Source: a virus
Direction: 5' to 3' (one strand)
Virus record (IMG/VR): IMGVR_UViG_3300031772_000009
Coordinates: 27,362 to 91,361 of that record
Length of the DNA stretch: 64,000 bases
The notes under the pieces are model-generated. The model saw only the letters and a list, made by a program, of their open reading frames with translations, made no database searches and had not been told where the DNA came from. This document shows positions 1 to 64,000 of this stretch, one piece after another (within the stretch, counting starts at the first letter, position 1; every line of letters begins with the position of its first letter). The position numbers and the translations under genes are program-made.

Positions 1-9
1 ATTAAAAAC

Positions 10-303
10 ATGAAGTTTCAATGCCAAAATCCAGAATGTAAAAAAATATTCGTATACGCCGCAAAACGGACATCAACCGAATATAATCCCAACTACTCAG
101 TGAAAGACCTACTTGAAACACATGAATGTCCATTCTGTAAAAGTCCGAACTTTGAAGAGTATGCCGAACCTAAAGTCATCGAGAAGATTTCAAGTGTCAA
201 AAACGTGGAACTTGCCGAGGTTGACGGGTGGATAGCCCAAGGATACGAAGTTAAAGAATTATACGCAAAAACGGCAACAATGATAAAGAAGGAGAAAACA
301 TAA
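10..303 (+). CDS. Zn-ribbon small protein
   Basis: CQNPEC...CPFC pairs. Confidence 0.6.
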   Translation: MKFQCQNPECKKIFVYAAKRTSTEYNPNYSVKDLLETHECPFCKSPNFEEYAEPKVIEKISSVKNVELAEVDGWIAQGYEVKELYAKTATMIKKEKT

Positions 304-304
304 T

Positions 305-1096
305 ATGCTTACAGCCGAGATTTTACAAGAGATACTCGATACTGGAATCGTTCTAGCTGGAGCTAAAAAGTGTGGAAAGAGTAATGCTTCTAAGGTTTTG
401 GCTAGTGAAATAATAAAGGAACATCCAAACATTCAAGTCCGAATCTTTGACACTTGCCAAAATTGGGTTCACGGTTTCGAACCCGTCCTATGCCAAAAGA
501 TAAACGATGAGACAAGATATTTATACACTGGAAAAAGAAACGTGTTGTACGACATTGAACTTATGGACATGGAAAAAATAATGGATGACATTGGAAAGAT
601 TGTTAGCCATGACTACAATGAACAGAGACTTTTGAAGACGCAAAACAAGATGGACAGATGGATAGTCTACTTTATTGAGGAAGCCCAGAACGTTCTTGGA
701 ACTTATAGTTTGTCACGGGAGTCTGGAAAACTCTGGATAAAAATGATTAGTGAAGGACGCAATTTCAATATGGCATTTGTCTTCATAGGTCAACGTCTTG
801 CAGACATATCTACAAAAGTAATAGAAAGAGCTAATGGCTACCTATTTGGAAGAACATTTGGAGATAATGATAAGAAGAAGATAACTAGAATAGTTGGAGA
901 TGCAATAATGGATAAGGGTCTGGGAGACAATGAAGACTATATAAAAATTACTGGAAATAAGATTGTTGAGGAAGTTTCTAAGCTGGAAACTGGAGAGTTT
1001 ATCTACTTTAACGGTAAAGTTGGGAGACATATAAAATTTCCATGCTATACTTCTGACTCAACTCCAATACCATTATCAATAGAAACGCTTAAATAG
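305..1096 (+). CDS. HerA/FtsK-like (DUF87-type) P-loop ATPase
   Basis: Walker A GAKKCGKS, Walker B FIEEAQ, EGRNF arginine finger and GQR motif typical of the HerA/VirB4 superfamily. Confidence 0.75.
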   Translation: MLTAEILQEILDTGIVLAGAKKCGKSNASKVLASEIIKEHPNIQVRIFDTCQNWVHGFEPVLCQKINDETRYLYTGKRNVLYDIELMDMEKIMDDIGKIVSHDYNEQRLLKTQNKMDRWIVYFIEEAQNVLGTYSLSRESGKLWIKMISEGRNFNMAFVFIGQRLADISTKVIERANGYLFGRTFGDNDKKKITRIVGDAIMDKGLGDNEDYIKITGNKIVEEVSKLETGEFIYFNGKVGRHIKFPCYTSDSTPIPLSIETLK

Positions 1097-1130
1097 TAGA
1101 GTTACTATAATAATTATAGGTGAAATTAGT

Positions 1131-1622
1131 TTGGTATTGACCGAAGAACAAAAAGAGAAGCAAAGGAAATATATGCGGGAATGGGCAAGAAAGGACAGAA
1201 CCAAAAGTCCAGAGAAATATAGACAAGCAAGTAAGCGATATAGAGAAAAACTTGGAAAAGAAGAATATAATCGAAGACAAAGGGAATGGAACAAAAGAAA
1301 CCCAGAAAAACAACTAGAACGTGATAGAAATTATAGAAACAAACACAGACAAAAATATAATGAGGCAAGACTAAATCAAATAAAAAGAAAATGGATTGAA
1401 GTTATGACTATTCTGGGAGATGTTTGTAGTATTTGTAAACATAAAGGCAAAAGAAGAGTATCTTGTCATGAAATTTATGGAAAACCTCATAAGGGGAATC
1501 CTTGGTACGTCCTTAAACATATTGAGAGGTTTATTCCTCTTTGTGATACATGTCATAAATCAGTTCACAGATACCATGAATATAAAAAGGAAATAGAAGA
1601 GTTAGAAAAGAAGATGATATAA
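1131..1622 (+). CDS. free-standing HNH homing endonuclease
   Basis: K/R-rich helical N-terminus, CSIC...HE...LCDTCH; own TATA (CTTAAATAG ~1088). Confidence 0.75.
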   Translation: MVLTEEQKEKQRKYMREWARKDRTKSPEKYRQASKRYREKLGKEEYNRRQREWNKRNPEKQLERDRNYRNKHRQKYNEARLNQIKRKWIEVMTILGDVCSICKHKGKRRVSCHEIYGKPHKGNPWYVLKHIERFIPLCDTCHKSVHRYHEYKKEIEELEKKMI

Positions 1623-1624
1623 CC

Positions 1625-1792
1625 ATGCCAAGATTAGAATGTCCAGACTGTCTGGGAAAAGGATATGTGATAGTGAAAAGAATAAAACCACGTATTAGAG
1701 ACGGAATATTTCAACGTGTAATATGTCCAAAGTGTAATGGGACTGGTTTGCTTCCTTCAGTATTTACGGGTGTAAAATTTGAAAGTCTGTAA
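1625..1792 (+). CDS. small DnaJ-type zinc-finger protein (not in ORF track)
   Basis: Read by hand: MPRLECPDCLGKG...CPKCNGTG, two CxxCxGxG repeats. Confidence 0.6.
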   Translation: MPRLECPDCLGKGYVIVKRIKPRIRDGIFQRVICPKCNGTGLLPSVFTGVKFESL

Positions 1793-2074
1793 AGGACATG
1801 TTAAAAGTCTACGAAGGGGCATGACATACCAAATAGTTAATAAGAAAGACTGTGAAATATGTAAGTTACTAGATAAACATGACTGGTGAAAATATGAATA
1901 GACTTTGGAGAATAAAGCATTGGTTCAAGTATGAACCTTCAATAGCTTTTGATTGGTTCATGGCTAAACTATTCCATATACTAGCTGAACTTACTGATAG
2001 AATAGGACGTTTAATATGTTGGCTTGGTAACTTGGATTGGGAGACTATTAAAAAAGAAGAGGAAGAAAAAGAAG

Positions 2075-3412
2075 ATGAGTAAAGAACCAAATCCAGAAGA
2101 AAATGGAGAAGTAAAAAGAGGAAGTGTCTCAACAGTCTATAACGAGAACATAGAGCATTTTGCTCAAACTTTACTGGAAGTTTTGGGCAAATTCAAAAGT
2201 CTGAGAGAACAACGTTACACGGAATTTTTTGCCACTGATGATAAAGATATGAGTCGTATCTATATTGAATATCCACCATATCAACGTGCAGAAGCCATTT
2301 ATGCCCATAACCGTTTCCTAGACGAACAAATAAAGTGTGGCAAAATTAAAGAGTCTGTAAGAATCGAAAATTATGATAGTGGCAAAGAAGTTTCTTCCTC
2401 ATATGAGACAATACGGATTTCACGGGAAAAATACGAGAACTTTTTGACTGAAGGATACCAATATTTCATTTGGGATGGCATAAGACTAACTCAAGAGATT
2501 TACTTTTCTGGAAGTAGCAGATATGTTCGTTTGTACTTTAGAAAAGCCGATACTGAAAAAGTAACAGAATTCATAACACAACTTCGCCTGTTCATGAAAA
2601 GCAATGCCTTGTTTAAAGGAGAAAAACTTCTGTTTACACGTAGAGGTTGGGTGGAAATGCTGGAATATCCAAAGTTGGACTGGAATGATGTTATTCTGTC
2701 TCCACAAATAAAAAGAGAATTCGAACTCAACTTACTCACTCCACTCAATGAAGGAGTAGACTGTATAGTAAAAGGCATTCCATGGAGAAGAGGACTATTG
2801 CTTGGTGGTTTGGCTGGAACTGGAAAAACGCAAGTTTGCAGAGTGCTTTGCAACCAATTAAAGGATGTGACGGTTCTTTGGGCGACACCTAAAGCCATTC
2901 AAGATGAAGATGATATAGCCATGCTTTTCGATGCGGCTAGACACTACTATCCAACACTGATAATAATTGAGGACATAGATTTTATAGGCGTAAGTAGAGA
3001 TTTCTCTCAAGACCCAAGTTTAGGAGAACTACTTAGCCAATTAGACGGTAACGACCCCAACTTTGGAATATTCGTTATTGCAACTACGAACAGACCAGAA
3101 ATGCTTGACTCTGCTCTTGCAAACCGTCCAAGCCGTTTTGACGTTTTGATAGAGTTCAAACTTCCAGACAAAGAATCTTGCAAGAACTTGATAAAACTGT
3201 TCAGTAAAAACATGGTGTTTGACAAAGAATTAGATTTGGAAAACTTGGCATTGTCAATGAGAGATTTGACTGGAGCACAAATCAAGGAGTCATTCGTGTA
3301 TGCTAGACTTGTAACAATATACAATAAAAAAGAGACGGTTGCAATTGAGGACGTTCTGAAGAGAGCGGAAAACTACAAATCAAAAAATGGTGCAGAGGCG
3401 TACAGAAAATAA
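2075..3412 (+). CDS. AAA+ ATPase (classic FtsH/Cdc48/BCS1-like clade)
   Basis: GLAGTGKT, IIIEDID, ATTNRPEMLDSALANRPSRFD (SRH); ATG at 2075 preferred to the track start. Confidence 0.9.
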   Translation: MSKEPNPEENGEVKRGSVSTVYNENIEHFAQTLLEVLGKFKSLREQRYTEFFATDDKDMSRIYIEYPPYQRAEAIYAHNRFLDEQIKCGKIKESVRIENYDSGKEVSSSYETIRISREKYENFLTEGYQYFIWDGIRLTQEIYFSGSSRYVRLYFRKADTEKVTEFITQLRLFMKSNALFKGEKLLFTRRGWVEMLEYPKLDWNDVILSPQIKREFELNLLTPLNEGVDCIVKGIPWRRGLLLGGLAGTGKTQVCRVLCNQLKDVTVLWATPKAIQDEDDIAMLFDAARHYYPTLIIIEDIDFIGVSRDFSQDPSLGELLSQLDGNDPNFGIFVIATTNRPEMLDSALANRPSRFDVLIEFKLPDKESCKNLIKLFSKNMVFDKELDLENLALSMRDLTGAQIKESFVYARLVTIYNKKETVAIEDVLKRAENYKSKNGAEAYRK

Positions 3413-3526
3413 TGGTTGACCATCCAATTCTGGAACGTCCATTCATAAATGACGATGAACGTCCTCAGAGACTAAACAGAAAGAACCCGTTTAATTTAGG
3501 CGGAGAAGAAAACGACTGATAAAACT

Positions 3527-3543
3527 TCATGAAGACTTAAATA
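3527..3543 (+). promoter_or_regulatory. early-type promoter, exact 17-nt copy at 15101-15117
   Basis: TCATGAAGACTTAAATA. Confidence 0.7.
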
Positions 3544-3709
3544 ATGGAAGTGTGTAAGACAGTTATGAAACAGAAAAATGAAAAACCGATAAGCTTTACA
3601 TCGTATGAGAAGACTTGTGAGTTTCATTTTGCAACAGTAACGAGAGTTTGTTATTGTGGCAAAACCGATGGGGCTTGCAGTAAGATAACATGTTGGAAGT
3701 TTAAAGAGA

Positions 3710-4138
3710 ATGAAGAATGACGCAATAAAAAGGACGTTTGAGCTTCATGGAAATGATAAGATGAACAAGATAACGGAATATTTGGCTACTTGCGACATCG
3801 CCACTCTCACACATGAAGGGTGGGTGGTAGTTGACGTTCGTGATATAACAGACTTTGAGAAGGACGTTGAGAAGGTGAAGTATAAGATTCTTCTAGTTAC
3901 CAGACTAATAGCGATGGGAGCAAAAGTGTGTGTGAGATGTGCTTGCGGAATAAACAGAAGCAATGCCATAGCTCTTTCGGCAATGTGTTATCTCTGCAAC
4001 AAAAGCGAGTATCTGGACACTGATTGGGACAGACACTACAACTTCATTAAGAAAACTGTTCCAGCAATGCAGATACTTCCAGAACTGGAAGAAACAGTTA
4101 AGAAAGCACTTAAAGAACTTTACGCTGGATGGAAGTAA
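3710..4138 (+). CDS. dual-specificity/PTP-like phosphatase
   Basis: CX5R signature VRCACGINRS. Confidence 0.8.
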   Translation: MKNDAIKRTFELHGNDKMNKITEYLATCDIATLTHEGWVVVDVRDITDFEKDVEKVKYKILLVTRLIAMGAKVCVRCACGINRSNAIALSAMCYLCNKSEYLDTDWDRHYNFIKKTVPAMQILPELEETVKKALKELYAGWK

Positions 4139-4337
4139 AAAGAATGAAGATGACTAACAGAGAATATAAACTTGTTTGTAGAGAACTTACTGAAAGAATG
4201 AAGGATACTATCATTACATTTCCACGTAAAGATAATTTTGAAGGGTTGGATTTGGGTGATACTTCTACTATAAGTATTACTTTTGTTGGTGCGGATATAA
4301 TGCAGATATTAGGAAGAATAAGAAGAGGGAAACTAAA

Positions 4338-4643
4338 ATGAACTGTCCACACTGTAACTCTGAATTGGAACTGGACAAGACTGGAGCATTAGTTTGTCCG
4401 AAGTGTCACTGTGTCTTCCGAGTCTGTCTTGTTCGTTACGAACCAAAATGCTATGCCAAACAGTATCCACACTCATCTGTAAAACAAGAACAGAAAAAGA
4501 GAAAGAAACGTGGAAGACCTAAAGACCCGATAAAAGCATTGCATGAATCAATGGAAGAAAACAAAGAAGTGCTTGAAGCATTAAGTCATGGTCATCTTAA
4601 GAAGCGGGGGAGACCTAGAAAGATAAAGGAAAAGGTAAGTTAA
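4338..4643 (+). CDS. Zn-finger protein with two AT-hook-like motifs
   Basis: CPHC...CPKC; KRGRPK and KRGRPR. Confidence 0.6.
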   Translation: MNCPHCNSELELDKTGALVCPKCHCVFRVCLVRYEPKCYAKQYPHSSVKQEQKKRKKRGRPKDPIKALHESMEENKEVLEALSHGHLKKRGRPRKIKEKVS

Positions 4644-4710
4644 GATGTGCCAAATAAACAAGATGAAAATAACCATAAAGTTTAAATAGTGGAAATGATT
4701 ATTATATGTC

Positions 4711-5232
4711 ATGGTGAACAAAATGAAGCGTATGACTTGCCAACATGGTATCTCACCTAAAAGTAAATGTAGAAAATGTCGTAGTGAATGGGAAAGAAAA
4801 TATTCAAATAAAAGATATAATGATGACCAGATTTATAGAGAAAGAAGATTGGAACAAAATAGACGATATGGAATGGAACATAGAGATAAACAGAAAATGA
4901 GAAAGAAAAATTATTATGAACATAATAAAGAGAAACTTTTACAAAAAAGAAAAGAACGCTATATAAGAGAAAGATTAGAATTAATGAGAAAATGGAAAGA
5001 AACAAAGAAAAAATTAGTTGGTTTGCTTGGTGGAAAATGTCAACAATGTGGTTATAGTAAATGTTTCTCAGCTTTAGATTTTCACCATATCAATCCCGAT
5101 GATAAAGAATGTAATGAAGAATGGGCTAGATATCCAGAAAAATTTATTCAAAAAATTAAGGATGGTAAGGTTCGATTGCTCTGCTCAAATTGCCATAGAG
5201 AAGTTCATCATCCAAATTATGGAGATAATTAA
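4711..5232 (+). CDS. free-standing HNH endonuclease
   Basis: LGGKCQQCG...LDFHH...LCSNCHREVH. Confidence 0.85.
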   Translation: MVNKMKRMTCQHGISPKSKCRKCRSEWERKYSNKRYNDDQIYRERRLEQNRRYGMEHRDKQKMRKKNYYEHNKEKLLQKRKERYIRERLELMRKWKETKKKLVGLLGGKCQQCGYSKCFSALDFHHINPDDKECNEEWARYPEKFIQKIKDGKVRLLCSNCHREVHHPNYGDN

Positions 5233-5233
5233 T

Positions 5234-5518
5234 ATGTGTGATATTTCATCTATGAAAATCCATAGAAGGTGTAAAACACTATTAGAACCAATATTATTAT
5301 ATGTTCAATGGAAACCAGATTTAATGGTTGGTATATGTAAGTCGTGTTGGGAGAGGATTCCACCAGACTTAACATGGGGAGACGACAAGATTCCTACTAT
5401 GGAAGAGATTTTTGGTAGACGAATTAAAGAGGAGCAAGAAGCTACGGTTACGGAGTATCGTCTTAAAGATAAGAAAGGCGTAATTCAGAATGAGAGTGAA
5501 GAGGAAGACGTTGAGTAA
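5234..5518 (+). CDS. hypothetical Cys-containing protein whose 5' end is duplicated upstream of the HNH
   Basis: ATG 5234 MCDISSMKIHRRC; relic MCQINKMKI at 4645. Confidence 0.6.
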   Translation: MCDISSMKIHRRCKTLLEPILLYVQWKPDLMVGICKSCWERIPPDLTWGDDKIPTMEEIFGRRIKEEQEATVTEYRLKDKKGVIQNESEEEDVE

Positions 5519-5573
5519 AAGCCCATGAAGGTTTATATAGTAGAAAGAGAAATAGATAGGTAGGGAAAATAAA

Positions 5574-8529
5574 ATGGCTGAAATCGTACATAATACTATT
5601 AGAGCTTCTTATCCAATTTGGATAGTGTGTGATAAGTGTAATGAGAGAGTCGAACTTGTTAGAGCACGTTCATGTATTGAAAAAGGGGAATACATAACAG
5701 TAATAGATATAAACCATAAATGTAAGGAAAAGGAGAAGGCTTCTACAATTAAGGATAAAAAAAGAATTATAGAGGGATGTTCACGTATATATGAGAAACC
5801 AAAAAGAGAACCACCAACACCATAGAAGGTTGAGTAAATGACTAATCTGGGATTTGAAATAAGAGAAACAATGTGTATTCATGCGGAATATTCACGTTCT
5901 GCTACAGATAAAGTAATAGAAATACTTTATAATGGAAAACTGATTCAGACTTACAAGATGAACGTGACCGCTCCGTTTGAACTTACCGAGAAAGACTTGA
6001 TAGATTTACTATACAAAATCCACGGTGTAATAATAGGCAAAAAAGAGTGATGAATGATGAAAGCAGTTTTGATGTTTGGTGGACTTAAACAGTATATCGC
6101 CGTGAAACAGCCAATACCATCTAGACTTAAAATTTCAATAGGTGAACCATTAAGTAGTATGGAGTTGATTCACAACCCAGAAGCTACAGTAACTATGAAA
6201 ATATTAGAGTTTGAGTTTACTGGTAAATGGGAAGCATGTCCAATATGCGGTGAAATGTTACCGATATACGAGGTAGTTTCTAATGAATAAAGAGGAAGAA
6301 ATTTGGAAATGTGGGTTTGGAAGTCAATGTTCCAAAGTAAGCAGAATGGGTATAGAATGTTGTCCATGTGCATATCTTACCGTAACTCCTAAAGTTGCCT
6401 CAACTTTGCTTTATCTGGAAACTTGTCTGGTAGACCAATATGGAAGAGTGGAAGGTAGAAGGATGAACAATGAAGATTTGGAAATAATAGAGAAACTTGT
6501 AAAGGACAAGTTCATACATTTTGGACGTTTATCTTTTAAAGCTATAAAGAGATGGAGAGACGCTAATATTGGAAAACTTTATACTTACTACGTTAGATTT
6601 ACTCCGCAAGCATGGCAATTAACTCATAGGTTTAGACGTGAAAGGTCTGAAAGGATGATTGGAAAACAAAACGCTGAGTTATTAGCAGAGATGAATAAAA
6701 ATGGATAATAACAAACCAAGATTTAAAGTTGAAAAGGCTTTAAGGGATTCTATAGCTTCACAATTGCTTAATGATACAGTAGACTGTGTAATGCAGATAC
6801 TAGAGGATGAAAAACAAGACTCTTTTGATGAAGGATATAATCAAGGTAAGATAGACGGTGAAAAAGAAGCTAAGTCTGGAGTTGGTAATTAATGGATAAA
6901 CTAAAAGCTTTAGAAGAAATATTGAAGGTTCTTAAAGACACAGAGAATAATATAGAATCCATACTAAATGAACTATGGGATGAAGCTTATGAGAAAGGAA
7001 AAGAAGATGGTGATTCTGGGGGTTGGTAGGCATGGATAAACTGGAAAATAGTGAACAAATGGCAAAGGCGATAGTAGAACACTTGATGGAATGTAATGTA
7101 ATAAGAATCTATGCAAAATTGAAACGTTATATTACGATGAATCCTTACATAACACAAGAAATGTTAGAGAAGTATGTTCGGGAATCAATCTTGAAGTATC
7201 TGTTGAAAGAGGAATTGGAATTGATAAAAGAATATTTCGATAAGGAACGTGAATAAAAATGGTGAAGATAGAGTTTAGACAGAAAAATCGTGATGGCACA
7301 GAAGCCATAGTGTACGACAACGAAGAGAACAAGTTGGAAGCCATAGTGTTTGTTGGTAAAGCACCGAGAATCAGCAAGATGTATGTTGTTCCTAAAGACA
7401 AGCTTAAAGAGGTTCTCCAGCAAATCTATGAATGTAAATCAATACTTAAATATGAGGAGAAGCCGAAACCATGAAACCAATTACAGAAAAAGAACTACTT
7501 AAACTACTCCTAAAATGTTCACGTCACGATATGCATCCTAAAGTTTGCAAGGACTGTAATCAATCTCATCACCATGTTATTTGTATCTATGATTTGTTAA
7601 TGAGTTTGGATGGTGGGTTTAAACTTAACGAGAAATTTCAACAAATGCTGGCGGAGACGAAACATCCAATGAAAATCCTTGAGACAGCAATGAAGAAGCA
7701 TGATACTGTACTCAGAAGACTTGGCAACGGAAGCAGAATCGTGAAGAAATGTAGGTATTGTGGTAGTGAAAACATATTAGTTTCTAAAGACCATGCAGAC
7801 TACTGTATGGACTGTAGAAAGGTTCAGTAGGTGATGGAATAGATGCCACATTCAAGTAAGGGAATATTCAGTCTCAGAAATATCTGGAAAGCAATAAAGA
7901 AGTTGTTTAAACAATGAAAAAACTATATATATGTCCAGTTAGGGATAATTGTCCATATCATTATGATGCTTGCACAGACCCAACCAAATTCTGTAGAATA
8001 ATAGAAGATACACCAGAACACTTCCAAAAGGAGATAAACAAACAGTGACACCGTTAAAAAGATGTGAGGGTTTCGGAGTAAAATTTAGCGAGACAGACGA
8101 GATTTGCAAGCAATGTGATGATGCTATGGAGTGTATGCAAGAATTTCTGGACGAACAATTCAAAATTGGTAGTGGACAAAGATTTCCCGTTGAGACCGCA
8201 TTGAAGGTTAGAGAGAAGCCGCCAATCAGTATAATGTTTCCGAAGGTTGGAGACGACAACATAAGTTTTTCCATCTATTTTAACAAGGAATGGCTGAAGA
8301 AACAACTCTTCGGAGACCGAGATAACGATAAGAAGGAAGGTTAATGAAGATTAATCTGTGGATAGAACCAAAAGATGAGGAGCAATTCAGAGAAGACTTG
8401 AGAAAGTTCTTGAATGACCACGCTAAGAATTATGAAGAAACAATAGTCATAGATGGTAAGGCTGTAGTTCAAGAAACAAACGAATATAGTAAAGCTTGGT
8501 ACTATAAAATCGAGAAGGAAGAAAAATGA
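5574..8529 (+). CDS. cluster of ~12 short co-oriented hypothetical ORFs (several Zn-finger)
   Basis: Abutting or overlapping starts and stops after promoter at ~5522-5545; individual functions not recognisable. Confidence 0.55.
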
Positions 8530-8697
8530 AGTTTGTGATTGGTAGAAAAAGTAAAAGTATCGAAAAGAGCATGGATATTATTGATGACTACCTATATGAC
8601 GAACATGGAAACGCTAAAGACCGAGAGTTTTACTTTACCATATTTCCTAGACCAGAAATAAATGATTACGCATTAAGCAAAAGGGTTGAAAGATAAA

Positions 8698-9279
8698 ATG
8701 TCGAGAAAGAAAGAAATTCCATGGGAACGTTATTCTCATATACCAATCTTAGAGGGAAACAGAAGGTTGCAAAGACAATTGCTTGGTCTAAGATTACACT
8801 TCACGATTAAACATGACGGACAAAACGTTACTATTTGGCTGAGAAAAAAGAAATACTGCAAGAAGAAAACAGAGATAATAATTTCTAGTCACAACCAAGA
8901 AAACGCTTTCTCAGACATAGTGGCTTGTGTTCAAAAGACAGAAGAATACCAGAAGATTCTTGAACTCATAGCAGACAATCCAACTTTCAGAGTGGTTGCT
9001 GAAGAATGTGCTAAAGGAGCAAGCATCACGGGAATAAGGCAATATTCAAAGGCAACGTTAATCGTAGTTGACATCTTTGACACGGCAATAATGAACTACT
9101 TATCCTATACTCAAGTCTATCAATTCTGTTATCATTATCATATACCAATCGTTGAACTTTACGCTACGACAAGACACAGAACAATCAAGGACTTGATGAA
9201 GTTTTCACACCACGTTCTGGAATACTGTAATAAACCTAAATGTCAATGTCTTGATTGTGGTAAAATATTTGAAAACTAA
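8698..9279 (+). CDS. RNA ligase (Rnl-type nucleotidyltransferase), N-terminal part
   Basis: Motif I KHDGQN, SH of Ia, VAEE (III), VDI (IIIa); ends in half a Zn ribbon, CLDCG. Confidence 0.75.
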   Translation: MSRKKEIPWERYSHIPILEGNRRLQRQLLGLRLHFTIKHDGQNVTIWLRKKKYCKKKTEIIISSHNQENAFSDIVACVQKTEEYQKILELIADNPTFRVVAEECAKGASITGIRQYSKATLIVVDIFDTAIMNYLSYTQVYQFCYHYHIPIVELYATTRHRTIKDLMKFSHHVLEYCNKPKCQCLDCGKIFEN

Positions 9280-9334
9280 CCAAAAGATTTAAATACATGG
9301 TTAATAATTATAATACTCAAAGAGATGATTAAAA

Positions 9335-9967
9335 ATGGGTTTGATATGCAATATATGCAATTTAGAAAAGTCACCCGAGGATTTTTATACTCTTTATAAA
9401 TATGTAAAGAAAAATGGGGAAGAAAGTATTTATAAAAATCTTGTTTGTAAAAAATGTATTCCACTCATTAGAAGAGAAAGATACTATAATGATGAAGTTT
9501 ATAGAACAAAGCGTTTATTGGAAAATAAACTTTGTAAAGAGAAAAAACGAGAAGAATATTTAAAGAAGAGAAGAGAATGGAGAGCAAGAAATAGGGATAA
9601 GATAAACAAAAAATTGAGAGATTTTCACGCTCAACATAAAAAGGAAAAATCGGAATATTATTTAAGGAAATTAAAATATAGTAAAGAATATGCAAAATCA
9701 CATAGAAGAGAAAAAAACGTTTGGCAACAAGATTATCATGAGAAATTGAGAAGAGAACTCGTCCAAAAATTAGGTGGAAAATGTATTAGATGTGAAGAGA
9801 AAGATGTTGATGTATTAGAATTCGACCATATTGAGCCAATATTACAGAGAGAACGTTCATTTTATGGAGTAAAACTTCATCCAGAATTATATCAGCTTCT
9901 TTGTGCTAATTGTCATTGTAAAAAAACAAGAGAAGATATGAAGGTGATATTATGTCAAAAACAATAA
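9335..9967 (+). CDS. HNH endonuclease inserted in the RNA ligase gene
   Basis: LGGKCIRC...LEFDH...LCANCH; own TATA (GATTTAAATA ~9286). Confidence 0.85.
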   Translation: MGLICNICNLEKSPEDFYTLYKYVKKNGEESIYKNLVCKKCIPLIRRERYYNDEVYRTKRLLENKLCKEKKREEYLKKRREWRARNRDKINKKLRDFHAQHKKEKSEYYLRKLKYSKEYAKSHRREKNVWQQDYHEKLRRELVQKLGGKCIRCEEKDVDVLEFDHIEPILQRERSFYGVKLHPELYQLLCANCHCKKTREDMKVILCQKQ

Positions 9968-10323
9968 AGAAATGTCCTTATTGTGGTAGTAAAAATATCT
10001 TCGAATACGGCAAGGATGAGGGCATGGTGATAAAGGCGTTCAATAAGGACGGAGAATACATCATGGCGAAAATAAAGCTGGATTTGCCACGCCCAATAGT
10101 TGAAAGGGTTAGAGAAGGACCGCCGAAACTTCCAGTGATTCCAGAGAGTGAGATTATGGGAGCGATAAGCCATGTGCAAGCAGACTTTGGACTCGATGGA
10201 ACTCCGTCTCATGACATGCCACTTATTGCGAAAGCAATTGCAGAGGAATGTAGGAAACATTTCTATTCTAGCCGTGGAAATCTATTCACGTATTACCAAA
10301 AATATCTGGAGAATCGAAAATGA
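9952..10323 (+). CDS. RNA ligase, C-terminal part
   Basis: CPYCGS, motif IV DEGMVIK, motif V AKIK; own GGTGA SD. Confidence 0.75.
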   Translation: MSKTIKKCPYCGSKNIFEYGKDEGMVIKAFNKDGEYIMAKIKLDLPRPIVERVREGPPKLPVIPESEIMGAISHVQADFGLDGTPSHDMPLIAKAIAEECRKHFYSSRGNLFTYYQKYLENRK

Positions 10324-10547
10324 TTAAAGATGAAGAGAAGTTCCAAGTTGGTGATTATATAGGATTCAATATTTTCGGGACAGATTTAAGAGGAACTGGA
10401 GAAGTTCTTGGAAAGGCATTAGAAGGTATTTGTCCCATGTGGATAGTATTAATAGATGAGAGACCTACAGATACAATGCGAAAAATAAAAGAGAAAGCAC
10501 TTATAATTCAAGAGAACTTTATGACATTAATGGAGCGTAAAAAGTAA

Positions 10548-11006
10548 ATGGAACTTGATAACATTAAAGTGAGTGCAACCGTGATAGTCATATCTAAAGA
10601 CAATAAGGCTCTTATAGTGCAGAGACCACCAGACAAAGCATTTCCGAATCTGTGGACGGTTGCGGGTGGCAAGATTCAAGACACTGATGGAATATTGGAA
10701 AGTGAGGGGTTTCGTTATTATTCAGTAGAAGAATGTGCAAGTCGTGAACTTTGGGAAGAAACTGGAATTACTGTTGAACTTGAGAAACTGAAATATCTTT
10801 GCTCAATTACTACGATATGGGGAAAGACAAGGCGTATTATCTTAAGTTTCTATATTGTTCTGAACGTGAATGCTAAAGATATAGACATAAGATTAACTGA
10901 ATGTCAAGCTTACAGATGGATACAAGAACATGAAATTCCACAATATGGATTCATTCCAGACATCGGTGGAGAAATCAGAGAAGTCTTCAAACGAATTAAG
11001 AAGTGA
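10548..11006 (+). CDS. NUDIX hydrolase
   Basis: AGG...ECASRELWEETG Nudix box. Confidence 0.9.
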   Translation: MELDNIKVSATVIVISKDNKALIVQRPPDKAFPNLWTVAGGKIQDTDGILESEGFRYYSVEECASRELWEETGITVELEKLKYLCSITTIWGKTRRIILSFYIVLNVNAKDIDIRLTECQAYRWIQEHEIPQYGFIPDIGGEIREVFKRIKK

Positions 11007-11016
11007 GACAAAAAAG

Positions 11017-11643
11017 ATGAGTAAAACTATTATAGTTCTGATTATTCTAGCAATAATTATAGTGGGTTTCATTGGGTGGCAACTGTCTTTGCCTTTCAAC
11101 ACTCAAACATTTCACTACAAGCAGTTATACAACGAGATGAGTAAACCAGAATATCTTCAAAGTCTCAGAGAATTCTGTAAGAATGAACTTGGCGATTCTA
11201 TTGACGGCTTGAACTATTCTCAGCTAGTAACTTGGGAACGCAAATATCTAACGTACACACGAAATGAATTCACCAGACGAGAAATGCCAATTGACATTCT
11301 AAACTCCTACATTACTGATGGAGTGGCTTTCGGTAGGTGTGGAGAGTTTGCTTTGCTCTATACGGGACTGTGCCTTGCTAATAACATTCCAGTTAGATTA
11401 ATATTAGACGAATCAAGTTGGACAAACAAGAGCAAGACTGGCGGTGCTGGAGACCACGTTTGGAATCAGATATATGAGAATGACAGATGGATTACGGTAG
11501 ACCCCACCGAGCAACGGTTCGATGACCCAAAAATGTATGTCCGAGACTGGAATAAGGAAGTCAATAACGTGGTAGCCGTCTGGAAGGATGCTTCTGGAAA
11601 CATGGCTACTGAAGACGTTACGAAAGTCTACTGTGAGAAATAG
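11017..11643 (+). CDS. membrane-anchored transglutaminase-like enzyme, peptide:N-glycanase (Png1/NGLY1)-like
   Basis: N-terminal TM helix; GRCGEF, DHVW, RWITVDPTEQRFDDP..Y...WNK, DVT.VY follow the PNGase core motif order. Confidence 0.75.
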   Translation: MSKTIIVLIILAIIIVGFIGWQLSLPFNTQTFHYKQLYNEMSKPEYLQSLREFCKNELGDSIDGLNYSQLVTWERKYLTYTRNEFTRREMPIDILNSYITDGVAFGRCGEFALLYTGLCLANNIPVRLILDESSWTNKSKTGGAGDHVWNQIYENDRWITVDPTEQRFDDPKMYVRDWNKEVNNVVAVWKDASGNMATEDVTKVYCEK

Positions 11644-11992
11644 TCCATAAAGGTTTATATAGTAGAAACGTTATGGTGAAGATAGGAGTATTATAAAGCG
11701 GTGTTGAGTGGAGTTAAGTCAAGTGGTGTGGAGATAAGTGGAGTAAACTAAAGTAAACCACAGAACCTACCCACCCATTTCCCGAATAAAAATCTGGAAT
11801 GAGGTCTAAAAAATATGAGAGCTATTGAGACGGTAACAATCTTGGACAAATCTACTGGAGAACTTTTTTTAATCAGATGTGGAAGTTGTGGAAATCCGAT
11901 TTACCATATAATTTTCTTTGGATGTTCCGTTGATTATTGCCCAATTTGCCACCGAGCAAAAGGCAAAATTCTACACAATAATTGAACCTTCC

Positions 11993-12170
11993 AAAAAGTC
12001 GCCTATGTGCGACCCCACTTTTTCTTCTATTTTGGAGAGGGGGGCAAGTGCTTACCCCTCTCTTACATTCTTTCAGTGGTTGCACTACTGAACAGCCGTT
12101 CAGTTTTTAGAACGGTCTTCCTTTGCTCAGTACACTATTTAAATGCTCATCGCTATTGAGCATTCCCTTT
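11993..12170. repeat. palindrome-rich non-coding element, copy A
   Basis: AAAAAGTCGCCTATGTGC identical to 18986-19003; hairpins GAGAGGGG/CCCCTCTC, TTCAGT/ACTGAA, AATGCTCA/TGAGCATT. Confidence 0.7.
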
Positions 12171-12237
12171 TCTGGAAACTTAACTGTTTTCTAGCTTTTT
12201 TTCGGTGGAAAGTGGTCACATATCGGCGGGTCAAATT

Positions 12238-12558
12238 TCACTGAGTTCTGAGGCGTTTCTGATATGGATTACTTGTTATATTGTGGCTTTCACCATGGTA
12301 AACAGAGACCACCATAACGCCTTTCTCATATGACTCACACCACACTACGGTTAGACCATTCCAGAAACTAGAATGATGTGGTTTCTTATTCCATGCCCTA
12401 GACTTGTCATTCTGATTAGAACGGTCAAATTTGGCAATTCCGTTCAGCAAGACCTCTTTCACTTCTTGTTCCGTGATGTTCTCCAGAGCCATCTTCTGTT
12501 TTGCATGTTGACTATAATACAAGCCATTTTCTACTAAAGTTTCCAATTGCATAACCAT
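12238..12558 (-). CDS. DUF4258 / RelE-BrnT-like putative RNase
   Basis: YSQHAKQKM..ENIT..EV..VL..G...VVSVY; own TATA on minus strand (~12575). Confidence 0.65.
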   Translation of the reverse strand: MVMQLETLVENGLYYSQHAKQKMALENITEQEVKEVLLNGIAKFDRSNQNDKSRAWNKKPHHSSFWNGLTVVWCESYEKGVMVVSVYHGESHNITSNPYQKRLRTQ

Positions 12559-12675
12559 ATCTACACGGTTCGACTATATAAACTTGGCATGGAGTTACAG
12601 ACACGTTTCAGAATTTCGGAATAAAACCATTAAAGCTTAAATAGTGGAAGCATAAGGATATATAAGTGATGTAAG

Positions 12676-12945
12676 ATGAGATTCAAATTTTACTTTCCTA
12701 GAATAACAGAATGTATTGTTGACGGATTAAAGATTAGAAGGCGTGTTTCACATGATATTTTTGTGAGATGTGACGGAATATTCGACATGGACAGTAAAGG
12801 AAGAGTAATATTCGTTTTTGGCAAAAGTCACACTTTCAAAAGCGTCATTGACACGATAAACCATGAAAGCCTACATTGGGTTCTGGACAAGATTGAGGGA
12901 TATGACGTTTCTCAAGCATTTGATAAGATAATTGGTTTTGAATAA
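12676..12945 (+). CDS. small HExxH family protein (paralog 1)
   Basis: NHESLHWVLDKIEGYDVSQAFDK. Confidence 0.6.
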   Translation: MRFKFYFPRITECIVDGLKIRRRVSHDIFVRCDGIFDMDSKGRVIFVFGKSHTFKSVIDTINHESLHWVLDKIEGYDVSQAFDKIIGFE

Positions 12946-12947
12946 AA

Positions 12948-13376
12948 ATGACAACAGAACAACGAAAAGAACAAATGAGAAAATATAATCGAGTATATCA
13001 TCAAGAACATAAAGAACAACTTAAAGAATACCGTAAACAATGGTATAAAAACCATCCAGAATACTTTAGAGAATATAACAAGAAATGGCATAAAGAACAT
13101 CCAGAACAATCTAAAGAATCTAAAAGAAAATATATTCGTAAACTTCACGATAGAGTTATTGATTTTCTTGGTGGAAAGTGTGTAAGTTGTGGAATAACCG
13201 ATAAACGAGTATTACAAGTAAACCATATCAATAATGATGGAACAGAGGAAATCAAAAAGATTGGTACAAGACCATTTTATTTTGCTATTCTCCAGAATAA
13301 AAGACCGATTAATGATTTAGATGTTAGATGTGCCAATTGTAATATTCTCTATAGATGGAAAGATAAGAAAAGATAA
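12948..13376 (+). CDS. HNH endonuclease
   Basis: LGGKCVSCG...LQVNH...CANCN. Confidence 0.85.
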   Translation: MTTEQRKEQMRKYNRVYHQEHKEQLKEYRKQWYKNHPEYFREYNKKWHKEHPEQSKESKRKYIRKLHDRVIDFLGGKCVSCGITDKRVLQVNHINNDGTEEIKKIGTRPFYFAILQNKRPINDLDVRCANCNILYRWKDKKR

Positions 13377-13383
13377 TTAAGGA

Positions 13384-13698
13384 ATGATAAAAATGAGTAA
13401 GGATAAGGAGATATTCGGTTTAACCATAGCGTCTTTTCAATGTAATGCATTACAATATGATGAGAAAACCAGAACAATTCGTTTGCCTAACTTGTCATGG
13501 GTTAAACGTAAATTTGGATATTTACCAAAAGAAAGTGAACTTGCGGGTATAAAACATCTTTGTCAATCTTTCACGCATGAATTCCTACATTTTTGGCTAC
13601 ATGAAAACATAGGTTATGGAGCCATGTATGAATGGGATAATATAGACAAAAACAGAGAAAACACGGAATATTTAATATCCTCTATAGGAAGTCTCTAA
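13384..13698 (+). CDS. small HExxH family protein (paralog 2)
   Basis: THEFLHFWLHENIGYGAMYEWDN. Confidence 0.55.
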   Translation: MIKMSKDKEIFGLTIASFQCNALQYDEKTRTIRLPNLSWVKRKFGYLPKESELAGIKHLCQSFTHEFLHFWLHENIGYGAMYEWDNIDKNRENTEYLISSIGSL

Positions 13699-14032
13699 AT
13701 GAGTAATTTCATAGATTCATGGTATATCGTAAAACGAATACAAGATAGAGGCAAAATCTTCAATGTGTTTCACAGAAGATTCTTTCACAGATTAATCTGT
13801 CCATATCTGGAAATCACACTGTATAGGTTGTGGAAAAATGGCTCTAAAGTGTTGTGACAAATGCGGAAAACAAGTTTCTACGGATAAAATACGTCTGTAT
13901 CGGAATATAGAAGGGAAAAGAATGTCCATATCGTGGATTTGCGAAAGTTGCTGGAGAAAAGAAGAAAAGAATCGGAAAAACACCATAAAACTTTAAATAG
14001 GTCGAAATGGTGAATAGGGTAAGGTCGAAAAA

Positions 14033-17000
14033 ATGTCAAGAATCTTTAAAGTGAATGAAAACATAGAAATTGTCTGTGACTCTGTAGGCACAAGATACGG
14101 TTTTAGGCATGATGCAAGACTGTTCGTTAACGGATATGAGAAAGAAAAAGCGAAATGTTGTTACTATAATCGGACATGGGAAAGATTTGCATTTGAATCT
14201 GTCGTACTAAAACTGTTAGAACAAACAGAGCTTTTGACTGAATCTGAAAAAGAACAGTTTAAATCTACTCTTAGAGGTTGAAAAACATGAAGATACAAGA
14301 ACTGAAAGAAAAACTGAAGTCTGAAATAAAACCGTCTGATTCATGGTTACAGAATCAATTTCCAGCTAATCCAAACGAAAGATATTCGAAACTAACATAT
14401 AACAACTTCCAGAACATAGAAGACTGTTTCGGTAAAGAAGCAAGTAATGAACTAAAAGCTTTTCTTGCTAAAAATCCTACGAAAGCGGTAGTTGTGGCTG
14501 AACTCACAAAGAAGGGAAATGTAAAAAAGAGACCGAGACTATTTACAGATTTGGGTTCTGGTTATTGTCATTGGGCAACATACTACGGACAATATGAACT
14601 ATTTGCTTGTGCTACGCATATGGAAGGATTCATAGAAGTTTTCCAGAACATGGGAGAGAACTAAAATGTCTGTAAAAAATGACATAGTTGAAAAGATAAT
14701 GCGGTATGAAGATGGAAGAATGTCGAAAGAAGAAGTTCTGGAATTCTTTGCGGAATTAATAAAAGACGGAACATGTTGGCATTTACAGGGGTCCTATGGT
14801 CGTACTGCAAGAGATTTCATAGAGTCTGGATTTGTTGACTCAAACGGAAATATCTTACGTAGATATGGAGAGGAAGAGGGTTAACATGCCACCAATAAAA
14901 AACCTAATCATTGAGACATTGAAAGTAAAACTAACAGATGCACAGATAGAGGAAATAGAAGAGTCTGTTAGACAAGATATTTTTCACAGTACGTTAGATT
15001 GGCAAACTAGAAGCCAACTGAAAAGAGGAATTAGAGAAGCTTATCAGCTTCTCAAAAAATGTGGAAGTTTTCCAGAACATAAAGAACTTTCGGAAAATAC
15101 TCATGAAGACTTAAATACTAGAAAACGAGATAAGAGGTAAGGTTGAAAAACATGCGAATAAGCAATATTAAACCACAAGATAAGACCGCTCATTTAGAAC
15201 AAGAAATTGAGAGAGTTTTCCGAGACGTAATGAATGTCCAAATAAGTCGCATTGGTTCACAGCTTAGTCTCCAATTCAGACTTTTAGAACTTAAGCCAAA
15301 CAGAAGTCAATACGACTTATCAGAGAATTGGTATGTCGTTGAAAGAAGAGGGATATTCTATCCAAACAGTACACAGAAAAGACTAATCGCTAAGAATATT
15401 GCTCTAGGATGTGAAAATCCAATTAATAGAGCTAAGTTTCTGCAAGAAGAGGATTGGATTCTGGTAAACAAGACTCTGAATCGGATTTGTGACAAACTAG
15501 GAATATCTGCAACTATAAGAAGTTCTCTAATCAAAATCCGAGACGGAAAACAGAACGTGTGGCTCTCAAACTATCTGGAGTTGCTGAAAGACATAGTAGA
15601 AGTGAAAGGTGAAGACTACACCTACAGTAAAGCACTTAGGAAGACTATAGACGAATCTAAGATAGAAGACAAATACAAATTTGAAAGCGTCTTCTTGACT
15701 GAACCGTTTGAGGTTGACGAAAACACACGGATAACACAGAAGATATTCACAGACTATGACGAATTGGATGCTTTAGCGAAAACTCATGGTTACATTGATA
15801 AAGGCAATACATCCGAATATTGTGGATGGATAGCCACTATGGGAGACGAATTCCATAATCCGATAAGTATGCTTAGAGAGGCTATGCAGAAACTTAGAGA
15901 CACACAAAAGAAACATGGAGACGCAATAATGGGTTTCTGTCAAACGGGAAACTTCAGCATTGGCTATACGGTCTACACTAAGACACAAAAATCCGAAATT
16001 GAACTTACGACAAAACGTGTGCAAAGAGCTTATGAACTAGAAAAAGCTGGAGAAAAAGAGGAATTCCATTATCGTAATTCTCAGCCAGAAGTGGAGAAAT
16101 AAACATGCATCATACTATAGATAGAATAAGCGGAAAACCAGAAGACTATGTTATCTGTCAAGTATGCGGTTCATGGAATTGGTATGAAAACGAAAATTGT
16201 GTAAACTGTGATGTTCATTTAGATGGGAAATGTAGAAAAGCTACAGAGGAAGACGCTAAAAAGCTTGAGAGAACCTTTGACAAATATGATGTGAATGAAA
16301 GTATCGAATTGGATGTGTGAATATGCAGAAAGAACCTAGTAAGCTGGAATGCTTAGAAGCATATATAGAATACAACAAAAACAACTATTCAGCCTACACT
16401 AAAGTAGAAACAGCCAAGATTCTGATTGAGAGAGAACGGATAGCCATAAGAAAAGAAACAATGCTTAGACCTTCACATGAAGTTGTCTTAGAGGTTCACT
16501 TACCAGAAAAGGTTGACACTCCTAGAAAACTTAGAAATTATTTCCTAAAGCATTTCGGAATAGACATAGGAATAGAGGAAGACAATGAAGACAGTTACGA
16601 GAAACTGTTTTACAATGCAGACTTAAGAAGCTGGATGGGAGACGTTTGGGATTTATACGAGAATCCAATACGGATATGCTTCTTACCGAAATACTTCCTA
16701 GACTACAGAGACTATAAGGAATTTGAGGAAATAGACCTTAGTGGAAGCTACAGTAAAACATGGAGACAGATAGTTAGACAGAGTGACATACTAGACACGA
16801 CTTCCGAGAAAATAGTGAGTGAGGCTCTAGGAAAACCAATTAGGAAGTGATTGAAATGGCAAAAAACATGACTGATAAAGACCTTAAGAAACGGTATTTA
16901 GACCTTTACAGCCAAATCTATCAAGTCAAATGCTTTAGTGCAAAAGACGTTACAGAACTAAACGACATTGAAACCGAATTGATAGAAAGAGGTTACGACA

Positions 17001-18211
17001 TAACTGAAAACACAAAAATCGTGAAATGGAAAAACAATAAATAGGAGATGAGAAAATGGTAACTCTGATTAGGAGATATTCGACAAAGGACGGACACTTA
17101 CTTAAGAGACCAACAAAAACGTCTCTGTTCCGCTTTTTACACGACAACCAGATAGCTGATTCGCCTAGACTGAAGACACCAAAAACAAAAGACGAAAATT
17201 TTCCATGTGACGAATGCACAGAACCTTTACCGTGTGACGCTGAAAACTTAGAACAATGCAAAAAGAAAAGAGGCGTAGAAGAGGAATAAAAATGAAGTGT
17301 AGAGCTTGTGGAGTAAGAATTATCATTTTTTCAGATGGTTGGACTCCACATGTGTTAGAGATTCCTAGTTATGGTTATACTGAATATCACAGATGTAAAG
17401 CTCTAGGCATTAATGCGAAAATGCTTCCCAAATCAGTCTGCAAACAATTCGGAATAGAACCAGAGGAATAGAAACATGAGCATGAAAATAGAACATGATA
17501 GAAATGGTGACTACTCAATCAAACTTGCTGGAATGCGAAAACGGTTTACAGCTAAAACCACTGAAGAATTAACGCTTGCCATAGAACATTATTTTGGCAA
17601 AACTGCACATTTCACTAGAGAAAACAATTGGAAGGGTTTAACAGACTGTCCACTATGCAGAAAATATGAGGAATAGAAAAATGGAAGATTTGTTACCAAA
17701 TCAAGAAGAAAAATGTCCTAGATGTCATGGAGTTAGTTATTGGTTTGCAACTTCAGAAACCGATGAGCCTATTTATTTCTGTAATCGCTGTAAACGTCAA
17801 TTTAAGATTGATAGAAAACAACAAATGAGGCTGAGTAAATGAAAGCTGAAAAAATGAAAATGAAGACTGAAACATTGAAATATGGAACGTGTCAACATTG
17901 TAACCGTCTAGTCGAATCAACAAGAAATGCCATAATTGTATGTCTCCAAGAAGGTGATAGAAATGAAGTTTAAAAACTTGATGGGGATATTCGGGTTACT
18001 GTTTGCTCTATGGGGTTTCTTGTGGATAGTCTTAATGCCTAATTACACATATTCTTTCGTTGAATATACCACGCTTAGAGATGAGACCGTAACAACAATC
18101 GTAAGAAGTCTCAACATGCCATACGCTTTTGCATTGATAGTCATTGGCGTTCTTTTCGCCATTGTTGGGCTGTTCATTCCAGAAAACATTGTAATAGCCT
18201 CAGAAGACTAA
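14033..18211 (+). CDS. early-type operon(s) of ~14 short hypothetical ORFs
   Basis: Promoters at ~13982 and ~15101; tightly packed ORFs ending in a 2-TM protein and a T-rich terminator at ~18215-18230. Confidence 0.6.
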
Positions 18212-18278
18212 TCTTCCTCTTTTTCTTTTCGTAATTTCTCCATAAAAGCTTATATACTTGATTGTGTACTGTATTATT

Positions 18279-18420
18279 GCACACAAGTTAGAGAAAGGCT
18301 GTACCAGAAAGAAGGACTGTACCAGAAAACCTTTCTCCCATAGCATAAAACTCTATTGTGTGTGAGTGGCTATGGACTAAAGATTCGGTTTGGGGAGACC
18401 GTTAATACTCCCCTCTCTTT
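18279..18420 (+). ncRNA. putative structured small RNA with pseudoknot
   Basis: TATA 18250-56; helices GAGAAAGG/CCTTTCTC, GCACACAA/TTGTGTGT, CCATAGC/GCTATGG, GGGGAG/CTCCCC; pyrimidine tail; no credible ORF. Confidence 0.55.
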
Positions 18421-18589
18421 CTCATATTGACCTAATTCTTTCTCATGTCGTTCCCTATATCTTTTATTCGCTTGTTTTCTTCTTTCTTTGAAATTTCCTT
18501 CATAGATTGTTTTTCTCTCGTAAATTCCTTTCGGCATTGTGTTTACACCATAAAGACTTATATAGGAGTATGCTATAGTATTCTATTAA

Positions 18590-18790
18590 GAGTACGTCTG
18601 GATAGGAACGTAAGCCGAATCCAGCAAAGACACCACTACCATACTAAGAAGCCAAACAATAGGCAAACAGCGACAATTAATAATTTAAAAGGATATTTGA
18701 TATTTGCAGAGAAAGAGGGGAAAGATGCTCTCAATGTCATGCATATCTCTAAATAAGTCTCCCACCTAGAAAGAGCAACATTACTTTTTA
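18590..18790 (+). ncRNA. putative small RNA
   Basis: Consensus promoter CCATAAAGACTTATATAG at 18548-18565 with no downstream start; CTGGAT/ATCCAG stem. Confidence 0.4.
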
Positions 18791-18985
18791 TAAGGCTCAA
18801 AAAAAACTAACTTTCCTCTAGGATTACCCTTATCAAAGTTTCTGGAATCCTTACTAAACTCTGAAAAAAATGTTAAGAAAATCAACTAAAAACATAATGG
18901 AAAAACCGTTTCATAAAATTGAAATACTTATAAGCCAATTCAATCCTATGAAAAGCTGTTTCAGAAACCAAAATTGGAAACCCAA

Positions 18986-19062
18986 AAAAAGTCGCCTATG
19001 TGCAACCTCTCCCCTCTCTAGTTTAACTTTCAGTTTAACTTTGGCTGGTTAAACTGAATAGA
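18986..19062. repeat. palindrome-rich non-coding element, copy B
   Basis: Same 18-mer, CCCCTCTCT and CTTTCAGT..ACTGAA blocks as copy A; 11-bp hairpin TTCAGTTTAAC/GTTAAACTGAA. Confidence 0.7.
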
Positions 19063-19101
19063 GACATATGACAGTTTAACCGTTGAATGTCATGATTTGG
19101 T

Positions 19102-19446
19102 TTAACTCAGATTTTCTACAATTCCATGAATTTTTATCGTTGTTCCCATTGTACTAAATTCGATTATATTATTCGGTTTTTTATTTTGGTGTTTTCGTGA
19201 TGCTTTTATGAAAAGAACCTTTTTAAAGTCTGATTTTCGATATTTGGGCTTTTTCTGGAGTCGTTCATTATGGAAGGAACATTCAACGGAAATAACCTCT
19301 TTTCGCTTAAAGTCAACGATTATGAGGTCTGGAATCGGTCTAACCTCAAATATCTGCATGTCTTCTGAATGTCCTAGTTTAAAGATTCTTTTTGTCTTTT
19401 CGATTAATTTCTGATGTTCTCTTATTTTCTTTTGGAATATAGACAC
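19102..19446 (-). CDS. PD-(D/E)XK-like nuclease
   Basis: IPDLIIVD....ISVEC. Confidence 0.55.
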   Translation of the reverse strand: MSIFQKKIREHQKLIEKTKRIFKLGHSEDMQIFEVRPIPDLIIVDFKRKEVISVECSFHNERLQKKPKYRKSDFKKVLFIKASRKHQNKKPNNIIEFSTMGTTIKIHGIVENLS

Positions 19447-19898
19447 TTTTCTATCATCTCCCTATTTCTCGTTAAGTTTTCTAGCGTAGACCTAGACAGC
19501 AACAGAGACCGAAAGCCTAGTTTCTAGGTCTTCCATATTCAGAAACAATGATAGAAACATGACTACTTAAAGGCTTATGGTCTTTTTCCGAAAGCCTTTT
19601 CCATGACTATATAAGAATCCATGACTATAGGTTTAACTCTCTCTTGCCCGCCAAATTCTCCATGATTATTTAAAGCATAGAGAATTTTAGGTTTAACTTT
19701 AGATAATAATGAAAAATGTAACATATCATGTTTACCATGCTTTTAACATTCACGACATGATATGTATGCTTAAGTAGTGGTTTTCCCATGTACCCATAAG
19801 GAAAAAAAAACTACCATGACAACGAGAAAAGAAAAGAATGCGATAACGCTTAACCGTCTCTTGTGCGGTTTAAGGTTATGAATGCGGTCTTTTCTTGT

Positions 19899-19923
19899 TA
19901 GAGCTTTCGGAAATGCCTTAACA
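19899..19923 (+). repeat. left arm of 25-bp inverted repeat (partner 25934-25958)
   Basis: TAGAGCTTTCGGAAATGCCTTAACA vs reverse complement TAGAACTTTCGGAAATGCCTTAACA, 24/25 identical. Confidence 0.9.
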
Positions 19924-20024
19924 AAAGCATACACAGATAAGACATAAGTTTCAATCCTTTTTTTGTTTGATAGAGTTAGAGCAGAAACTCTAACTCCAAA
20001 TTAATAAAAAAGAAGGTATGAAAA

Positions 20025-20378
20025 ATGAAGGTGTTATTTGGTAACTCAGCTAATAGAAAAGAAGACTATTCAGCTATAGAGATAAGAGACTGTGAAGCAT
20101 ACGGAAAATTTGAACCGTTAACACAGTCAATCATTCTTAATTTGCCAAAAGATATGATAGAGAATGAGACCGTAAAAGCCTATAGTAACGAAAGAAAAAC
20201 TTTAGAGTTTTACGACATGTTAACCTTAACGCTAGAGCTATTAGACCATGAGACGCTACATAAGATAATAGCTGATATAGAAGGAATTTTAACCTCAGCA
20301 AAATTGGATAACACAAACATAGAAGAACTAGAAGATAACCTCTTTAATAATGAACCCTTAAGAGGTAATGAAGAATGA
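20025..20378 (+). CDS. small HExxH family protein (paralog 3)
   Basis: DHETLHKIIADIEGILTSAKLDN. Confidence 0.6.
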   Translation: MKVLFGNSANRKEDYSAIEIRDCEAYGKFEPLTQSIILNLPKDMIENETVKAYSNERKTLEFYDMLTLTLELLDHETLHKIIADIEGILTSAKLDNTNIEELEDNLFNNEPLRGNEE

Positions 20379-20981
20379 ACAATGAGAATCTTAAAGCCTA
20401 TTACGAATTACAAGAACGTCTTAAGCAATACGAAAAAGAAGACAGAGAAAAGAAAAGGCTAAAGGCAAAAACCTTAAGGCTATTGCGAAAGAAACGAAAG
20501 CTGGAGAGACAGCTAAAAGCAACAGAAAAGGAATATGTAGACTTGCTTTATAACGATAAGGTCTTTTCCTATTTCGAAAGACGTAGATTCTTAGAGAAAC
20601 ATAATAAAGAAGGTGATTGAATGCCAACATGTGAAATATGCGGAAAAGAAACAAGTAGCGTTAAGCTCTCCAGAATTAGCCTAACGACTTATGGCAATAC
20701 CTCACAAGTCGAAAGGTTAATGTGTAAGTCATGCAGAGACCTAGAGAAAAAGGGTTTACTCTAAAGAGGTTTTGAGAATGTCGAAATATGACTTAGAAAA
20801 GCCTAAACGCTACAGAGTAAAAGCGAAACATGGAATAAACACAGAAAAGAGTAACTCAGTAAACTTAAGCCATATGAAACTAAAAGAAATATACGCTCTG
20901 TTTCACTATAAAAATCTTGTCCGTTCTACAGTGAAATAAAACGGAAAAGACTTTTAACTGTCAAACATATAATAGTCTATC

Positions 20982-21368
20982 ATGTTTGACAGAAAAACCT
21001 ATCAGAGAAAATGGAGACAAGAACATCCAAAACAAAAGAGAGAATATGATAGAAAATACCGTGAAAGACATATAGGACTATATCAAAAACATAAAGAGAA
21101 AATCAAATTCGAAAGGCAAAATATGAGACGTAAAGTTTTTGAACATTTAGGAAATAAATGTGTTTCTTGTGGTGAATCTGATTTTAGATGTCTACAGATA
21201 GACCACGTTCACGGACACGGAGTTAAAGAGATTAGAAAACTATGCGGAAACAGTAAAGCCTATTACGACAAAATTCTTAACGATACTAACGGAAACTATC
21301 AATTGCTCTGTGCAAATTGTAATTGGAAAAAACGATACGATAATAAGGAATATTCGAAATATCCTTAA
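20982..21368 (+). CDS. HNH endonuclease
   Basis: LGNKCVSCG..D.RCLQIDH...LCANCN. Confidence 0.85.
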   Translation: MFDRKTYQRKWRQEHPKQKREYDRKYRERHIGLYQKHKEKIKFERQNMRRKVFEHLGNKCVSCGESDFRCLQIDHVHGHGVKEIRKLCGNSKAYYDKILNDTNGNYQLLCANCNWKKRYDNKEYSKYP

Positions 21369-21452
21369 AAATCTACAATTCTAATTTTTCTTAGAATTGA
21401 ACAAGTTTTATTCTTCTTAGAACGGAAAAAGTAAAAAAAGAAGTGTTGAAAA

Positions 21453-21689
21453 ATGAACAGAAAAATAATAGTGTTGGGTTTAACAATATGCGTTATTGGC
21501 ATTCTGCTTTATAACGCATATGAAACCATAACGATAAGGCGGAGAGGTGGAAATAATCCAGATGGAACAACTTACCATTATTCAACATATGAGACAGTAT
21601 ATCCATATCGTTACAATAGCTTAATAGTTGTTCTTTTGGGTATTGTAACTTTCCTTATCGGTTTGGCAATTCCTAAAAGGAAAGTGTGA
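21453..21689 (+). CDS. small two-TM membrane protein (resembles 17936-18211)
   Basis: Two hydrophobic helices, PY....LI..G...G L.IP. Confidence 0.55.
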   Translation: MNRKIIVLGLTICVIGILLYNAYETITIRRRGGNNPDGTTYHYSTYETVYPYRYNSLIVVLLGIVTFLIGLAIPKRKV

Positions 21690-22093
21690 AAAATGGATAA
21701 TCAAGATTTAGGTAAACTGTACCTAATAGCCTTACTGAAACGTGAAGGAAAAACAGAAATAGAAATAAGCAAAATCTTAAAGGATGTGTGAATATGGAAG
21801 ATAAAGACCTTAGACAAGAACATGAAGCTTATCTTAAAGTTATGGAAGGATACAGAAATTTTGACAAGACCGTTAAATGTTTACACAGAAAAGCTAAGAC
21901 TCAAACAGCGTTTAAACAGCTAGAAGACAGTAACTTAGAAATAGCTGAAGTGATGTGCTTAGAGTGTCAACAGTTTATAGGTTTTGTCTACAGAAAAATA
22001 AAGACTGTACGACAAGAAAAGATAATTGCTAAGTTTCTAGTTTACGCTGTAGACAAGAACGAATATACAACAGAAAAACGGAGAGTCTAAAGA

Positions 22094-22804
22094 ATGACTT
22101 ACCTTAAATTCTACGGATACGAAAAAGAAAAATTCCCTAACCAAAACAAGACGCATATACCAGATAAGAACGTTTCAAAATTCGCTCAGAAAATAGCTAA
22201 ACACTTTAAAGTTTCTCTAAGAGCAGTAAGACTAAGATGTTATAGAAATAGCGGAATTGCTCATTGTGGAATATGCGAAATAGGTTTAAGCCATAATCCA
22301 ACAGTCTTGTTAATCATTCATGAGATAGGACACTTATTCACATACCAAAAACTGAATGAAGCTAAACATAACAAGAACTTAATGCTTTTCATAAAGAGAG
22401 CATGTAGATATGCAGAAAAAATGGGATATTGGAGTTTAGAAGCTTCTGAAACTGAAAAATTTGAGCGGAAAAAGCCTAAACAATTCCTAGTTTATAGTAA
22501 GTGTCCAAATTGCGGTTTTGTGAATGATTGGGTAATGCCAAAAGAACACAGAGCATTTTATAAGACTCACTATGCGGTTAATACGGTTCACGATATGACT
22601 TGTTCACAATGCAGAGTAAGAACGAAACACACGATAACACAACAGAAACTTATCACTTTCGAAAATAGATTAGCTGAACAGCTAGAGAGACGTAGAAACT
22701 TCAGCAACTACGCTTTAATGATTATTCCAGAAACAGAAAAGGCTTTAGCTATTCCAGAAACTAAAGCAATAACGGTCTATAAAATACCTCTAGGATGTGT
22801 CTAA
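22094..22804 (+). CDS. SprT-like zinc metalloprotease with Zn ribbon
   Basis: IIHEIGH...H; CPNCG...CSQC. Confidence 0.6.
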   Translation: MTYLKFYGYEKEKFPNQNKTHIPDKNVSKFAQKIAKHFKVSLRAVRLRCYRNSGIAHCGICEIGLSHNPTVLLIIHEIGHLFTYQKLNEAKHNKNLMLFIKRACRYAEKMGYWSLEASETEKFERKKPKQFLVYSKCPNCGFVNDWVMPKEHRAFYKTHYAVNTVHDMTCSQCRVRTKHTITQQKLITFENRLAEQLERRRNFSNYALMIIPETEKALAIPETKAITVYKIPLGCV

Positions 22805-22807
22805 AAC

Positions 22808-23128
22808 ATGGAAAATATACGGATAAGCAATAAAGATACTGCTTTAGCTTTTGTTTCACCTTACAACAAAACCACCATATTTCTCAATATTCCAAAACAT
22901 CTTTTCCTAGATTCAGAAACAATAAAAGTATATCATATGAGAGAGAAACAATGGGTAAAGAAAAAATTGATAAATGAGATTTTTTCACTATTAGAACATG
23001 AATCTTTACACATTGTCTTAGACAAAACCGTAAGTGCAGAAGCTAGCGAAAAACTAGACAATCCTATTGATAATGAAACTTTAGAAACTATACTATATCG
23101 TGAACAATGGCTAAATTATGAGGTTTAA
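22808..23128 (+). CDS. small HExxH family protein (paralog 4)
   Basis: EHESLHIVLDKTVSAEASEKLDN. Confidence 0.6.
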   Translation: MENIRISNKDTALAFVSPYNKTTIFLNIPKHLFLDSETIKVYHMREKQWVKKKLINEIFSLLEHESLHIVLDKTVSAEASEKLDNPIDNETLETILYREQWLNYEV

Positions 23129-23438
23129 GAATATGACAGAAGATAACTATAAACTAGAGTTTAGGACCGCACAGAGACGGACAACTTTAACCTTTATTAA
23201 TCCTAAAGTTTCAACGGACACGATTTTCATAAACGATAATGCACTAGAAGAAAATCTTTATCTTTTCGAAAAATATATAGAGGAATTGCTAGAGCATGAG
23301 AGTATCCATCTAGCCATTTTATACGCTGTTGGAAAGAGTGAGAGCAGAGCATATGATAAGATGTATATGTTTATGGACCGTGTTTTAGTAATAATGAGGT
23401 CTCAAAATGACAAGAAACAAGAAACTCAGAAAATATAA
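23118..23438 (+). CDS. small HExxH family protein (paralog 5)
   Basis: EHESIHLAILYAVGKSESRAYDK. Confidence 0.6.
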   Translation: MRFKNMTEDNYKLEFRTAQRRTTLTFINPKVSTDTIFINDNALEENLYLFEKYIEELLEHESIHLAILYAVGKSESRAYDKMYMFMDRVLVIMRSQNDKKQETQKI

Positions 23439-24546
23439 GAAACATCTATCAAGTAAAAAGTTTAAGCTTCTGATAGAGGTTTTGCTGATAGATGTAGAAA
23501 AACCTACAGTGTCTTTTAAGTCACTGTCAAAAGTAGAAACGATAAGAATAAAACAATAATGGAGAGTGATAAGAGAATGAAGATAGAAAAGGTTAAGATA
23601 TTCCTAAAGTCTAAACATTGTTTTGTCTATACGGACAAACAGAGTTTTGAGGTAGCTTTCGAAAAAGTCGAAATAATCGAATAAAACAAAATGGGAGAGT
23701 GAAAAGAAAAATGGAAATAGACAACAGAGAGCAATACCTAATAATAGGTTGTCTTAATACGGTTAGGTTGTTAGCTGAAAAGAACGTACAAGATTTAGAA
23801 CAAGAACAACATAAGAGACCGTTAAGGGAATTTGAGAGATTAGCCTTATTAAGACTCAAAAGTGAAGTAGAAGACATAAAGAAACTACATGATAAAATAG
23901 TTTGTGGAAGGTGAAAAAGAGAATGAATAAAACACAGAAAAGAATATTGGAGAGACTGTTTAAACGGTCTCTGAAAGACCTAGAGAAACTTAGTGTTTTC
24001 GCAAAATCCAAAACTGAAAAGGCTTTAGCGAATAGACTTCTTAAGCTGTTCTATAAGAAACAGAGAAACTATAAGGTTAGTTATTGGTTAGCTGAACCTT
24101 ATAGTTTTGGAGAGCTTAGGGAAGAAACAACGATAAGAGCTTTTAGCCTAAACCATGCAATACACATAACGCTTAATGAACAGATAAGACCAATAATGCG
24201 GAAATATTGCGATATACAAGACAATACCATAACCTACATAAAGAGTTATGACAGAAACGATTTCTCAGAGAATTATCTATCTGAATCTTTCGTTGTGGAA
24301 GACCTAGAAGACCTTAAGGATATTTGCATGACAGCTAATGCTTTAATCCTAGTGCATAGAACAAACCGTAAGAATCCTTACTATACTAGATTGTGGAAGA
24401 CCTTAAGACAAAACAAGAATCCAATAATAAAGAAGGCTTAAAGCATGGAAAAAGCAAAATGTAAAACATGTTATCCAATATTCGGAAATTGTCCATTTTT
24501 CTTATGGATTCAAAAATGTAAACCAAAAGAAAAGAAGGTGATATGA

Positions 24547-24723
24547 ATGTTTACGAAACAACACTATATAGCTATTGCAAAAATGGTTAGTGATGTAAAA
24601 ACTGAACATGGAGATAACATAACGCTACAGCAATTAGAATATAAACTTAGAGAATATTTCTCAGAAGACAATCCCAATTTTGATAGAGTAAGATTCTCTG
24701 AAGCATGTAAATCTAGGATGTGA
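24547..24723 (+). CDS. small conserved phage-type protein (not in ORF track)
   Basis: Read by hand: MFTKHNYIAIA...EDNPNFDRVRFSEAC; GGTGA SD. Confidence 0.55.
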   Translation: MFTKQHYIAIAKMVSDVKTEHGDNITLQQLEYKLREYFSEDNPNFDRVRFSEACKSRM

Positions 24724-24904
24724 AACAATGAAACAATTAACTAGGGAAGGAATAATAGAACTAAAGAGACAATATGAAGAAAAGTGCAGAGCATGTTATA
24801 AGAGACATAAAGGTAAAACCTTTAACTGTAGAACGTGCTACTTAAGATTAATGCAAGAAGACTTAAACAAAATACCAAAAACACCAATAAGAAGGTATAG
24901 ATAA

Positions 24905-25204
24905 ATGACACAAATAAAAATCTATATTCCTTCAGTCTTTCGACACTCTAAAGCAGTAAACGACTTCATAAACACAATGCTTAAAGAGTTTAACGGTTTG
25001 ACTGTCTACGATTGTTTAGGATATTGGGTTAATCCAGAAAATCAAATAGAAACAGAGACCGTTAAAGTCTATGAATTCTTAACGCTATATTCAAACATGG
25101 AAGATATAGACTCTATAGTTTCTACTGAATGCAAAAAGCTTAAGCTGTTGCTGAACCAAAACAGCGTTTTGTATGCTATAGACAATAAACCCTTTTTCGT
25201 TTAG
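24905..25204 (+). CDS. DUF3574-like ferredoxin/PII-fold protein
   Basis: FNGLTV....GYW......E...Q.SV pattern. Confidence 0.5.
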   Translation: MTQIKIYIPSVFRHSKAVNDFINTMLKEFNGLTVYDCLGYWVNPENQIETETVKVYEFLTLYSNMEDIDSIVSTECKKLKLLLNQNSVLYAIDNKPFFV

Positions 25205-25933
25205 AAGGTGAAATAATGACAGAATGCGAAACTTGTAAACTGAAAAGCAATTGCACACAAACCGATAAAGACTTATGCATAGACTTTTTTTTCAATCATG
25301 TAAAAACTAGGATGGTGATAACGTGAAAAGAGAAAAAGAAAAACCTTTAAAATTTGGATTCTGTTTTAACTGTGATGAGCATAGAATCTTAAACGAAAAT
25401 AATTTATGCTCTGAGTGTACTGAACAAAAGGACCAAAAAGAATATTCCGAAAAAGAAGGTTTAGCTGAGACAGTCTTAAACGAATTAGCTAAGACACACA
25501 ACGACTTTAAGACAGTACAAGACAGAAAATATACAGTCTACACAATATTTCGTTATCACAACACACCTTTTAAGGTTGAAAAGATGGTAGGTTCAAATCA
25601 AGTCTTACTTTATGACAATGAAGACAAGACCATATATGACAGTGATAATGAGACGCAAGAACAGAGAAACGACTTTAGAAGGTGGCTAGAGAAACAGATT
25701 ATTTGTTTACTGTTGTGTGTCTTACCTAATGGTTTAAACGACACAATAGGAACATAAAGAAGGTGAACACATGGGAAAAATAAGAATTATAGACAAGAAA
25801 CAGAAAAGAGAATTGATAGCTAAAGCCCATTTTTGGTTTGGTTCAACAGAAGACATATTTAGAGACGGTCTAATAATTGAGCATGACACAGAGAGAGCTT
25901 TAACTTACGTCTTTAAGCCTATTCCCTAAACAA

Positions 25934-25958
25934 TGTTAAGGCATTTCCGAAAGTTCTA
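25934..25958 (+). repeat. right arm of 25-bp inverted repeat, followed by T-rich terminator
   Basis: TGTTAAGGCATTTCCGAAAGTTCTA, starting 4 nt after the last stop (25929), then TCTTTTTCT. Confidence 0.9.
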
Positions 25959-25959
25959 T

Positions 25960-27070
25960 CTTTTTCTATATTCGGTTTTGTTTCGCCGTAAAATCATTTT
26001 AAGGGTAAGAAGACCGAAAATAACGACTTGTTTTAAGCTTCTTTTGCCAAATAAAGCCCAATAATTATAGGTTCAACCAATCGCTTAATATTCGGACACC
26101 ATGAAAAGCATGGATAAAAACCGAAATAGAAACGTAAGCCTTTTCTTGTGGTCTCTGCATTTAGTCTAAGTTTCTATCTAAGTTTCTGTCTCTGTCTTTC
26201 CGCTCTGTTTGGTCTAGGCTAAACACTCAAACACTAGAGGTCTTACTATACTATCACAACACACAAGACCGAGACGTTAACGCTTAGACAACAGAGACGG
26301 ATAACGCTTTAGTTTCACTGTCATTCTAGGCTTACGGTCTAGTATCTGGACAACAGAGACCGTATAGACCGAGACCGTATAGACTAGACCTCTATACTAT
26401 CAACATATCACTACATATTCATTAAGCCTCTAAACATATTACCCAATAGACACACACCACCATTAACTAGCTTACCATATGGTTCAATAGTGTTATGCGT
26501 CTCTGTTGTCATGGATGTTAATAGGTTATTACTATTGTTATATAACTATTGTCATAACAAGCCACTGCATACCCTAATGTCTACCACTCCACCACCCATT
26601 AAGAAATAGACCATAACAACGTTAAAACGTATAGGTGTCGTATGTTGGACGGGCAGTTTGGGTGGATGGTGGGTCTATGTGGTGCTGGAACGTAGTGGAT
26701 TATTCTAAGTTATTCTGTGGGATTCGGCGTTCTTCTCAGTTATACATTTGCTATTCTATGGTATTATGATAAGATAGTAGGTCGTTCTGGTTGTCCAAGA
26801 TATAAAAACAGAAGGTGTATATGAGGGGTATGTACTATTGATTAATAATAAAAAAAACCAGAGAGGACGTTACTACTCCCCCCATATACACGTATCGTTT
26901 TTAAATGTTTGTGGTTATGCGTTTGTGGCAATAAACACTGAATATTGACAAAAGTGTATTGTCGCCACTGAGAGATAGAGAGAAGAGAATGTTTTCACAG
27001 TTCGGTGAAACTATATAAATAGGAGTGAAAGTTACTCCACTGTGGCGGTGGAGAGAAAGAAAAATAGGTT
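25960..27070. other. 1.1-kb non-coding repeat-rich region; candidate origin or packaging/terminus region
   Basis: GACAACAGAGAC at 26287, 26349 and inverted at 26499; GACCGTATAGAC x2; CTATACTATCA x2; C/A-rich to G/T-rich strand switch near 26630. Confidence 0.5.
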
Positions 27071-27077
27071 AAGTCGC

Positions 27078-27287
27078 TTAAACGGTTGGAATGATGTATG
27101 TTATGATGACAGTGACTTTTCCTTGGCTACTAACTTCGCTTGCGAGACCCCTTATTTCTACTGGACCATAAGATAGTCGTCTAAGACGAATTTCATCAAC
27201 GATTTCTTGAGACGTTCCAACGAGAATTTCAATCGTGTTGCCCTTGCTGTCTTCACTGCAATGTGATACATAACTTGCTACAGCCAT
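27078..27287 (-). CDS. hypothetical protein
   Basis: ATG-started 69-aa ORF divergent from the tRNA operon. Confidence 0.45.
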   Translation of the reverse strand: MAVASYVSHCSEDSKGNTIEILVGTSQEIVDEIRLRRLSYGPVEIRGLASEVSSQGKVTVIITYIIPTV

Positions 27288-27345
27288 TTTAATTCACGTT
27301 TATACAATGGAGAAACATTGTTAAAAGCTTTTTGTCAAGGCAACG

Positions 27346-27353
27346 TTTATATA
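27346..27353 (+). promoter_or_regulatory. archaeal TATA box of the tRNA-YunG-Mom operon
   Basis: TTTATATA about 25 nt upstream of the tRNA 5' end. Confidence 0.7.
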
Positions 27354-27377
27354 TGCCGTTTGCACTAGGTATTAAAT

Positions 27378-27457
27378 GCGGAGATAGTTCAAAAGTCCAG
27401 AACGGTTGGCATCCCGCCAACAGATGACAGACAACGGAATCTAGTCTCTCCGCACCA
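27378..27457 (+). tRNA. atypical tRNA-Gly(TCC)-like RNA with encoded CCA
   Basis: Acceptor GCGGAGA/TCTCCGC + A73 + CCA; D-stem GTTC/GAAC; anticodon stem GTTGG/CCAAC, loop CA-TCC-CG; T-arm lacks TTC (GACAGA-CAACGGAA-TCTAGTC). Confidence 0.8.
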
Positions 27458-27461
27458 AAAA

Positions 27462-27833
27462 GTGATTGACTTGACGACTGAACAATTGAGGGAACTTCGA
27501 GAGAAACTTGAGAAGTGTTGGTGTAAAGAAACAATTTGGCATAAAAATACTTGGAATCCAGACAAACTTTCTAAGGGTCAATGTTACGTTACCGCATTAC
27601 TAATTCAAAATATTTTGGGTGGAAGAATTTTTCATGGTACTGTTGAGAATGAAAATCATTACTGGAATGAACTTCCAGACGGGACAGAAGTAGATTTGAC
27701 TTCAGACCAATTTGACGATGGAGACGGAATTCATGTTCATCTAAAACATTTCTTTTTGAGTGTTGTCACTCCTAATAAAAGAAACAAACGTTACTTAATA
27801 TTGAAGGAGAAATATCTTGCCGTCAATAAGTAA
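27462..27833 (+). CDS. YunG-like protein (putative Cys-His-Asp papain/transglutaminase-like)
   Basis: GQCYVTALLIQ..LGG.I....HYWN....VDLTSDQF. Confidence 0.7.
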   Translation: MIDLTTEQLRELREKLEKCWCKETIWHKNTWNPDKLSKGQCYVTALLIQNILGGRIFHGTVENENHYWNELPDGTEVDLTSDQFDDGDGIHVHLKHFFLSVVTPNKRNKRYLILKEKYLAVNK

Positions 27834-28548
27834 AAGGACAGAACCATGTTTCGTCTGTGGAAAACAAGGTAAATATGGCGTGTTCGGAAGATATTACTGT
27901 GAAGAATGTTATGCTAAACGTCCCCACCGTGGTCATGGAAGCGGCGGCATGATTGCACTTTCAGAAGAGGAACTCCAATATGAACTCAACAAGGACATTT
28001 CATACCACGGCAAACCGTATTTTTTGAAAGTTCCTAAAGGACACAAAGTTTTTGCTAGTCTGTTTCTTTCACATTATCCAGAGAGTAAAGGCATAGTTGG
28101 AAGAAGCATAAACTATCTGATTCTATACGGAAATAGAATAGTTGGAATAATAGGACTGATGAATCCGCCTTACGCCATAGAATCAATAGACGACTATTTT
28201 GGAATAAACAAAGACAATCGTAATGCCAAAAACTTAGAGATAGCAAATAATCATGTGTTCAGACTGGTAAGCAACGAACCTAACCTTGCAAGCCGATGTT
28301 TGCGACTGTTAAGAAAGGTTGGAGTCAAGGATTGGCAAGACAAATACGGCGTGGTTCTGAAAGGTCTACTCACGTTTGTTGAGCCGCCGAGAAACGGAAT
28401 TTGTTATTTGGCTGACAACTGGAAATATCTTGGCATGACTAAAGGTTTCGGGACTACTCAACGTTCAAACAGATGGGAAAATAGAAAGTGGGTTAAGAAG
28501 TCTAAAAAACATATATTTGTTATCAAACTGGTCGTAGGTGTTCAATAA
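27817..28548 (+). CDS. Mom/DUF4338-like GNAT-fold putative DNA-modification enzyme with N-terminal Zn finger
   Basis: LSHY, ANNHVFRL, PNLASRCL, LTFVEP, GICYLADNWKYLGMTKG; CFVC...CEEC. Confidence 0.75.
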   Translation: MPSISKRTEPCFVCGKQGKYGVFGRYYCEECYAKRPHRGHGSGGMIALSEEELQYELNKDISYHGKPYFLKVPKGHKVFASLFLSHYPESKGIVGRSINYLILYGNRIVGIIGLMNPPYAIESIDDYFGINKDNRNAKNLEIANNHVFRLVSNEPNLASRCLRLLRKVGVKDWQDKYGVVLKGLLTFVEPPRNGICYLADNWKYLGMTKGFGTTQRSNRWENRKWVKKSKKHIFVIKLVVGVQ

Positions 28549-28778
28549 AAATGAACATATTGGAGTTTATTGAACACTGTAAGAAGTGTCCGAGACGAAG
28601 TAAATGTCATTTCATGGGTTGTATATTGGATGAAAGGTAACATAGGTATCGGAATAATCGTCAAATGTCAACGATGTGGCAAGTTGGGCGATGACCGTGA
28701 CATTTCAACCATATTATTTCCAGATGGAAGCGAGAAAACTCTATGTGAAGAATGTTTCCAAAAGGAGACTAAACAGAA

Positions 28779-29087
28779 ATGAAATGGGGATATATTGGAA
28801 GAAAACAAAGAAAGAGAGTTTTAGAGAGGGATGAACATAAATGTTTTATTTGTTGGCGAAAATATCAATTGACAATCCATCATCATTATGATTTTACTGG
28901 AAAGATTCTTCCTAAACGTGAAAATGTTTTATGTAATCTACCATACCATGAACCAAGAGATTGTGATTTAGTTACACTGTGTAAAGTTTGTCATGGAAAA
29001 ATCCAAGTTTGTGAGAAGGGAAGTCCTCTATATAGATTAGTTACTGAATATCTTGCCAACTTGAGTTTAAAGGAGAACCAAAAATGA
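28779..29087 (+). CDS. HNH endonuclease
   Basis: VLERDEHKCFIC...LTIHH...LVTLCKVCH. Confidence 0.8.
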   Translation: MKWGYIGRKQRKRVLERDEHKCFICWRKYQLTIHHHYDFTGKILPKRENVLCNLPYHEPRDCDLVTLCKVCHGKIQVCEKGSPLYRLVTEYLANLSLKENQK

Positions 29088-29383
29088 CTTGTATCAAATG
29101 TTTGATTCCCTATCTAGTATTCAAGATTGTTCCATTTGATTTTGGTTATTGGGTTGCCACTGAGATTTTCGTAAAACTCCATAATGGAAAAGATTCGTGT
29201 ATTGGATGAGAAAGCCAACCGAGACTGAACTTGGAATTTACTATGGTCACGAACTCTATGCTAGACTGAACGGGAAAGAAACGTGTATGTGTGAACAATG
29301 CTCCGAGATTAGACCAAAGATTGAGTATATGCTCTGGAAACAAAACCAAAAGGTTTAAATAGGAGATTGTATATTATATTTAG

Positions 29384-29525
29384 TACCGATACCGAACCTT
29401 ACCACGGCAAACCATGTTGCTCTGGAGAGAGGGTGCTACTCTCATGGAAGGTCTTTGAACGAAGACTGGGAGTGTGCAATACTGTTCCAATGTTCATGGA
29501 ATAAGCAATCGGGTCGGCAACTCTT
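29384..29525 (+). ncRNA. putative multi-branched small RNA
   Basis: TATA 29354; 5'/3' closing helix CCGATACCGA/TCGGGTCGG; internal hairpins; T-tract end. Confidence 0.55.
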
Positions 29526-29571
29526 TTTATTTGTAACAAACTTTATATATCGGATTTTACATAGTGTTTCT

Positions 29572-29635
29572 TAGCGAACTAGAAAAACACTGGATGGCAA
29601 CTTCAAGTGTGGTTGCCACCACGTTGTTTGCTATT
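29572..29635 (+). ncRNA. putative hairpin small RNA
   Basis: TATA 29542; TAGCGAAC/GTTTGCTA and TGGCAAC/GTTGCCA. Confidence 0.5.
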
Positions 29636-29679
29636 TTCTCGAAACCTTTATTAGTCGCCTAGACCATATCATGTTTTAG

Positions 29680-29760
29680 TCCGTAAGGAGCAACCCGAAA
29701 GGGTGGGATACGCTCCCCAAGGCTATTAATGGCGGAAGCCATCCGAAAGAAAGAATGAAA
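29680..29760 (+). ncRNA. GNRA-rich structured leader or small RNA
   Basis: TATA-like 29647; ACCC-GAAA-GGGT inside GGAGC/GCTCC; ATGGC-GGAA-GCCAT. Confidence 0.5.
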
Positions 29761-30645
29761 GAAGGTGATGGATACGAAAAAGAACGATTCGGTCTTGATG
29801 CAGAAACGCCTAATTTTGGAGTATGTAGACGAAAAAGGAAACTATACAAAGTCTGAAGGTAGAGAAATTGAACAACTCGGATTCTACATTCGTATGATGC
29901 ACACAGATTTTATTCCATGTGAATGTTGCCAAAGACGTTTAATAAAAGAAATGATGAAATCAAAACAGTGGAGTATAGGAAACAAAGAAACCGAACCACC
30001 AGTGGAACTTTGGAGAAAATTTGAAATTGAAGATAGTTCTTGGAAAGAATTGGAGAAACGTAAGGCAACAAAAGAAGACAAAGAAAGACTAGGCGATTTC
30101 GGCATAACAACCTATGAATAAACCATAACACTTAAATATCTCTTTTCCATATTTCTTTACAGTGATTAAAATGAGAAAACGTATTTCAGACGAATTTGAA
30201 ATAAGGATTGGTGAAGATTGGAGAACACGGTCTGGCTTCATTTGTGATTCTAAAAGAAAAGGTGCAAAACTTCCAGAACCTTTTGAAGACCATAGAATAG
30301 ACAATTGGATTATAGGAGAATTTCAGTTAAAGCATTTCAATAATTATCGTGTAAAAGTAACAGTAACTCTACTTGAGAAGAAGGAGAAAACATGAGTTGG
30401 ACTTGTCCTAATTGTGGAGCAAATGTTTGTGACTGTAGCAAATCATGTCCCAAATGCAGAACTCCTAAACCAGTGAGTTGATATTATGTTAAGATGGAAA
30501 TGTGAATGTGGCGAAACAAACTGTTCATGCCGCCGAACTTGCAAGAAATGTAATAAACATAGACCAGAACATCCAGAATGGATAATGAAGTAACAGAAAC
30601 CCTTAAATATGACGTTAACCATTTTACTTTCAAAGTGAATAAGAC

Positions 30646-31029
30646 ATGATAGAAGAAATAGTTAAGAATATAGCTTTGGGAGCATTCTATGGCACACAAG
30701 CGGCTCTGTTCGGATACATGAAGGACGAAAACTTACCGTTAAGTTGGACGGCTGTTTTCACAAAGAAATTCTGGGAAACCTTTAGTCCAGTTAAAGCGTT
30801 CAAGACAATTGTTTTGGGTGCTTTCATGGGAGCATTCGGAACATTCAGCGTATTAAACATTGAGAATAAATGGCTTGACCCAACAGAAACACTCATCGTC
30901 TACAACTTTGCTTACTCGGCAATAGTTATGGGTGTTGACCAATTCATAAAGTTAGTTGTGCGTAGAACACCAATAGTACGTGCTTGGAATTACCTCAAGG
31001 CAAAATGGAATTCTCTACCAATACAGTAA
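30646..31029 (+). CDS. multi-TM membrane protein (holin-like)
   Basis: About 3 hydrophobic helices and a basic C-terminus; first gene of the late region; hairpin plus T-tract terminator at ~31030-31070. Confidence 0.4.
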   Translation: MIEEIVKNIALGAFYGTQAALFGYMKDENLPLSWTAVFTKKFWETFSPVKAFKTIVLGAFMGAFGTFSVLNIENKWLDPTETLIVYNFAYSAIVMGVDQFIKLVVRRTPIVRAWNYLKAKWNSLPIQ

Positions 31030-31108
31030 AGTCACGTTTTAATTGTGACTTCTAACGCCTTTCTTTTTAGCATAACACTTATAACCATCTTTTGCAATAC
31101 TAATTATA

Positions 31109-31519
31109 GTGAAACATATGAAATTTGACGAATCAGTATTAAAAGCAATGGTTGAATTGGAAGGGTACAGTTTCGAGGAAGCCCAACTGTCATATGCTAA
31201 ACGAGAGAATCTACCAGACTCGGCGTTTTGTGGTCCACATAGGACTTATCCAGCCCATGATGCGGCTCATGTTAGAAACGGTCTAGCACGTCTTGGAACT
31301 TTCGGTCATAGACTTTCTCCAGCAGTGAGAGCAACTATTTTGCGTTGTCTAAAGGCAAGAGCGAAACGTTTCGGAATAGAAGTTTCCGAGACAAATGAAG
31401 GAAAACTTTGTTTGGCAAAATATGACGAGGAATTGGATAGTAAGACAAGACAGAAGTGGCTTATAGAAATCGAAGAAACTCGTAAGTGGTACGAAGAGAC
31501 CGTATCCAAAAAGGAATGA
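31109..31519 (+). CDS. DUF6582-like head-associated protein
   Basis: KRENLPDSAF...YP.HDAAHVRN.LAR. Confidence 0.6.
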   Translation: MKHMKFDESVLKAMVELEGYSFEEAQLSYAKRENLPDSAFCGPHRTYPAHDAAHVRNGLARLGTFGHRLSPAVRATILRCLKARAKRFGIEVSETNEGKLCLAKYDEELDSKTRQKWLIEIEETRKWYEETVSKKE

Positions 31520-31767
31520 TGGATATGGAAAAAGCATCAGAACCGCCACAATATGCAACCCCATCCGATATTCGTTGGTTACAACAGCAAATAGAACGTG
31601 CTGAACGAAGAACACGAATACTCCTAGACATGTTAGTAGCAAAGAAAATCATTACTGAAGCCGAAGCCAAAATCTTCAATGAAACAAAAACAAATTCCGA
31701 AGAAATACTCGAATGGTATCTCGCTGAACTGAAAAAGAAAGAATCAACTAAGTAGGGGGTTTTCCCT

Positions 31768-32313
31768 ATTCCAATAAACGTTTCGTGGAAATCTATTTAT
31801 GATGACGTTTTATCAGAACTATATCTGAATTTTGGAATAACCGCTCAAAAATTAGAACCTATATTTGGAGTTTGCTCATATACTCTACGGAAACAACTTA
31901 AACGATTGGGTATATTGAGAACAAGGTCTGATTGTCTCAAACTTATGTGGAAATCTGGAAATATAACATTTAATTATGATAAATCTGGATTTAAGAAAGG
32001 AAACAATCACCCAGACTGGAAAGGTGGAAAACATAAAGATTCTAAAGGATATAATATTATTCTTGCTCCAGAAAATCCATTTTCAGCAAATGATGGATAT
32101 ATTTTAGAGCATAGATTGATTTGGTTTTCTATTCATCCAGAAACCCCGAAAGATTGGATAATTCATCATTTAAATGGTATAAGAGATGACAACAGAATTG
32201 AAAATCTCTTTGCTTGTTCAAGGAGAAGACATATAAAGGAGTTTCCTAATACTTATATCAAAGCATTACAAAATAGCATAAGAGAATTAGAAGGTGAATT
32301 AATACGCCAATAA
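31768..32313 (+). CDS. HNH endonuclease fused to the first codons of its target gene
   Basis: NHPDWKGG, YILEHRL, HHLNGIRDDNRIENL; open frame extends to ATT 31768 behind a GGGGGT SD. Confidence 0.8.
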   Translation: MPINVSWKSIYDDVLSELYLNFGITAQKLEPIFGVCSYTLRKQLKRLGILRTRSDCLKLMWKSGNITFNYDKSGFKKGNNHPDWKGGKHKDSKGYNIILAPENPFSANDGYILEHRLIWFSIHPETPKDWIIHHLNGIRDDNRIENLFACSRRRHIKEFPNTYIKALQNSIRELEGELIRQ

Positions 32314-32591
32314 ATGTGAGTTGGAAATCAATGATTCAAGGAATGGCTAAACAGTATAAGACTGGAAAAGTTACGTGTAGAGATTTTTCTGACGGTTCTA
32401 CGTCTTGTGCTTCTAGTCAAGCATGGAGCGTATTTTTTGCTACTCTCCGAAAACATGGATGGGACGAAAAAAGTTCTCGTCCAAATTCTGTTACTGAAAC
32501 CGTTTTTACTGGAGCGGTAGAAGAGACAATGAAAGACATTGTTGATTGGTTTGCAGAAAGTGTTGGATATTGTGGAGAATGTAACAAATGA
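32304..32591 (+). CDS. hypothetical protein (probable ACG start)
   Basis: GGTGA SD 6 nt before ACG-CCA-ATA-AAT-GTG-AGT-TGG-AAA; PINVSWKS duplicated at 31771. Confidence 0.55.
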   Translation, partial: TPINVSWKSMIQGMAKQYKTGKVTCRDFSDGSTSCASSQAWSVFFATLRKHGWDEKSSRPNSVTETVFTGAVEETMKDIVDWFAESVGYCGECNK

Positions 32592-33244
32592 CAGAAGAAA
32601 ACATTTCATTCTTTTTCATAACGAAAGAAGTCACATTTCAAGAAACCAAATCAACAGATAAATATGCAATTATTGAAGCTACAGTTATGGAACTTGATAA
32701 GATAAGTGAAGGAAACAACAGAGTTTATCAGTTTGAAGAAGGAGACGAAATAGCAAAAAGTCTAATCGGAAAACCAGTTTACTATGGAATAAATCTCTTT
32801 GGAAAACATGAAAATCCATTAGTATCTGGAAAGAATGTAGACCCAGTAGGAATCGTAGAATTTGCAGAAGTTGTTGGAAAAAAGATTAAAGCCACAATTA
32901 AAATCATAAGTGCGTCACTGATTGAAACGTTGAAGAGAGGAACGAAATATCTTTTCAGTGTAGGCGGAAATGCAATAACGGACACAATGAAAAAGATAGG
33001 AGAAAAAGTTATTCATGTCCTTTCTGGAGCAAGATGTAATCATTTACAAATCGTTGATGTTGAGACTCAAGTTGGATTTCCAGACGCTAAAATGGAGAAA
33101 CTTATCGAGATTCAAGAAACCGTTATGATTTGTGAGGGCGGAGTATGCCACTGTCCACAACCAGAAGAGACAAAGCGAAAGCCTAAAATATCAGAGGAAA
33201 CAATTGAATATAGTAACGGCGTTAACCTTGAATATGAAGAGTAA
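32588..33244 (+). CDS. prohead maturation protease (HK97/herpes-like)
   Basis: N.RVY, KH, PVG.V, FSVG motifs of phage prohead proteases. Confidence 0.65.
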   Translation: MTEENISFFFITKEVTFQETKSTDKYAIIEATVMELDKISEGNNRVYQFEEGDEIAKSLIGKPVYYGINLFGKHENPLVSGKNVDPVGIVEFAEVVGKKIKATIKIISASLIETLKRGTKYLFSVGGNAITDTMKKIGEKVIHVLSGARCNHLQIVDVETQVGFPDAKMEKLIEIQETVMICEGGVCHCPQPEETKRKPKISEETIEYSNGVNLEYEE

Positions 33245-33470
33245 CAAACCACCAAAACCAGAACATCGTAATCTTCGCATTCCAAAACGTTTAGACGACA
33301 TGATTGTTGATGTTCAACAGTTACTCAACTCTAATTCTTACACTGAATCTCTTTTATGGATTCTTATAGACTGGGAGAAATATAGGTATCTGGAAGAGAA
33401 GAAACGTCTACTAGAACTTCATGCTATACAATATCAACTTCTCCAGAATGAACTGGAACGCAAAAAACAA

Positions 33471-33487
33471 TAATACTTATAACCACG
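33471..33487 (+). promoter_or_regulatory. late-type promoter, exact 17-nt copy on minus strand at 54104-54120
   Basis: TAATACTTATAACCACG. Confidence 0.7.
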
Positions 33488-33523
33488 TTTCATGTCTATA
33501 TCACATAGTATGAGGTAGATGAT

Positions 33524-33928
33524 ATGGCTGGTCCGTATAAATGTAAACGGATGCGTATCGTTGTAGGCACGACCACGTTAGGCGTTGTTGAAGCCTTCGA
33601 TATAGAGTTGATTAGGGAAGGTGGAGTAACTCCACACTACGATAGTGAAACTGGAAAACATGCTGTTGGAACTAGACATGCAACTTTCAGACTTAGACGT
33701 TGGTTCTATGCTGACGCTGGAGAAGAGAATTTAATCTACGACTTGTTCCAAGGTGACGGAGTAGACCCAGACCACTTTGACATGAGTGGAGAATTGTCTG
33801 GTGTCGCTGGAAGCAGAATAACATTGATAAGTTGTTGCATCTATAGTTATGCACCGAGAACTGGTGGAGCAAATGACATCGTAGCAGAAGAAGCCCGTGG
33901 CGAAGCTATAGACTGGTTTAAAACCTAA
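33524..33928 (+). CDS. tail tube protein
   Basis: 134 aa, beta-rich, size and position upstream of chaperone and tape measure. Confidence 0.6.
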   Translation: MAGPYKCKRMRIVVGTTTLGVVEAFDIELIREGGVTPHYDSETGKHAVGTRHATFRLRRWFYADAGEENLIYDLFQGDGVDPDHFDMSGELSGVAGSRITLISCCIYSYAPRTGGANDIVAEEARGEAIDWFKT

Positions 33929-33964
33929 ACTCTAAACGCATCTTTTATCTATCTAAACAAAACG

Positions 33965-34291
33965 TTACGTTGGAGTCTGAAAGAATATTTTATCAGACTT
34001 CTTGCCAACAAACACTATTCTGTAACCTTGACAGATTTTTGTCCACTTGGCTAAATTGTCAATAGTGTATGCGATTATCTCGTCTTTGAATAGATTGTAA
34101 ATTGCAATATGGATTGATTCATGTACTAAAATTTCTTCTATGAGGTCTTCAATTGGTTGACCCCTAAAAGTCTTTCTCTCCCTCAAGATTATCTCGTTGT
34201 TGACTGAAGTAACCATTGTCCCCTTGATATATGGTTCTGTCCTCTTCGCCACCCTAACTTTCATTTTTATACTCCTTGTTAACAATTTCAA
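33965..34291 (-). CDS. small HExxH family protein (paralog 6)
   Basis: VHESIHIAIYNLFKDEIIAYTIDN. Confidence 0.6.
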   Translation of the reverse strand: MKLLTRSIKMKVRVAKRTEPYIKGTMVTSVNNEIILRERKTFRGQPIEDLIEEILVHESIHIAIYNLFKDEIIAYTIDNLAKWTKICQGYRIVFVGKKSDKIFFQTPT

Positions 34292-34622
34292 AATAGTATT
34301 TTGGATAAAGTTGAGAAAGTTTCTTTAAAGCGTCTGGTAACGATAACTTATCCAGTTCTATTGACGGGTCAATCTTTGTCGCAACGTAAGCCAACACTCT
34401 AAATCTTCGGTATCTTTCCAATTGTGGATTGTTAATTTCGGCTTCTTCATCCTTGAATATGTCTGGACAGTTTTCTAACATCCAAATCAAATTGACGAGG
34501 TTTCTGTCTATATGTTTTTGGATTCTACCCATCATTGCACTATAACGTCTGGGGTTATCTTCTTTGGTAACTTCTCCAGTCAAAACTTGTTCCAGAAATT
34601 TCCGTTCTATATTAGTTATCAC
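34254..34622 (-). CDS. hypothetical protein
   Basis: 122-aa ORF within minus-strand cassette. Confidence 0.5.
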   Translation of the reverse strand: MITNIERKFLEQVLTGEVTKEDNPRRYSAMMGRIQKHIDRNLVNLIWMLENCPDIFKDEEAEINNPQLERYRRFRVLAYVATKIDPSIELDKLSLPDALKKLSQLYPKYYFEIVNKEYKNES

Positions 34623-34933
34623 GGTTCAGTCCCCAGAATCATTCTCAATAGAATAAATCTGTGGCAAGGTGGATTCTTCTCATAGCAGATAAGTCTAACA
34701 TTGGTTTTTTCAGAAAGAGATTTTATTTTCAACATTGTCCTAATAGCTTTTGGGTTAGCCATCTCGTTTATGTAACGTCTTTCGTATCCAGTCCAATCTA
34801 TTTTTCCAGACTGGTAATCATTGAGAAGTTCCCATGATGGTGCAAGAATAGAACCAGTCGTTCTAGTAACATATATCTTTATCTCGTCTTTCGGGTAGTT
34901 CTTCAAGTTAGCCAAATATCCTTCAAGTAACAT
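34619..34933 (-). CDS. DUF488-family protein
   Basis: LAPSWELL...W..YERRY..EM...LICYEK..PCHR. Confidence 0.75.
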   Translation of the reverse strand: MLLEGYLANLKNYPKDEIKIYVTRTTGSILAPSWELLNDYQSGKIDWTGYERRYINEMANPKAIRTMLKIKSLSEKTNVRLICYEKNPPCHRFILLRMILGTEP

Positions 34934-34982
34934 ATCAATCAGTTCAGTAGTAGTCAAACCGATTAATAAACATTCCTCTTTT

Positions 34983-35477
34983 TTAAAGGGTCTTTCTCTT
35001 TTTTTCGATGTATTTATGTAAATACATATGACAAGAACCACAAAGAGTTATTGTCTCTTCTGGATAATATCGAACATGATGAAGTAATAAAGTGACTATG
35101 TTTTCTTCCCTCTCTTTTCCACAAACCTCACATTTATTACCTATTTTCATATTACGAATATTTATTCTGGATTGTTGTCTTTTAGCTATTTCCATAATTA
35201 GATTTCTTCTCTCATCTGGAAGTTCATTAAATAATGGCTTGTCTTTTATTATGCATTTTGGGTCTTTTGGCGGTCTTCCCTTTTTAGTATTCTGTGGAAA
35301 TTTTCTCATTCGTTCCTTCATTTTTTCATATTGAGACGGATTGTTTTTCCAATAATCAATCATGTATTTTTTCATATATTTTTTAGTGGCTTGTCTATAA
35401 CAATTGCTTGAACAATATTTTTGATTTGGATAGGATGTTTCGAATAGATTTCCACAAACTAAACATGTTTTTCTCAT
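34983..35477 (-). CDS. HNH-like endonuclease
   Basis: CLVC...YCSSNC; CEVCG...HH..Y...LCGSCH. Confidence 0.7.
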   Translation of the reverse strand: MRKTCLVCGNLFETSYPNQKYCSSNCYRQATKKYMKKYMIDYWKNNPSQYEKMKERMRKFPQNTKKGRPPKDPKCIIKDKPLFNELPDERRNLIMEIAKRQQSRINIRNMKIGNKCEVCGKEREENIVTLLLHHVRYYPEETITLCGSCHMYLHKYIEKKRKTL

Positions 35478-35574
35478 AATACTTATAAATGGTACTTATG
35501 CTTATAAATCTTTCTATTTAGTTCCAAAAGGTATTTAAATCAAGTAATGAATAATTTGTTTAAGGTAAAACAAT

Positions 35575-36045
35575 ATGCCAAGCATTGATGAATTGGTCAA
35601 GAAATACGCTAATAAAACCCCAGAAGAAATGGAGTTGGAACAAGACAAAATTGAACAAGACTATATGGTACAGAGTAGAGCGTTAGAACAGAAAATCCTA
35701 GAGGCTTCAAGTAAGATTGACGAAATGAAAATTGGTGAAGAAACTGTTGCCCGTGTGAAACGTCCAACTAAGGAACAAATGAATCGGATTCTTCCACCCG
35801 AACTTGCTAAGTATAGGAAGAACCCCGAAGAAGTCCCATATGAAGTTGCAAAGAAATATGAGACTGAAATGTATCAGTTGATGGAAGAGTTAATCGTGAT
35901 GCCGAAACATGATTCCGAATGGTGGATTAAAAACACTGGAGACGATTTCATGGCGGCTTTTCAAGCCCATATAGCCAACACGCAATCTCAGATACAAAAA
36001 GACACTGAACGTTTTTTACGACAGACCTCGGATACGCCAAGTTAG
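35575..36045 (+). CDS. tail assembly chaperone (gpG-like)
   Basis: Position before tape measure; ends in slippery T TTT TTA (36012-36018). Confidence 0.7.
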   Translation: MPSIDELVKKYANKTPEEMELEQDKIEQDYMVQSRALEQKILEASSKIDEMKIGEETVARVKRPTKEQMNRILPPELAKYRKNPEEVPYEVAKKYETEMYQLMEELIVMPKHDSEWWIKNTGDDFMAAFQAHIANTQSQIQKDTERFLRQTSDTPS

Positions 36046-36176
36046 CCGTATGTGAGTTTCTAGGTTGTACTCTAAGCGAATTGCCGTCAAGATGTCCACA
36101 ATTGACCGATGAACAACTAATAATCACTTATATCGCAAGAAAAGCAGAACTTGAAAGTCAAGCAATAAAGAAGTGA
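36012..36176 (+). CDS. -1 frameshift extension (gpGT-like)
   Basis: -1 frame open from the slippery site to TGA 36174: TTDLGYAKLAVCEFLGCTLSELP...AIKK. Confidence 0.7.
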   Translation, partial: FFTTDLGYAKLAVCEFLGCTLSELPSRCPQLTDEQLIITYIARKAELESQAIKK

Positions 36177-36180
36177 GAAA

Positions 36181-36669
36181 ATGAGTAATCAATTCATAGA
36201 TATTACCGAAACTGATTACGGAAGCAAAGCTAGGGCTAAAGTTGCATGTCAAAGGTTTCCTAAAGAACTTACCGCTAATGCAAGATGGAAGTTGGTGTAT
36301 TGGTGGCAAGAAGTTTTGGAAACTGCTAGAGCTTTATGTCCAGTGGATACTGGAACTTTACAAGCTACTGGACGAATAACAGAGACAGACCCAAGCATTG
36401 GTGGATTGTTTGAGGTTGGAATGACTCTTGAGAATACAAACATAATTAGTAAGATGATTGAGTTTGGTGGTTTATTGGTTAATCCTAAAAGTGGAAGAAT
36501 ATGCGATTATGCCCAAGCCGTTCATGATGGACATTTCACTCGGAGTGGAAGATGGATGCCACCGAATCCGTTTATTGAGATGGCTATACAAATACACATG
36601 CAAGAACTTGACACTATCTTGGGCAAATCAATAGATGAAGTAGCAAATACTGTTTGGGTTGGAGAGTAA
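36181..36669 (+). CDS. HK97 gp10-like tail completion protein
   Basis: CPVDTGTL, YAQAVHDG, PNPFI. Confidence 0.7.
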   Translation: MSNQFIDITETDYGSKARAKVACQRFPKELTANARWKLVYWWQEVLETARALCPVDTGTLQATGRITETDPSIGGLFEVGMTLENTNIISKMIEFGGLLVNPKSGRICDYAQAVHDGHFTRSGRWMPPNPFIEMAIQIHMQELDTILGKSIDEVANTVWVGE

Positions 36670-36671
36670 AT

Positions 36672-37673
36672 ATGAGTTTCATGAGAACAATTTGGGTTGC
36701 GGTTCGTGCAATAAACTATACTGACCAAGCCACAAAACAAGTTGGAGACAACATAAGTAAACTGGAAAAGGCACAGCAAGCGTTAAGGACTGAAGCAGTG
36801 AAAATGGTGATGGCTGGTGTGATGTGGGTAACTTTTGCCGCTTTAGCAACTATGGCAATATCCAACATAATGAGGAAGTCTGCTGAAGGAAGTCGTGCCA
36901 TCGCTCAATTTGAACGAAGCATGAATGGCATGTTAGTTACATTGGGAGCAAGTTTTACTACAATGTTAGGTCCAGCAATGAAAATGATGAGTTCATTTTT
37001 TGATTTAGTTGCAAAGAATCCAGCATTAGCAAACCTTATTGCCATATTATCAGTGTTGCTTCTTACTTTCATAGCGTTAAAAGGAGTAATGATGATTGCT
37101 TCTGGAGCAATGACCATGTTTGGCATTACAACTCAACTTGAAACTATAATTGTGGGTTTAGCAGAAAAAGGACATTATGGTTTAGCCACATCTCTATCAG
37201 TAGTTCAACAATGTTTGGGACCAGTAATGATAGGTTTCACTCTTATGTTTACAATATGCCAACGTTTGCCCCCAGTAATAGCACTTGTAGTTGGAGCAGT
37301 ATTGGCTTTAGTTGCGGCAATAATACTTTTGAGAACTGCTATGGGAGACATGACATGGATGGCTGGAATAGCTGTGGCGGGAGCGGCGGCTGGAGCTATA
37401 GCGGCTGGAGTGTGGAATATGACACAGCCACAACAAACATATCAGACTGGAATATACTCAGTCCGAAAGACTGGTCCAGCAATAGTTCATGAAGGAGAAG
37501 AAATCCGTTCTAAACGAAACGTCATGTATGGGCAAGGAACTGAAAGACAGAGACCAGAAACAAGATATGTTAACATTATATTTAGTGGCGACATTCACAC
37601 TAAAGCAGACAAGGAAGGGTTAAAACCGTTAATACTTAAAACTGTAAGAGAAGCAATGGACAACAAGGCGTAG
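36672..37673 (+). CDS. tape measure protein (short)
   Basis: Ala/Gly-rich hydrophobic helices; C-terminal G...TGPAIVHEGE. Confidence 0.7.
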   Translation: MSFMRTIWVAVRAINYTDQATKQVGDNISKLEKAQQALRTEAVKMVMAGVMWVTFAALATMAISNIMRKSAEGSRAIAQFERSMNGMLVTLGASFTTMLGPAMKMMSSFFDLVAKNPALANLIAILSVLLLTFIALKGVMMIASGAMTMFGITTQLETIIVGLAEKGHYGLATSLSVVQQCLGPVMIGFTLMFTICQRLPPVIALVVGAVLALVAAIILLRTAMGDMTWMAGIAVAGAAAGAIAAGVWNMTQPQQTYQTGIYSVRKTGPAIVHEGEEIRSKRNVMYGQGTERQRPETRYVNIIFSGDIHTKADKEGLKPLILKTVREAMDNKA

Positions 37674-37681
37674 GTGTTCAT

Positions 37682-39736
37682 ATGACTTGGTATGAACTTT
37701 TAAGTGGATTTGAAAACGTAACATTTGCGGCTGACGACTGGTATGCAGATGTGGGTACGGGAGATTGGGGATTCGATATTGTTACCACTCAATTTAAAAG
37801 TGGGACTCATTCAGCCGAACCACATGTTGATTTACAAGGCGGATTAATGCATGATTTAGATTGCACTCCAACTGGATATTATGCTCTTAGACTCTGGTTC
37901 AAAATAGTTGGAACTGTTCCAACTGAAGTTAGTGGTGGCATTTTTGTTAGATTATTTATGACTGATTATGATGAAGTTCAAATTTATATTGAAACTGGAA
38001 ACTTGGGCAATCCAGCAACTCCAAAATTAAGAGTGGATTTTAAAGGCACTACTATTCGTGGAACGACTTCTATTACTCTGGATGAATGGCATTGTCTACA
38101 TATTCATCAAGAAGTTCTTAATGCAACTGCTAAGACATATGTTTACCTTGACGACCTTGTAACTCCAGAAATTACCATTACAAAGAACTTGACTGGAATA
38201 AATGTGACAACAATAGAAGTAGAACCACATGCGTGGGGTACTCCCAATACTGGAAAAGTTTATATAGATAATGTTATTGGAGCTTGTGATGGTGAAGGTG
38301 ATTTTCCAGAAGTAGTAACAAATCTACCCCCATCTTGTGTTGACTCAATATTCAAACTTTACATACCAGAAACCACTGAAAGATACTACATGAATATTCA
38401 TTATACTAAAAGTCATCCTAACCAAGACCCAGACACGTTTGAAATTACTGTTGACCCAGACGTGGGGAGTCTAATCAATTATTTTGATTCTGTAAAAATA
38501 ACGAAATATGACATAACAGAATTTTACGGTTTCGTAGAAGAAATCACGCCAACAGTTGGAGAAGACGGTTTAGAATACCGTTTAACTGGAAGATGTTGGA
38601 AACTCATAACATGGAAAAAGTGGACTGAACGTTTCCAAGAAAGCCGAGAAATCGGACCAGTAGACAGTGAAGGAAATATTGAGTCTGGATTTTTCGGTCA
38701 AGTAAAACCAGAAGAATTACTAAAGTTCGTTTTGCGTTGTCCAACGTCTGAACATCCTAAAGGAAAAGTTAGACATAAAATCGGGTGGGGAATACCCAGT
38801 GACCTTTGGACTTGTTGTGCAAACGTAACAGCCGAATGTCGTTATGCGGATTGGGTTGGATTACGTTATGCTGGTTTAGCATGGAGAGGTAGAGGTACGG
38901 TAGATACTCTTGTAGATTACACGTTAGACGTAGATGCGTTTGTAAATACTATTCAAGAATGGTTCACAGACGGTGTAAGTCCATGGATAGACAGTGACGG
39001 CGGCGGATTTATACATACCGATGCTGGAACTGGAAGTCAATATAGGATGAGTTATTTCACTTTTGAAAACTTCGGAGTAGACCCTCAAACAATAACTAAC
39101 GTTTACTTGAACCTTGACATGTTTGGAGAATATTGGGGCGGAAGAATAGAAGTTTATCTTTGGGATGGAGCATGGCAATATCTCGGCAAATACCAAGTAG
39201 GTGGAGCTAATTATAGTCACAACTTAACAACAATTGACGTTACTCAATATTTGGACACGGTTGCCAAAGTCAATGCCGCTAGAGTTTATTTCAAGAGGTT
39301 TGATAGACTTTGGATGGCAATTGACCATTGTTATTTAACCGTGAAAGGAAGTCTAGCGGCTGACCCTGCTGACCAAAGAATTGGAGATTATTTCATTGTT
39401 AACCTTGGCAAATCATATGATGACGTGACAGCCATATTAATAGAATGTAGAAACAATCCAACAATGTATGCTAGAAACTACAACATTCAATATGCCATTA
39501 TCAGTGATTGTTGTGCTGAAGGCGGAAATGATGCTCAATGGACTGATTTTGACCCGCCAATAAACGAAACAAACAATGATGCTAGAGACATATTGCATAG
39601 TTGGAAACCACAAGATGACGTACACTGTATAAGAATCAAAATAACTGGGAATGTTGATTTTGCATGGGAGATAAGCCAAATCTATATTTGGCAATCAGAC
39701 GCTTATAAATATAGAGTGTTAAACGAGGGAGACTAA
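37682..39736 (+). CDS. tail tip/hub protein with LamG-like and carbohydrate-binding-like domains
   Basis: DEWHCL..VYLD..YIDNV (LamG-like); FYGFVEEI...LTGRC hub-like segment. Confidence 0.55.
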   Translation: MTWYELLSGFENVTFAADDWYADVGTGDWGFDIVTTQFKSGTHSAEPHVDLQGGLMHDLDCTPTGYYALRLWFKIVGTVPTEVSGGIFVRLFMTDYDEVQIYIETGNLGNPATPKLRVDFKGTTIRGTTSITLDEWHCLHIHQEVLNATAKTYVYLDDLVTPEITITKNLTGINVTTIEVEPHAWGTPNTGKVYIDNVIGACDGEGDFPEVVTNLPPSCVDSIFKLYIPETTERYYMNIHYTKSHPNQDPDTFEITVDPDVGSLINYFDSVKITKYDITEFYGFVEEITPTVGEDGLEYRLTGRCWKLITWKKWTERFQESREIGPVDSEGNIESGFFGQVKPEELLKFVLRCPTSEHPKGKVRHKIGWGIPSDLWTCCANVTAECRYADWVGLRYAGLAWRGRGTVDTLVDYTLDVDAFVNTIQEWFTDGVSPWIDSDGGGFIHTDAGTGSQYRMSYFTFENFGVDPQTITNVYLNLDMFGEYWGGRIEVYLWDGAWQYLGKYQVGGANYSHNLTTIDVTQYLDTVAKVNAARVYFKRFDRLWMAIDHCYLTVKGSLAADPADQRIGDYFIVNLGKSYDDVTAILIECRNNPTMYARNYNIQYAIISDCCAEGGNDAQWTDFDPPINETNNDARDILHSWKPQDDVHCIRIKITGNVDFAWEISQIYIWQSDAYKYRVLNEGD

Positions 39737-39738
39737 AA

Positions 39739-41616
39739 ATGACGCATAATTATGATATAAAACAAAATGGACGTTATTACTTTGCAATCAATAGAGATAC
39801 TGGACAAATTGATTATGGTAGTTTAGAAAATATTGGTGGAGTTAACGGTAAAAACAGAAAAACAGTAGTTCAAAAAGCCATTGATATGGTAGAAAAACCA
39901 GCAATTATTTATCTCTGGTATATTTCATGGACTGAATTGAAAAATGAAGGACTTTCTAAACCATCAGACGTAACTATTATCCAATATTCAAGAGAGATAG
40001 GAGAGATAGAACATAATTCTGATTTGAGACACGACCACCATAAATTTGATATTCCAGACTTTTTCGGAACACCGTTTTGGATAAATATTCCAGATAAACC
40101 ATCCGATTTTATACCATCAGAACATGGTAATGAAGCACATAATCCAGATTTTTCAATAGTTGGACATGAACATTATAGAACCAGTATCGTAGATTTCTTT
40201 GGTTCTCCTTTCTGGGCGAATATTCCAGATAAACCATCAACTTACACACCGTCTCCACATACTCACACTGAATCCGAAATTACAGATTTAATTCATGATG
40301 CCCAAAAGATAAAAGGAAAAGAAGTGGATGATTCCGCTATCGGAGACAATAAATTTCTCAAATATAACGAATCAACTGGTAAAATTGAATATGTGTCTGG
40401 TGGAACTGGTGGAATGGAAATTCATGGTAATGAATATCACGACCCAGACTTTCTTACAGAAGAAGTTGACCCAACTATTGATTCTTCATTGAAGGGAGTA
40501 ACCAAATTACAAGTGCAAAATCATCCGCCACAATCTCATTCACATTCAGAATCCGAAGTTACTGGATTAATTACTGATTTAGCCTCTAAAGAAACACCTT
40601 CTGGTTCACAAGAAAAAGTGGATGCTCATAAAGATTTAACTACTGGAGTTCACGGTGTTGGAACTGGAACAATTGCCAAAATTAGTGATATAGCAGACGA
40701 TACTAAATTGTCTACAAACGCTCAAGATGCAGTATCAAAAAGACACTCACATTCTAATCAAACTTTACTTGATTCATATACTCAGACTGAAGTAAATTTA
40801 GCGGATGCTGTATCTAAGAAACACGCTCAAGTTCATGGAAGTGGAGACCATACTGGAATAATTGGAACTCCAACACAAGTTAGTCTTGCAAACGTGACTA
40901 ACGATGCCCAGTTAAAAAGAGCAGATGGAGACATTAATTCTCTTACTCTTAAAGCCACTCCAGTTAGTGCGGATATTCTTCTAATAGAGGATAGTGCCGC
41001 TTCGTTTGCCAAAAAGAAAATTACAATTGGAACTTTGCCAACTGGTGGTAGTGGTGAAACTATTGATGAAAATATTAGAAAGATAGGAACTACCCAATAT
41101 GAATCATGGTACACACCTATTTGTAGTACTACTGCGTTGACGACTGGTGCATTGACAGCAAATCGTTTTTATGCTTTTCCATTTATTGTTCCAAAGACAA
41201 TGACTTTAGATAGAATAGCAATAAATGTTACTACTGCTGGAACTGGAAACGCAAGACTGGGTATATACACCAGTAGTGTAAGTCTTGGATTATTTCCAGA
41301 CCAAAAAATTCTTGATGCTGGTGAAATCTCTATTGCTTCCACTGGTATAAAATCTATAACCATAAGTCAACAATTAACTGCTGGAATGTACTTTTTGGTT
41401 ATAGTCTCTAACGGAACGCCAACTATAAGATGTCATGCATTGATTGGTATAATGCCATTGTTAGGTTATACAAGTTCATTGGGTGCAGAGGTCGCCGCCG
41501 TAGGATTATATGTCTCATTCACTTATGCGGCATTACCAACGACATTTCCAACTACTACAACAACAAAGATTACAGCCGTTCCAATACCAGCAATATTTGT
41601 GAGGGTGTCGGCATAA
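39739..41616 (+). CDS. tail fibre / receptor-binding protein
   Basis: HxH repeats (HTH, HSHSE), repeated DFFG.PFW.NIPDKPS and HGNE.H.PDF; T/G-rich C-terminal beta domain. Confidence 0.65.
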   Translation: MTHNYDIKQNGRYYFAINRDTGQIDYGSLENIGGVNGKNRKTVVQKAIDMVEKPAIIYLWYISWTELKNEGLSKPSDVTIIQYSREIGEIEHNSDLRHDHHKFDIPDFFGTPFWINIPDKPSDFIPSEHGNEAHNPDFSIVGHEHYRTSIVDFFGSPFWANIPDKPSTYTPSPHTHTESEITDLIHDAQKIKGKEVDDSAIGDNKFLKYNESTGKIEYVSGGTGGMEIHGNEYHDPDFLTEEVDPTIDSSLKGVTKLQVQNHPPQSHSHSESEVTGLITDLASKETPSGSQEKVDAHKDLTTGVHGVGTGTIAKISDIADDTKLSTNAQDAVSKRHSHSNQTLLDSYTQTEVNLADAVSKKHAQVHGSGDHTGIIGTPTQVSLANVTNDAQLKRADGDINSLTLKATPVSADILLIEDSAASFAKKKITIGTLPTGGSGETIDENIRKIGTTQYESWYTPICSTTALTTGALTANRFYAFPFIVPKTMTLDRIAINVTTAGTGNARLGIYTSSVSLGLFPDQKILDAGEISIASTGIKSITISQQLTAGMYFLVIVSNGTPTIRCHALIGIMPLLGYTSSLGAEVAAVGLYVSFTYAALPTTFPTTTTTKITAVPIPAIFVRVSA

Positions 41617-43115
41617 TGGTCTACAGTGGTGGTCCATTTATAAGTCTCGGAACGTTTGGTAGTTACGGCGATTCAATAGGTCCAATAAACTTGCCATATG
41701 CTAGAGTTTCAGACAATATACAAACAATAATTGAAAAAACTATTACAGCCTTATTTGTTCCGTGGGAATGGTGGCTTGACTATACTGGAGCATTTCAAGT
41801 TGCTGAAGAAAGAGGAACAGACAAATCTGGAACGATTAATTTAGAAGCGGCTATACATATCGGTGAATCCACAAATGAACGAAGTAGTAAACAGACAAAA
41901 CAGAGAATAAGAGTTGTTGGAAGAGGAGAAAGTGCAGACCAAGACGAAAACACAAGTGACTGGCAAGAAGACACAACTGAAATGGCTACCATAAACAGTT
42001 TTTACGAATATGTTCAAGGAGAAAAAACAATATCAAGTAAATCAGAAGCCGATATATGGTCACAAGTTTTGCTTACTCTCGAAGCTTCAGTCAATCAAGA
42101 AATTACTATTCGTTTAGAAAACAATCCATACACTACCAACGATTTTGATGTTGGAGACTATATAACTGCAACTGACCCCGCCACTCTCATAAGCGGAAAA
42201 ATGAGAATCAAGACGATAGAAACAAACGTTGATGGGGACGGTGGAGAAGTAAACATTATAACATGTACTAAGCGGCGTACTGACATAAGTGACAGATTGG
42301 CTGACATATACAAAACCTTAGAAAAATTAATGTTGTCAAGCACTTACATAGATGCGATGTATGCGGAAGGTGGAAGCCAAACCAAAGTTTCTGCTAACAT
42401 TGTAGAAGATGTTTGGGAACAAACCGCAAGCAATAAATGGAATATTTATTTACCAGAAGAGGAAACAGTAACCGCCGAGATAACAGAATGTGATTATGGG
42501 ACTACTATAAATTATTGGTGTGATAAAGACATATTCGACATGGAATGTGGTGCAGACTCTTTCGGTATCATTATGTTAGACCAACCACGATTAAAGTTTA
42601 GTCGAGACCCAAGATTCACTTGTGAGTTCGAAATAGACACTGACACTGGCAATGCGTGGGAAGACGGTGATTTCGCATATATTAGAATTTGGCAAGTGGA
42701 TGACGCTGGTGGACTTTGTTCTGTTCCTTACGGAACTGCTGGTTTCGGATTCTTTATAGGTAAATCTTCTGGAACATATGTATTAAAAAGTTATCTTGCT
42801 GATGGAACTGGTACGACTGTTGAAATCAAAATTGCTAACATAACTACAGACATAAAATATATCGTGGAAGCAAGACTTCAATGGAAAGAAAAAATAATGA
42901 TGTTTTACTTTGGAAAAGCGGATGTTGACAAGGACGACCCAGACTACGGATTTAGATTGCGGGGAATTGCTCCAATGTCATTGGAAAGTGAAGATGAAGA
43001 TAACTTAGTTCCATTCCACATTGCAATTGATAGTCGTCATGGAGTAAAAACTCAAAAATGTGTTATTCTAATTTACAGATGGAAGACGCAAGCAGTAAGA
43101 GCCGTGAAAGGATAA
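41616..43115 (+). CDS. minor tail protein (siphovirus hub/Tal C-part)
   Basis: RGTDKS..., RIRVVGRG, FDVGDYI..D, coiled coil then lectin-like domain; ATG overlaps upstream TAA. Confidence 0.55.
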   Translation: MVYSGGPFISLGTFGSYGDSIGPINLPYARVSDNIQTIIEKTITALFVPWEWWLDYTGAFQVAEERGTDKSGTINLEAAIHIGESTNERSSKQTKQRIRVVGRGESADQDENTSDWQEDTTEMATINSFYEYVQGEKTISSKSEADIWSQVLLTLEASVNQEITIRLENNPYTTNDFDVGDYITATDPATLISGKMRIKTIETNVDGDGGEVNIITCTKRRTDISDRLADIYKTLEKLMLSSTYIDAMYAEGGSQTKVSANIVEDVWEQTASNKWNIYLPEEETVTAEITECDYGTTINYWCDKDIFDMECGADSFGIIMLDQPRLKFSRDPRFTCEFEIDTDTGNAWEDGDFAYIRIWQVDDAGGLCSVPYGTAGFGFFIGKSSGTYVLKSYLADGTGTTVEIKIANITTDIKYIVEARLQWKEKIMMFYFGKADVDKDDPDYGFRLRGIAPMSLESEDEDNLVPFHIAIDSRHGVKTQKCVILIYRWKTQAVRAVKG

Positions 43116-43155
43116 TGCGTATAAATAGGTATAATGTATATAATGGTGATGAATC

Positions 43156-43506
43156 ATGACGGTATCAATTGGGACAGTAAACCTTGACACTGTACTAGCT
43201 TGGGAAGAAGATGAAGAGATGACCATGCCAAAAAAGAGAATAGTTAGAAAGCCAACCCCAACTTCTCAAGCCGCATATTTCATACGTATGCCAAGACAAA
43301 TAGTTATTACTGCAAAAATGGACAAAACTGTAAAAGCGTCTCTTAGAGCATTAAAAAATCAAGGTTGTTGGCAACCACTATATGATTACGATGATTCATT
43401 TGTTGATTATGTGTGGATAGAGAAAATCCATACACAATGGCAAAAAGAGAAAGACCACAATTTACCATGGGTCTACGACATAACATTAACGTGTAGTTCT
43501 ACTTAG
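43156..43506 (+). CDS. small tail (Dit-like) protein
   Basis: Last + strand gene of the tail cluster; beta-rich. Confidence 0.4.
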   Translation: MTVSIGTVNLDTVLAWEEDEEMTMPKKRIVRKPTPTSQAAYFIRMPRQIVITAKMDKTVKASLRALKNQGCWQPLYDYDDSFVDYVWIEKIHTQWQKEKDHNLPWVYDITLTCSST

Positions 43507-45077
43507 ACCAATTTCCAATGGTTATTGTCTGGTTGACAGATTCTTGCTTCATCATATAACTTCTGAAGCAATTTTGGAACTTCTTCTTTCGGAATAAAAC
43601 CGTTTGTACTATTAGTAATCTCTTCTAACGTCATTGGATTTGTCTTACTTGTCACTAACACATTTAAAAGAATACTTATTCTGTCCGTTTGAGATTTTGG
43701 TTGATTAAACTGTTCAAGTCCGATTACGGTATTTTTATGTTCGGAATCTTGGTTGACGACAGACCATTTGTGAGGTTTCTTACTTGTGTCTTTACTGATT
43801 AAACCTATGGTTTCAAGATTTTTTAGCATTCCGTAAAGTCTATAATCGCTACACGGTCTATGATTAACCGTGAAGTATTGCTTAGAAATATCCATTTTGG
43901 TTGTTCCAATACAATTATTTGCTATTGAATAGACTACTTTCTCATAAAAGTCTAAACATTCTGGAGTCAACCCCAACTCATTGCTTTTATAGATTTTCTC
44001 GTAAATTTTCTCTGCAATCTCAATATCTGTTTGGTTACAATAAAGAGTTTTGCCATCTTCACTCTTTCTTCTATTCATGTGATTGTATAATGTCCATCCC
44101 TTAGCAATTGAGATTAGTCTTGGAAAATCACGCATTTCCTTTGGTTTCCAAGTCGTGGTCTTTTCAAGAAACCAATTTTTTAATTGTTCCATTAACTCTA
44201 TTGGAATAAAAATTGAAGAGATTTCCAAATGTTGAATATCTTCTACCCGCTTTTTTAAAGCCAATCTTGAAACTTCAGTTTCACGCCAAGCCGTATAGTT
44301 TTCATCACTGTTCTTCCTAGCGATTAAATCTAACGCATCCTTAATTTTTTCTTCACTGAATTCTGGTGTCAAAAGAAAGAATCTTGTCATTTCTTGTTCA
44401 TCAATCTCCGTGGATGCCGTACAGTAAATAGGAGTGAAGAATCCATCAATGATGACTTTTTTGGTTTTTAGGTCTTTACTACGAGTAATGGTGTAGATTG
44501 CTCTCTTTTTGGAATGGTCTGTCAAAGTTCTCATGGTTGCTAACAATTTCGTATCGGGCATATCTGGAAGCACGATAATCATTCTTGAATAGTCCAGATA
44601 AAATGCTTTATTTCTGAGTTTGTTTTGCCAATCAACATAATCTTGTGCCGTAGAATTCTTCTCTTTAGACGGAGCATCATCATATGAAATCGGAGTTAAA
44701 TCTCTACCATCAACCAAAATTGCCGTATTTTCATGTATAAAACTTGTTTTGCTTGCCCCGTCAAACGATAAAATCTTCGGAAAATACCATGCGACTTCGT
44801 TGATAATGTAAGTTTTTCCTTTACTTGATTCTCCACTTAGAATAATGTTAATTTGTTCAGACTCAGTATAAGTTAGTAGGCAAGCCAAAAACAAAATAAC
44901 TTTTGCATCATCATCTCGTTTTATCGTGGTTGAAAGAACTTGATTAAGTTCTTCAATTGTCATTTCTCTCTTGTTGATTTCTAATGCTTTCTCAAGAGAA
45001 TCTTGTCTCTGTTCTTCTGTCATTAAACCACAACTGGATGTAACTGTCCATCGTCTATTTGATATAAACATTGCCAA
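43503..45077 (-). CDS. AAA+ replicative helicase-like protein (MCM-related) with winged-helix C-terminus
   Basis: ILSGESSKGKT, TRF, RDFPRL sensor-like, wHTH repeats; divergent from primase. Confidence 0.6.
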   Translation of the reverse strand: MAMFISNRRWTVTSSCGLMTEEQRQDSLEKALEINKREMTIEELNQVLSTTIKRDDDAKVILFLACLLTYTESEQINIILSGESSKGKTYIINEVAWYFPKILSFDGASKTSFIHENTAILVDGRDLTPISYDDAPSKEKNSTAQDYVDWQNKLRNKAFYLDYSRMIIVLPDMPDTKLLATMRTLTDHSKKRAIYTITRSKDLKTKKVIIDGFFTPIYCTASTEIDEQEMTRFFLLTPEFSEEKIKDALDLIARKNSDENYTAWRETEVSRLALKKRVEDIQHLEISSIFIPIELMEQLKNWFLEKTTTWKPKEMRDFPRLISIAKGWTLYNHMNRRKSEDGKTLYCNQTDIEIAEKIYEKIYKSNELGLTPECLDFYEKVVYSIANNCIGTTKMDISKQYFTVNHRPCSDYRLYGMLKNLETIGLISKDTSKKPHKWSVVNQDSEHKNTVIGLEQFNQPKSQTDRISILLNVLVTSKTNPMTLEEITNSTNGFIPKEEVPKLLQKLYDEARICQPDNNHWKLV

Positions 45078-45125
45078 TCTGACTAATAAAGGTTTGGTGA
45101 TACAACCGTTTATTTTATCTGTTGG

Positions 45126-45590
45126 TTATAAGCATTTCTCTTTAAGACTTAAAATTTGTTGCCATGTTAATCTTAACATATTCATACAAAAGTGTAATCC
45201 TCTATGGCATCTGTAACAAACCAAAACAAAATCTTTTGGATGTTTTCTTATATAATAAGGAGTAGAATTACCAATCGGATGTTTATTTCCGTTGACTTCA
45301 TGAAATGAAAGTTTCTTCTCATATTTACATAAAAAACACTTATTGCCAAATTCTAAACGAAGTTTGTTTTTTAATTCTTTACAATGTTCATTACTATGGT
45401 TATCTTTTCTCAATCTTTGTTTTTTTCTTACATAGTCTTTATGTCTTTGATATTTTTCTGGGTATTTTTTCCAATACTCTCGATAGTATTCTCTCATATA
45501 TTTACGTTTTTTCTCATCCATTCTAATCATCAGATATAGTACACAAACAACTATATAAACATTACGATGAATTGTTTTTATATAATACAA
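45126..45590 (-). CDS. HNH endonuclease
   Basis: FGNKCFLC...FHE...VCYRCH. Confidence 0.75.
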   Translation of the reverse strand: MYYIKTIHRNVYIVVCVLYLMIRMDEKKRKYMREYYREYWKKYPEKYQRHKDYVRKKQRLRKDNHSNEHCKELKNKLRLEFGNKCFLCKYEKKLSFHEVNGNKHPIGNSTPYYIRKHPKDFVLVCYRCHRGLHFCMNMLRLTWQQILSLKEKCL

Positions 45591-45636
45591 TAAACCTTTA
45601 TATATCAGAAAACGTAATACTTATAACAGACCTAAA

Positions 45637-46755
45637 ATGTCTGAGAAAATATCCTTTCATGGTGACTTAACTCTTAACAAATTCTGGGTAACGTGGTTTG
45701 GAATCCAAGGTAGAGAATTAGGTTCGACTGTTCCACATAGTTTTGGAACTCATCCTAAAGACTACAAAGAAAGCCATAGAATGTTCACTAATGACCCGAA
45801 AGTTTATCTCCAGTTTATTGACTGGTGTATAGAAAACAAAAATGCGTGTTGGATTACCAGTCAACCAATGAGAGCCTATAACACTCCGTTTGGACTGGAG
45901 AAACTGTTCTTTGACTTCGACTATCACCTTAAAGAAAACGAAGTTATGACTCCAGCCAAAAGAGAAAAAGTTGGTTCTATGGTAACAAAGTTCGTAGAGG
46001 AACTTGAAGTAGAGCCGCTTATCGTGGGTACACGAAAAGGATTTCACGTTTACGTTTTTCTAAGAAAAGTATATGAAGTTGAAGAAAGAAATATTGAGTT
46101 TGCCAAAGAAGTCTTCGGAGTTCTCTGTCTGTCCCAAATCAAAATTAACAAGTTATATCAAGAACTTTCAGAGGAAGACAGAGAGAAATGGAAGTATCTG
46201 GATTTCAGTCCTCTCGGAGACATAATGCGTATGGCAAGAGTTCCGTTGACTCCACATGAAAAGACTGGGGCAATATGCCAAATTCTGGATGGAAACTTGA
46301 AACCAACAAAAGTTAGAGATTTAGACCTATATAAAGGTTACGGTTTGCGGGAAGACGCTATAAGGGAAGCCGTTGAAACGGTTAAGGCTTATCATAAAAG
46401 GAAAATTGTTAAGGAGTGGGGACAAATTGACCGTGGAGCAAAATCCCTCTATAAAACAAACGGAGAATTTAAAGGGCAATTGAGACCGTGTTTTACTGAA
46501 CGATTGAAACTTGGGGAAATGCAACATCAACAACGGTTGGCATTATTAACGGAGATGTGGTGGAGTGGCTACAAAACAAAAGAGGTAATGTTGCAAATCT
46601 GTAGACAATTTAAAGATTTCACTGAAAAAGAAAGTATGAACCAAATAAACGACTTCTTCAAACATGAAAGATGGAAGTTCAAACCTTATCGCTGTGACAC
46701 GATAAAAAGTCACGGCTGGTGCATCAAAAGTGAATGTCAAATGTTTAGGGAGTAA
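45637..46755 (+). CDS. archaeo-eukaryotic primase, PriS catalytic domain fused to PriL-like Fe-S C-terminal domain
   Basis: FFDFD, RKGFHVY, D..RMARVP.T.H; PC...H.QRL...PYRC.TI...WC...C. Confidence 0.8.
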   Translation: MSEKISFHGDLTLNKFWVTWFGIQGRELGSTVPHSFGTHPKDYKESHRMFTNDPKVYLQFIDWCIENKNACWITSQPMRAYNTPFGLEKLFFDFDYHLKENEVMTPAKREKVGSMVTKFVEELEVEPLIVGTRKGFHVYVFLRKVYEVEERNIEFAKEVFGVLCLSQIKINKLYQELSEEDREKWKYLDFSPLGDIMRMARVPLTPHEKTGAICQILDGNLKPTKVRDLDLYKGYGLREDAIREAVETVKAYHKRKIVKEWGQIDRGAKSLYKTNGEFKGQLRPCFTERLKLGEMQHQQRLALLTEMWWSGYKTKEVMLQICRQFKDFTEKESMNQINDFFKHERWKFKPYRCDTIKSHGWCIKSECQMFRE

Positions 46756-46800
46756 GAACGCTTTTATACTTCCTCATCCATAATACCTATTGTGGTCTAA

Positions 46801-47127
46801 ATGATAAGTGAGATAATATTGGGAATTGTTTGGGCAATATTTCTGCTATACCTAACTCTTAACATTTATCTCATTAAGAAATCCAGAGAACGTGTTTATG
46901 ACCCATTCGGCTTCGGACAGATAGTAACATGTATATTGTTATGTGAAAACTGTGGGGCTAATGGAGCAAAACTTTTTGAAAGGGGGGACTTCATATTCAA
47001 ACCAGTATATGAATGTCCAACATGTAAAAAAGGAAACGTGATGATAACCGAGATTCTTTGCCTTGAAACGAAAATCAAAACCAAAGACGAACTCAAATAC
47101 GAGAAACTTGTCGAAAAATGGAAATAA
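46801..47127 (+). CDS. archaeal membrane-anchored Zn-ribbon protein (host-like)
   Basis: TM + CENCG..FERGDFIFK...CPTC...ITEI. Confidence 0.55.
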   Translation: MISEIILGIVWAIFLLYLTLNIYLIKKSRERVYDPFGFGQIVTCILLCENCGANGAKLFERGDFIFKPVYECPTCKKGNVMITEILCLETKIKTKDELKYEKLVEKWK

Positions 47128-47420
47128 AGAAAACCTTTATAACCATCTGACCATATAATATAGTATGGCGATTGTATGAGACGAAAAACCAAAGTTTCTG
47201 AAACCATTGAAGCTTTATCTAAACTCAAGGATTGTCCAGAAGAATTAGTTAAATTGGCTAACACGAATTTTGAGAAAGCATGTGTTATTGAACTTATCGA
47301 ATTCAGCAAAAAGATGGAAGGTCTAAAAAAGGACATTTCATGGCTCAAGTATCTTGTTAAGGCAATATTTACTGTTACAATTGTTTCAGTTGTAGCCCAG
47401 ATTCTATTAAAGGTGATTTA

Positions 47421-47774
47421 GTGACCGAAGAAGAAGAAGTTGAAACTGGGAAATCTTATCTTAAAGCCATGGAATACAACTTGAAATTAATGGAAGATGC
47501 CAAACCGAAAGACAGACTGGAATACGCTAAAGAATTATTGCGGTGTATGCAAATCTTAACGTTGAGTGTAAAAGGTTGGCGGAGTTGGCTTGCCAATTAT
47601 GAGATTGTTGACAATATAACTTTGGAAGAGTTCCAAGAAATCTATCCTAAAATGAGGCAACTCATTACTGATTTCATAAAGTTAGACCTCGAAATAACCA
47701 AAAAGAAGTTTGCTGAAGAGGAAAAGAAAACACCGTCTAAGACTATTCCTAAGAAAGAAAAGTATATTTCTTAA
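47421..47774 (+). CDS. DUF2153-like archaeal protein
   Basis: DRLE......SVKGWRSWL...LEE......FIKLDLEIT. Confidence 0.6.
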   Translation: MTEEEEVETGKSYLKAMEYNLKLMEDAKPKDRLEYAKELLRCMQILTLSVKGWRSWLANYEIVDNITLEEFQEIYPKMRQLITDFIKLDLEITKKKFAEEEKKTPSKTIPKKEKYIS

Positions 47775-47828
47775 CCCATTTTTTAGAAACCCTTATATAA
47801 CACATTTCTTATTAGATAGTATCATAAG

Positions 47829-48629
47829 GTGAAATATGTGAGTAGTGAAAATGATAAAGAAACTTCTTTTGCAGACCCTAGCAAAATAGATGGAAAAGAA
47901 GACCTTCAAAAGAAACAACCACAAGGCGAATATCCGTTATTCAAGAAGTTGGACGCTATTGTGGAAGCAATAAAAGAACAGACAAAGGCTGATATTGCAC
48001 TTAAAGATGCTATGAATGCTCTGTTAACGTCTTTCATTGTGAAAAGCAACAAGGTAGAACCGAAACCCCCAGTTCAAGTATCGAAAGAAGCCGAGAAGAA
48101 GTCAAGTCCAGCAGAGTTGCCATATGACATTGTTAAGATAACGTGGACTCCATGCAATAACGGAAGAATGGCTTATCCAGACGCTCCAGCAAATAAAGAG
48201 AATAAAGACTTCAAGGCAATGCAAACGTTTCTGCAAGAAGTTGGCGGTTCAACGAGTAGTAAAGGCGGATTATGGTATAAGATTTTTGATAATGGAGCAA
48301 TATTTGAGAAGAGTCTCAAAAAGGAAGAGACAAATCAAACTCAACAACCGTTACCATTACCGAAATCAAACGATTCCAAACTTGAGCAAGCTTTAGGACA
48401 TACTCCACCACCACAACCCAATTCTAAAGTAGACCAAATAAAAATATTGTTTCCAGAAGATTTAGAGAATATGTTGATGTTTTCTGAGGAAGGTGATGGA
48501 GTAACTATTAAGCCTAGACAATTCTTGGGTTCGGAGAACTTTGCGAAGATAGCTTCTGTAGTTCGTGGTGCTGGCGGAGAATATGTTAGTGCTGGCAAAG
48601 CGAGTCATTTCAAAATAAAACTGAAGTGA
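47829..48629 (+). CDS. hypothetical protein with archaeal conserved C-terminal domain
   Basis: KPRQFLGSENFAKIASVVR.AGGEYVSAGK.SHF. Confidence 0.5.
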   Translation: MKYVSSENDKETSFADPSKIDGKEDLQKKQPQGEYPLFKKLDAIVEAIKEQTKADIALKDAMNALLTSFIVKSNKVEPKPPVQVSKEAEKKSSPAELPYDIVKITWTPCNNGRMAYPDAPANKENKDFKAMQTFLQEVGGSTSSKGGLWYKIFDNGAIFEKSLKKEETNQTQQPLPLPKSNDSKLEQALGHTPPPQPNSKVDQIKILFPEDLENMLMFSEEGDGVTIKPRQFLGSENFAKIASVVRGAGGEYVSAGKASHFKIKLK

Positions 48630-48827
48630 TAAGATGATTAAGAAATGTAAGAATCCAACATGTCAAAAAGAATTCAAGACTTACAACAGTAAACGAAAGT
48701 TCTGTTCCAGAAAATGTTTCTATGAATGGCTAAAGAAAGTTTCAATGGATAGTGAACCTAACCATCCAGAACTATTGGAGACACGGGTGGATACTGGAAC
48801 AAATATAGATACTGGAGATAAATAAAA

Positions 48828-49772
48828 ATGCCAATCACACTTGATTATGATTCAACTGAAGTTAAAGTTCTAACAGTGAAACCTAAAGGCAAAGACGAAT
48901 TCATGTATCTGGTCTTCTTAGGCGACATTCATCTTGGACATACTGATTGTTCATTGAGTTATTTACAGAAAGCCGTAACATTGATTAAACGTCTATCAGA
49001 AAAACATGCAGTAGTTGTAATCTTGATGGGAGACTTGATTGAGACAGACAAAGACTATGCGGCTGAATTCATGATTGAAGACGTTATTGAGAGGACACAA
49101 GAACAATTCGTAACAGCAATGCAATATCTTGACCCAATAAAGCATCTTTGCAAGTTTGCTGTTTGGGGAAACCATGAAGAACGACTGATAAGAGATACTA
49201 AAAGCAAACGGATATTGGAAATGGTTGACATAACCAATCTATATGAAGTAATATTGAAGAAACTCAATCCAGAAATATATGTTGCCGCTCCCCAACGTGG
49301 AATTCTGCTTCAGTTGACTTGTGGAAAACAAAGTTACGACATACGATTTGCTCACGGAGCTTACGGTGGTTATAAACGTCCAGAACTTCAATGTGAACGT
49401 GAAAGCAACAACTATCCAATGGCGGCACTAATCGCTATGGGACATCATCACCAGAAATTCTGGAATGAACGAGTCAAAATGGGCTTGGAAAAGTCTCAAC
49501 GTGCCATATACCTTCAATATTGGCTTGGAACTGGAACATTCTTGAAATATCCGTCATATGCTGAACGAAAAAGTTACCCGATAAACGTGATGGGATGCCC
49601 AATAATCAAGGTATATGCAAACGTGCAACATCTCGAATATCTGAATAGTCCAGAGTTTCAACCACGGTTCATAAAGTCTGCTGGTGGACTACCGTTAATA
49701 CCCAGAGTATCTTTAAACGAGATGTTTAAAAGAAGGTATGGTGTCCACAAACTATGCCTCTACGAGAAATAA
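48828..49772 (+). CDS. calcineurin-like metallophosphoesterase
   Basis: GDIH, MGD, GNHE, AHG, GHHH. Confidence 0.85.
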   Translation: MPITLDYDSTEVKVLTVKPKGKDEFMYLVFLGDIHLGHTDCSLSYLQKAVTLIKRLSEKHAVVVILMGDLIETDKDYAAEFMIEDVIERTQEQFVTAMQYLDPIKHLCKFAVWGNHEERLIRDTKSKRILEMVDITNLYEVILKKLNPEIYVAAPQRGILLQLTCGKQSYDIRFAHGAYGGYKRPELQCERESNNYPMAALIAMGHHHQKFWNERVKMGLEKSQRAIYLQYWLGTGTFLKYPSYAERKSYPINVMGCPIIKVYANVQHLEYLNSPEFQPRFIKSAGGLPLIPRVSLNEMFKRRYGVHKLCLYEK

Positions 49773-50242
49773 AGCAATCAACTGGTTTTATCAGAATAAA
49801 GACGGAAGGAAAAGTAACCGTCTCATCTTCTCTTATTCCTAAGTTTTTTAATGGAAAACGATTCGTGAAAATATTTCACGATGAAGAAAAGAAATTGATA
49901 GGATTTGAGCCGTCTGATACTGGATACAAATTAATGTTCTATAATAGACATTATTCTTTGACATGTCATTTCTTATCCCGTATAGTTCAAGGTGAATTCT
50001 ACCCATCTTGGTCTAAAAAACACAACATGTTGGTGTTTTCATATGAAGCAAAACTGGGAAATTGAAACTTATTGGAGTTTTTCTACTCCACTCACAGTAA
50101 AACTTCCGTCATGGAAACATTATCCGCTAGATTTATATCTTGCGGAGTATATAGTTACTCTTAGGATGCGTGATTACATGATTAATGAGGACTATAAAAT
50201 TCATTCTACAATGATTGATAATGGGAGTGTGATTATGACGGC

Positions 50243-52420
50243 ATGACACACGAATGGGATTGGAATAGTTGGATTAGACGAAAGAAACCAGTACCTAAAA
50301 TCGAACCAGAAATAGTAACAAAAGTAACAGAAGTAACAAAAGAATGGGATTGGAATAACTGGACTACAACAGAAGGGTTTCCAGTTTCAACCGAACTTAT
50401 GGATTGGGTGATTGGACAAGATAGAGCCATTGAAGAAACCAAATTATGCATAGATGAATGGATAAACAAACTGTCATGGTTAAAAAAGAAAGAATGGTGG
50501 AAGGATTTTGAAGACCCTAAAGCACAAAAACCTCAACCTAAAGACTGGCTTCCAGTTGGACCTTACCTACTTTTGCTTGGAGATGCTGGAACTGGAAAAA
50601 GCCTTTTGGGAAGGGCAATGTCTAGTTACATGACGAAACTCTACAAGGAAAAGGGACTGAAACTCTACGATGTGTTGTCGTGGAAAAACCCAACTTTACC
50701 GTCTGAACCTAAAATTAGCATTCATCCGTCTGGAACTGGAAAATCAGTAATATTCAATTCCACGTTAAAGAACAGAAAGAAATCATTCTTTTCAAGATGG
50801 GGAATGAAACTTTTTGTAGGATTCATGGTTGGGATGGGTATGTTAATACTTGGTTTAGGATTCTATTTTACATCGTTATTAATGCGAGAAGGCATACCAT
50901 TCCAATATGCATTAAGTCCATATATCCAGTATATGGTTGCTGGTGGCGGGTTAATGTTTAGTGGTATATTTATACGTTTCTTTAGTCGAGTAGTGGGAAA
51001 CATGGGAAGTGGAACTCAAGGAATCGGCGGAGCAACATCGTCAAATTGTCCAAAATTACTCATTGACAATTCATCTGAAAAAACACCTTTCATAGACGCA
51101 ACTGGTCACGGTTCAGCCCAACTATTCGGCTCAATTGCTTGGGACCCATATCAGACTGGCGGGTTGGGAACTCCAGAACATCAGAGAGTTACTGCTGGAG
51201 ACGTTCATAGAGCACATTTGGGAATTCTTTACATTGACGAACTCAAAAATTTAACTGGGCAAGAAGCAATTACTTTGTTAACTGTTCTTGAGGATGCTCA
51301 ACTTCCAATAGCGTTAAGAAGTCTAGTTCATGGCGGCGACACGGCGGCAATGTCTGTTTCTACAGAACCAATTCCGTCCATGGTATTCTTTATAGGTGCT
51401 GGAAATTTGGACAGTCTTCAACATATTCATCAAGCGTTACTTGACCGTATCCAAGGTTATGGCAAAGTTGTTTATATGAACAATGACATGTCAAACACGG
51501 AAGAAAACAGACGGAAAGTGATACAATTTATAGCTCAAGAAATCAAGAGATTCAACCTTTTGCCCTTTGACAGAGAAGCATGTGAAGAAATAATTGCTGA
51601 GTTCAGAAGAAAAAGTGGTTTCAAAAACAAGTTGACAACGAAGTTTAGACCAATGATTAGTATAATTAAAACTGCAAGTACATTAACTACGAATGAAGGT
51701 TTATCTATAGTCAAAAAGAAACACGTTGATGAAGCAGTAAAAGTCCACTGTAAAAACATTGGGATGCAGATATTGGAAAGACAAGTCGAAAAACAAAAAC
51801 TATACAATGTGATTACACCGTCTTCTAAACCAAAGAAAGGACAAATATTTGGTTTAGCCGTTTTAACTTCAGATAATGAAGACGTTATGGTTGGTTCAGT
51901 TTTGCCAATACGTGCTTCAATGATAAAATGTGAACTTGTGAAACTTGGGGAACTCGTCACTCAAGAAGAGGGGTATTTCCACGTTACTGGAGTAGAAACA
52001 GTAAACCTAAACAGTTGGGTACAACACAGTATTTCAAAAGTGGTACATGTCTTCGCTCAGAAATACAAAATAAACTTGAGTAAATATAAGACACATATTG
52101 ATTTTGCACAGAGTATTGGCATTGACGGTCCAAGTGCTGGAGTCACAATGGCATTGGCTTTAATATCAATATACAAAAACAAAAAGATAAGACAAGACGT
52201 TGCGGTTACTGGAGAAATCAACATTGGCATTGATGGAAAAGTAGAGATAACTCCAATCGGTGGAGTTCATGAGAAAATTATGGCGGCTCAAGAAATCGGA
52301 ATCAAAAAGGTTCTGATTCCAAAAAGAAACTATGAAGTAAATATTAATCCAGCAGACTATACGATTGAGGTTGTTGGATGTGAAACGTTAGAGGATTATA
52401 TGAGGGAAATTCTTGTCTAA
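50243..52420 (+). CDS. lonB: ATP-dependent Lon protease, archaeal LonB type
   Basis: GQD, GDAGTGKS, TM insert in AAA domain, LFGSI..DP..GGLGTP, AH.GILYIDE, DGPSAG Ser and GGVHEK Lys dyad. Confidence 0.92.
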   Translation: MTHEWDWNSWIRRKKPVPKIEPEIVTKVTEVTKEWDWNNWTTTEGFPVSTELMDWVIGQDRAIEETKLCIDEWINKLSWLKKKEWWKDFEDPKAQKPQPKDWLPVGPYLLLLGDAGTGKSLLGRAMSSYMTKLYKEKGLKLYDVLSWKNPTLPSEPKISIHPSGTGKSVIFNSTLKNRKKSFFSRWGMKLFVGFMVGMGMLILGLGFYFTSLLMREGIPFQYALSPYIQYMVAGGGLMFSGIFIRFFSRVVGNMGSGTQGIGGATSSNCPKLLIDNSSEKTPFIDATGHGSAQLFGSIAWDPYQTGGLGTPEHQRVTAGDVHRAHLGILYIDELKNLTGQEAITLLTVLEDAQLPIALRSLVHGGDTAAMSVSTEPIPSMVFFIGAGNLDSLQHIHQALLDRIQGYGKVVYMNNDMSNTEENRRKVIQFIAQEIKRFNLLPFDREACEEIIAEFRRKSGFKNKLTTKFRPMISIIKTASTLTTNEGLSIVKKKHVDEAVKVHCKNIGMQILERQVEKQKLYNVITPSSKPKKGQIFGLAVLTSDNEDVMVGSVLPIRASMIKCELVKLGELVTQEEGYFHVTGVETVNLNSWVQHSISKVVHVFAQKYKINLSKYKTHIDFAQSIGIDGPSAGVTMALALISIYKNKKIRQDVAVTGEINIGIDGKVEITPIGGVHEKIMAAQEIGIKKVLIPKRNYEVNINPADYTIEVVGCETLEDYMREILV

Positions 52421-53108
52421 CCTCAAGATTTACTATGACGCTGAAAAGACTAAAGAGATAGAAAATAAAATCTTGGCTGAATATGGAGACAGAAAGAAGG
52501 ATTGGGCTAAAACTGGTTATAACGTAAGCGAATGTTCCAACTGTGAAATGAAAACGTTCAATCGGAGAACTGGAGTTACAGAAACAAAAACCAAGCAAAA
52601 CATCGGGTTTATGGTTTTCGGAATTATAGCAGAAATAGTCATGACAAGCATTTATCCAGAAAACCAGAGACAATACGAAGCAAACTTGAACGAATTGATT
52701 TGGGGACATATGGACGTTTACGAAAACTTGGAATTTCCGATTGAAGGAAAGGCAACAGCCAAACGTATTTTCAAAGCCAAAGATTTACCGATAAACTGGG
52801 TGATGCAACTCGTTAACTATTTGACTATGAGTAAAGGAAACAAAGGTTGGCTGGTGATATTGGATATTTTCACCAGAAGTATTTCAGTATTTTGTGTGGA
52901 ACTTCCAGCCGAAGACAAACTTAGCCAAATAGAAGTTTTGATGGATAAAGTGTCACGTTTCGACAAGGCAATACTGGCAAAAGACACAACTGGTCTTTCG
53001 GTTTCTCTTTCAATTTCTCCAGAAGAATATGAACTGTGCAATTTTAAACATGACTGTTCAAGAAGACTAGAATGTAAAGCCAAATATGCAGAACTGAAGA
53101 AGAAGTAA
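52413..53108 (+). CDS. Cas4-like / PD-(D/E)XK exonuclease
   Basis: GHMD...EGK, QLVNY, N- and C-terminal Cys cluster. Confidence 0.65.
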   Translation: MSNLKIYYDAEKTKEIENKILAEYGDRKKDWAKTGYNVSECSNCEMKTFNRRTGVTETKTKQNIGFMVFGIIAEIVMTSIYPENQRQYEANLNELIWGHMDVYENLEFPIEGKATAKRIFKAKDLPINWVMQLVNYLTMSKGNKGWLVILDIFTRSISVFCVELPAEDKLSQIEVLMDKVSRFDKAILAKDTTGLSVSLSISPEEYELCNFKHDCSRRLECKAKYAELKKK

Positions 53109-53250
53109 TTTGAATCTGATAATCTATTATTTTGCCCAATTAATGTATAGGACTTACAAACTTCTCTGCAACTACATTCCAGAAGGGTCAAAAAGCCATA
53201 GTGGAAAACCCAATCTGATTCTGGACGGTTTCAGAACAATATTTTATTTC

Positions 53251-54368
53251 TTAGGACGCTTTATAGATTAGAATCTTAACATGAAGAGAAACCACATGAT
53301 GGTCTAAATATGTTGCAAGTCTTTCGAAAGGACTTTTATTACTTGGATACCTTTCAGTTCTAGGAATCAATTCAAATGATGTTGGCAAATCCGCACAATA
53401 ATAAGTCATTGTGGGGTCGCCTTGAAAAGCAATAATAAACGGTAAACCAATCATACAATCTCTTTTCCGTCTATCCTTATGTTTATCATGGAGATTACGA
53501 TATTTATGTCTCTCAACAAGTCTTTGATGTTGATAAACTCTTTCCCGTTCTATAGTCCGTTTTCTTTCTTTCTCTTTTCGTTCTTTCTCTCTTTTTTTTC
53601 TGTCTTCTTCATCAGTCATATTACATTCCTCTCTCATCCCGTTCATGGTAACTTTGTTGTGTTTCTTCAGTATCTTTCTCTTCTAATTTCGCTTTTTCCT
53701 CTTCAACGAGTTCATCTAATATTTCAGCCGCTCTTAACTTGTTTTTATTTCTAAGATGAACAATGTATTTTTCACGGATTTCTTCACGTCCTTCTTCTCT
53801 AAGTCTCTCTTCCATTTTTTTCCTATCAGCCTCTTCTTTCTCCGCTTCAGCTTTCAACTCTGCAATACTACCAATTTTGCTTTTAGGAATAAACTTTGCT
53901 CTTTCAAGCAAATCCATGATTTCTTCACCGTAAGGACATGTGGCAAGTTCTTTTGCAAGGTCTTTAGCATTATCGGCTTCACACTCAATTTCAACCGTGT
54001 AAGCCTCTTCATCTTCTCCAGTCATTGGATTCTTGTCTTTCATTATCTTAATAATACGAATACTTGCTGGCATGGAATAGTCACTATAAATATATGACCG
54101 TTCCGTGGTTATAAGTATTATGTTACTCGGAAAGCAAATCCATCAAATGTTCCAAGAACTCTTGAAGTTCTTTTTTATTCATTTTCTTGATTTCGTCTCT
54201 CTCGGCACAAACAACCCTATATATCTCACGTAGTTGTCTTCTTGCTTCCATATTGTTAAGAGTGGCATTAGTGTGTTTTCTTTCTATCCATGTCCTAATT
54301 ATTAGAACTACAAACATGCCAACCGTGACAATTAAATTTAGAAGGTAGAGTTCTTCAATTCCAATCAT
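53251..54368 (-). CDS. three hypothetical ORFs downstream of terminase
   Basis: 53251-53646, 53621-54073, 54123-54368 (last one has an N-terminal TM). Confidence 0.5.
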
Positions 54369-54544
54369 TGGTTATTCGCCAATTCATTAAAGAGTCTGTG
54401 CCATCTGCAATGAAAACATTCGTCAATGGTCTTTTTACCGTTTCTCTCTTCGCATCGCCTACAAAATTCAGTATGGATACGTTTTAATGCTTCCATTGAA
54501 ACGACTCCAGATATTGTATAGTGAATTGTCCCTAATAAACTTTG

Positions 54545-56251
54545 TCATTTCCATTCTACTCCCTTAAAGAAATCGTCCTCTTTAATCTGTGTTTTAGATT
54601 GAGTTTGAAACTTGAGAAACTCCTCAAATATGCTTTCTCCACTTTCCTCAACTTCGAAACCATCCATGGAATAACATAACGAGTCGAAACTGTGGTCGTC
54701 AATCTTTCTTATCTTTCCATTTTTGTCCCATGCCAACTTTCTCAATGAAGCAGTAAGATACCAGAAAGCTTTTGGCACAATAATTTTGTGTCTCTCAACA
54801 AAATTGATGGTTCTATATACCCGTTCCGATTTCTCTTGTTCCGCTATAATATACACGGCGTATCCCTTCTCTTCTAACGGTTCATTCAAATGTTTTCCAG
54901 CCGCATTTGGGTCTGGAATAAACGTGTAAGTTTTATATTGCTTGCAAATTTCGTCTATCCAATCTGGTTTTTCCGTGTCCTTCATGCCTAATTGTTCATC
55001 GTTGAACAGAACGAAAACTACGTCTTTCTTTCTTCCGATAATAGTTAATGAACACGGAGCGTCTGAATATCCATAATCAAATCCCGCTTGCCTATCTATT
55101 ATATATTTCGTTGGGTCTTCTTCTGTGCCGAGTTCTCCAAGTTTCACAAGTTTACATTCTTTCCAATTGTAAGGTTCACAATTTTCACAGAGACTACATA
55201 TACAAACGTCTAAATCACCCTTTTTGAATACTGCTCCAGAAGCCATACTTGCTCCACCTAAAGCTTCACAGAGCCATTCTTCATCACTTTTGCTTTTTCG
55301 TTTATCACTTATTTCTTTTCGTGTCACCCACCATACATTGGGAATCCAATGGGTTGGGTCTTTATCAGTGTAAACTTTGTATGGGTCTGTTTCTCCATTA
55401 ATGTGTTTTGCTATAGACCATCTGTAAACTTTCTGGAAACCATACTTTTCTGGATTCTTCATGTAATCATAAAACTTTCCAAATATATAATGAACTGTGG
55501 AACTCAAAAGTAATACACTACATCTTTTTCCAGTAAGTTGCCACTGGACAGCCGCAACTGCTTTAGCACCATCTTCACTTTTTGATTCTGCTTCACATGC
55601 TTCGTCTATTTCCACAATGTTAACATGTGGTCCCCTTGCGGCTGTGGTACTACATGGTGGAAACTTTATTAGACTTCTCCCTAATGTTTTAGCGTAACGT
55701 CTTATTCCCTTCAACGACTTATAAATGATTTTTCCAATCATTGGAATATCCATTCTCCAATCATCAATATAATCTTGTATTAACTCTGACTGTTCACCAG
55801 AACCACCCATACAAGTTATTGAGATGTGGTCTTCCGTTGTTGTTTTCCAACAGTTGAATATTCCAAAAATAAAGGTTTTTCCAGCCCCTCTAGCCGCCGC
55901 CAATATAGCCGTAGTAATATTGTTTTTCCATAAATCAATTAGAAACTCTTTTTGTTCTTCAGACAAAATGAGATGGTAAGGAATACCATTGTCTCTGAAT
56001 TTAGGATGTTCTGTTCCTATAGAACAATCATCGTTACATGGTAAAATTGGATTATTATTCGGGTCATAATCTGGATGTATTGGAACGTCCATTGGACAAG
56101 TAAGCAAGTGTTCAGCAAACTCTACTGGTCCACGGTCTCTCCAACGTTTTTGCCAATCTTCTATTTCTTGTTTACTTAAATCTTTCTTATCAGTATGTCT
56201 ACGGAGTAGTTCTTTTCTTGCTCGGCTGTAATCATCTCTGGACGACATCAC
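54545..56251 (-). CDS. terL: terminase large subunit
   Basis: AARGAGKT, ARG..VEIDEA, SST, GFDYG, DDHSFDSLCY. Confidence 0.9.
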   Translation of the reverse strand: MMSSRDDYSRARKELLRRHTDKKDLSKQEIEDWQKRWRDRGPVEFAEHLLTCPMDVPIHPDYDPNNNPILPCNDDCSIGTEHPKFRDNGIPYHLILSEEQKEFLIDLWKNNITTAILAAARGAGKTFIFGIFNCWKTTTEDHISITCMGGSGEQSELIQDYIDDWRMDIPMIGKIIYKSLKGIRRYAKTLGRSLIKFPPCSTTAARGPHVNIVEIDEACEAESKSEDGAKAVAAVQWQLTGKRCSVLLLSSTVHYIFGKFYDYMKNPEKYGFQKVYRWSIAKHINGETDPYKVYTDKDPTHWIPNVWWVTRKEISDKRKSKSDEEWLCEALGGASMASGAVFKKGDLDVCICSLCENCEPYNWKECKLVKLGELGTEEDPTKYIIDRQAGFDYGYSDAPCSLTIIGRKKDVVFVLFNDEQLGMKDTEKPDWIDEICKQYKTYTFIPDPNAAGKHLNEPLEEKGYAVYIIAEQEKSERVYRTINFVERHKIIVPKAFWYLTASLRKLAWDKNGKIRKIDDHSFDSLCYSMDGFEVEESGESIFEEFLKFQTQSKTQIKEDDFFKGVEWK

Positions 56252-56550
56252 TTACTCAACTTTAACAGTTCAAACTCTATGCGTCCCTCTTCTTTAGTAA
56301 GGAATCCCAATGCTAGACGACACTCTCTAAGTATTCCTCTTTTCGCATCTATGGCTTTGATTAATACGGAAGCAACTTTAAAGTCTATTTTTCCACTTTT
56401 AAGGTCATCACTTATTTCATCTAGTTTCTTATCAAATTCCTTACCCCTTTCTTCTACTCCTTCAATAGTCAAGAGTTTCTTCATTCTCAACTCTTGAATC
56501 TTATTCTTTAATTCTTGAATTTTTTCTTTATCCGTTTTAGGTTCAGACAT
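56248..56550 (-). CDS. possible terminase small subunit
   Basis: Helical 100-aa ORF overlapping the terL start; position only. Confidence 0.3.
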   Translation of the reverse strand: MSEPKTDKEKIQELKNKIQELRMKKLLTIEGVEERGKEFDKKLDEISDDLKSGKIDFKVASVLIKAIDAKRGILRECRLALGFLTKEEGRIEFELLKLSK

Positions 56551-57017
56551 AACTTATCACTTTGAAATGTAAAAAAAGAAAAGGTTGGTTTATTTAGTGG
56601 TTGAAGGTCTACGCCGTTTTCCAGCAGTTTTTTCGGCAAACTCACTTTGGTAAGCTTGTATGAGTTCTTTTGGTGGTGTTTGGTTTGTCTCTCTACAGAT
56701 TGCAAGGGCTTCAGACGCTCCGATGATAGACTCTTTATGTTTTTGTCCAACTTCAAAGGATATTGGTCCATTAGCTATTCTATGTCTGAAACAACACCAG
56801 AATAGTTTTCCAGTAATACATGTTACCCATGTATGGTCTGTTCCGCATTTAGGACCAGATGCCCCGCCTTCTTTTATACTACACGGCATTTTATCTGCAA
56901 AGAAATCCCACTCTTCACAGAAGATTACGCCCTTCTTGATTTCAATGTGCTTTATTGTTAGGTCTCTACTCCAACCGTGACCTTCCATATCTTTCTCGTC
57001 TTTTGGTATTGGCATGT

Positions 57018-57815
57018 TTATCTATCTCCTCTATCCCCAGTTTTAGTGAAGTTGAAGTGACAGTATGGACATTTTTCTGGAACTTCTCCAACTATTGTTC
57101 CACGGCATTTTGGACATTCCATCATTTTGAATGCTGGAAGTCTTTCTCCCTCTTGCATTTGTTTCCAAGACTTGCCGCCAATCATTGAGCGAAGCAAAGT
57201 TTCAATTTTCTTTTTAGCGTCTTCCACTTGTTCTTTAGTGTATTGGTTAGGGAAATAATAAGCACGTCTATACAATTCGTCTACCATTGCTTGTTTAGTC
57301 TCAAACCCTTCTCCAGCCTCTCCACTTGGCGGTGGCGTAATTGGAGCTTTACCACTCGGAATTTCTTTCTTTTTGTCGGGTGGTGTTTCCTTCGTACTTG
57401 AAGCAAGCATGGTTATCAAGTCTTTTACGATTCCAACACTCTTTGGGTCTTCAAGTTTCTTCTCAATGTCACTTATTTGTTCATCAGACAACTTGCTTTT
57501 CTTTGCAAGTTCCATAATGCTATTTCTTTCCTCTTCCAATTGTTTCAAAGCTTGTGCCTCAAGAATTGCTCTCTTCTCTTTTAATTCGTCCTCAATCCGT
57601 TTCTTATCGTCCTCAAGTACCTTCTTCTCGTCTACACTAAGTTTCTTTGAAGCATCTAATTCTGCTCTTGCTTTTGCTAGGTCTTGCTGTAATGAGTCAA
57701 TCTCTGGTTGTCTACTAATCTCGACACGGTGAACGACCTTTTTCTCATCTGATTGTTCCGTAGATTCATCCACTTTCGGTTTCTTTTCTTTTCCATCTTC
57801 AGACATTTTATTCAC
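57018..57815 (-). CDS. coiled-coil scaffold-like protein with C-terminal Zn ribbon
   Basis: K/E-rich heptads; CPKC...CPYC. Confidence 0.4.
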   Translation of the reverse strand: MNKMSEDGKEKKPKVDESTEQSDEKKVVHRVEISRQPEIDSLQQDLAKARAELDASKKLSVDEKKVLEDDKKRIEDELKEKRAILEAQALKQLEEERNSIMELAKKSKLSDEQISDIEKKLEDPKSVGIVKDLITMLASSTKETPPDKKKEIPSGKAPITPPPSGEAGEGFETKQAMVDELYRRAYYFPNQYTKEQVEDAKKKIETLLRSMIGGKSWKQMQEGERLPAFKMMECPKCRGTIVGEVPEKCPYCHFNFTKTGDRGDR

Positions 57816-57939
57816 TAACCATAGAAATATGGTTACTCCTTAATAAACCCTTGTATTACAATATCCTTTTTTATATTGGCACATTGTATATAAACTCGTT
57901 TTATCATAACAATATCACGAAAAATAGGAGTAAAGAAAA

Positions 57940-58848
57940 ATGATAAACTTTGAAGAAACGAACTATACCCTAATGACTAGCGATTTGACGGACACTTGCG
58001 ACTTAATTCCAATCATAATCTGGAAGGAAATAAATCTCGGTGCAACATACAAGTTCGTTTTCATGCAAGCCGTAGAGATAACCGATATTCTCGTAGGCGT
58101 TGATGGAAACAGCATTTGTGTGCCATATCTTGACCGAGACGAATTTACTGCTAGAAGCATAACTGAAGCCGCATTGGACAGTGGTGGATATGTCAAGGAC
58201 ATACTAGCACCAGAAACCATACTGATAGAGATTGGCGACATAATTTACAATGCCACAAGAATTTCTGATGTGGTCATGGAAGATTCACCTAGCCTCGGTT
58301 GGGTAAGAGCTTCACTTCAGAAGATGGGACAAGCCATCGCTCTGAGAATTGACGAAGACATCAGAGATGCCCTAGTTGCGGGTGCGGGAGCATTCGCCGC
58401 CGCCATAACTATAGGCACACTCTCATATGATGACGTTGTAGATGCAGTTGCCTCACTAAAAGGTGCTGGTTACTGGGCTGAAGACGGAGCATATCTGCTC
58501 TTTGTCAATGCCGCACAAGAAGCAGACCTTGTTAAAGACACAAGGTTCACTGACACAGCAAGATACAGTTCAGCAAACATTCCACTGCAAGGTGAGACTG
58601 GAAAATTTGCGTCATGTAAATGTTTGGTAACAGACATTACCATGGCTTGGGGAGCAGTTGCCTACGCATTGGTAGTTGCACCGCCAACCAACAAATATGG
58701 TCCAGCCGCAATGTTCGCATGGAAACGCCACGTAAAGCAAGAAGCATGGCGTGACGCACAAGAAGGTAGAGATGTCTATCTGCTTTCGTGTCGCTACGGT
58801 GTAGAGGTAAAGTTCGCTGACGCAATAGCGTTAATTAGCGATTGCTAG
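57940..58848 (+). CDS. major capsid protein, HK97 fold
   Basis: LIP..W..., TRIS...MED, MGQAIA.RIDE, E.GK, RYG C-terminal pattern; terminator after. Confidence 0.85.
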   Translation: MINFEETNYTLMTSDLTDTCDLIPIIIWKEINLGATYKFVFMQAVEITDILVGVDGNSICVPYLDRDEFTARSITEAALDSGGYVKDILAPETILIEIGDIIYNATRISDVVMEDSPSLGWVRASLQKMGQAIALRIDEDIRDALVAGAGAFAAAITIGTLSYDDVVDAVASLKGAGYWAEDGAYLLFVNAAQEADLVKDTRFTDTARYSSANIPLQGETGKFASCKCLVTDITMAWGAVAYALVVAPPTNKYGPAAMFAWKRHVKQEAWRDAQEGRDVYLLSCRYGVEVKFADAIALISDC

Positions 58849-58951
58849 TTAACGTTACCTCAATTCTTTTTTCTGTCTAGTTAGATATGAGACTGAAAAG
58901 CATAAAGCTTATAGGTCTCGTTGTCTATTAGATAGATAAGGAAGTGGTAAC

Positions 58952-59662
58952 ATGGCGTACTGTACCTATCAAGATGTATTAGACATTACTGGTCTATCGG
59001 ATACTAGAATCTCTACTATTCATAACGGTGATTTGTCTCCCGCTCAAATTGATACTATGATAACTAGTTTTATTGCTGAAGCAGACCAACAAATAAAAGA
59101 CCTTCTTCTCATCCCCATTATTATACATGACGAGATTCATGTAATAGACGAAGACGTTAGTGTAACCAAGATTTATTTGGGAAGTTACGATGATTCTTCT
59201 CCAGTAAAGTTTCTTGAAACTTGGCAAGGAATACAACCGATAAACGTTCAAGGATTAGTTCAAGATATTCTTTGTGTTTGTTTAAACGGAGCAAGAGTTA
59301 AAACTACAGACGATAATTATCCGTGGACGTGGACTCATGCGGTTGGAAAAGACTATATTACCTTTACTAACGATTTGGGTGACGGAGACGTAATCTTAAT
59401 AAGATATTCTTATGACCCATACGCTATAAGTGTTCCGTTAAACGTGAAGAAAGCAAGTATGTGCATGGCTGGAAAAGCCTTAATAGAACATCTTATCGGA
59501 CTTAGACAGAGCATAACGGCTTTTGAGGCTGAAGGAGATAGTGCAGAAAGAATTCCAGACAAGGAAGCCCTTTTCAATACTAGAAGTATGTTGCAGAAGA
59601 TGGCTGACGATGCCCTAAACAGTGTTGGTTACGGTTTTGGCTTTGAGCCAATAAGGGGTTAA
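58952..59662 (+). CDS. head-tail adaptor/connector
   Basis: MAYCTYQDV, I.EAD..I, Y.Y...VP..VK.A. Confidence 0.7.
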   Translation: MAYCTYQDVLDITGLSDTRISTIHNGDLSPAQIDTMITSFIAEADQQIKDLLLIPIIIHDEIHVIDEDVSVTKIYLGSYDDSSPVKFLETWQGIQPINVQGLVQDILCVCLNGARVKTTDDNYPWTWTHAVGKDYITFTNDLGDGDVILIRYSYDPYAISVPLNVKKASMCMAGKALIEHLIGLRQSITAFEAEGDSAERIPDKEALFNTRSMLQKMADDALNSVGYGFGFEPIRG

Positions 59663-59719
59663 CCCTTTTTTTAAGAAAACTTTATATACTTCTTTACCTA
59701 TTCTATTTTAGGGAATCCT

Positions 59720-60160
59720 TTGACTGGCAAATTTAATGAAACAAAAAAAGCCCTTATAGCACAAATACAATCCGCCATTCCAGAAGCTACTGTAGAAGGA
59801 AACTGGAGAGAAGGTATAGGAGACATAGTTAGAAATTTACCATTCATAACTGTCCGATTGAAAGACGTTTTAGCAGACGTTTATGACCGAAATATTGGTG
59901 AAACCTCAGACGGATGTATAGCTCACTATCCCTTTTCACTATTCATTTTCCATAGTAATTGTTTAGAGAGTGGAGAAGAAAAAGGGAAATATGCTCAAGA
60001 CGTTGCAGACCGAGTAATGAGTGGTCTTGCTCCTCAACCAAGTTCAATCGGCTACGACATTGGAGAAATGAGTGCTAGAGAATCAGAACCAGAACGTGGA
60101 GCACACCGTATTAGCCGAGTAATCGTTGAAGGTTCTATCCATATCAAGAGAATTGATTGA
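59720..60160 (+). CDS. tail terminator/completion-like protein
   Basis: LPFITV motif, size, position. Confidence 0.45.
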   Translation: MTGKFNETKKALIAQIQSAIPEATVEGNWREGIGDIVRNLPFITVRLKDVLADVYDRNIGETSDGCIAHYPFSLFIFHSNCLESGEEKGKYAQDVADRVMSGLAPQPSSIGYDIGEMSARESEPERGAHRISRVIVEGSIHIKRID

Positions 60161-60575
60161 TGTGGTTTACGAAGGATATAGAGATAAAGATAAACGAAAA
60201 GAATATATGAAAGAATGGGCAAGAAAACAACGTGTGTTATATCCAAAGAAGTGTAGAGGATATAGAAGAGAATATGACCAAAATCATAAAGAACAAATTG
60301 CAGAACGTGAAAGGGAATGGCGTAGAGAGAATCCAGATTACAAATTAAGAAATAGAGAATATAACAAACGTAATCCAGAGAAAGTCAAAGCACATAATCT
60401 TGTTCATGATAAAAGAATTTCCACGTTTATTCCTTTAGGTTTGAAATGTGAACTGTGTCCAGAAGACGATAAAAGAACAGAGAAGTTAGAACGTCATCAT
60501 CCAGACTATGATTATCCAGAAATAATAGTTACTTGTTGTAAAGAGTGTCATGAGAATATAATCCAAAACGGATAG
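60126..60575 (+). CDS. HNH endonuclease
   Basis: NPEKVKAH, CELC, HHPDY, CCKECH. Confidence 0.8.
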   Translation: MKVLSISRELIDVVYEGYRDKDKRKEYMKEWARKQRVLYPKKCRGYRREYDQNHKEQIAEREREWRRENPDYKLRNREYNKRNPEKVKAHNLVHDKRISTFIPLGLKCELCPEDDKRTEKLERHHPDYDYPEIIVTCCKECHENIIQNG

Positions 60576-60650
60576 ACTAATTTTCTCACTTATAAACTTT
60601 TTGCATGTGTATTTATATACTTGTTTATATCTATTATTCTTAGATAAAAA

Positions 60651-61913
60651 ATGAAACGTTATCTAATGGCTATATCAGATGGTCCATTTAGCGGGACTGG
60701 ATTTTCTGAGCAGATGAGACATATTCTTTTTGGTTTGGCTCAGACTGGACAGTTCGATATTAGTTGGCAATGTCTACAACATATGGGTTATCCCTACGAA
60801 CTTCCAGACTCGATATTTCCAGACATTCCACATAAGGGAACATCAGTTAAGGTTTACGGAACTTACGGAGACCCATTCCATTTCGGAGCAGATGCTTTCC
60901 TAAAGAATTATAGAGACATCAATCCAGAAATGGTATTGTTTATGGGAGACCCAAGAAACATTATGCCGTATATCGGATACAAAACTAAACTTGGCTTTCC
61001 ACTCATATTTTACGTTACGCTTGACGGATTGCCAATTCATCCCCAGTGGATTGACCCACTCAAATACGTCAATTTGCTTATTGCAATGACGAATTGGGCG
61101 GCTGAAGAATACTACAAAGTTGGTTTCAGTCCAGCGTGGCTTCATCATGGAATAAACAGTAAATGGTGGAAACTGGATTCTAATAAACTGGAGAAATATT
61201 CAGTTAGACACAAGTATGGAATAAAAGACGACACTGTAGTTTTTGTTAACTGGGACATTCCACAACACCGAAAAAGAACCGATGCTTTGTTACGTTGTTG
61301 GAAAGATTTTCATCCAGAAAAGAAAAACGCTGTTCTGATTCTTTACACGGATTGGAATCTTGAACGGAGTCTCGGATGGAATGTTGAAGACTTAATCAAA
61401 CAGTATGGCGTTCCCCGCAAAACAATATTGAGTCCAACCGAACTTCAAGGAACACCCAAGTTTTATGATAGTGCAGAAAGACCAGAACGACTGAAAGATT
61501 TTGCTTGTATGGGAGACATTTACCCAAGCACTACAAGCGGCGAAGGATTCGGAATGTGTGGACTTGAAGCAATGGCAATGGGGATTCCAGTCATAATAAC
61601 GGATTATGCGGCAAGTTCGGAAGTTCACAAAAAAGGAAGTATTCTAATTCCAACTTACGAGGGAAGGACTGGACGATTCAGACTTGACGACAGACGAAGA
61701 AGCGTTGAGGCTGGAATAGTTGACGAGGCAAAGTTTACGGCGGCATTACAATATCTTTACGAGAACAAAGAAGCTAGATTGAAACTTGGAGAAGAAGCGT
61801 TGCGATGGAGTAGACGGTTCGATTTCCAGAAACAGATTATTCCGAAATGGCAATCACTTCTAGGTGGTCTAAATACGGATTTGATAACGGCTAAAGAGTT
61901 GCTGAACATATGA
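60651..61913 (+). CDS. GT-B family 4 glycosyltransferase
   Basis: TGF, HGI, RKR, EGFGMCGLEAMAMGIPVI. Confidence 0.9.
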   Translation: MKRYLMAISDGPFSGTGFSEQMRHILFGLAQTGQFDISWQCLQHMGYPYELPDSIFPDIPHKGTSVKVYGTYGDPFHFGADAFLKNYRDINPEMVLFMGDPRNIMPYIGYKTKLGFPLIFYVTLDGLPIHPQWIDPLKYVNLLIAMTNWAAEEYYKVGFSPAWLHHGINSKWWKLDSNKLEKYSVRHKYGIKDDTVVFVNWDIPQHRKRTDALLRCWKDFHPEKKNAVLILYTDWNLERSLGWNVEDLIKQYGVPRKTILSPTELQGTPKFYDSAERPERLKDFACMGDIYPSTTSGEGFGMCGLEAMAMGIPVIITDYAASSEVHKKGSILIPTYEGRTGRFRLDDRRRSVEAGIVDEAKFTAALQYLYENKEARLKLGEEALRWSRRFDFQKQIIPKWQSLLGGLNTDLITAKELLNI

Positions 61914-62221
61914 ATTTGAAGAAAGGTTTAAATAATTCAACTTGTATTGTATTACAAAAGAGTTGTTGAATATATGAACAGAATAGAAAAGTGTTTAAGG
62001 CGGATATTCAAGTCAACCAAGATTGGTTATCCTTTAGGGTACGAAACTCCATTATTTACCATGAATGAATTGGAAAATATGATACGAGGAATAAACTATG
62101 GTTGCTCCAAATGTGGTTCTCACATGTTGTTTGTTGGTATGAAACATAATTCAATCGGAATTAATGTCTGGATTCTTTGCAAATCTTGTGGGTATAAAGA
62201 AGACATAGCAGATTATGGAAG

Positions 62222-62503
62222 TTGGTAAACATGAGTGAACAACCTAAACAAGAAGAACCGTACCCAGTACATGAAACAGTGAAAGTGTTGAAGGGCAAAA
62301 CAATCTATAAGAACAAGAAGTGGTGGTATGCGGTACTGTTGACTGAAGAGTTTGGACATAAGAAAGTCAAGGTTTACATGTGGTCTTGGAACGACAAAAA
62401 GAATGGTTGGACACGTAAACAACACATTGGAATCAACTTTAGAAAGAACTGGGAAGACATGAAAGTGATAATAGAAGAATATATGAAGGAGATTGAGAAC
62501 TAA
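62222..62503 (+). CDS. PC4/whirly-like putative ssDNA-binding protein
   Basis: W-rich beta strands (YMWSW...WTRKQ..GI) next to RadA. Confidence 0.4.
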   Translation: MVNMSEQPKQEEPYPVHETVKVLKGKTIYKNKKWWYAVLLTEEFGHKKVKVYMWSWNDKKNGWTRKQHIGINFRKNWEDMKVIIEEYMKEIEN

Positions 62504-63507
62504 TGTCTGAAGAAAAAGGTAAGAAACCAGAATCAAAAGAAAAGAAAACGGTAGAAGATAAGATACGAGATTTCTATTCTACTGTTGAGATGAAAGAAAT
62601 AACTGGTAAATTGGAAAAGTTGATAATGAAACCAGTTGAAGAACCACGAAAATCTTTGAGTAGCGAAAACAGTCCTAAACTGTTAACTGGAACAGTCCTT
62701 GACGACATTCTTGGTCGTGGTGGCATTTGTGCTGGAAGACTAATAGAGGTTTACGGAGAATATGGAAGTGGAAAAACACAGATTGCCAAAACATTGGCGG
62801 CTGAAGCAAGTCAACAAGGAACAGTCATCTACATTGACGCTGAATACACGTTTAGTCCAGAAAGACAAGAACAGATTTTGAAAGCCCGTGGATTAGACAT
62901 AGAGAAATTCTGGAAAAACCTTATTATATATCAACCTAAAGACTGGATGTATCAATTGGCGGCTATTCAACAGATTCCGTCCCAAATAGACTTGGACAAG
63001 GAAGGAAGAGAACCAATCAAACTCATAATAGTTGACTCGTTACTCGCATTGATAGACACATCAGAAGACTTTGAGGGAAGACAGAACCTTCCAGTCCGAA
63101 GCCGAGTGATAAGAACTCAAATGCTCGGAAAACTTAGGCAACTTGCCCGAACACATAACTGTGTAGTCTTCTTTACCAACCAAATCCAAGATGTTCCAGA
63201 AGCCCAAAAGTGGACTCCAATGTATATGAAACAGAAGGGCAAAGGTGGTCCAACAGTTAGTCATGTTCCAGACATAATACTATATCTTAGGAAAGCGGCT
63301 GGAGACACTAGACTTGCAAGACTGATGGATAGTTCAGAACTTCCAGTTGGAGAAAGAGTCTATATTATTAACGAGAAGGGAATAGACGATGTTCCACCAT
63401 CAGTGAAGGAAAAGATAGAGAAAGCATCTAAGAAAGAAGAAGAGAAGGAACTGGACAAAATAGACGAAGAAGCAGAAACTAAGAAATCAGATAGTGAACA
63501 AGAATGA
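62503..63507 (+). CDS. radA: RadA-like recombinase lacking the N-terminal HhH domain
   Basis: TG..LDDILG.GG, EVYGEYGSGKTQ, YIDAE.TF.PER, LIIVDS, TNQ, R.ARLMDS. Confidence 0.85.
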   Translation: MSEEKGKKPESKEKKTVEDKIRDFYSTVEMKEITGKLEKLIMKPVEEPRKSLSSENSPKLLTGTVLDDILGRGGICAGRLIEVYGEYGSGKTQIAKTLAAEASQQGTVIYIDAEYTFSPERQEQILKARGLDIEKFWKNLIIYQPKDWMYQLAAIQQIPSQIDLDKEGREPIKLIIVDSLLALIDTSEDFEGRQNLPVRSRVIRTQMLGKLRQLARTHNCVVFFTNQIQDVPEAQKWTPMYMKQKGKGGPTVSHVPDIILYLRKAAGDTRLARLMDSSELPVGERVYIINEKGIDDVPPSVKEKIEKASKKEEEKELDKIDEEAETKKSDSEQE

Positions 63508-64000
63508 AAGACTGTAAACTTATGCTGATGGGACACTACACTTTAAGCGAGAAAATGAGTAAAATCCTCAAGTCGAGAGGCATAATACTCATTTGTAAAA
63601 TTTGTTGTTGTCCAATATTGGTTGGAGACGAAGTAGAAAGTAAACAGCAACGAAGAGGAAAAACAAAGTTATATCACAAGAAATGCTATGAAGATTCTCA
63701 CTACGATGTTCCAGACAACGGAGACAATGAGGAAGAATAATGAAAACAATAGTTTATAGTGATGACAAAAATTACTATTACGTTAAGGAACTTGCTATGG
63801 GAAGAGATTTCTGGTTAAGTGTAGAAAAACATATAAAACAACCCGAACCAACTGGATGGGTTTCAGATGTAATGCAATTCGACAATTCCTATTATAGAGT
63901 CATTCTATATTTTACATTCTGGAAAGTACGAAGTTATATGAAGATAGAAGAACAAGTTGAAGACACCAATGAACTCGTAAAAGATTATCAAGACGTTCAA

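Follow-up and report, generated by a model that had tools for sequence, protein, structure and literature searches.

A 25-bp inverted repeat brackets a 6-kb gene block of a probable archaeal tailed virus and may pair the two ends of its message

Organization of the gene block and its ends

The analysed window comprises 64,000 nt (positions 27,362 to 91,361) of the complete 91,361-bp genome IMGVR_UViG_3300031772_000009, which probably belongs to an uncultured tailed virus of archaea, and the coordinates given are those of the window. A tightly packed block of open reading frames (ORFs) lies within it between two short complementary segments, here called arms, and the features of the block and its ends are as follows:

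19869-19876, + strand: weak TATA-like box TTTAAGGT, predicting a start at about 19899-19900, where the left arm begins
19899-19923, + strand: left arm, in the non-coding leader, 102 nt upstream of the first start codon
19925-19971, + strand: 47-nt leader segment, dispensable, including a T7 run at 19958-19964
19973-19981/19988-19996, + strand: leader hairpin GAGTTAGAG / CTCTAACTC with a 6-nt loop
20025-25929, + strand: gene block of about 22 ORFs (19 of at least 40 aa, and three of 32-36 aa filling gaps)
20982-21368, + strand: HNH endonuclease, in the block
22094-22804, + strand: SprT-like HExxH protein, in the block
25934-25958, + strand: right arm, beginning 4 nt past the last stop codon
25959-25969, + strand: T-rich tract TCTTTTTCTAT, with T5 at 25961-25965, a likely transcript end

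All enclosed ORFs lie on the + strand, as the first-pass annotation had stated with a count of about 20, and most neighbouring ORFs overlap or are separated by less than 15 nt, while most are without known relatives. The last stop codon is a TAA at 25927-25929, which places the right arm and the T-tract behind it exactly where they had been described. The GC content of the block (32.7%) is the lowest in the genome and rises to 38.6% after the right arm, and the block is also the strongest tetranucleotide outlier of the genome, at r of 0.885-0.896 where the genome averages 0.959.

The genome's own promoter consensus was found to be CCATAAAnn-TTTAWATA, by which its promoters are judged to be of archaeal type, and a sigma-70 promoter scan was set aside as uninformative for that reason. 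The TATA-like box reported upstream of the left arm is suitably positioned, the arm beginning 30 nt after it; as a promoter it appears weak, lacking the CCATAAA upstream element and matching TTTAWATA only in part. The leader hairpin was likewise found where it had been described. A joint from 19924 to 19972, which deletes the 47-nt segment, is present in metagenome runs X2 and X4, and in the predicted fold the transcript of the T7 run in this segment, a U-run, is base-paired with the Shine-Dalgarno region. The Shine-Dalgarno sequence GAAGGT lies at 20012-20017, and the left arm ends 88 nt upstream of it.

Sequence, pairing and uniqueness of the repeat

The left arm reads TAGAGCTTTCGGAAATGCCTTAACA and the reverse complement of the right arm reads TAGAACTTTCGGAAATGCCTTAACA. 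Direct comparison bore out the reported complementarity at 24 of 25 positions and the nature of the single exception, G19903 opposite T25954, which forms a G·U pair in + strand RNA and would be A·C on the - strand; the arm duplex has a calculated energy of -39.4 kcal/mol on the + strand versus -35.1 kcal/mol on the - strand. Among inverted repeats with at most one mismatch, the arm pair is the longest in the complete genome, where 20 Markov shuffles gave longest inverted repeats of 18-22 nt versus the real 25 nt, and none of the dinucleotide shuffles gave two matches. No third copy of the arm was found in the genome at 19 or more of 25 positions, and no significant similarity extends past the 25 nt on either arm, so that a longer degenerate repeat was dropped, as was a family of repeated regulatory motifs because the genome holds two copies only. 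Another candidate bracket in the first 27 kb, formed by a 22-nt pair, falls within coding genes, and no comparable bracket was observed around any other transcription unit of the genome.

Both arms fall within the non-coding 12% of the genome. Coding paralogy was rejected because the ORFs that would overlap the arms are read in different frames and are not conserved, the one over the right arm lacking its ATG in a related metagenome contig, L011. The 25-nt arm shows neither overall dyad symmetry nor a local hairpin, and an identity of this length and asymmetry would fit nucleic-acid pairing better than a protein site.

The left arm nevertheless covers the start that the TATA-like box at 19869 would give, a position commonly occupied by archaeal repressors, and it contains a small dyad core, TTTC-G-GAAA (TTTCGGAAA core), while CAACAGAGACSG boxes are common to both intergenic regions (at 19500, 26289, 26351 and, on the - strand, 26508). 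The arms might thus be two sites for one DNA-binding protein, an operator at the start of the block and a second at its end, acting in repression, looping or insulation. We consider this unlikely. A protein site would rarely need 25 contiguous identical bases without overall dyad symmetry, the 91-kb genome contains just the two copies, and a 6-kb loop is long compared with known operator looping. Nor is the promoter context of the left arm repeated at the right arm, where the upstream sequence and spacing differ, as they do again in L011.

Strain variants and relatives

The content of the block is mosaic across strains, with many indels and replacements and with breaks at 21776 in contigs L009 and L010. 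Variation begins 1-4 nt from the inner edge of both arms, and the arms are retained despite changes right beside them, which include the 47-nt deletion from 19925, a loss of the last ORF up to 25933 and a replacement of 25970-26178. In L011, the DNA on both sides of the right arm differs from the window, the right arm carries C for T25954 and is a perfect complement of the window's left arm, and the T-rich tract is kept as TCTGTTTCTAT, in which the T5 is interrupted. This substitution, giving G-C in L011 versus G·U in the window, is the one change of pairing seen in the relatives, which are of strain level only, and it is worth at most one bit as covariation.

The conservation of the arm in L011 (1/25 differing) is no better than the neutral expectation, the flanks being 4-6% diverged, and the repeat was found only in this strain cluster when IMG/VR, INPHARED and the loci with a Mom-like gene described below were compared. 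Both observations agree with a functionless or near-neutral leftover of a past rearrangement or template-switch duplication. That origin seems decidedly unlikely given that the arms lie precisely outside the first and last genes with the wobble on the sense strand, that on three sides the adjoining non-coding DNA has been deleted or replaced while the arms persist, and that template switching usually yields nearby repeats rather than a pair 6 kb apart.

Searches for more distant relatives returned little. No 18-mer of the arm was found in IMG/VR, nor any relative there of the 236-aa ORF or of the first and last ORF families; no relatives of the first ORF were found in GTDB genomes, where a 20-mer of the arm gave four unrelated single chance matches without extension, and neither database yielded a relative carrying both arms. 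Searches in near and in distant mode matched no INPHARED phage, and Rfam gave nothing above noise over 18.5-28 kb. Six loci possess a Mom-like neighbour gene (39% identity) and share none of the other window ORFs tested; at these loci the gene block is absent and no long-range repeat of at least 20 nt was detected. Separately, ORFs related to the first and last of the block (P0003, P0005 and P0009) occur, at 81-86% identity, on two Logan contigs of 12.4 kb and 14.8 kb.

The mosaic content, the variation starting just inside both arms and the deviant composition of the block could also mark a swappable module, whose constant ends would serve as recombination anchors for the exchange of cargo between related viruses or, in a non-autonomous mobile cassette, as its terminal inverted repeats. 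Among the products of the virus are a RadA/UvsX-like recombinase and several HNH endonucleases. We judge this reading fairly unlikely. The left flank ends in TTCTTGT and the right begins with TCTTTTT, with no direct repeat of 2-10 nt in common that could be a target-site duplication; no transposase, TnpB or recombinase dedicated to such movement was found in the block or the complete genome; the arm is unique in the genome and, in the IMG/VR and GTDB searches, met only by the chance matches in GTDB; and no empty site was seen in the metagenome contigs. Recombination between inverted copies would, moreover, flip the DNA and not exchange it, and low GC and mosaicism are common for blocks of small early genes. 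Membership among transposons or insertion sequences was rejected, since target-site duplication, transposase and further copies are all missing.

Inversion of the block had been named as an alternative, in which a host recombinase or viral RadA-like homologous recombination would flip the DNA and switch the operon off from an outside promoter. In Mu G and Salmonella hin, for example, the invertible segment lies between inverted repeats of 25-34 bp, and the RadA/UvsX-like recombinase is encoded at 62503-63507. The earlier remark that no recombinase is visible holds for site-specific recombinases across the complete genome, where no serine or tyrosine recombinase (PF00239 and PF00589) was found in any of the six frames, and none occurs among the block proteins. 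For homologous recombination, 25 bp is close to the lower length limit. The Logan contig from the source sample runs unbroken from 18000 to 27709; every arm-crossing contig, from four sediment metagenomes (the source, X2, X3 and X4) and L011, shows the window's orientation only, although contigs can miss rare forms, and no strand-changing joint was present among the joints listed. The genes are all co-directional, with no alternative gene ends and no internal promoter. The inversion proposal is weakened by the lack of a site-specific recombinase and by the single orientation, and is now highly improbable; a flip switch or a transposon is disfavoured because there is no recombinase, TnpB or transposase of the required kind, no duplication, no extra copy of the arm and a single orientation.

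Proposed pairing of the message ends

The reading that we tentatively prefer is that the arms act as RNA, the 5' leader of the block's transcript pairing with its 3' trailer. The panhandle suggested by the first-pass annotation is upheld in its geometry, with non-coding arms at the predicted start and end of transcription, the wobble on the sense strand and no competing partner, whereas the presence of both arms on one RNA, their pairing in vivo and the role of that pairing are what we infer. The arm duplex is predicted at -39 to -40 kcal/mol versus -18.8 kcal/mol for the next best partner within the transcript, and co-folding of leader and trailer gains about 29 kcal/mol.

Under this proposal, the divergent promoter region at 19.45-20.0 kb would drive rightward transcription of 20025-25929, which would put the left arm at the 5' end of the leader or close to it, and transcription would stop in the T-rich tract just past the right arm. 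Trailer and leader would then form a 25-bp helix of 24 Watson-Crick pairs and one G·U, closing the polycistronic message of about 6 kb, or its full-length fraction, as a panhandle. Exonucleases that need single-stranded ends could not begin, because both RNA ends would be double-stranded, and translation would remain unblocked because the helix lies outside the reading frames and about 100 nt from the first ribosome-binding site. In a variant of this scheme, the left arm would stand at the head of a short leader RNA, which would stop at the T7 run (19958) and pair in trans with the 3' trailer.

Several observations speak against end-pairing. The TATA-like box at 19869 matches the genome consensus poorly and is probably a weak promoter. 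Runs of T can end transcription in archaea, and three candidate terminators lie in the putative unit: a T7 at 19958, past the left arm but ahead of the first gene, and, within the block, a T8 at 25285 and a hairpin with T5 at 21385. Among the sequencing runs listed as containing the stretch, none is of RNA. The T5 behind the right arm is interrupted in L011, no other unit of the genome is bracketed, and the distant relatives sharing the Mom-like gene have neither block nor repeat.

Protection is a more likely role of the pairing than a signal for processing or circularisation. The latter, earlier likened to archaeal pre-rRNA stems, found no support, as the helix offers no bulge-helix-bulge, no RNase III gene was found in the virus, and the RNA ligase gene is split; to our knowledge RNase III is absent from most archaea as well. 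An RNA ligase is indeed encoded (PF09414, 8686-9279), as had been noted, with its gene interrupted by an HNH gene. The fuller picture, an early message of 6 kb and 22 genes closed by a 25-bp helix of its first and last transcribed bases, with the ends sealed or handed to the virus's RNA ligase, is possible but somewhat more doubtful than the pairing as such.

Little is known about the control of message stability in archaeal viruses, and the protective hairpin of bacterial terminators is missing from those of archaea. An end-joining helix, if real, would be a simple way to protect or time a host-takeover message, and 5'/3'-UTR pairing, known for single genes of a few hundred nt, would then reach a scale of 6 kb; we know of no description of operon-scale 5'-3' end pairing of mRNA for archaea or their viruses. 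If a swappable module is what the arms mark, they would reveal how early-gene blocks pass among archaeal viruses.

Comparison with known systems

The arrangement resembles the stems of rRNA operons (16S, 23S), in which the flanks of a kilobase-scale transcript form a long-range helix, and these leader-trailer helices are substrates of RNase III in bacteria and, as bulge-helix-bulge motifs, of processing in archaea. It differs in enclosing protein-coding genes, in spanning twice the distance of 23S and in consisting of 25 uninterrupted pairs without the 3-nt bulges of the archaeal pre-rRNA type. Short inverted repeats around a segment of several kb are likewise known from Mu G/Gin, P1 C/Cin, Salmonella hin and int1 of the archaeal virus phiCh1; unlike in those systems, no recombinase accompanies the present repeats, which are single and non-coding, one orientation is seen, and opposed alternative gene ends are missing. 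The promoter-early stem-loop (PeSL) cassettes of T4-type phages share the bordering of hypervariable early-gene regions by conserved non-coding elements, but PeSLs occur as numerous direct repeats, and every one of these brings its own promoter and local stem-loop. The present pair was not assigned to them, being two inverted copies only and free of a local hairpin.

Pairing between 5' and 3' UTRs within one mRNA controls mRNA fate in Staphylococcus aureus icaR and Bacillus subtilis hbs (PMC7821165; PMC5737220; PMC3868564), where in hbs a 14-nt pairing is proposed to shield the 5' end from RNase Y (PMC7821165; PMC5737220; PMC3868564). Haloarchaeal UTRs also show 5'/3' pairing that affects mRNA fate (PMC2636863), and long-range duplexes occur in B. 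subtilis mRNAs (PMC11780869), although documented 5'-3' pairings of mRNA span hundreds of nt versus 6 kb here (PMC11780869). The present locus shares with hbs and icaR the complementary segments in what are here the predicted leader and trailer, and their pairing is calculated to be stable and specific (25 bp, -39.4 kcal/mol, both arms non-coding), and with hbs the proposed outcome, protection of the mRNA. Those are single bacterial genes of a few hundred nt; the present span is 6 kb, with about 22 genes, and the virus has promoters of archaeal type. The icaR trailer masks a ribosome-binding site, whereas the left arm here ends 88 nt upstream of GAAGGT and the helix is clear of it; the pairing predicted here, at 25 bp, is longer than those of hbs and icaR.

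Inverted Repeat and Its Edges

The left arm, TAGAGCTTTCGGAAATGCCTTAACA (19899-19923), and the right arm (25934-25958) are the two copies of a 25-nt inverted repeat, and their alignment bears out the 24 of 25 complementary positions and the G-U exception on the + strand claimed in the first-pass annotation. The sole mismatch sets G19903 opposite T25954, a G·U wobble in + strand RNA and A·C on the other strand, with arm duplex energies of -39.4 and -35.1 kcal/mol, respectively. A second copy of the arm was reproduced by none of the shuffled sequences, and with up to one mismatch allowed, the arm pair exceeds every other inverted repeat of the complete genome in length (maxima of 18–22 nt in 20 first-order Markov shuffles). 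No third copy at 19 or more of 25 positions was observed in the genome, and local alignment revealed no significant similarity past the 25 nt; these results show a genuine, unique repeat with sharp limits. Coding paralogy of the arms was ruled out, since the ORFs that would cover them read in different frames and the right-arm ORF lacks its ATG in a relative.

The right arm starts 4 nt past the last stop codon (TAA, 25927-25929) and is followed by TCTTTTTCTAT, in agreement with the T-tract described earlier directly behind it, and then by the genome's most extensive non-coding region. This region (25960-27077, about 1.1 kb) is 94% conserved from 26179 on in L011, a related metagenome contig; it contains an inverted pair of CAACAGAGACSG boxes (26287-26308 and 26489-26510) around 180 nt, a further box at 26351, with another left of the block at 19500, and a canonical - strand TATA box at 27019. 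It may serve as a replication origin or specify a long non-coding RNA.

A divergent promoter region lies left of the block, the + strand gene cluster between the arms, with good - strand boxes at 19674 and 19571, and with + strand boxes that are all weak, namely TTTAGATA at 19698 and TTTAAGGT at 19869. The box near 19869, from which a start close to the left arm had been proposed, is thus present but weak, and transcription from it would be predicted to begin on the opening bases of the left arm (19899-19900). The leader runs in the following order, including the hairpin that had been noted beforehand:

19899-19923, left arm
47-nt segment with a T7 run (19958-19964)
19973-19996, 9-bp hairpin
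20012-20017, Shine-Dalgarno GAAGGT

The fold predicted for the leader places CCUUUUUUU (19956-19964) opposite an A-rich stretch and the Shine-Dalgarno (20006-20016), a pairing that would mask the first ribosome-binding site.

Strain Relatives and Retention of the Arms

The arms were compared among relatives at strain level only. L011, 94–96% identical to the window across the flanks, has no counterpart of the last ORF (25759-25933) and carries different sequence in place of 25970-26178; it retains the right arm with TCTGTTTCTAT. The same deletion up to 25933 occurs in Logan contigs of X3, another sediment sample; a 47-nt deletion (19925-19971) beginning one base past the left arm occurs in the Logan contigs of samples X2 and X4, which therefore lose the anti-Shine-Dalgarno segment; and many more indels were observed within the block among the Logan contigs of these three samples. 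The arms are kept while adjoining DNA changes on three sides, which is a qualitative argument only because one change per 25 nt is the neutral prediction at 4–6% divergence. The right arm of L011 has C for T25954 and so complements the left arm of the window at every position, and this substitution would fit sense-strand RNA pairing, contributing at most one bit. Distant relatives share only the neighbouring Mom-like gene (39% identity) and contain neither the block nor a comparable repeat.

The Bracketed Gene Block

Between the arms are 19 + strand ORFs of at least 40 aa and three of 32–36 aa that fill apparent gaps, most of them overlapping or less than 15 nt apart, with no credible - strand gene, and the earlier description of about 20 enclosed ORFs, all on the + strand, holds. 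Nearly all lack known relatives; the features singled out are as follows:

20982-21368, + strand, HNH endonuclease
21693-21791, + strand, unlisted small ORF
22094-22804, + strand, largest block protein (236 aa), HExxH and Cys pairs, SprT-like in appearance
24445-24546, + strand, unlisted small ORF
25216-25326, + strand, unlisted small ORF whose stop codon overlaps the start of the following gene (GTGA)

The 22094-22804 product belongs to a family of small HExxH proteins dispersed in this virus. It looks SprT-like: language-model features (0.85–0.89) and predicted structure (TM 0.39–0.64) both place it closest to the SprT-like/WLM zinc metallopeptidases. Two of the three unlisted ORFs are Cys-rich with CxxC-like spacing.

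In tetranucleotide usage the block (19923-25933) departs further from the genome than any other segment (r about 0.89 vs. a mean of 0.96, sd 0.024), and its GC content of 32.7% is flat and the genome's lowest, rising to 38.6% directly beyond the right arm. This distinct composition, together with mosaic content, keeps alive a reading in which the arms bound a swappable module, although both traits are usual for small early-gene blocks.

Virus and Transcription Signals

The window covers bases 27362-91361 of its source record (91,361 bp, 127-bp terminal repeat, rated complete in IMG/VR), which belongs to a tailed virus, and the stretch was found in sediment metagenomes. The genome encodes tail proteins, a LonB-like protease with an archaeal LID domain, sugar-modifying enzymes and several HNH endonucleases, as well as:

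54545-56251, - strand, large terminase
57940-58848, HK97-type capsid protein
62503-63507, RadA/UvsX-like recombinase (phrog_97, E 5e-29)

The last of these means that the virus supplies its own homologous-recombination enzyme. A 48-nt stretch of the LonB-like protease gene (+ strand, 51922-51969) is 85% complementary to one in the large terminase gene (- strand, 55116-55163), and both encode the peptide C.LVKLGEL.T.E.

Non-coding DNA makes up 12% of the genome and holds 20 of the 34 TTTAWATA boxes (4 expected, a five-fold enrichment), many with CCATAAA directly upstream, giving the promoter consensus CCATAAAnn-TTTAWATA (for example, at window 4681, 5532, 11654, 13992 and 29354). Judged by this enrichment and pairing of motifs, the transcription signals are of archaeal type. 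The block has no promoter of the consensus class and may therefore belong to a different temporal class.

DNA-Level Explanations

A flip switch, in which the block would be a DNA segment inverted between the arms, is disfavoured: the six frames of the complete genome contain no serine recombinase, tyrosine recombinase or TnpB, extending the recombinase absence already noted for the window; the source-sample contig is continuous from 18000 to 27709; and the arm-crossing contigs in X2–X4 and L011 are all in window orientation, with no strand change among the joints listed. Logan assembly uses words that exceed the arms in length, and a second orientation present at high frequency would therefore be expected to have interrupted the contigs. 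The inversion alternative of the first-pass annotation is thus not borne out by the contigs of four metagenomes, a check that can miss rare inverted forms. A transposon with the arms as its terminal inverted repeats is also disfavoured, as target-site duplication is absent beside the arms, no transposase was found, and no other arm copy occurs in the genome or IMG/VR, GTDB giving four single chance matches. The arms are possibly a pair of protein binding sites, the left one covering the predicted start site and containing a TTTC-G-GAAA dyad core; an unbroken run of 25 identical bases that as a whole lacks dyad symmetry fits this poorly, as do only two copies in differing promoter contexts.

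Proposed RNA Pairing of the Arms

The best single reading, tentative and at somewhat under an even chance, is a putative panhandle, in which the 5' leader pairs with the 3' trailer of one message through the arms, and it leads chiefly because the rivals at DNA level did not pass the tests set for them. The arm duplex, at about -40 kcal/mol, faces a best competitor of -18.8 in the putative transcript; folding the leader together with the trailer is more favourable by about 29 kcal/mol and preserves the leader hairpin; and the helix lies outside all reading frames. The pairing proposed earlier stands as the leading reading, and the processing or circularisation attached to it is not supported: the helix has no bulge-helix-bulge motif, no RNase III gene was found in the virus, and an HNH gene interrupts the RNA ligase, which is present as claimed (PF09414). 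Protection of both ends is favoured over processing in this model, because arm pairing would leave the 5' end paired and only a short U-rich stretch, if any, unpaired at the 3' end. The same data fit the cis model and a trans alternative equally well, the latter having a separate short RNA from the leader (19899 to about 19965) that would pair with the trailer.

The points against the panhandle are serious, and include the weak promoter ahead of the left arm; the leader T7 run, dispensable since the X2 and X4 variants lack it; a T8 run in one of the small Cys-rich ORFs, at 25285; the hairpin with T5 that follows the HNH gene; the T5 behind the right arm, broken in L011; and the lack of a like bracket around other transcription units of the genome.

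Pairing of 5' and 3' ends has precedents in hbs and icaR (PMC7821165), in a functional 5'/3'-UTR interaction of haloarchaea (PMC2636863) and in long-range duplexes of B. subtilis mRNAs (PMC11780869). These all span hundreds of nt, whereas the arms here are set apart at operon scale, and the panhandle, if true, would represent a new operon-scale form of an already known mRNA end pairing, in an archaeal virus.

Follow-up and report, generated by a model that had tools for sequence, protein, structure and literature searches.

A family of viral tRNA-Gly-like RNAs linked to DUF4338/DruA-type GNAT genes, and its possible role as a glycyl carrier

The window analyzed in this study is a 64,000-nucleotide stretch (positions 27,362 to 91,361) of the IMG/VR record IMGVR_UViG_3300031772_000009, which is a complete viral genome of 91 kb with direct terminal repeats, probably that of an archaeal tailed virus. 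The sequencing runs that contain this stretch are all of sediment or groundwater DNA. Four features that follow one another closely on the same strand are considered here, each listed with the evidence used to define it.

27340..27353, + strand: putative archaeal-type promoter, GCAACG plus TATA box TTTATATA (sequence)
27378..27457, + strand: tRNA-Gly-like RNA, 80 nt (sequence; model R1; covariation on A6 and A11)
27462..27833, + strand: YunG-family protein, 123 aa (Pfam PF24585; alignment A3; AF2 model)
27817..28548, + strand: DUF4338/DruA-family GNAT, 243 aa (Pfam PF14236; 89 homologues; AF2 model)

A first-pass annotation had described this arrangement as a TATA box, a tRNA-like gene at 27378-27457, a YunG-like ORF that begins four nucleotides later and an overlapping GNAT ORF, and all of these coordinates were verified. 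The TATA box TTTATATA occupies positions 27346-27353 and ends 24 nucleotides 5′ of the first nucleotide of the RNA (G1, at 27378). The encoded CCA of the RNA ends at 27457 and is followed by four A nucleotides and by the GTG at 27462 that starts the YunG ORF, with no terminator between the two. The GNAT ORF uses a TTG start at 27817, which is preceded by AAGGAG and creates a 17-nucleotide overlap with the end of the YunG ORF. As judged by sequence, the TATA box at 27346-27353 would function as a promoter, and the same layout (AAC, TATA box, 22-24 nucleotides, TAAT immediately before G1) is found at the related loci L009, L013 and L019, and also at L255, where the TATA box reads TTTAAATA. Genes around the GNAT, as identified by Pfam, encode the YunG protein, a zinc-ribbon DUF7685 protein and an HNH-like ORF.

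The RNA carries a complete set of the identity elements used by archaeal and eukaryal glycyl-tRNA synthetase (GlyRS), as the first-pass annotation had asserted. Its acceptor stem of seven base-pairs includes G1-C72, C2-G71 and G3-C70, and is followed by A73 and the encoded CCA, while C35 and C36 are present in the anticodon. This glycine identity set corresponds to the positions that are kept in the RNA family described below (PMC9976931). The features expected of a decoding tRNA are absent, again in agreement with the earlier description. A canonical decoder has a seven-nucleotide anticodon loop with U33 and a purine at position 37, and the window RNA departs from this with the loop CATCCCG, which places A33 and C37 on either side of a UCC anticodon (positions 34-36). 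The D loop (AAAAGTCCA) has no GG and thus no G18-G19, the T stem consists of three base-pairs, a bulged A and three further base-pairs, and the T loop (CAACGGAA) is eight nucleotides long and lacks TTC.

Common tRNA finders had been predicted to overlook such an RNA or to give it a low score, and this proved to be so. ARAGORN reports no tRNA in the window and nothing at the element in loci L001-L006, and the Rfam tRNA model (RF00005) gives no match in the window at its gathering threshold or at E values up to 10. The covariance model R1 assigns the RNA 77 bits (E 3e-16). A minimum free energy fold of the single sequence yields a rod, which was dropped in favor of the covarying cloverleaf. The RNA is the sole tRNA-like gene of the 91-kb genome, where it occupies an internal position; ARAGORN finds no other tRNA in the whole genome, and no GlyRS is present among the Pfam families listed for it.

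A search of viral contigs with R1 revealed 13 distinct members of the RNA family, including that of the window. Because R1 was seeded with glycine-type RNAs, its matches lean to this type. The 13 sequences are also partly non-independent, in that the window RNA and that of L009 are 89% identical and L016 and L017 are related. When the cloverleaf is laid over all 13 sequences, 96% of cells are paired, and this four-helix fold is supported by covariation: compensatory changes on both sides occur in 15 of 21 pairs, a level reached by none of 500 shuffles. The RNA family is real, far beyond chance.

Across this family, the glycine identity elements persist, but the features needed for decoding vary. 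The pairs G1-C72 and C2-G71 and the nucleotides C35-C36 are invariant in all 13 members, and G3-C70 occurs in 12, with one G-U in the remaining member. Position 34 is variable (U, G or A), anticodon loops have six, seven or eight nucleotides, U33 is present in only five of 13 members, and the motifs of the T and D loops are frequently missing. The T arm is altered as well: no member has the canonical arm with five of five pairs formed, and nearly all have a one-base bulge. A normal T stem is the rule in ordinary viral tRNA-Gly genes used as a control, where it occurs in 46 of 50 (Fisher p 2e-10 versus the members), and the regular tRNAs of the related L011 cluster likewise have normal T arms. 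The Rfam tRNA threshold is passed by just two of the relatives, L016 and L235, and ARAGORN calls L016 and L017 as tRNA-Gly(GCC).

The discriminator nucleotide varies in an informative manner. Position 73 is A in the clade of the window, whose promoters carry TATA boxes, and U in L004, L055, L235 and L257. This split agrees with the rule that A73 is typical of archaeal and eukaryal tRNA-Gly and U73 of bacterial tRNA-Gly (PMC3990555; PMC9976931), and thus N73 tracks the GlyRS rule of the host type. The A73/U73 split could thereby serve as an internal marker for the host domain of uncultured viruses.

Each of the 13 members shares its strand with a DruA-like gene, at a distance of 23 nucleotides to 3.2 kb, and the linked GNATs are 37-92% identical to that of the window. 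The proposed recurrence of tRNA-Gly beside homologues of the GNAT is therefore borne out, in that 13 of 13 RNAs are of glycine type and none lies on the opposite strand; the companion suggestion, that YunG genes recur there too, does not hold for YunG as a regular partner (7 of about 104 loci). The gap between the RNA and the first ORF is four nucleotides in the window and 18-40 nucleotides in L019, L010 and L017. Two members lie downstream of the DruA-like gene, at 105 nucleotides and at 2.8 kb, and in L255, L257, L004 and L016 the RNA is 0.5-3.2 kb from the GNAT gene, or downstream of it, or before another promoter. These four positions indicate that immediate upstream placement is not conserved, whereas glycine identity is.

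Several searches define the limits of this linkage. ARAGORN detects no other solitary tRNA types beside these DruA-like genes, and neither a DruA nor a YunG gene accompanies the 541 tRNAs at 118 further viral loci, which are ordinary tRNAs returned from viral contigs by a loose DNA pattern and serve only as a control. Of the roughly 104 distinct DruA-like loci, about 90 lack any tRNA-like gene within 2.5 kb, and therefore a private carrier is not obligatory for these enzymes. A tight DNA pattern for the clade of the window gives no match in IMG/VR. R1 was also applied to about ten additional viral records that carry a DruA-like gene, most of which are fragments: G001 led to member L255 and another record to L257, G002 and G003 returned only ordinary tRNA-cluster matches, and eight gave none. 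Around DruA-like genes of 36-43% identity, a scan for shortened tRNA-Gly mimics found none, and none were seen on reading the 160 nucleotides downstream. For the protein homologues that are closest (P0001-P0042), gene neighborhoods were read at those loci that the locus search returned.

The GNAT matches the DruA/DUF4338 family (Pfam PF14236) with an E value of 8.2e-15 and 55.2 bits over residues 76-219 (cutoff 27), and most of its 89 homologues carry the same domain. An N-terminal zinc ribbon of the CxxC...CxxC type (~27817-27951), in which C11, C14 and C28 are invariant and C31 is present in at least 90% of rows of the homologue alignment, precedes the GNAT domain (residues 64-243; 28006-28545). 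The AF2 model of the protein (pLDDT 85.7) has the Mom structure of phage Mu (8bv8) as its top PDB match in Foldseek (E 2.8e-6) and as its top match in VIA-align (Z 14.2, rmsd 3.9, 163 aligned residues). Other GNATs reach Z values up to 12.9 with 135-146 aligned residues, giving Mom a lead of only about 1.3 Z, and no TacT or AtaT structure is among the 50 best structural matches. Judging from the model, the fold appears closest to Mom among solved structures, by a modest margin.

The label ‘Mom-like GNAT’ chosen in the first-pass annotation thus stands for the fold and not for the family, in keeping with its own caveat that the protein lies closer to the DUF4338 branch. The Pfam Mom model (PF25680) gives no match to the GNAT at E values up to 1, and matches Mu Mom itself at 2.1e-75 as a control. 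Profile-profile comparison of the GNAT alignment (A8) with a Mom-family alignment (A7) by hhalign is weak (probability 7.5%, E 0.0046), as is comparison with Mu Mom alone. A PDB sequence search with the GNAT profile returned only weak zinc-ribbon matches, and PHROGs and NCBIfam hold no family for the GNAT or for the YunG protein. DNA methylases are the commonest neighbors of DruA-like genes (N6_N4_Mtase at 8 of 87), and Mom-family genes adjoin four DruA-like loci.

The YunG ORF is assigned to its family by Pfam PF24585 (E 3.1e-28), and residues G39, C41, T44, H66, E76, D78, T80 and Q83 are invariant among the 23 sequences of alignment A3. In the AF2 model (pLDDT 94.8), C41 begins a helix (41-52) and H66 lies in a strand (64-70). 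Foldseek returned nothing for this model at E values up to 0.001. VIA-align matches are weak, with 2hly the best (Z 7.0), and those at Z 4-5.5 include SseI, LapG, PeiW, protein glutaminase and arylamine N-acetyltransferases. These weak but coherent fold matches lead us to predict that YunG is a small papain/transglutaminase-like thiol enzyme. At the seven DruA-like loci where YunG is present it occurs in three gene orders, and both the GNAT and the RNA are missing from 16 further viral YunG loci, so YunG is a facultative accessory partner. It may deamidate or trim an adduct, or serve as an acyl relay.

The RNA, its conserved fold and glycine-type identity, its linkage to GNAT genes and the Mom-like fold of the GNAT are established by the comparisons above, and they lend partial support to the earlier interpretation of the RNA as a private glycyl carrier. 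With somewhat better than even confidence, we propose that it is a virus-encoded, non-decoding tRNA-Gly that acts as glycyl donor for the GNAT, and that the acceptor is most likely viral DNA. In this scheme, the RNA would be transcribed from the TATA box together with both ORFs, and the 80-nucleotide RNA would be charged with glycine by the GlyRS of the host. The loss of U33, of the purine at position 37, of T- and D-loop motifs and of a regular T stem would make it unfit for EF-1A and the ribosome. The DUF4338/DruA GNAT could then take the glycyl ester of the RNA as acyl donor, as Mu Mom does with Gly-tRNAGly, and modify the virus’s own DNA, which might protect it from host nucleases. The family-wide irregularity of the T stem may serve to exclude the carrier from translation, to make it recognizable to the enzyme, or to do both. 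A carrier role would require that a free CCA end be released from a transcript that continues into the ORFs, and the odd anticodon loops might impair GlyRS as well.

Could the same features be explained by a tRNA-shaped leader that is cut by RNase P or RNase Z, or that stabilizes or regulates the YunG/GNAT mRNA, and that never acts as a carrier? The short distance to the YunG start, the gaps of 18-40 nucleotides in L019, L010 and L017 and the lack of a terminator are what such a cis-acting element would predict, and tRNA-like processing signals occur elsewhere. However, acceptor and T arms suffice for processing, which would not account for the invariance of C35, C36 and the glycine acceptor pairs; N73 follows the host-type GlyRS rule, and the RNAs of L255, L257, L004 and L016 are not directly before the GNAT. 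We regard this role as distinctly unlikely. An ordinary but divergent decoder tRNA-Gly, or an attachment-site remnant, whose adjacency to the GNAT is meaningless, is highly improbable even though viruses often carry tRNAs and three relatives are recognized by ARAGORN or Rfam. It is hard to reconcile with the missing U33, R37, G18-G19 and T-loop motif of the window RNA, with the six- or eight-nucleotide anticodon loops and lack of any canonical T arm among relatives, with its status as the only tRNA-like gene of a complete genome, or with the uniform glycine type and strand of the family beside the normal T arms of the L011 cluster. The attachment-site version was rejected in view of the internal location of the element, the direct terminal repeats, the absence of an integrase family from the Pfam tallies of the genome and conservation over the full length of the RNA.

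The most probable alternative to our proposal retains the glycyl carrier for the GNAT but has a different acceptor for the glycine, whether protein, lipid, small molecule or part of the cell wall or envelope, as for Fem ligases, L/F-transferase, MprF and PacB. Non-DNA acceptors are usual for known aminoacyl-tRNA-dependent GNAT-fold enzymes (PMC13219725), the sole precedent for a non-proteinogenic tRNA-Gly serves peptidoglycan synthesis (PMC7826273), and the Pfam tallies of the virus include many glycosyltransferases and sugar enzymes. Nevertheless, we consider this unlikely, as the best structural match is Mom rather than FemX or L/F-transferase, DNA methylases and Mom genes are the commonest neighbors of DruA-like genes, and DUF4338 occurs in DNA-directed defense systems, namely type I Druantia and DndF fusions (PMC10853773). 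Alternatively, the RNA might be a target or a decoy, either because the GNAT acts on Gly-tRNA in the manner of TacT or because the RNA soaks up an anticodon nuclease, a GNAT toxin or some other host factor directed at tRNA-Gly. Phage tRNAs with altered anticodon loops can escape anticodon nucleases, and the RNA-ligase and phosphoesterase domains in the Pfam tallies of the virus could repair tRNA. Moreover, TacT-type GNATs read tRNA-Gly via G71 and U73 (PMC9976931). The structural ranking, with Mom first and TacT and AtaT outside the 50 best matches, speaks against this option; a decoy need not keep same-strand linkage to one enzyme family in all 13 cases, and DNA-modification neighbors are ill-suited to a translation toxin. 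It has very little probability in our estimation.

The proposed glycyl donor for DNA modification finds its nearest parallel in Mu Mom. Mom transfers glycine from Gly-tRNAGly to the N6 position of adenine in double-stranded DNA (PMC13219725), which confirms the statement in the first-pass annotation that Gly-tRNAGly is the Mom donor. Like the window GNAT, Mom (PF25680; 8bv8) is a viral single-domain enzyme of GNAT fold, and no other solved structure matches the window GNAT better. As aligned by hhalign, H86-Y87 and S159-R160 of the window protein align with H58-Y59 and S124-R125 of Mom (numbering of the paper), and Y197, within a G-x-x-Y-x-A-x-N-[WF] motif, aligns with Mom Y159 in the same numbering, although this hhalign match is weak and not significant. 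The window GNAT differs in belonging to PF14236 rather than PF25680 and in its N-terminal zinc ribbon. Mom is tied to tRNA-Gly by biochemistry, the window GNAT by genomic linkage, and Mom scavenges all tRNA-Gly isoacceptors of its host, without a private tRNA. Mom has already revealed (in 2026) that a charged tRNA can be used by a virus for DNA hypermodification; the window RNA, if our reading is correct, would be the first dedicated non-ribosomal tRNA for nucleic-acid modification.

The non-proteinogenic (NP) tRNA-Gly species of Staphylococcus aureus, which feed FmhB, FemA and FemB, offer a parallel for the RNA itself, in that GlyRS identity is kept and the D and T arms are altered. Those changes reduce use by EF-Tu and the ribosome and favor a GNAT-fold aminoacyl transferase (PMC7826273). 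The staphylococcal RNAs are cellular and bacterial, act in peptidoglycan synthesis and have a regular cloverleaf visible to tRNA finders, whereas the window RNA is viral, is far more degenerate, with its bulged T stem, adjoins the gene for its presumed enzyme and belongs to a family with anticodon loops of six to eight nucleotides. Because the NP lineage is confined to staphylococci (PMC7826273), the window RNA is an analogue of it and not a member. If the carrier role is correct, the staphylococcal Fem pathway would no longer be the only natural system with a non-proteinogenic tRNA-Gly, and the viral one would be the second. The conserved T-stem bulge points to an uncomplicated way in which nature may exclude an aminoacyl-tRNA from translation, which could be useful for tRNA engineering.

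TacT and AtaT are likewise GNAT enzymes that recognize Gly-tRNAGly by acceptor-end elements. However, they use acetyl-CoA to block the amino group carried by the tRNA, which is thereby a substrate rather than a donor, and they are parts of toxin-antitoxin pairs.

The DruA protein of type I Druantia shares Pfam family PF14236 with the window GNAT, and the Aravind laboratory has classed DruA/DUF4338 as a GNAT fold (PMC10853773). The window protein differs in that it is viral and stand-alone, has 243 rather than about 400 amino acids and has no DruB-E neighbors; the PADLOC DruA1 model matches it only at an E value of 0.0044. No link between DruA and tRNA was found in the literature searched. The large DUF4338/DruA family, to which the first type I Druantia gene belongs, gains a testable co-substrate from the genomic linkage reported here. 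As a broader and more tentative idea, to which we give rather less than even odds, stand-alone viral DUF4338/DruA GNATs of archaeal and bacterial viruses may constitute a class of aminoacyl-tRNA-dependent DNA-hypermodification enzymes, many relying on private non-decoding tRNA-Gly carriers that are marked by a T-stem bulge separating glycine supply from translation. By extension, if this class exists, the DruA enzyme of type I Druantia would mark DNA in a Gly-tRNA-dependent manner.

The module is compactly arranged, and all of the features listed in the first-pass annotation were found where it had placed them:

27346-27353: TATA box, TTTATATA
27378-27457 (plus strand): tRNA-Gly-like RNA with a 7-bp acceptor stem, 4-bp D stem and 5-bp anticodon stem
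27462-27833: YunG-family ORF (PF24585, 3.1e-28), with a GTG start at 27462, four A's after the RNA
27817-28548: DruA/DUF4338 ORF (PF14236, 8.2e-15), with a TTG start at 27817, AAGGAG ahead of it and 17 nt inside the YunG ORF

The RNA carries the anticodon loop CATCCCG and ends in A73 followed by CCA. Within the window's clade, a TATA box lies 22-24 nt ahead of a conserved TAAT that immediately precedes G1, and therefore transcription may start at the 5′ end of the RNA. There is no T-tract between the window RNA and YunG, which makes it plausible that transcription reads through into the ORFs. Small zinc-ribbon proteins with CxxC pairs are encoded on both sides of the module (28570-28782, DUF7685; 25323-25757), and the N-terminus of the GNAT is a zinc ribbon resembling them.

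The first-pass annotation had predicted that tRNA finders would call this RNA a pseudogene or a low-scoring tRNA-Gly, and it is missed outright: ARAGORN reports no tRNA anywhere in the genome, window included, and the Rfam tRNA model does not match the RNA even at E 10. We gathered GNAT homologues from viral, metagenome and genome contigs and found the same kind of RNA upstream of several. In a six-sequence alignment, 97.6% of cloverleaf cells are paired (42-50% in slid controls), with double changes in 11 of 21 pairs. A covariance model built on this alignment (R1), run on the loci and on whole viral records, brought the family to 13 distinct members, some of them closely related; its seed RNAs are glycine-type. 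These are the window RNA and those of related loci L009, L010, L013 and L019; L016 and L017, typed by ARAGORN as tRNA-Gly GCC; a single virus seen as L004, L006, L028, L096 and L098; and L055, L080, L235, L255 and L257. Of these, just two pass the Rfam tRNA model: L016 (41.8 bits) and L235 (29.6 bits). In the final 13-sequence alignment, 96% of cells are paired and both sides change in 15 of 21 pairs, values reached by none of 500 shuffles. As a control, R1 was run at E up to 1 on 80 kb surrounding 16 further YunG genes from viruses and gave no match. Directly upstream of the L019 RNA gene lies a GC-rich, apparently structured non-coding stretch (L019:1200-1650), in which a second hairpin (1511-1589) combines a tRNA-like acceptor stem with a TCCA end; Rfam, searched at E up to 0.1, does not match the stretch.

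Glycine identity is conserved within this family. G1-C72, C2-G71 and C35-C36 are invariant across the 13 members, and G3-C70 is present in 12, the remaining one having G-U. Experiments have established these positions as glycine identity elements; the set for the archaeon Aeropyrum pernix is C35, C36, C2-G71 and G3-C70 (PMC9976931). Position 34 is U, G or A, as expected if GlyRS alone matters. Members of the window's clade have A at N73, and L004, L055, L235 and L257 have U, a split in line with the rule that archaeal/eukaryal-type glycylation systems go with A73 and bacterial ones with U73 (PMC3990555; PMC9976931); the L235 contig is binned as a Woesebacteria MAG.

Features needed for decoding drift. 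Anticodon loops have 6, 7 or 8 nt (TATTCCAA is common to L004 and L257), U33 is kept in 5 of 13 members, and both G18-G19 and a TTCRANY-type T loop are kept in only four (L016, L017, L235 and L257). A regular 5-bp T stem is absent from every member. In nearly all, a single base (A or G) bulges out of the 3′ strand at a distance of two or three pairs from the acceptor stem; in L080 the arm is irregular and a clean single bulge cannot be placed, and for L255 and L257 the irregularity was read by eye. Even the otherwise near-canonical L016, L017 and L235 share it. Other viral contigs, 1.02 Mb in total, served as controls: five of five T-stem pairs in canonical register are present in 46 of their 50 tRNA-Gly genes and in 484 of their 541 tRNAs overall (0/13 versus 46/50, Fisher p 2e-10, with some of the 13 being close relatives). 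The family thus has almost normal tRNA-Gly at one end of its range and the strongly degenerate window RNA at the other, with glycine identity and an irregular T stem constant throughout.

Recurrence beside GNAT homologues, which the first-pass annotation had proposed examining, is borne out by these 13 members, all on the strand of the DruA-like gene. The RNA directly precedes the DruA-like gene in L013, L017 and L019 (in L019, 18 nt ahead of its start); it lies upstream with YunG between in the window, L009 and L010, or with an HNH gene between in L016; 0.2-3.2 kb upstream in L080, L235, L004 and L255; and downstream in L055 and L257. Because the linked GNATs share between 37% and 92% identity with that of the window, the association spans the GNAT family. 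Isotype-blind ARAGORN on the first 87 loci found other tRNAs, all with normal T arms, only in multi-tRNA clusters (L011, L078, L083/L087) or as single tRNAs on short contigs (Thr in L077, Met in L081), and 118 tRNA-rich control loci contain no DruA-like or YunG gene. About 90 of some 104 distinct DruA-like loci have no linked tRNA-Gly-like RNA within 2.5 kb; by analogy with Mu, these viruses may use host tRNA-Gly. The HNH endonuclease gene of L016 (1972-2460) has its own TATA box and is inserted between the tRNA-Gly and DruA-like genes; HNH genes are recurrent neighbours of DruA-like genes.

In the AF2 model of the GNAT (pLDDT 85.7), a GNAT domain at residues 64-243 follows an N-terminal zinc ribbon, in which C11, C14 and C28 are invariant and C31 is almost so. 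Its description as Mom/DUF4338-like holds for the DUF4338 match and for structure: Mu Mom (8bv8) is the best solved Foldseek match (E 2.8e-6), as had been suggested for checking, and the top VIA-align match (Z 14.2, rmsd 3.9, 163 residues aligned; other GNATs, Z 12.9 or less, 135-146 aligned). In sequence the resemblance to Mom is weak: Pfam Mom gives no match and hhalign only a weak one (probability 7.5%, 125 columns). That weak alignment pairs H86-Y87, S159-R160 and Y197 (in G-x-x-Y-x-A-x-N-W) with Mom H58-Y59, S124-R125 and Y159; in mutagenesis of Mom, S124 proved essential and H58A, Y59A and Y159A drastically reduced activity (PMC13219725). Protein-language-model neighbours, taken as a lead only, are viral DruA clusters and then Mom-containing clusters. 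DUF4338 has been classified as a GNAT by others (PMC10853773), and our literature search found no DUF4338-tRNA connection. Mom takes glycine from Gly-tRNAGly and attaches it to adenine N6 in dsDNA, confirming the donor named in the first-pass annotation; it accepts all host isoacceptors, and a private tRNA was not reported (PMC13219725).

No family is more frequent among 87 DruA-like-gene neighbours than the DNA methylases (8 of them N6_N4_Mtase), and C5 methylase, ParB_N and UPF0020 also occur. Mom-family genes, 26-30% identical to Mu Mom, adjoin four DruA-like loci (L111, L030, L071 and L064), and hence some phages hold both GNAT types side by side. This neighbourhood of DNA methylases and Mom-family genes speaks for DNA as the target, and DNA appears the likeliest acceptor.

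In the YunG model, which is confident (pLDDT 94.8), a helix begins at invariant C41 and H66 sits in a strand; E76 and D78 are close by. Foldseek gave no significant match; VIA-align matches are weak (best Z 7.0) and nearly all papain/transglutaminase-like thiol enzymes, including deamidases and arylamine N-acetyltransferases. YunG adjoins the GNAT in seven loci, in three gene orders, and the tRNA-like RNA accompanies the pair in each locus with sufficient flanking sequence. Since 16 other viral YunG loci lack both GNAT and RNA, YunG, which the first-pass annotation proposed as an accessory, is a facultative one. Our guess is that it might deamidate or trim the adduct, relay an acyl group or edit. 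In one protein from the homologue search (P0087, 149 aa), a YunG domain runs into the final ~30 residues of the DruA-like protein, probably because a deletion in a relative has fused the overlapping pair of genes.

The window covers bases 27362-91361 of an IMG/VR record of 91,361 bp, which is complete and has direct terminal repeats. The virus is a tailed virus:

54548-56251 (minus strand): large terminase
57940-58845: capsid protein
62503-63504: RadA/Rad51-type recombinase (Rad51 5e-38 versus RecA 1.5e-17)
In the virus genome: tail proteins
In the virus genome: LonB-type protease
In the virus genome: DUF2153 domain

The nearest protein-atlas clusters to the LonB protease are archaeal, and together with the TATA-box promoters and the DUF2153 domain this makes an archaeal host likely. 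The A73-bearing clade of the window is probably archaeal. Public runs containing the stretch are all DNA, from sediment or groundwater. Outside the window, bases 1-27361 of the record encode many glycosyltransferases (including GT4-conflict) and many sugar-nucleotide epimerase/dehydratase, PIG-L and polysaccharide deacetylase domains, together with one dATP/dGTP diphosphohydrolase N-terminal domain and one nucleoside 2-deoxyribosyltransferase domain, and may form a second DNA- or virion-modification module. The window's Pfam tally also includes an RNA ligase domain (PF09414, 1.2e-7), a calcineurin-like phosphoesterase (Metallophos, 48828-49769) and a NUDIX protein; the ligase and phosphoesterase might together repair RNA or tRNA.

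The best-supported explanation, which we regard as moderately probable, is that the window RNA is a dedicated non-decoding glycyl carrier for the Mom-like GNAT. It might instead be an ordinary tRNA, a cis processing element, or a decoy or substrate, or the glycine might pass to an acceptor other than DNA. These alternatives fit less well; none of them explains invariant glycine identity, drifting decoding features and strand-specific linkage together. As a dedicated glycyl carrier system, the module would be a variant of two known kinds: the tRNA-dependent DNA modification carried out by Mom, and the non-proteogenic tRNA-Gly of staphylococci.
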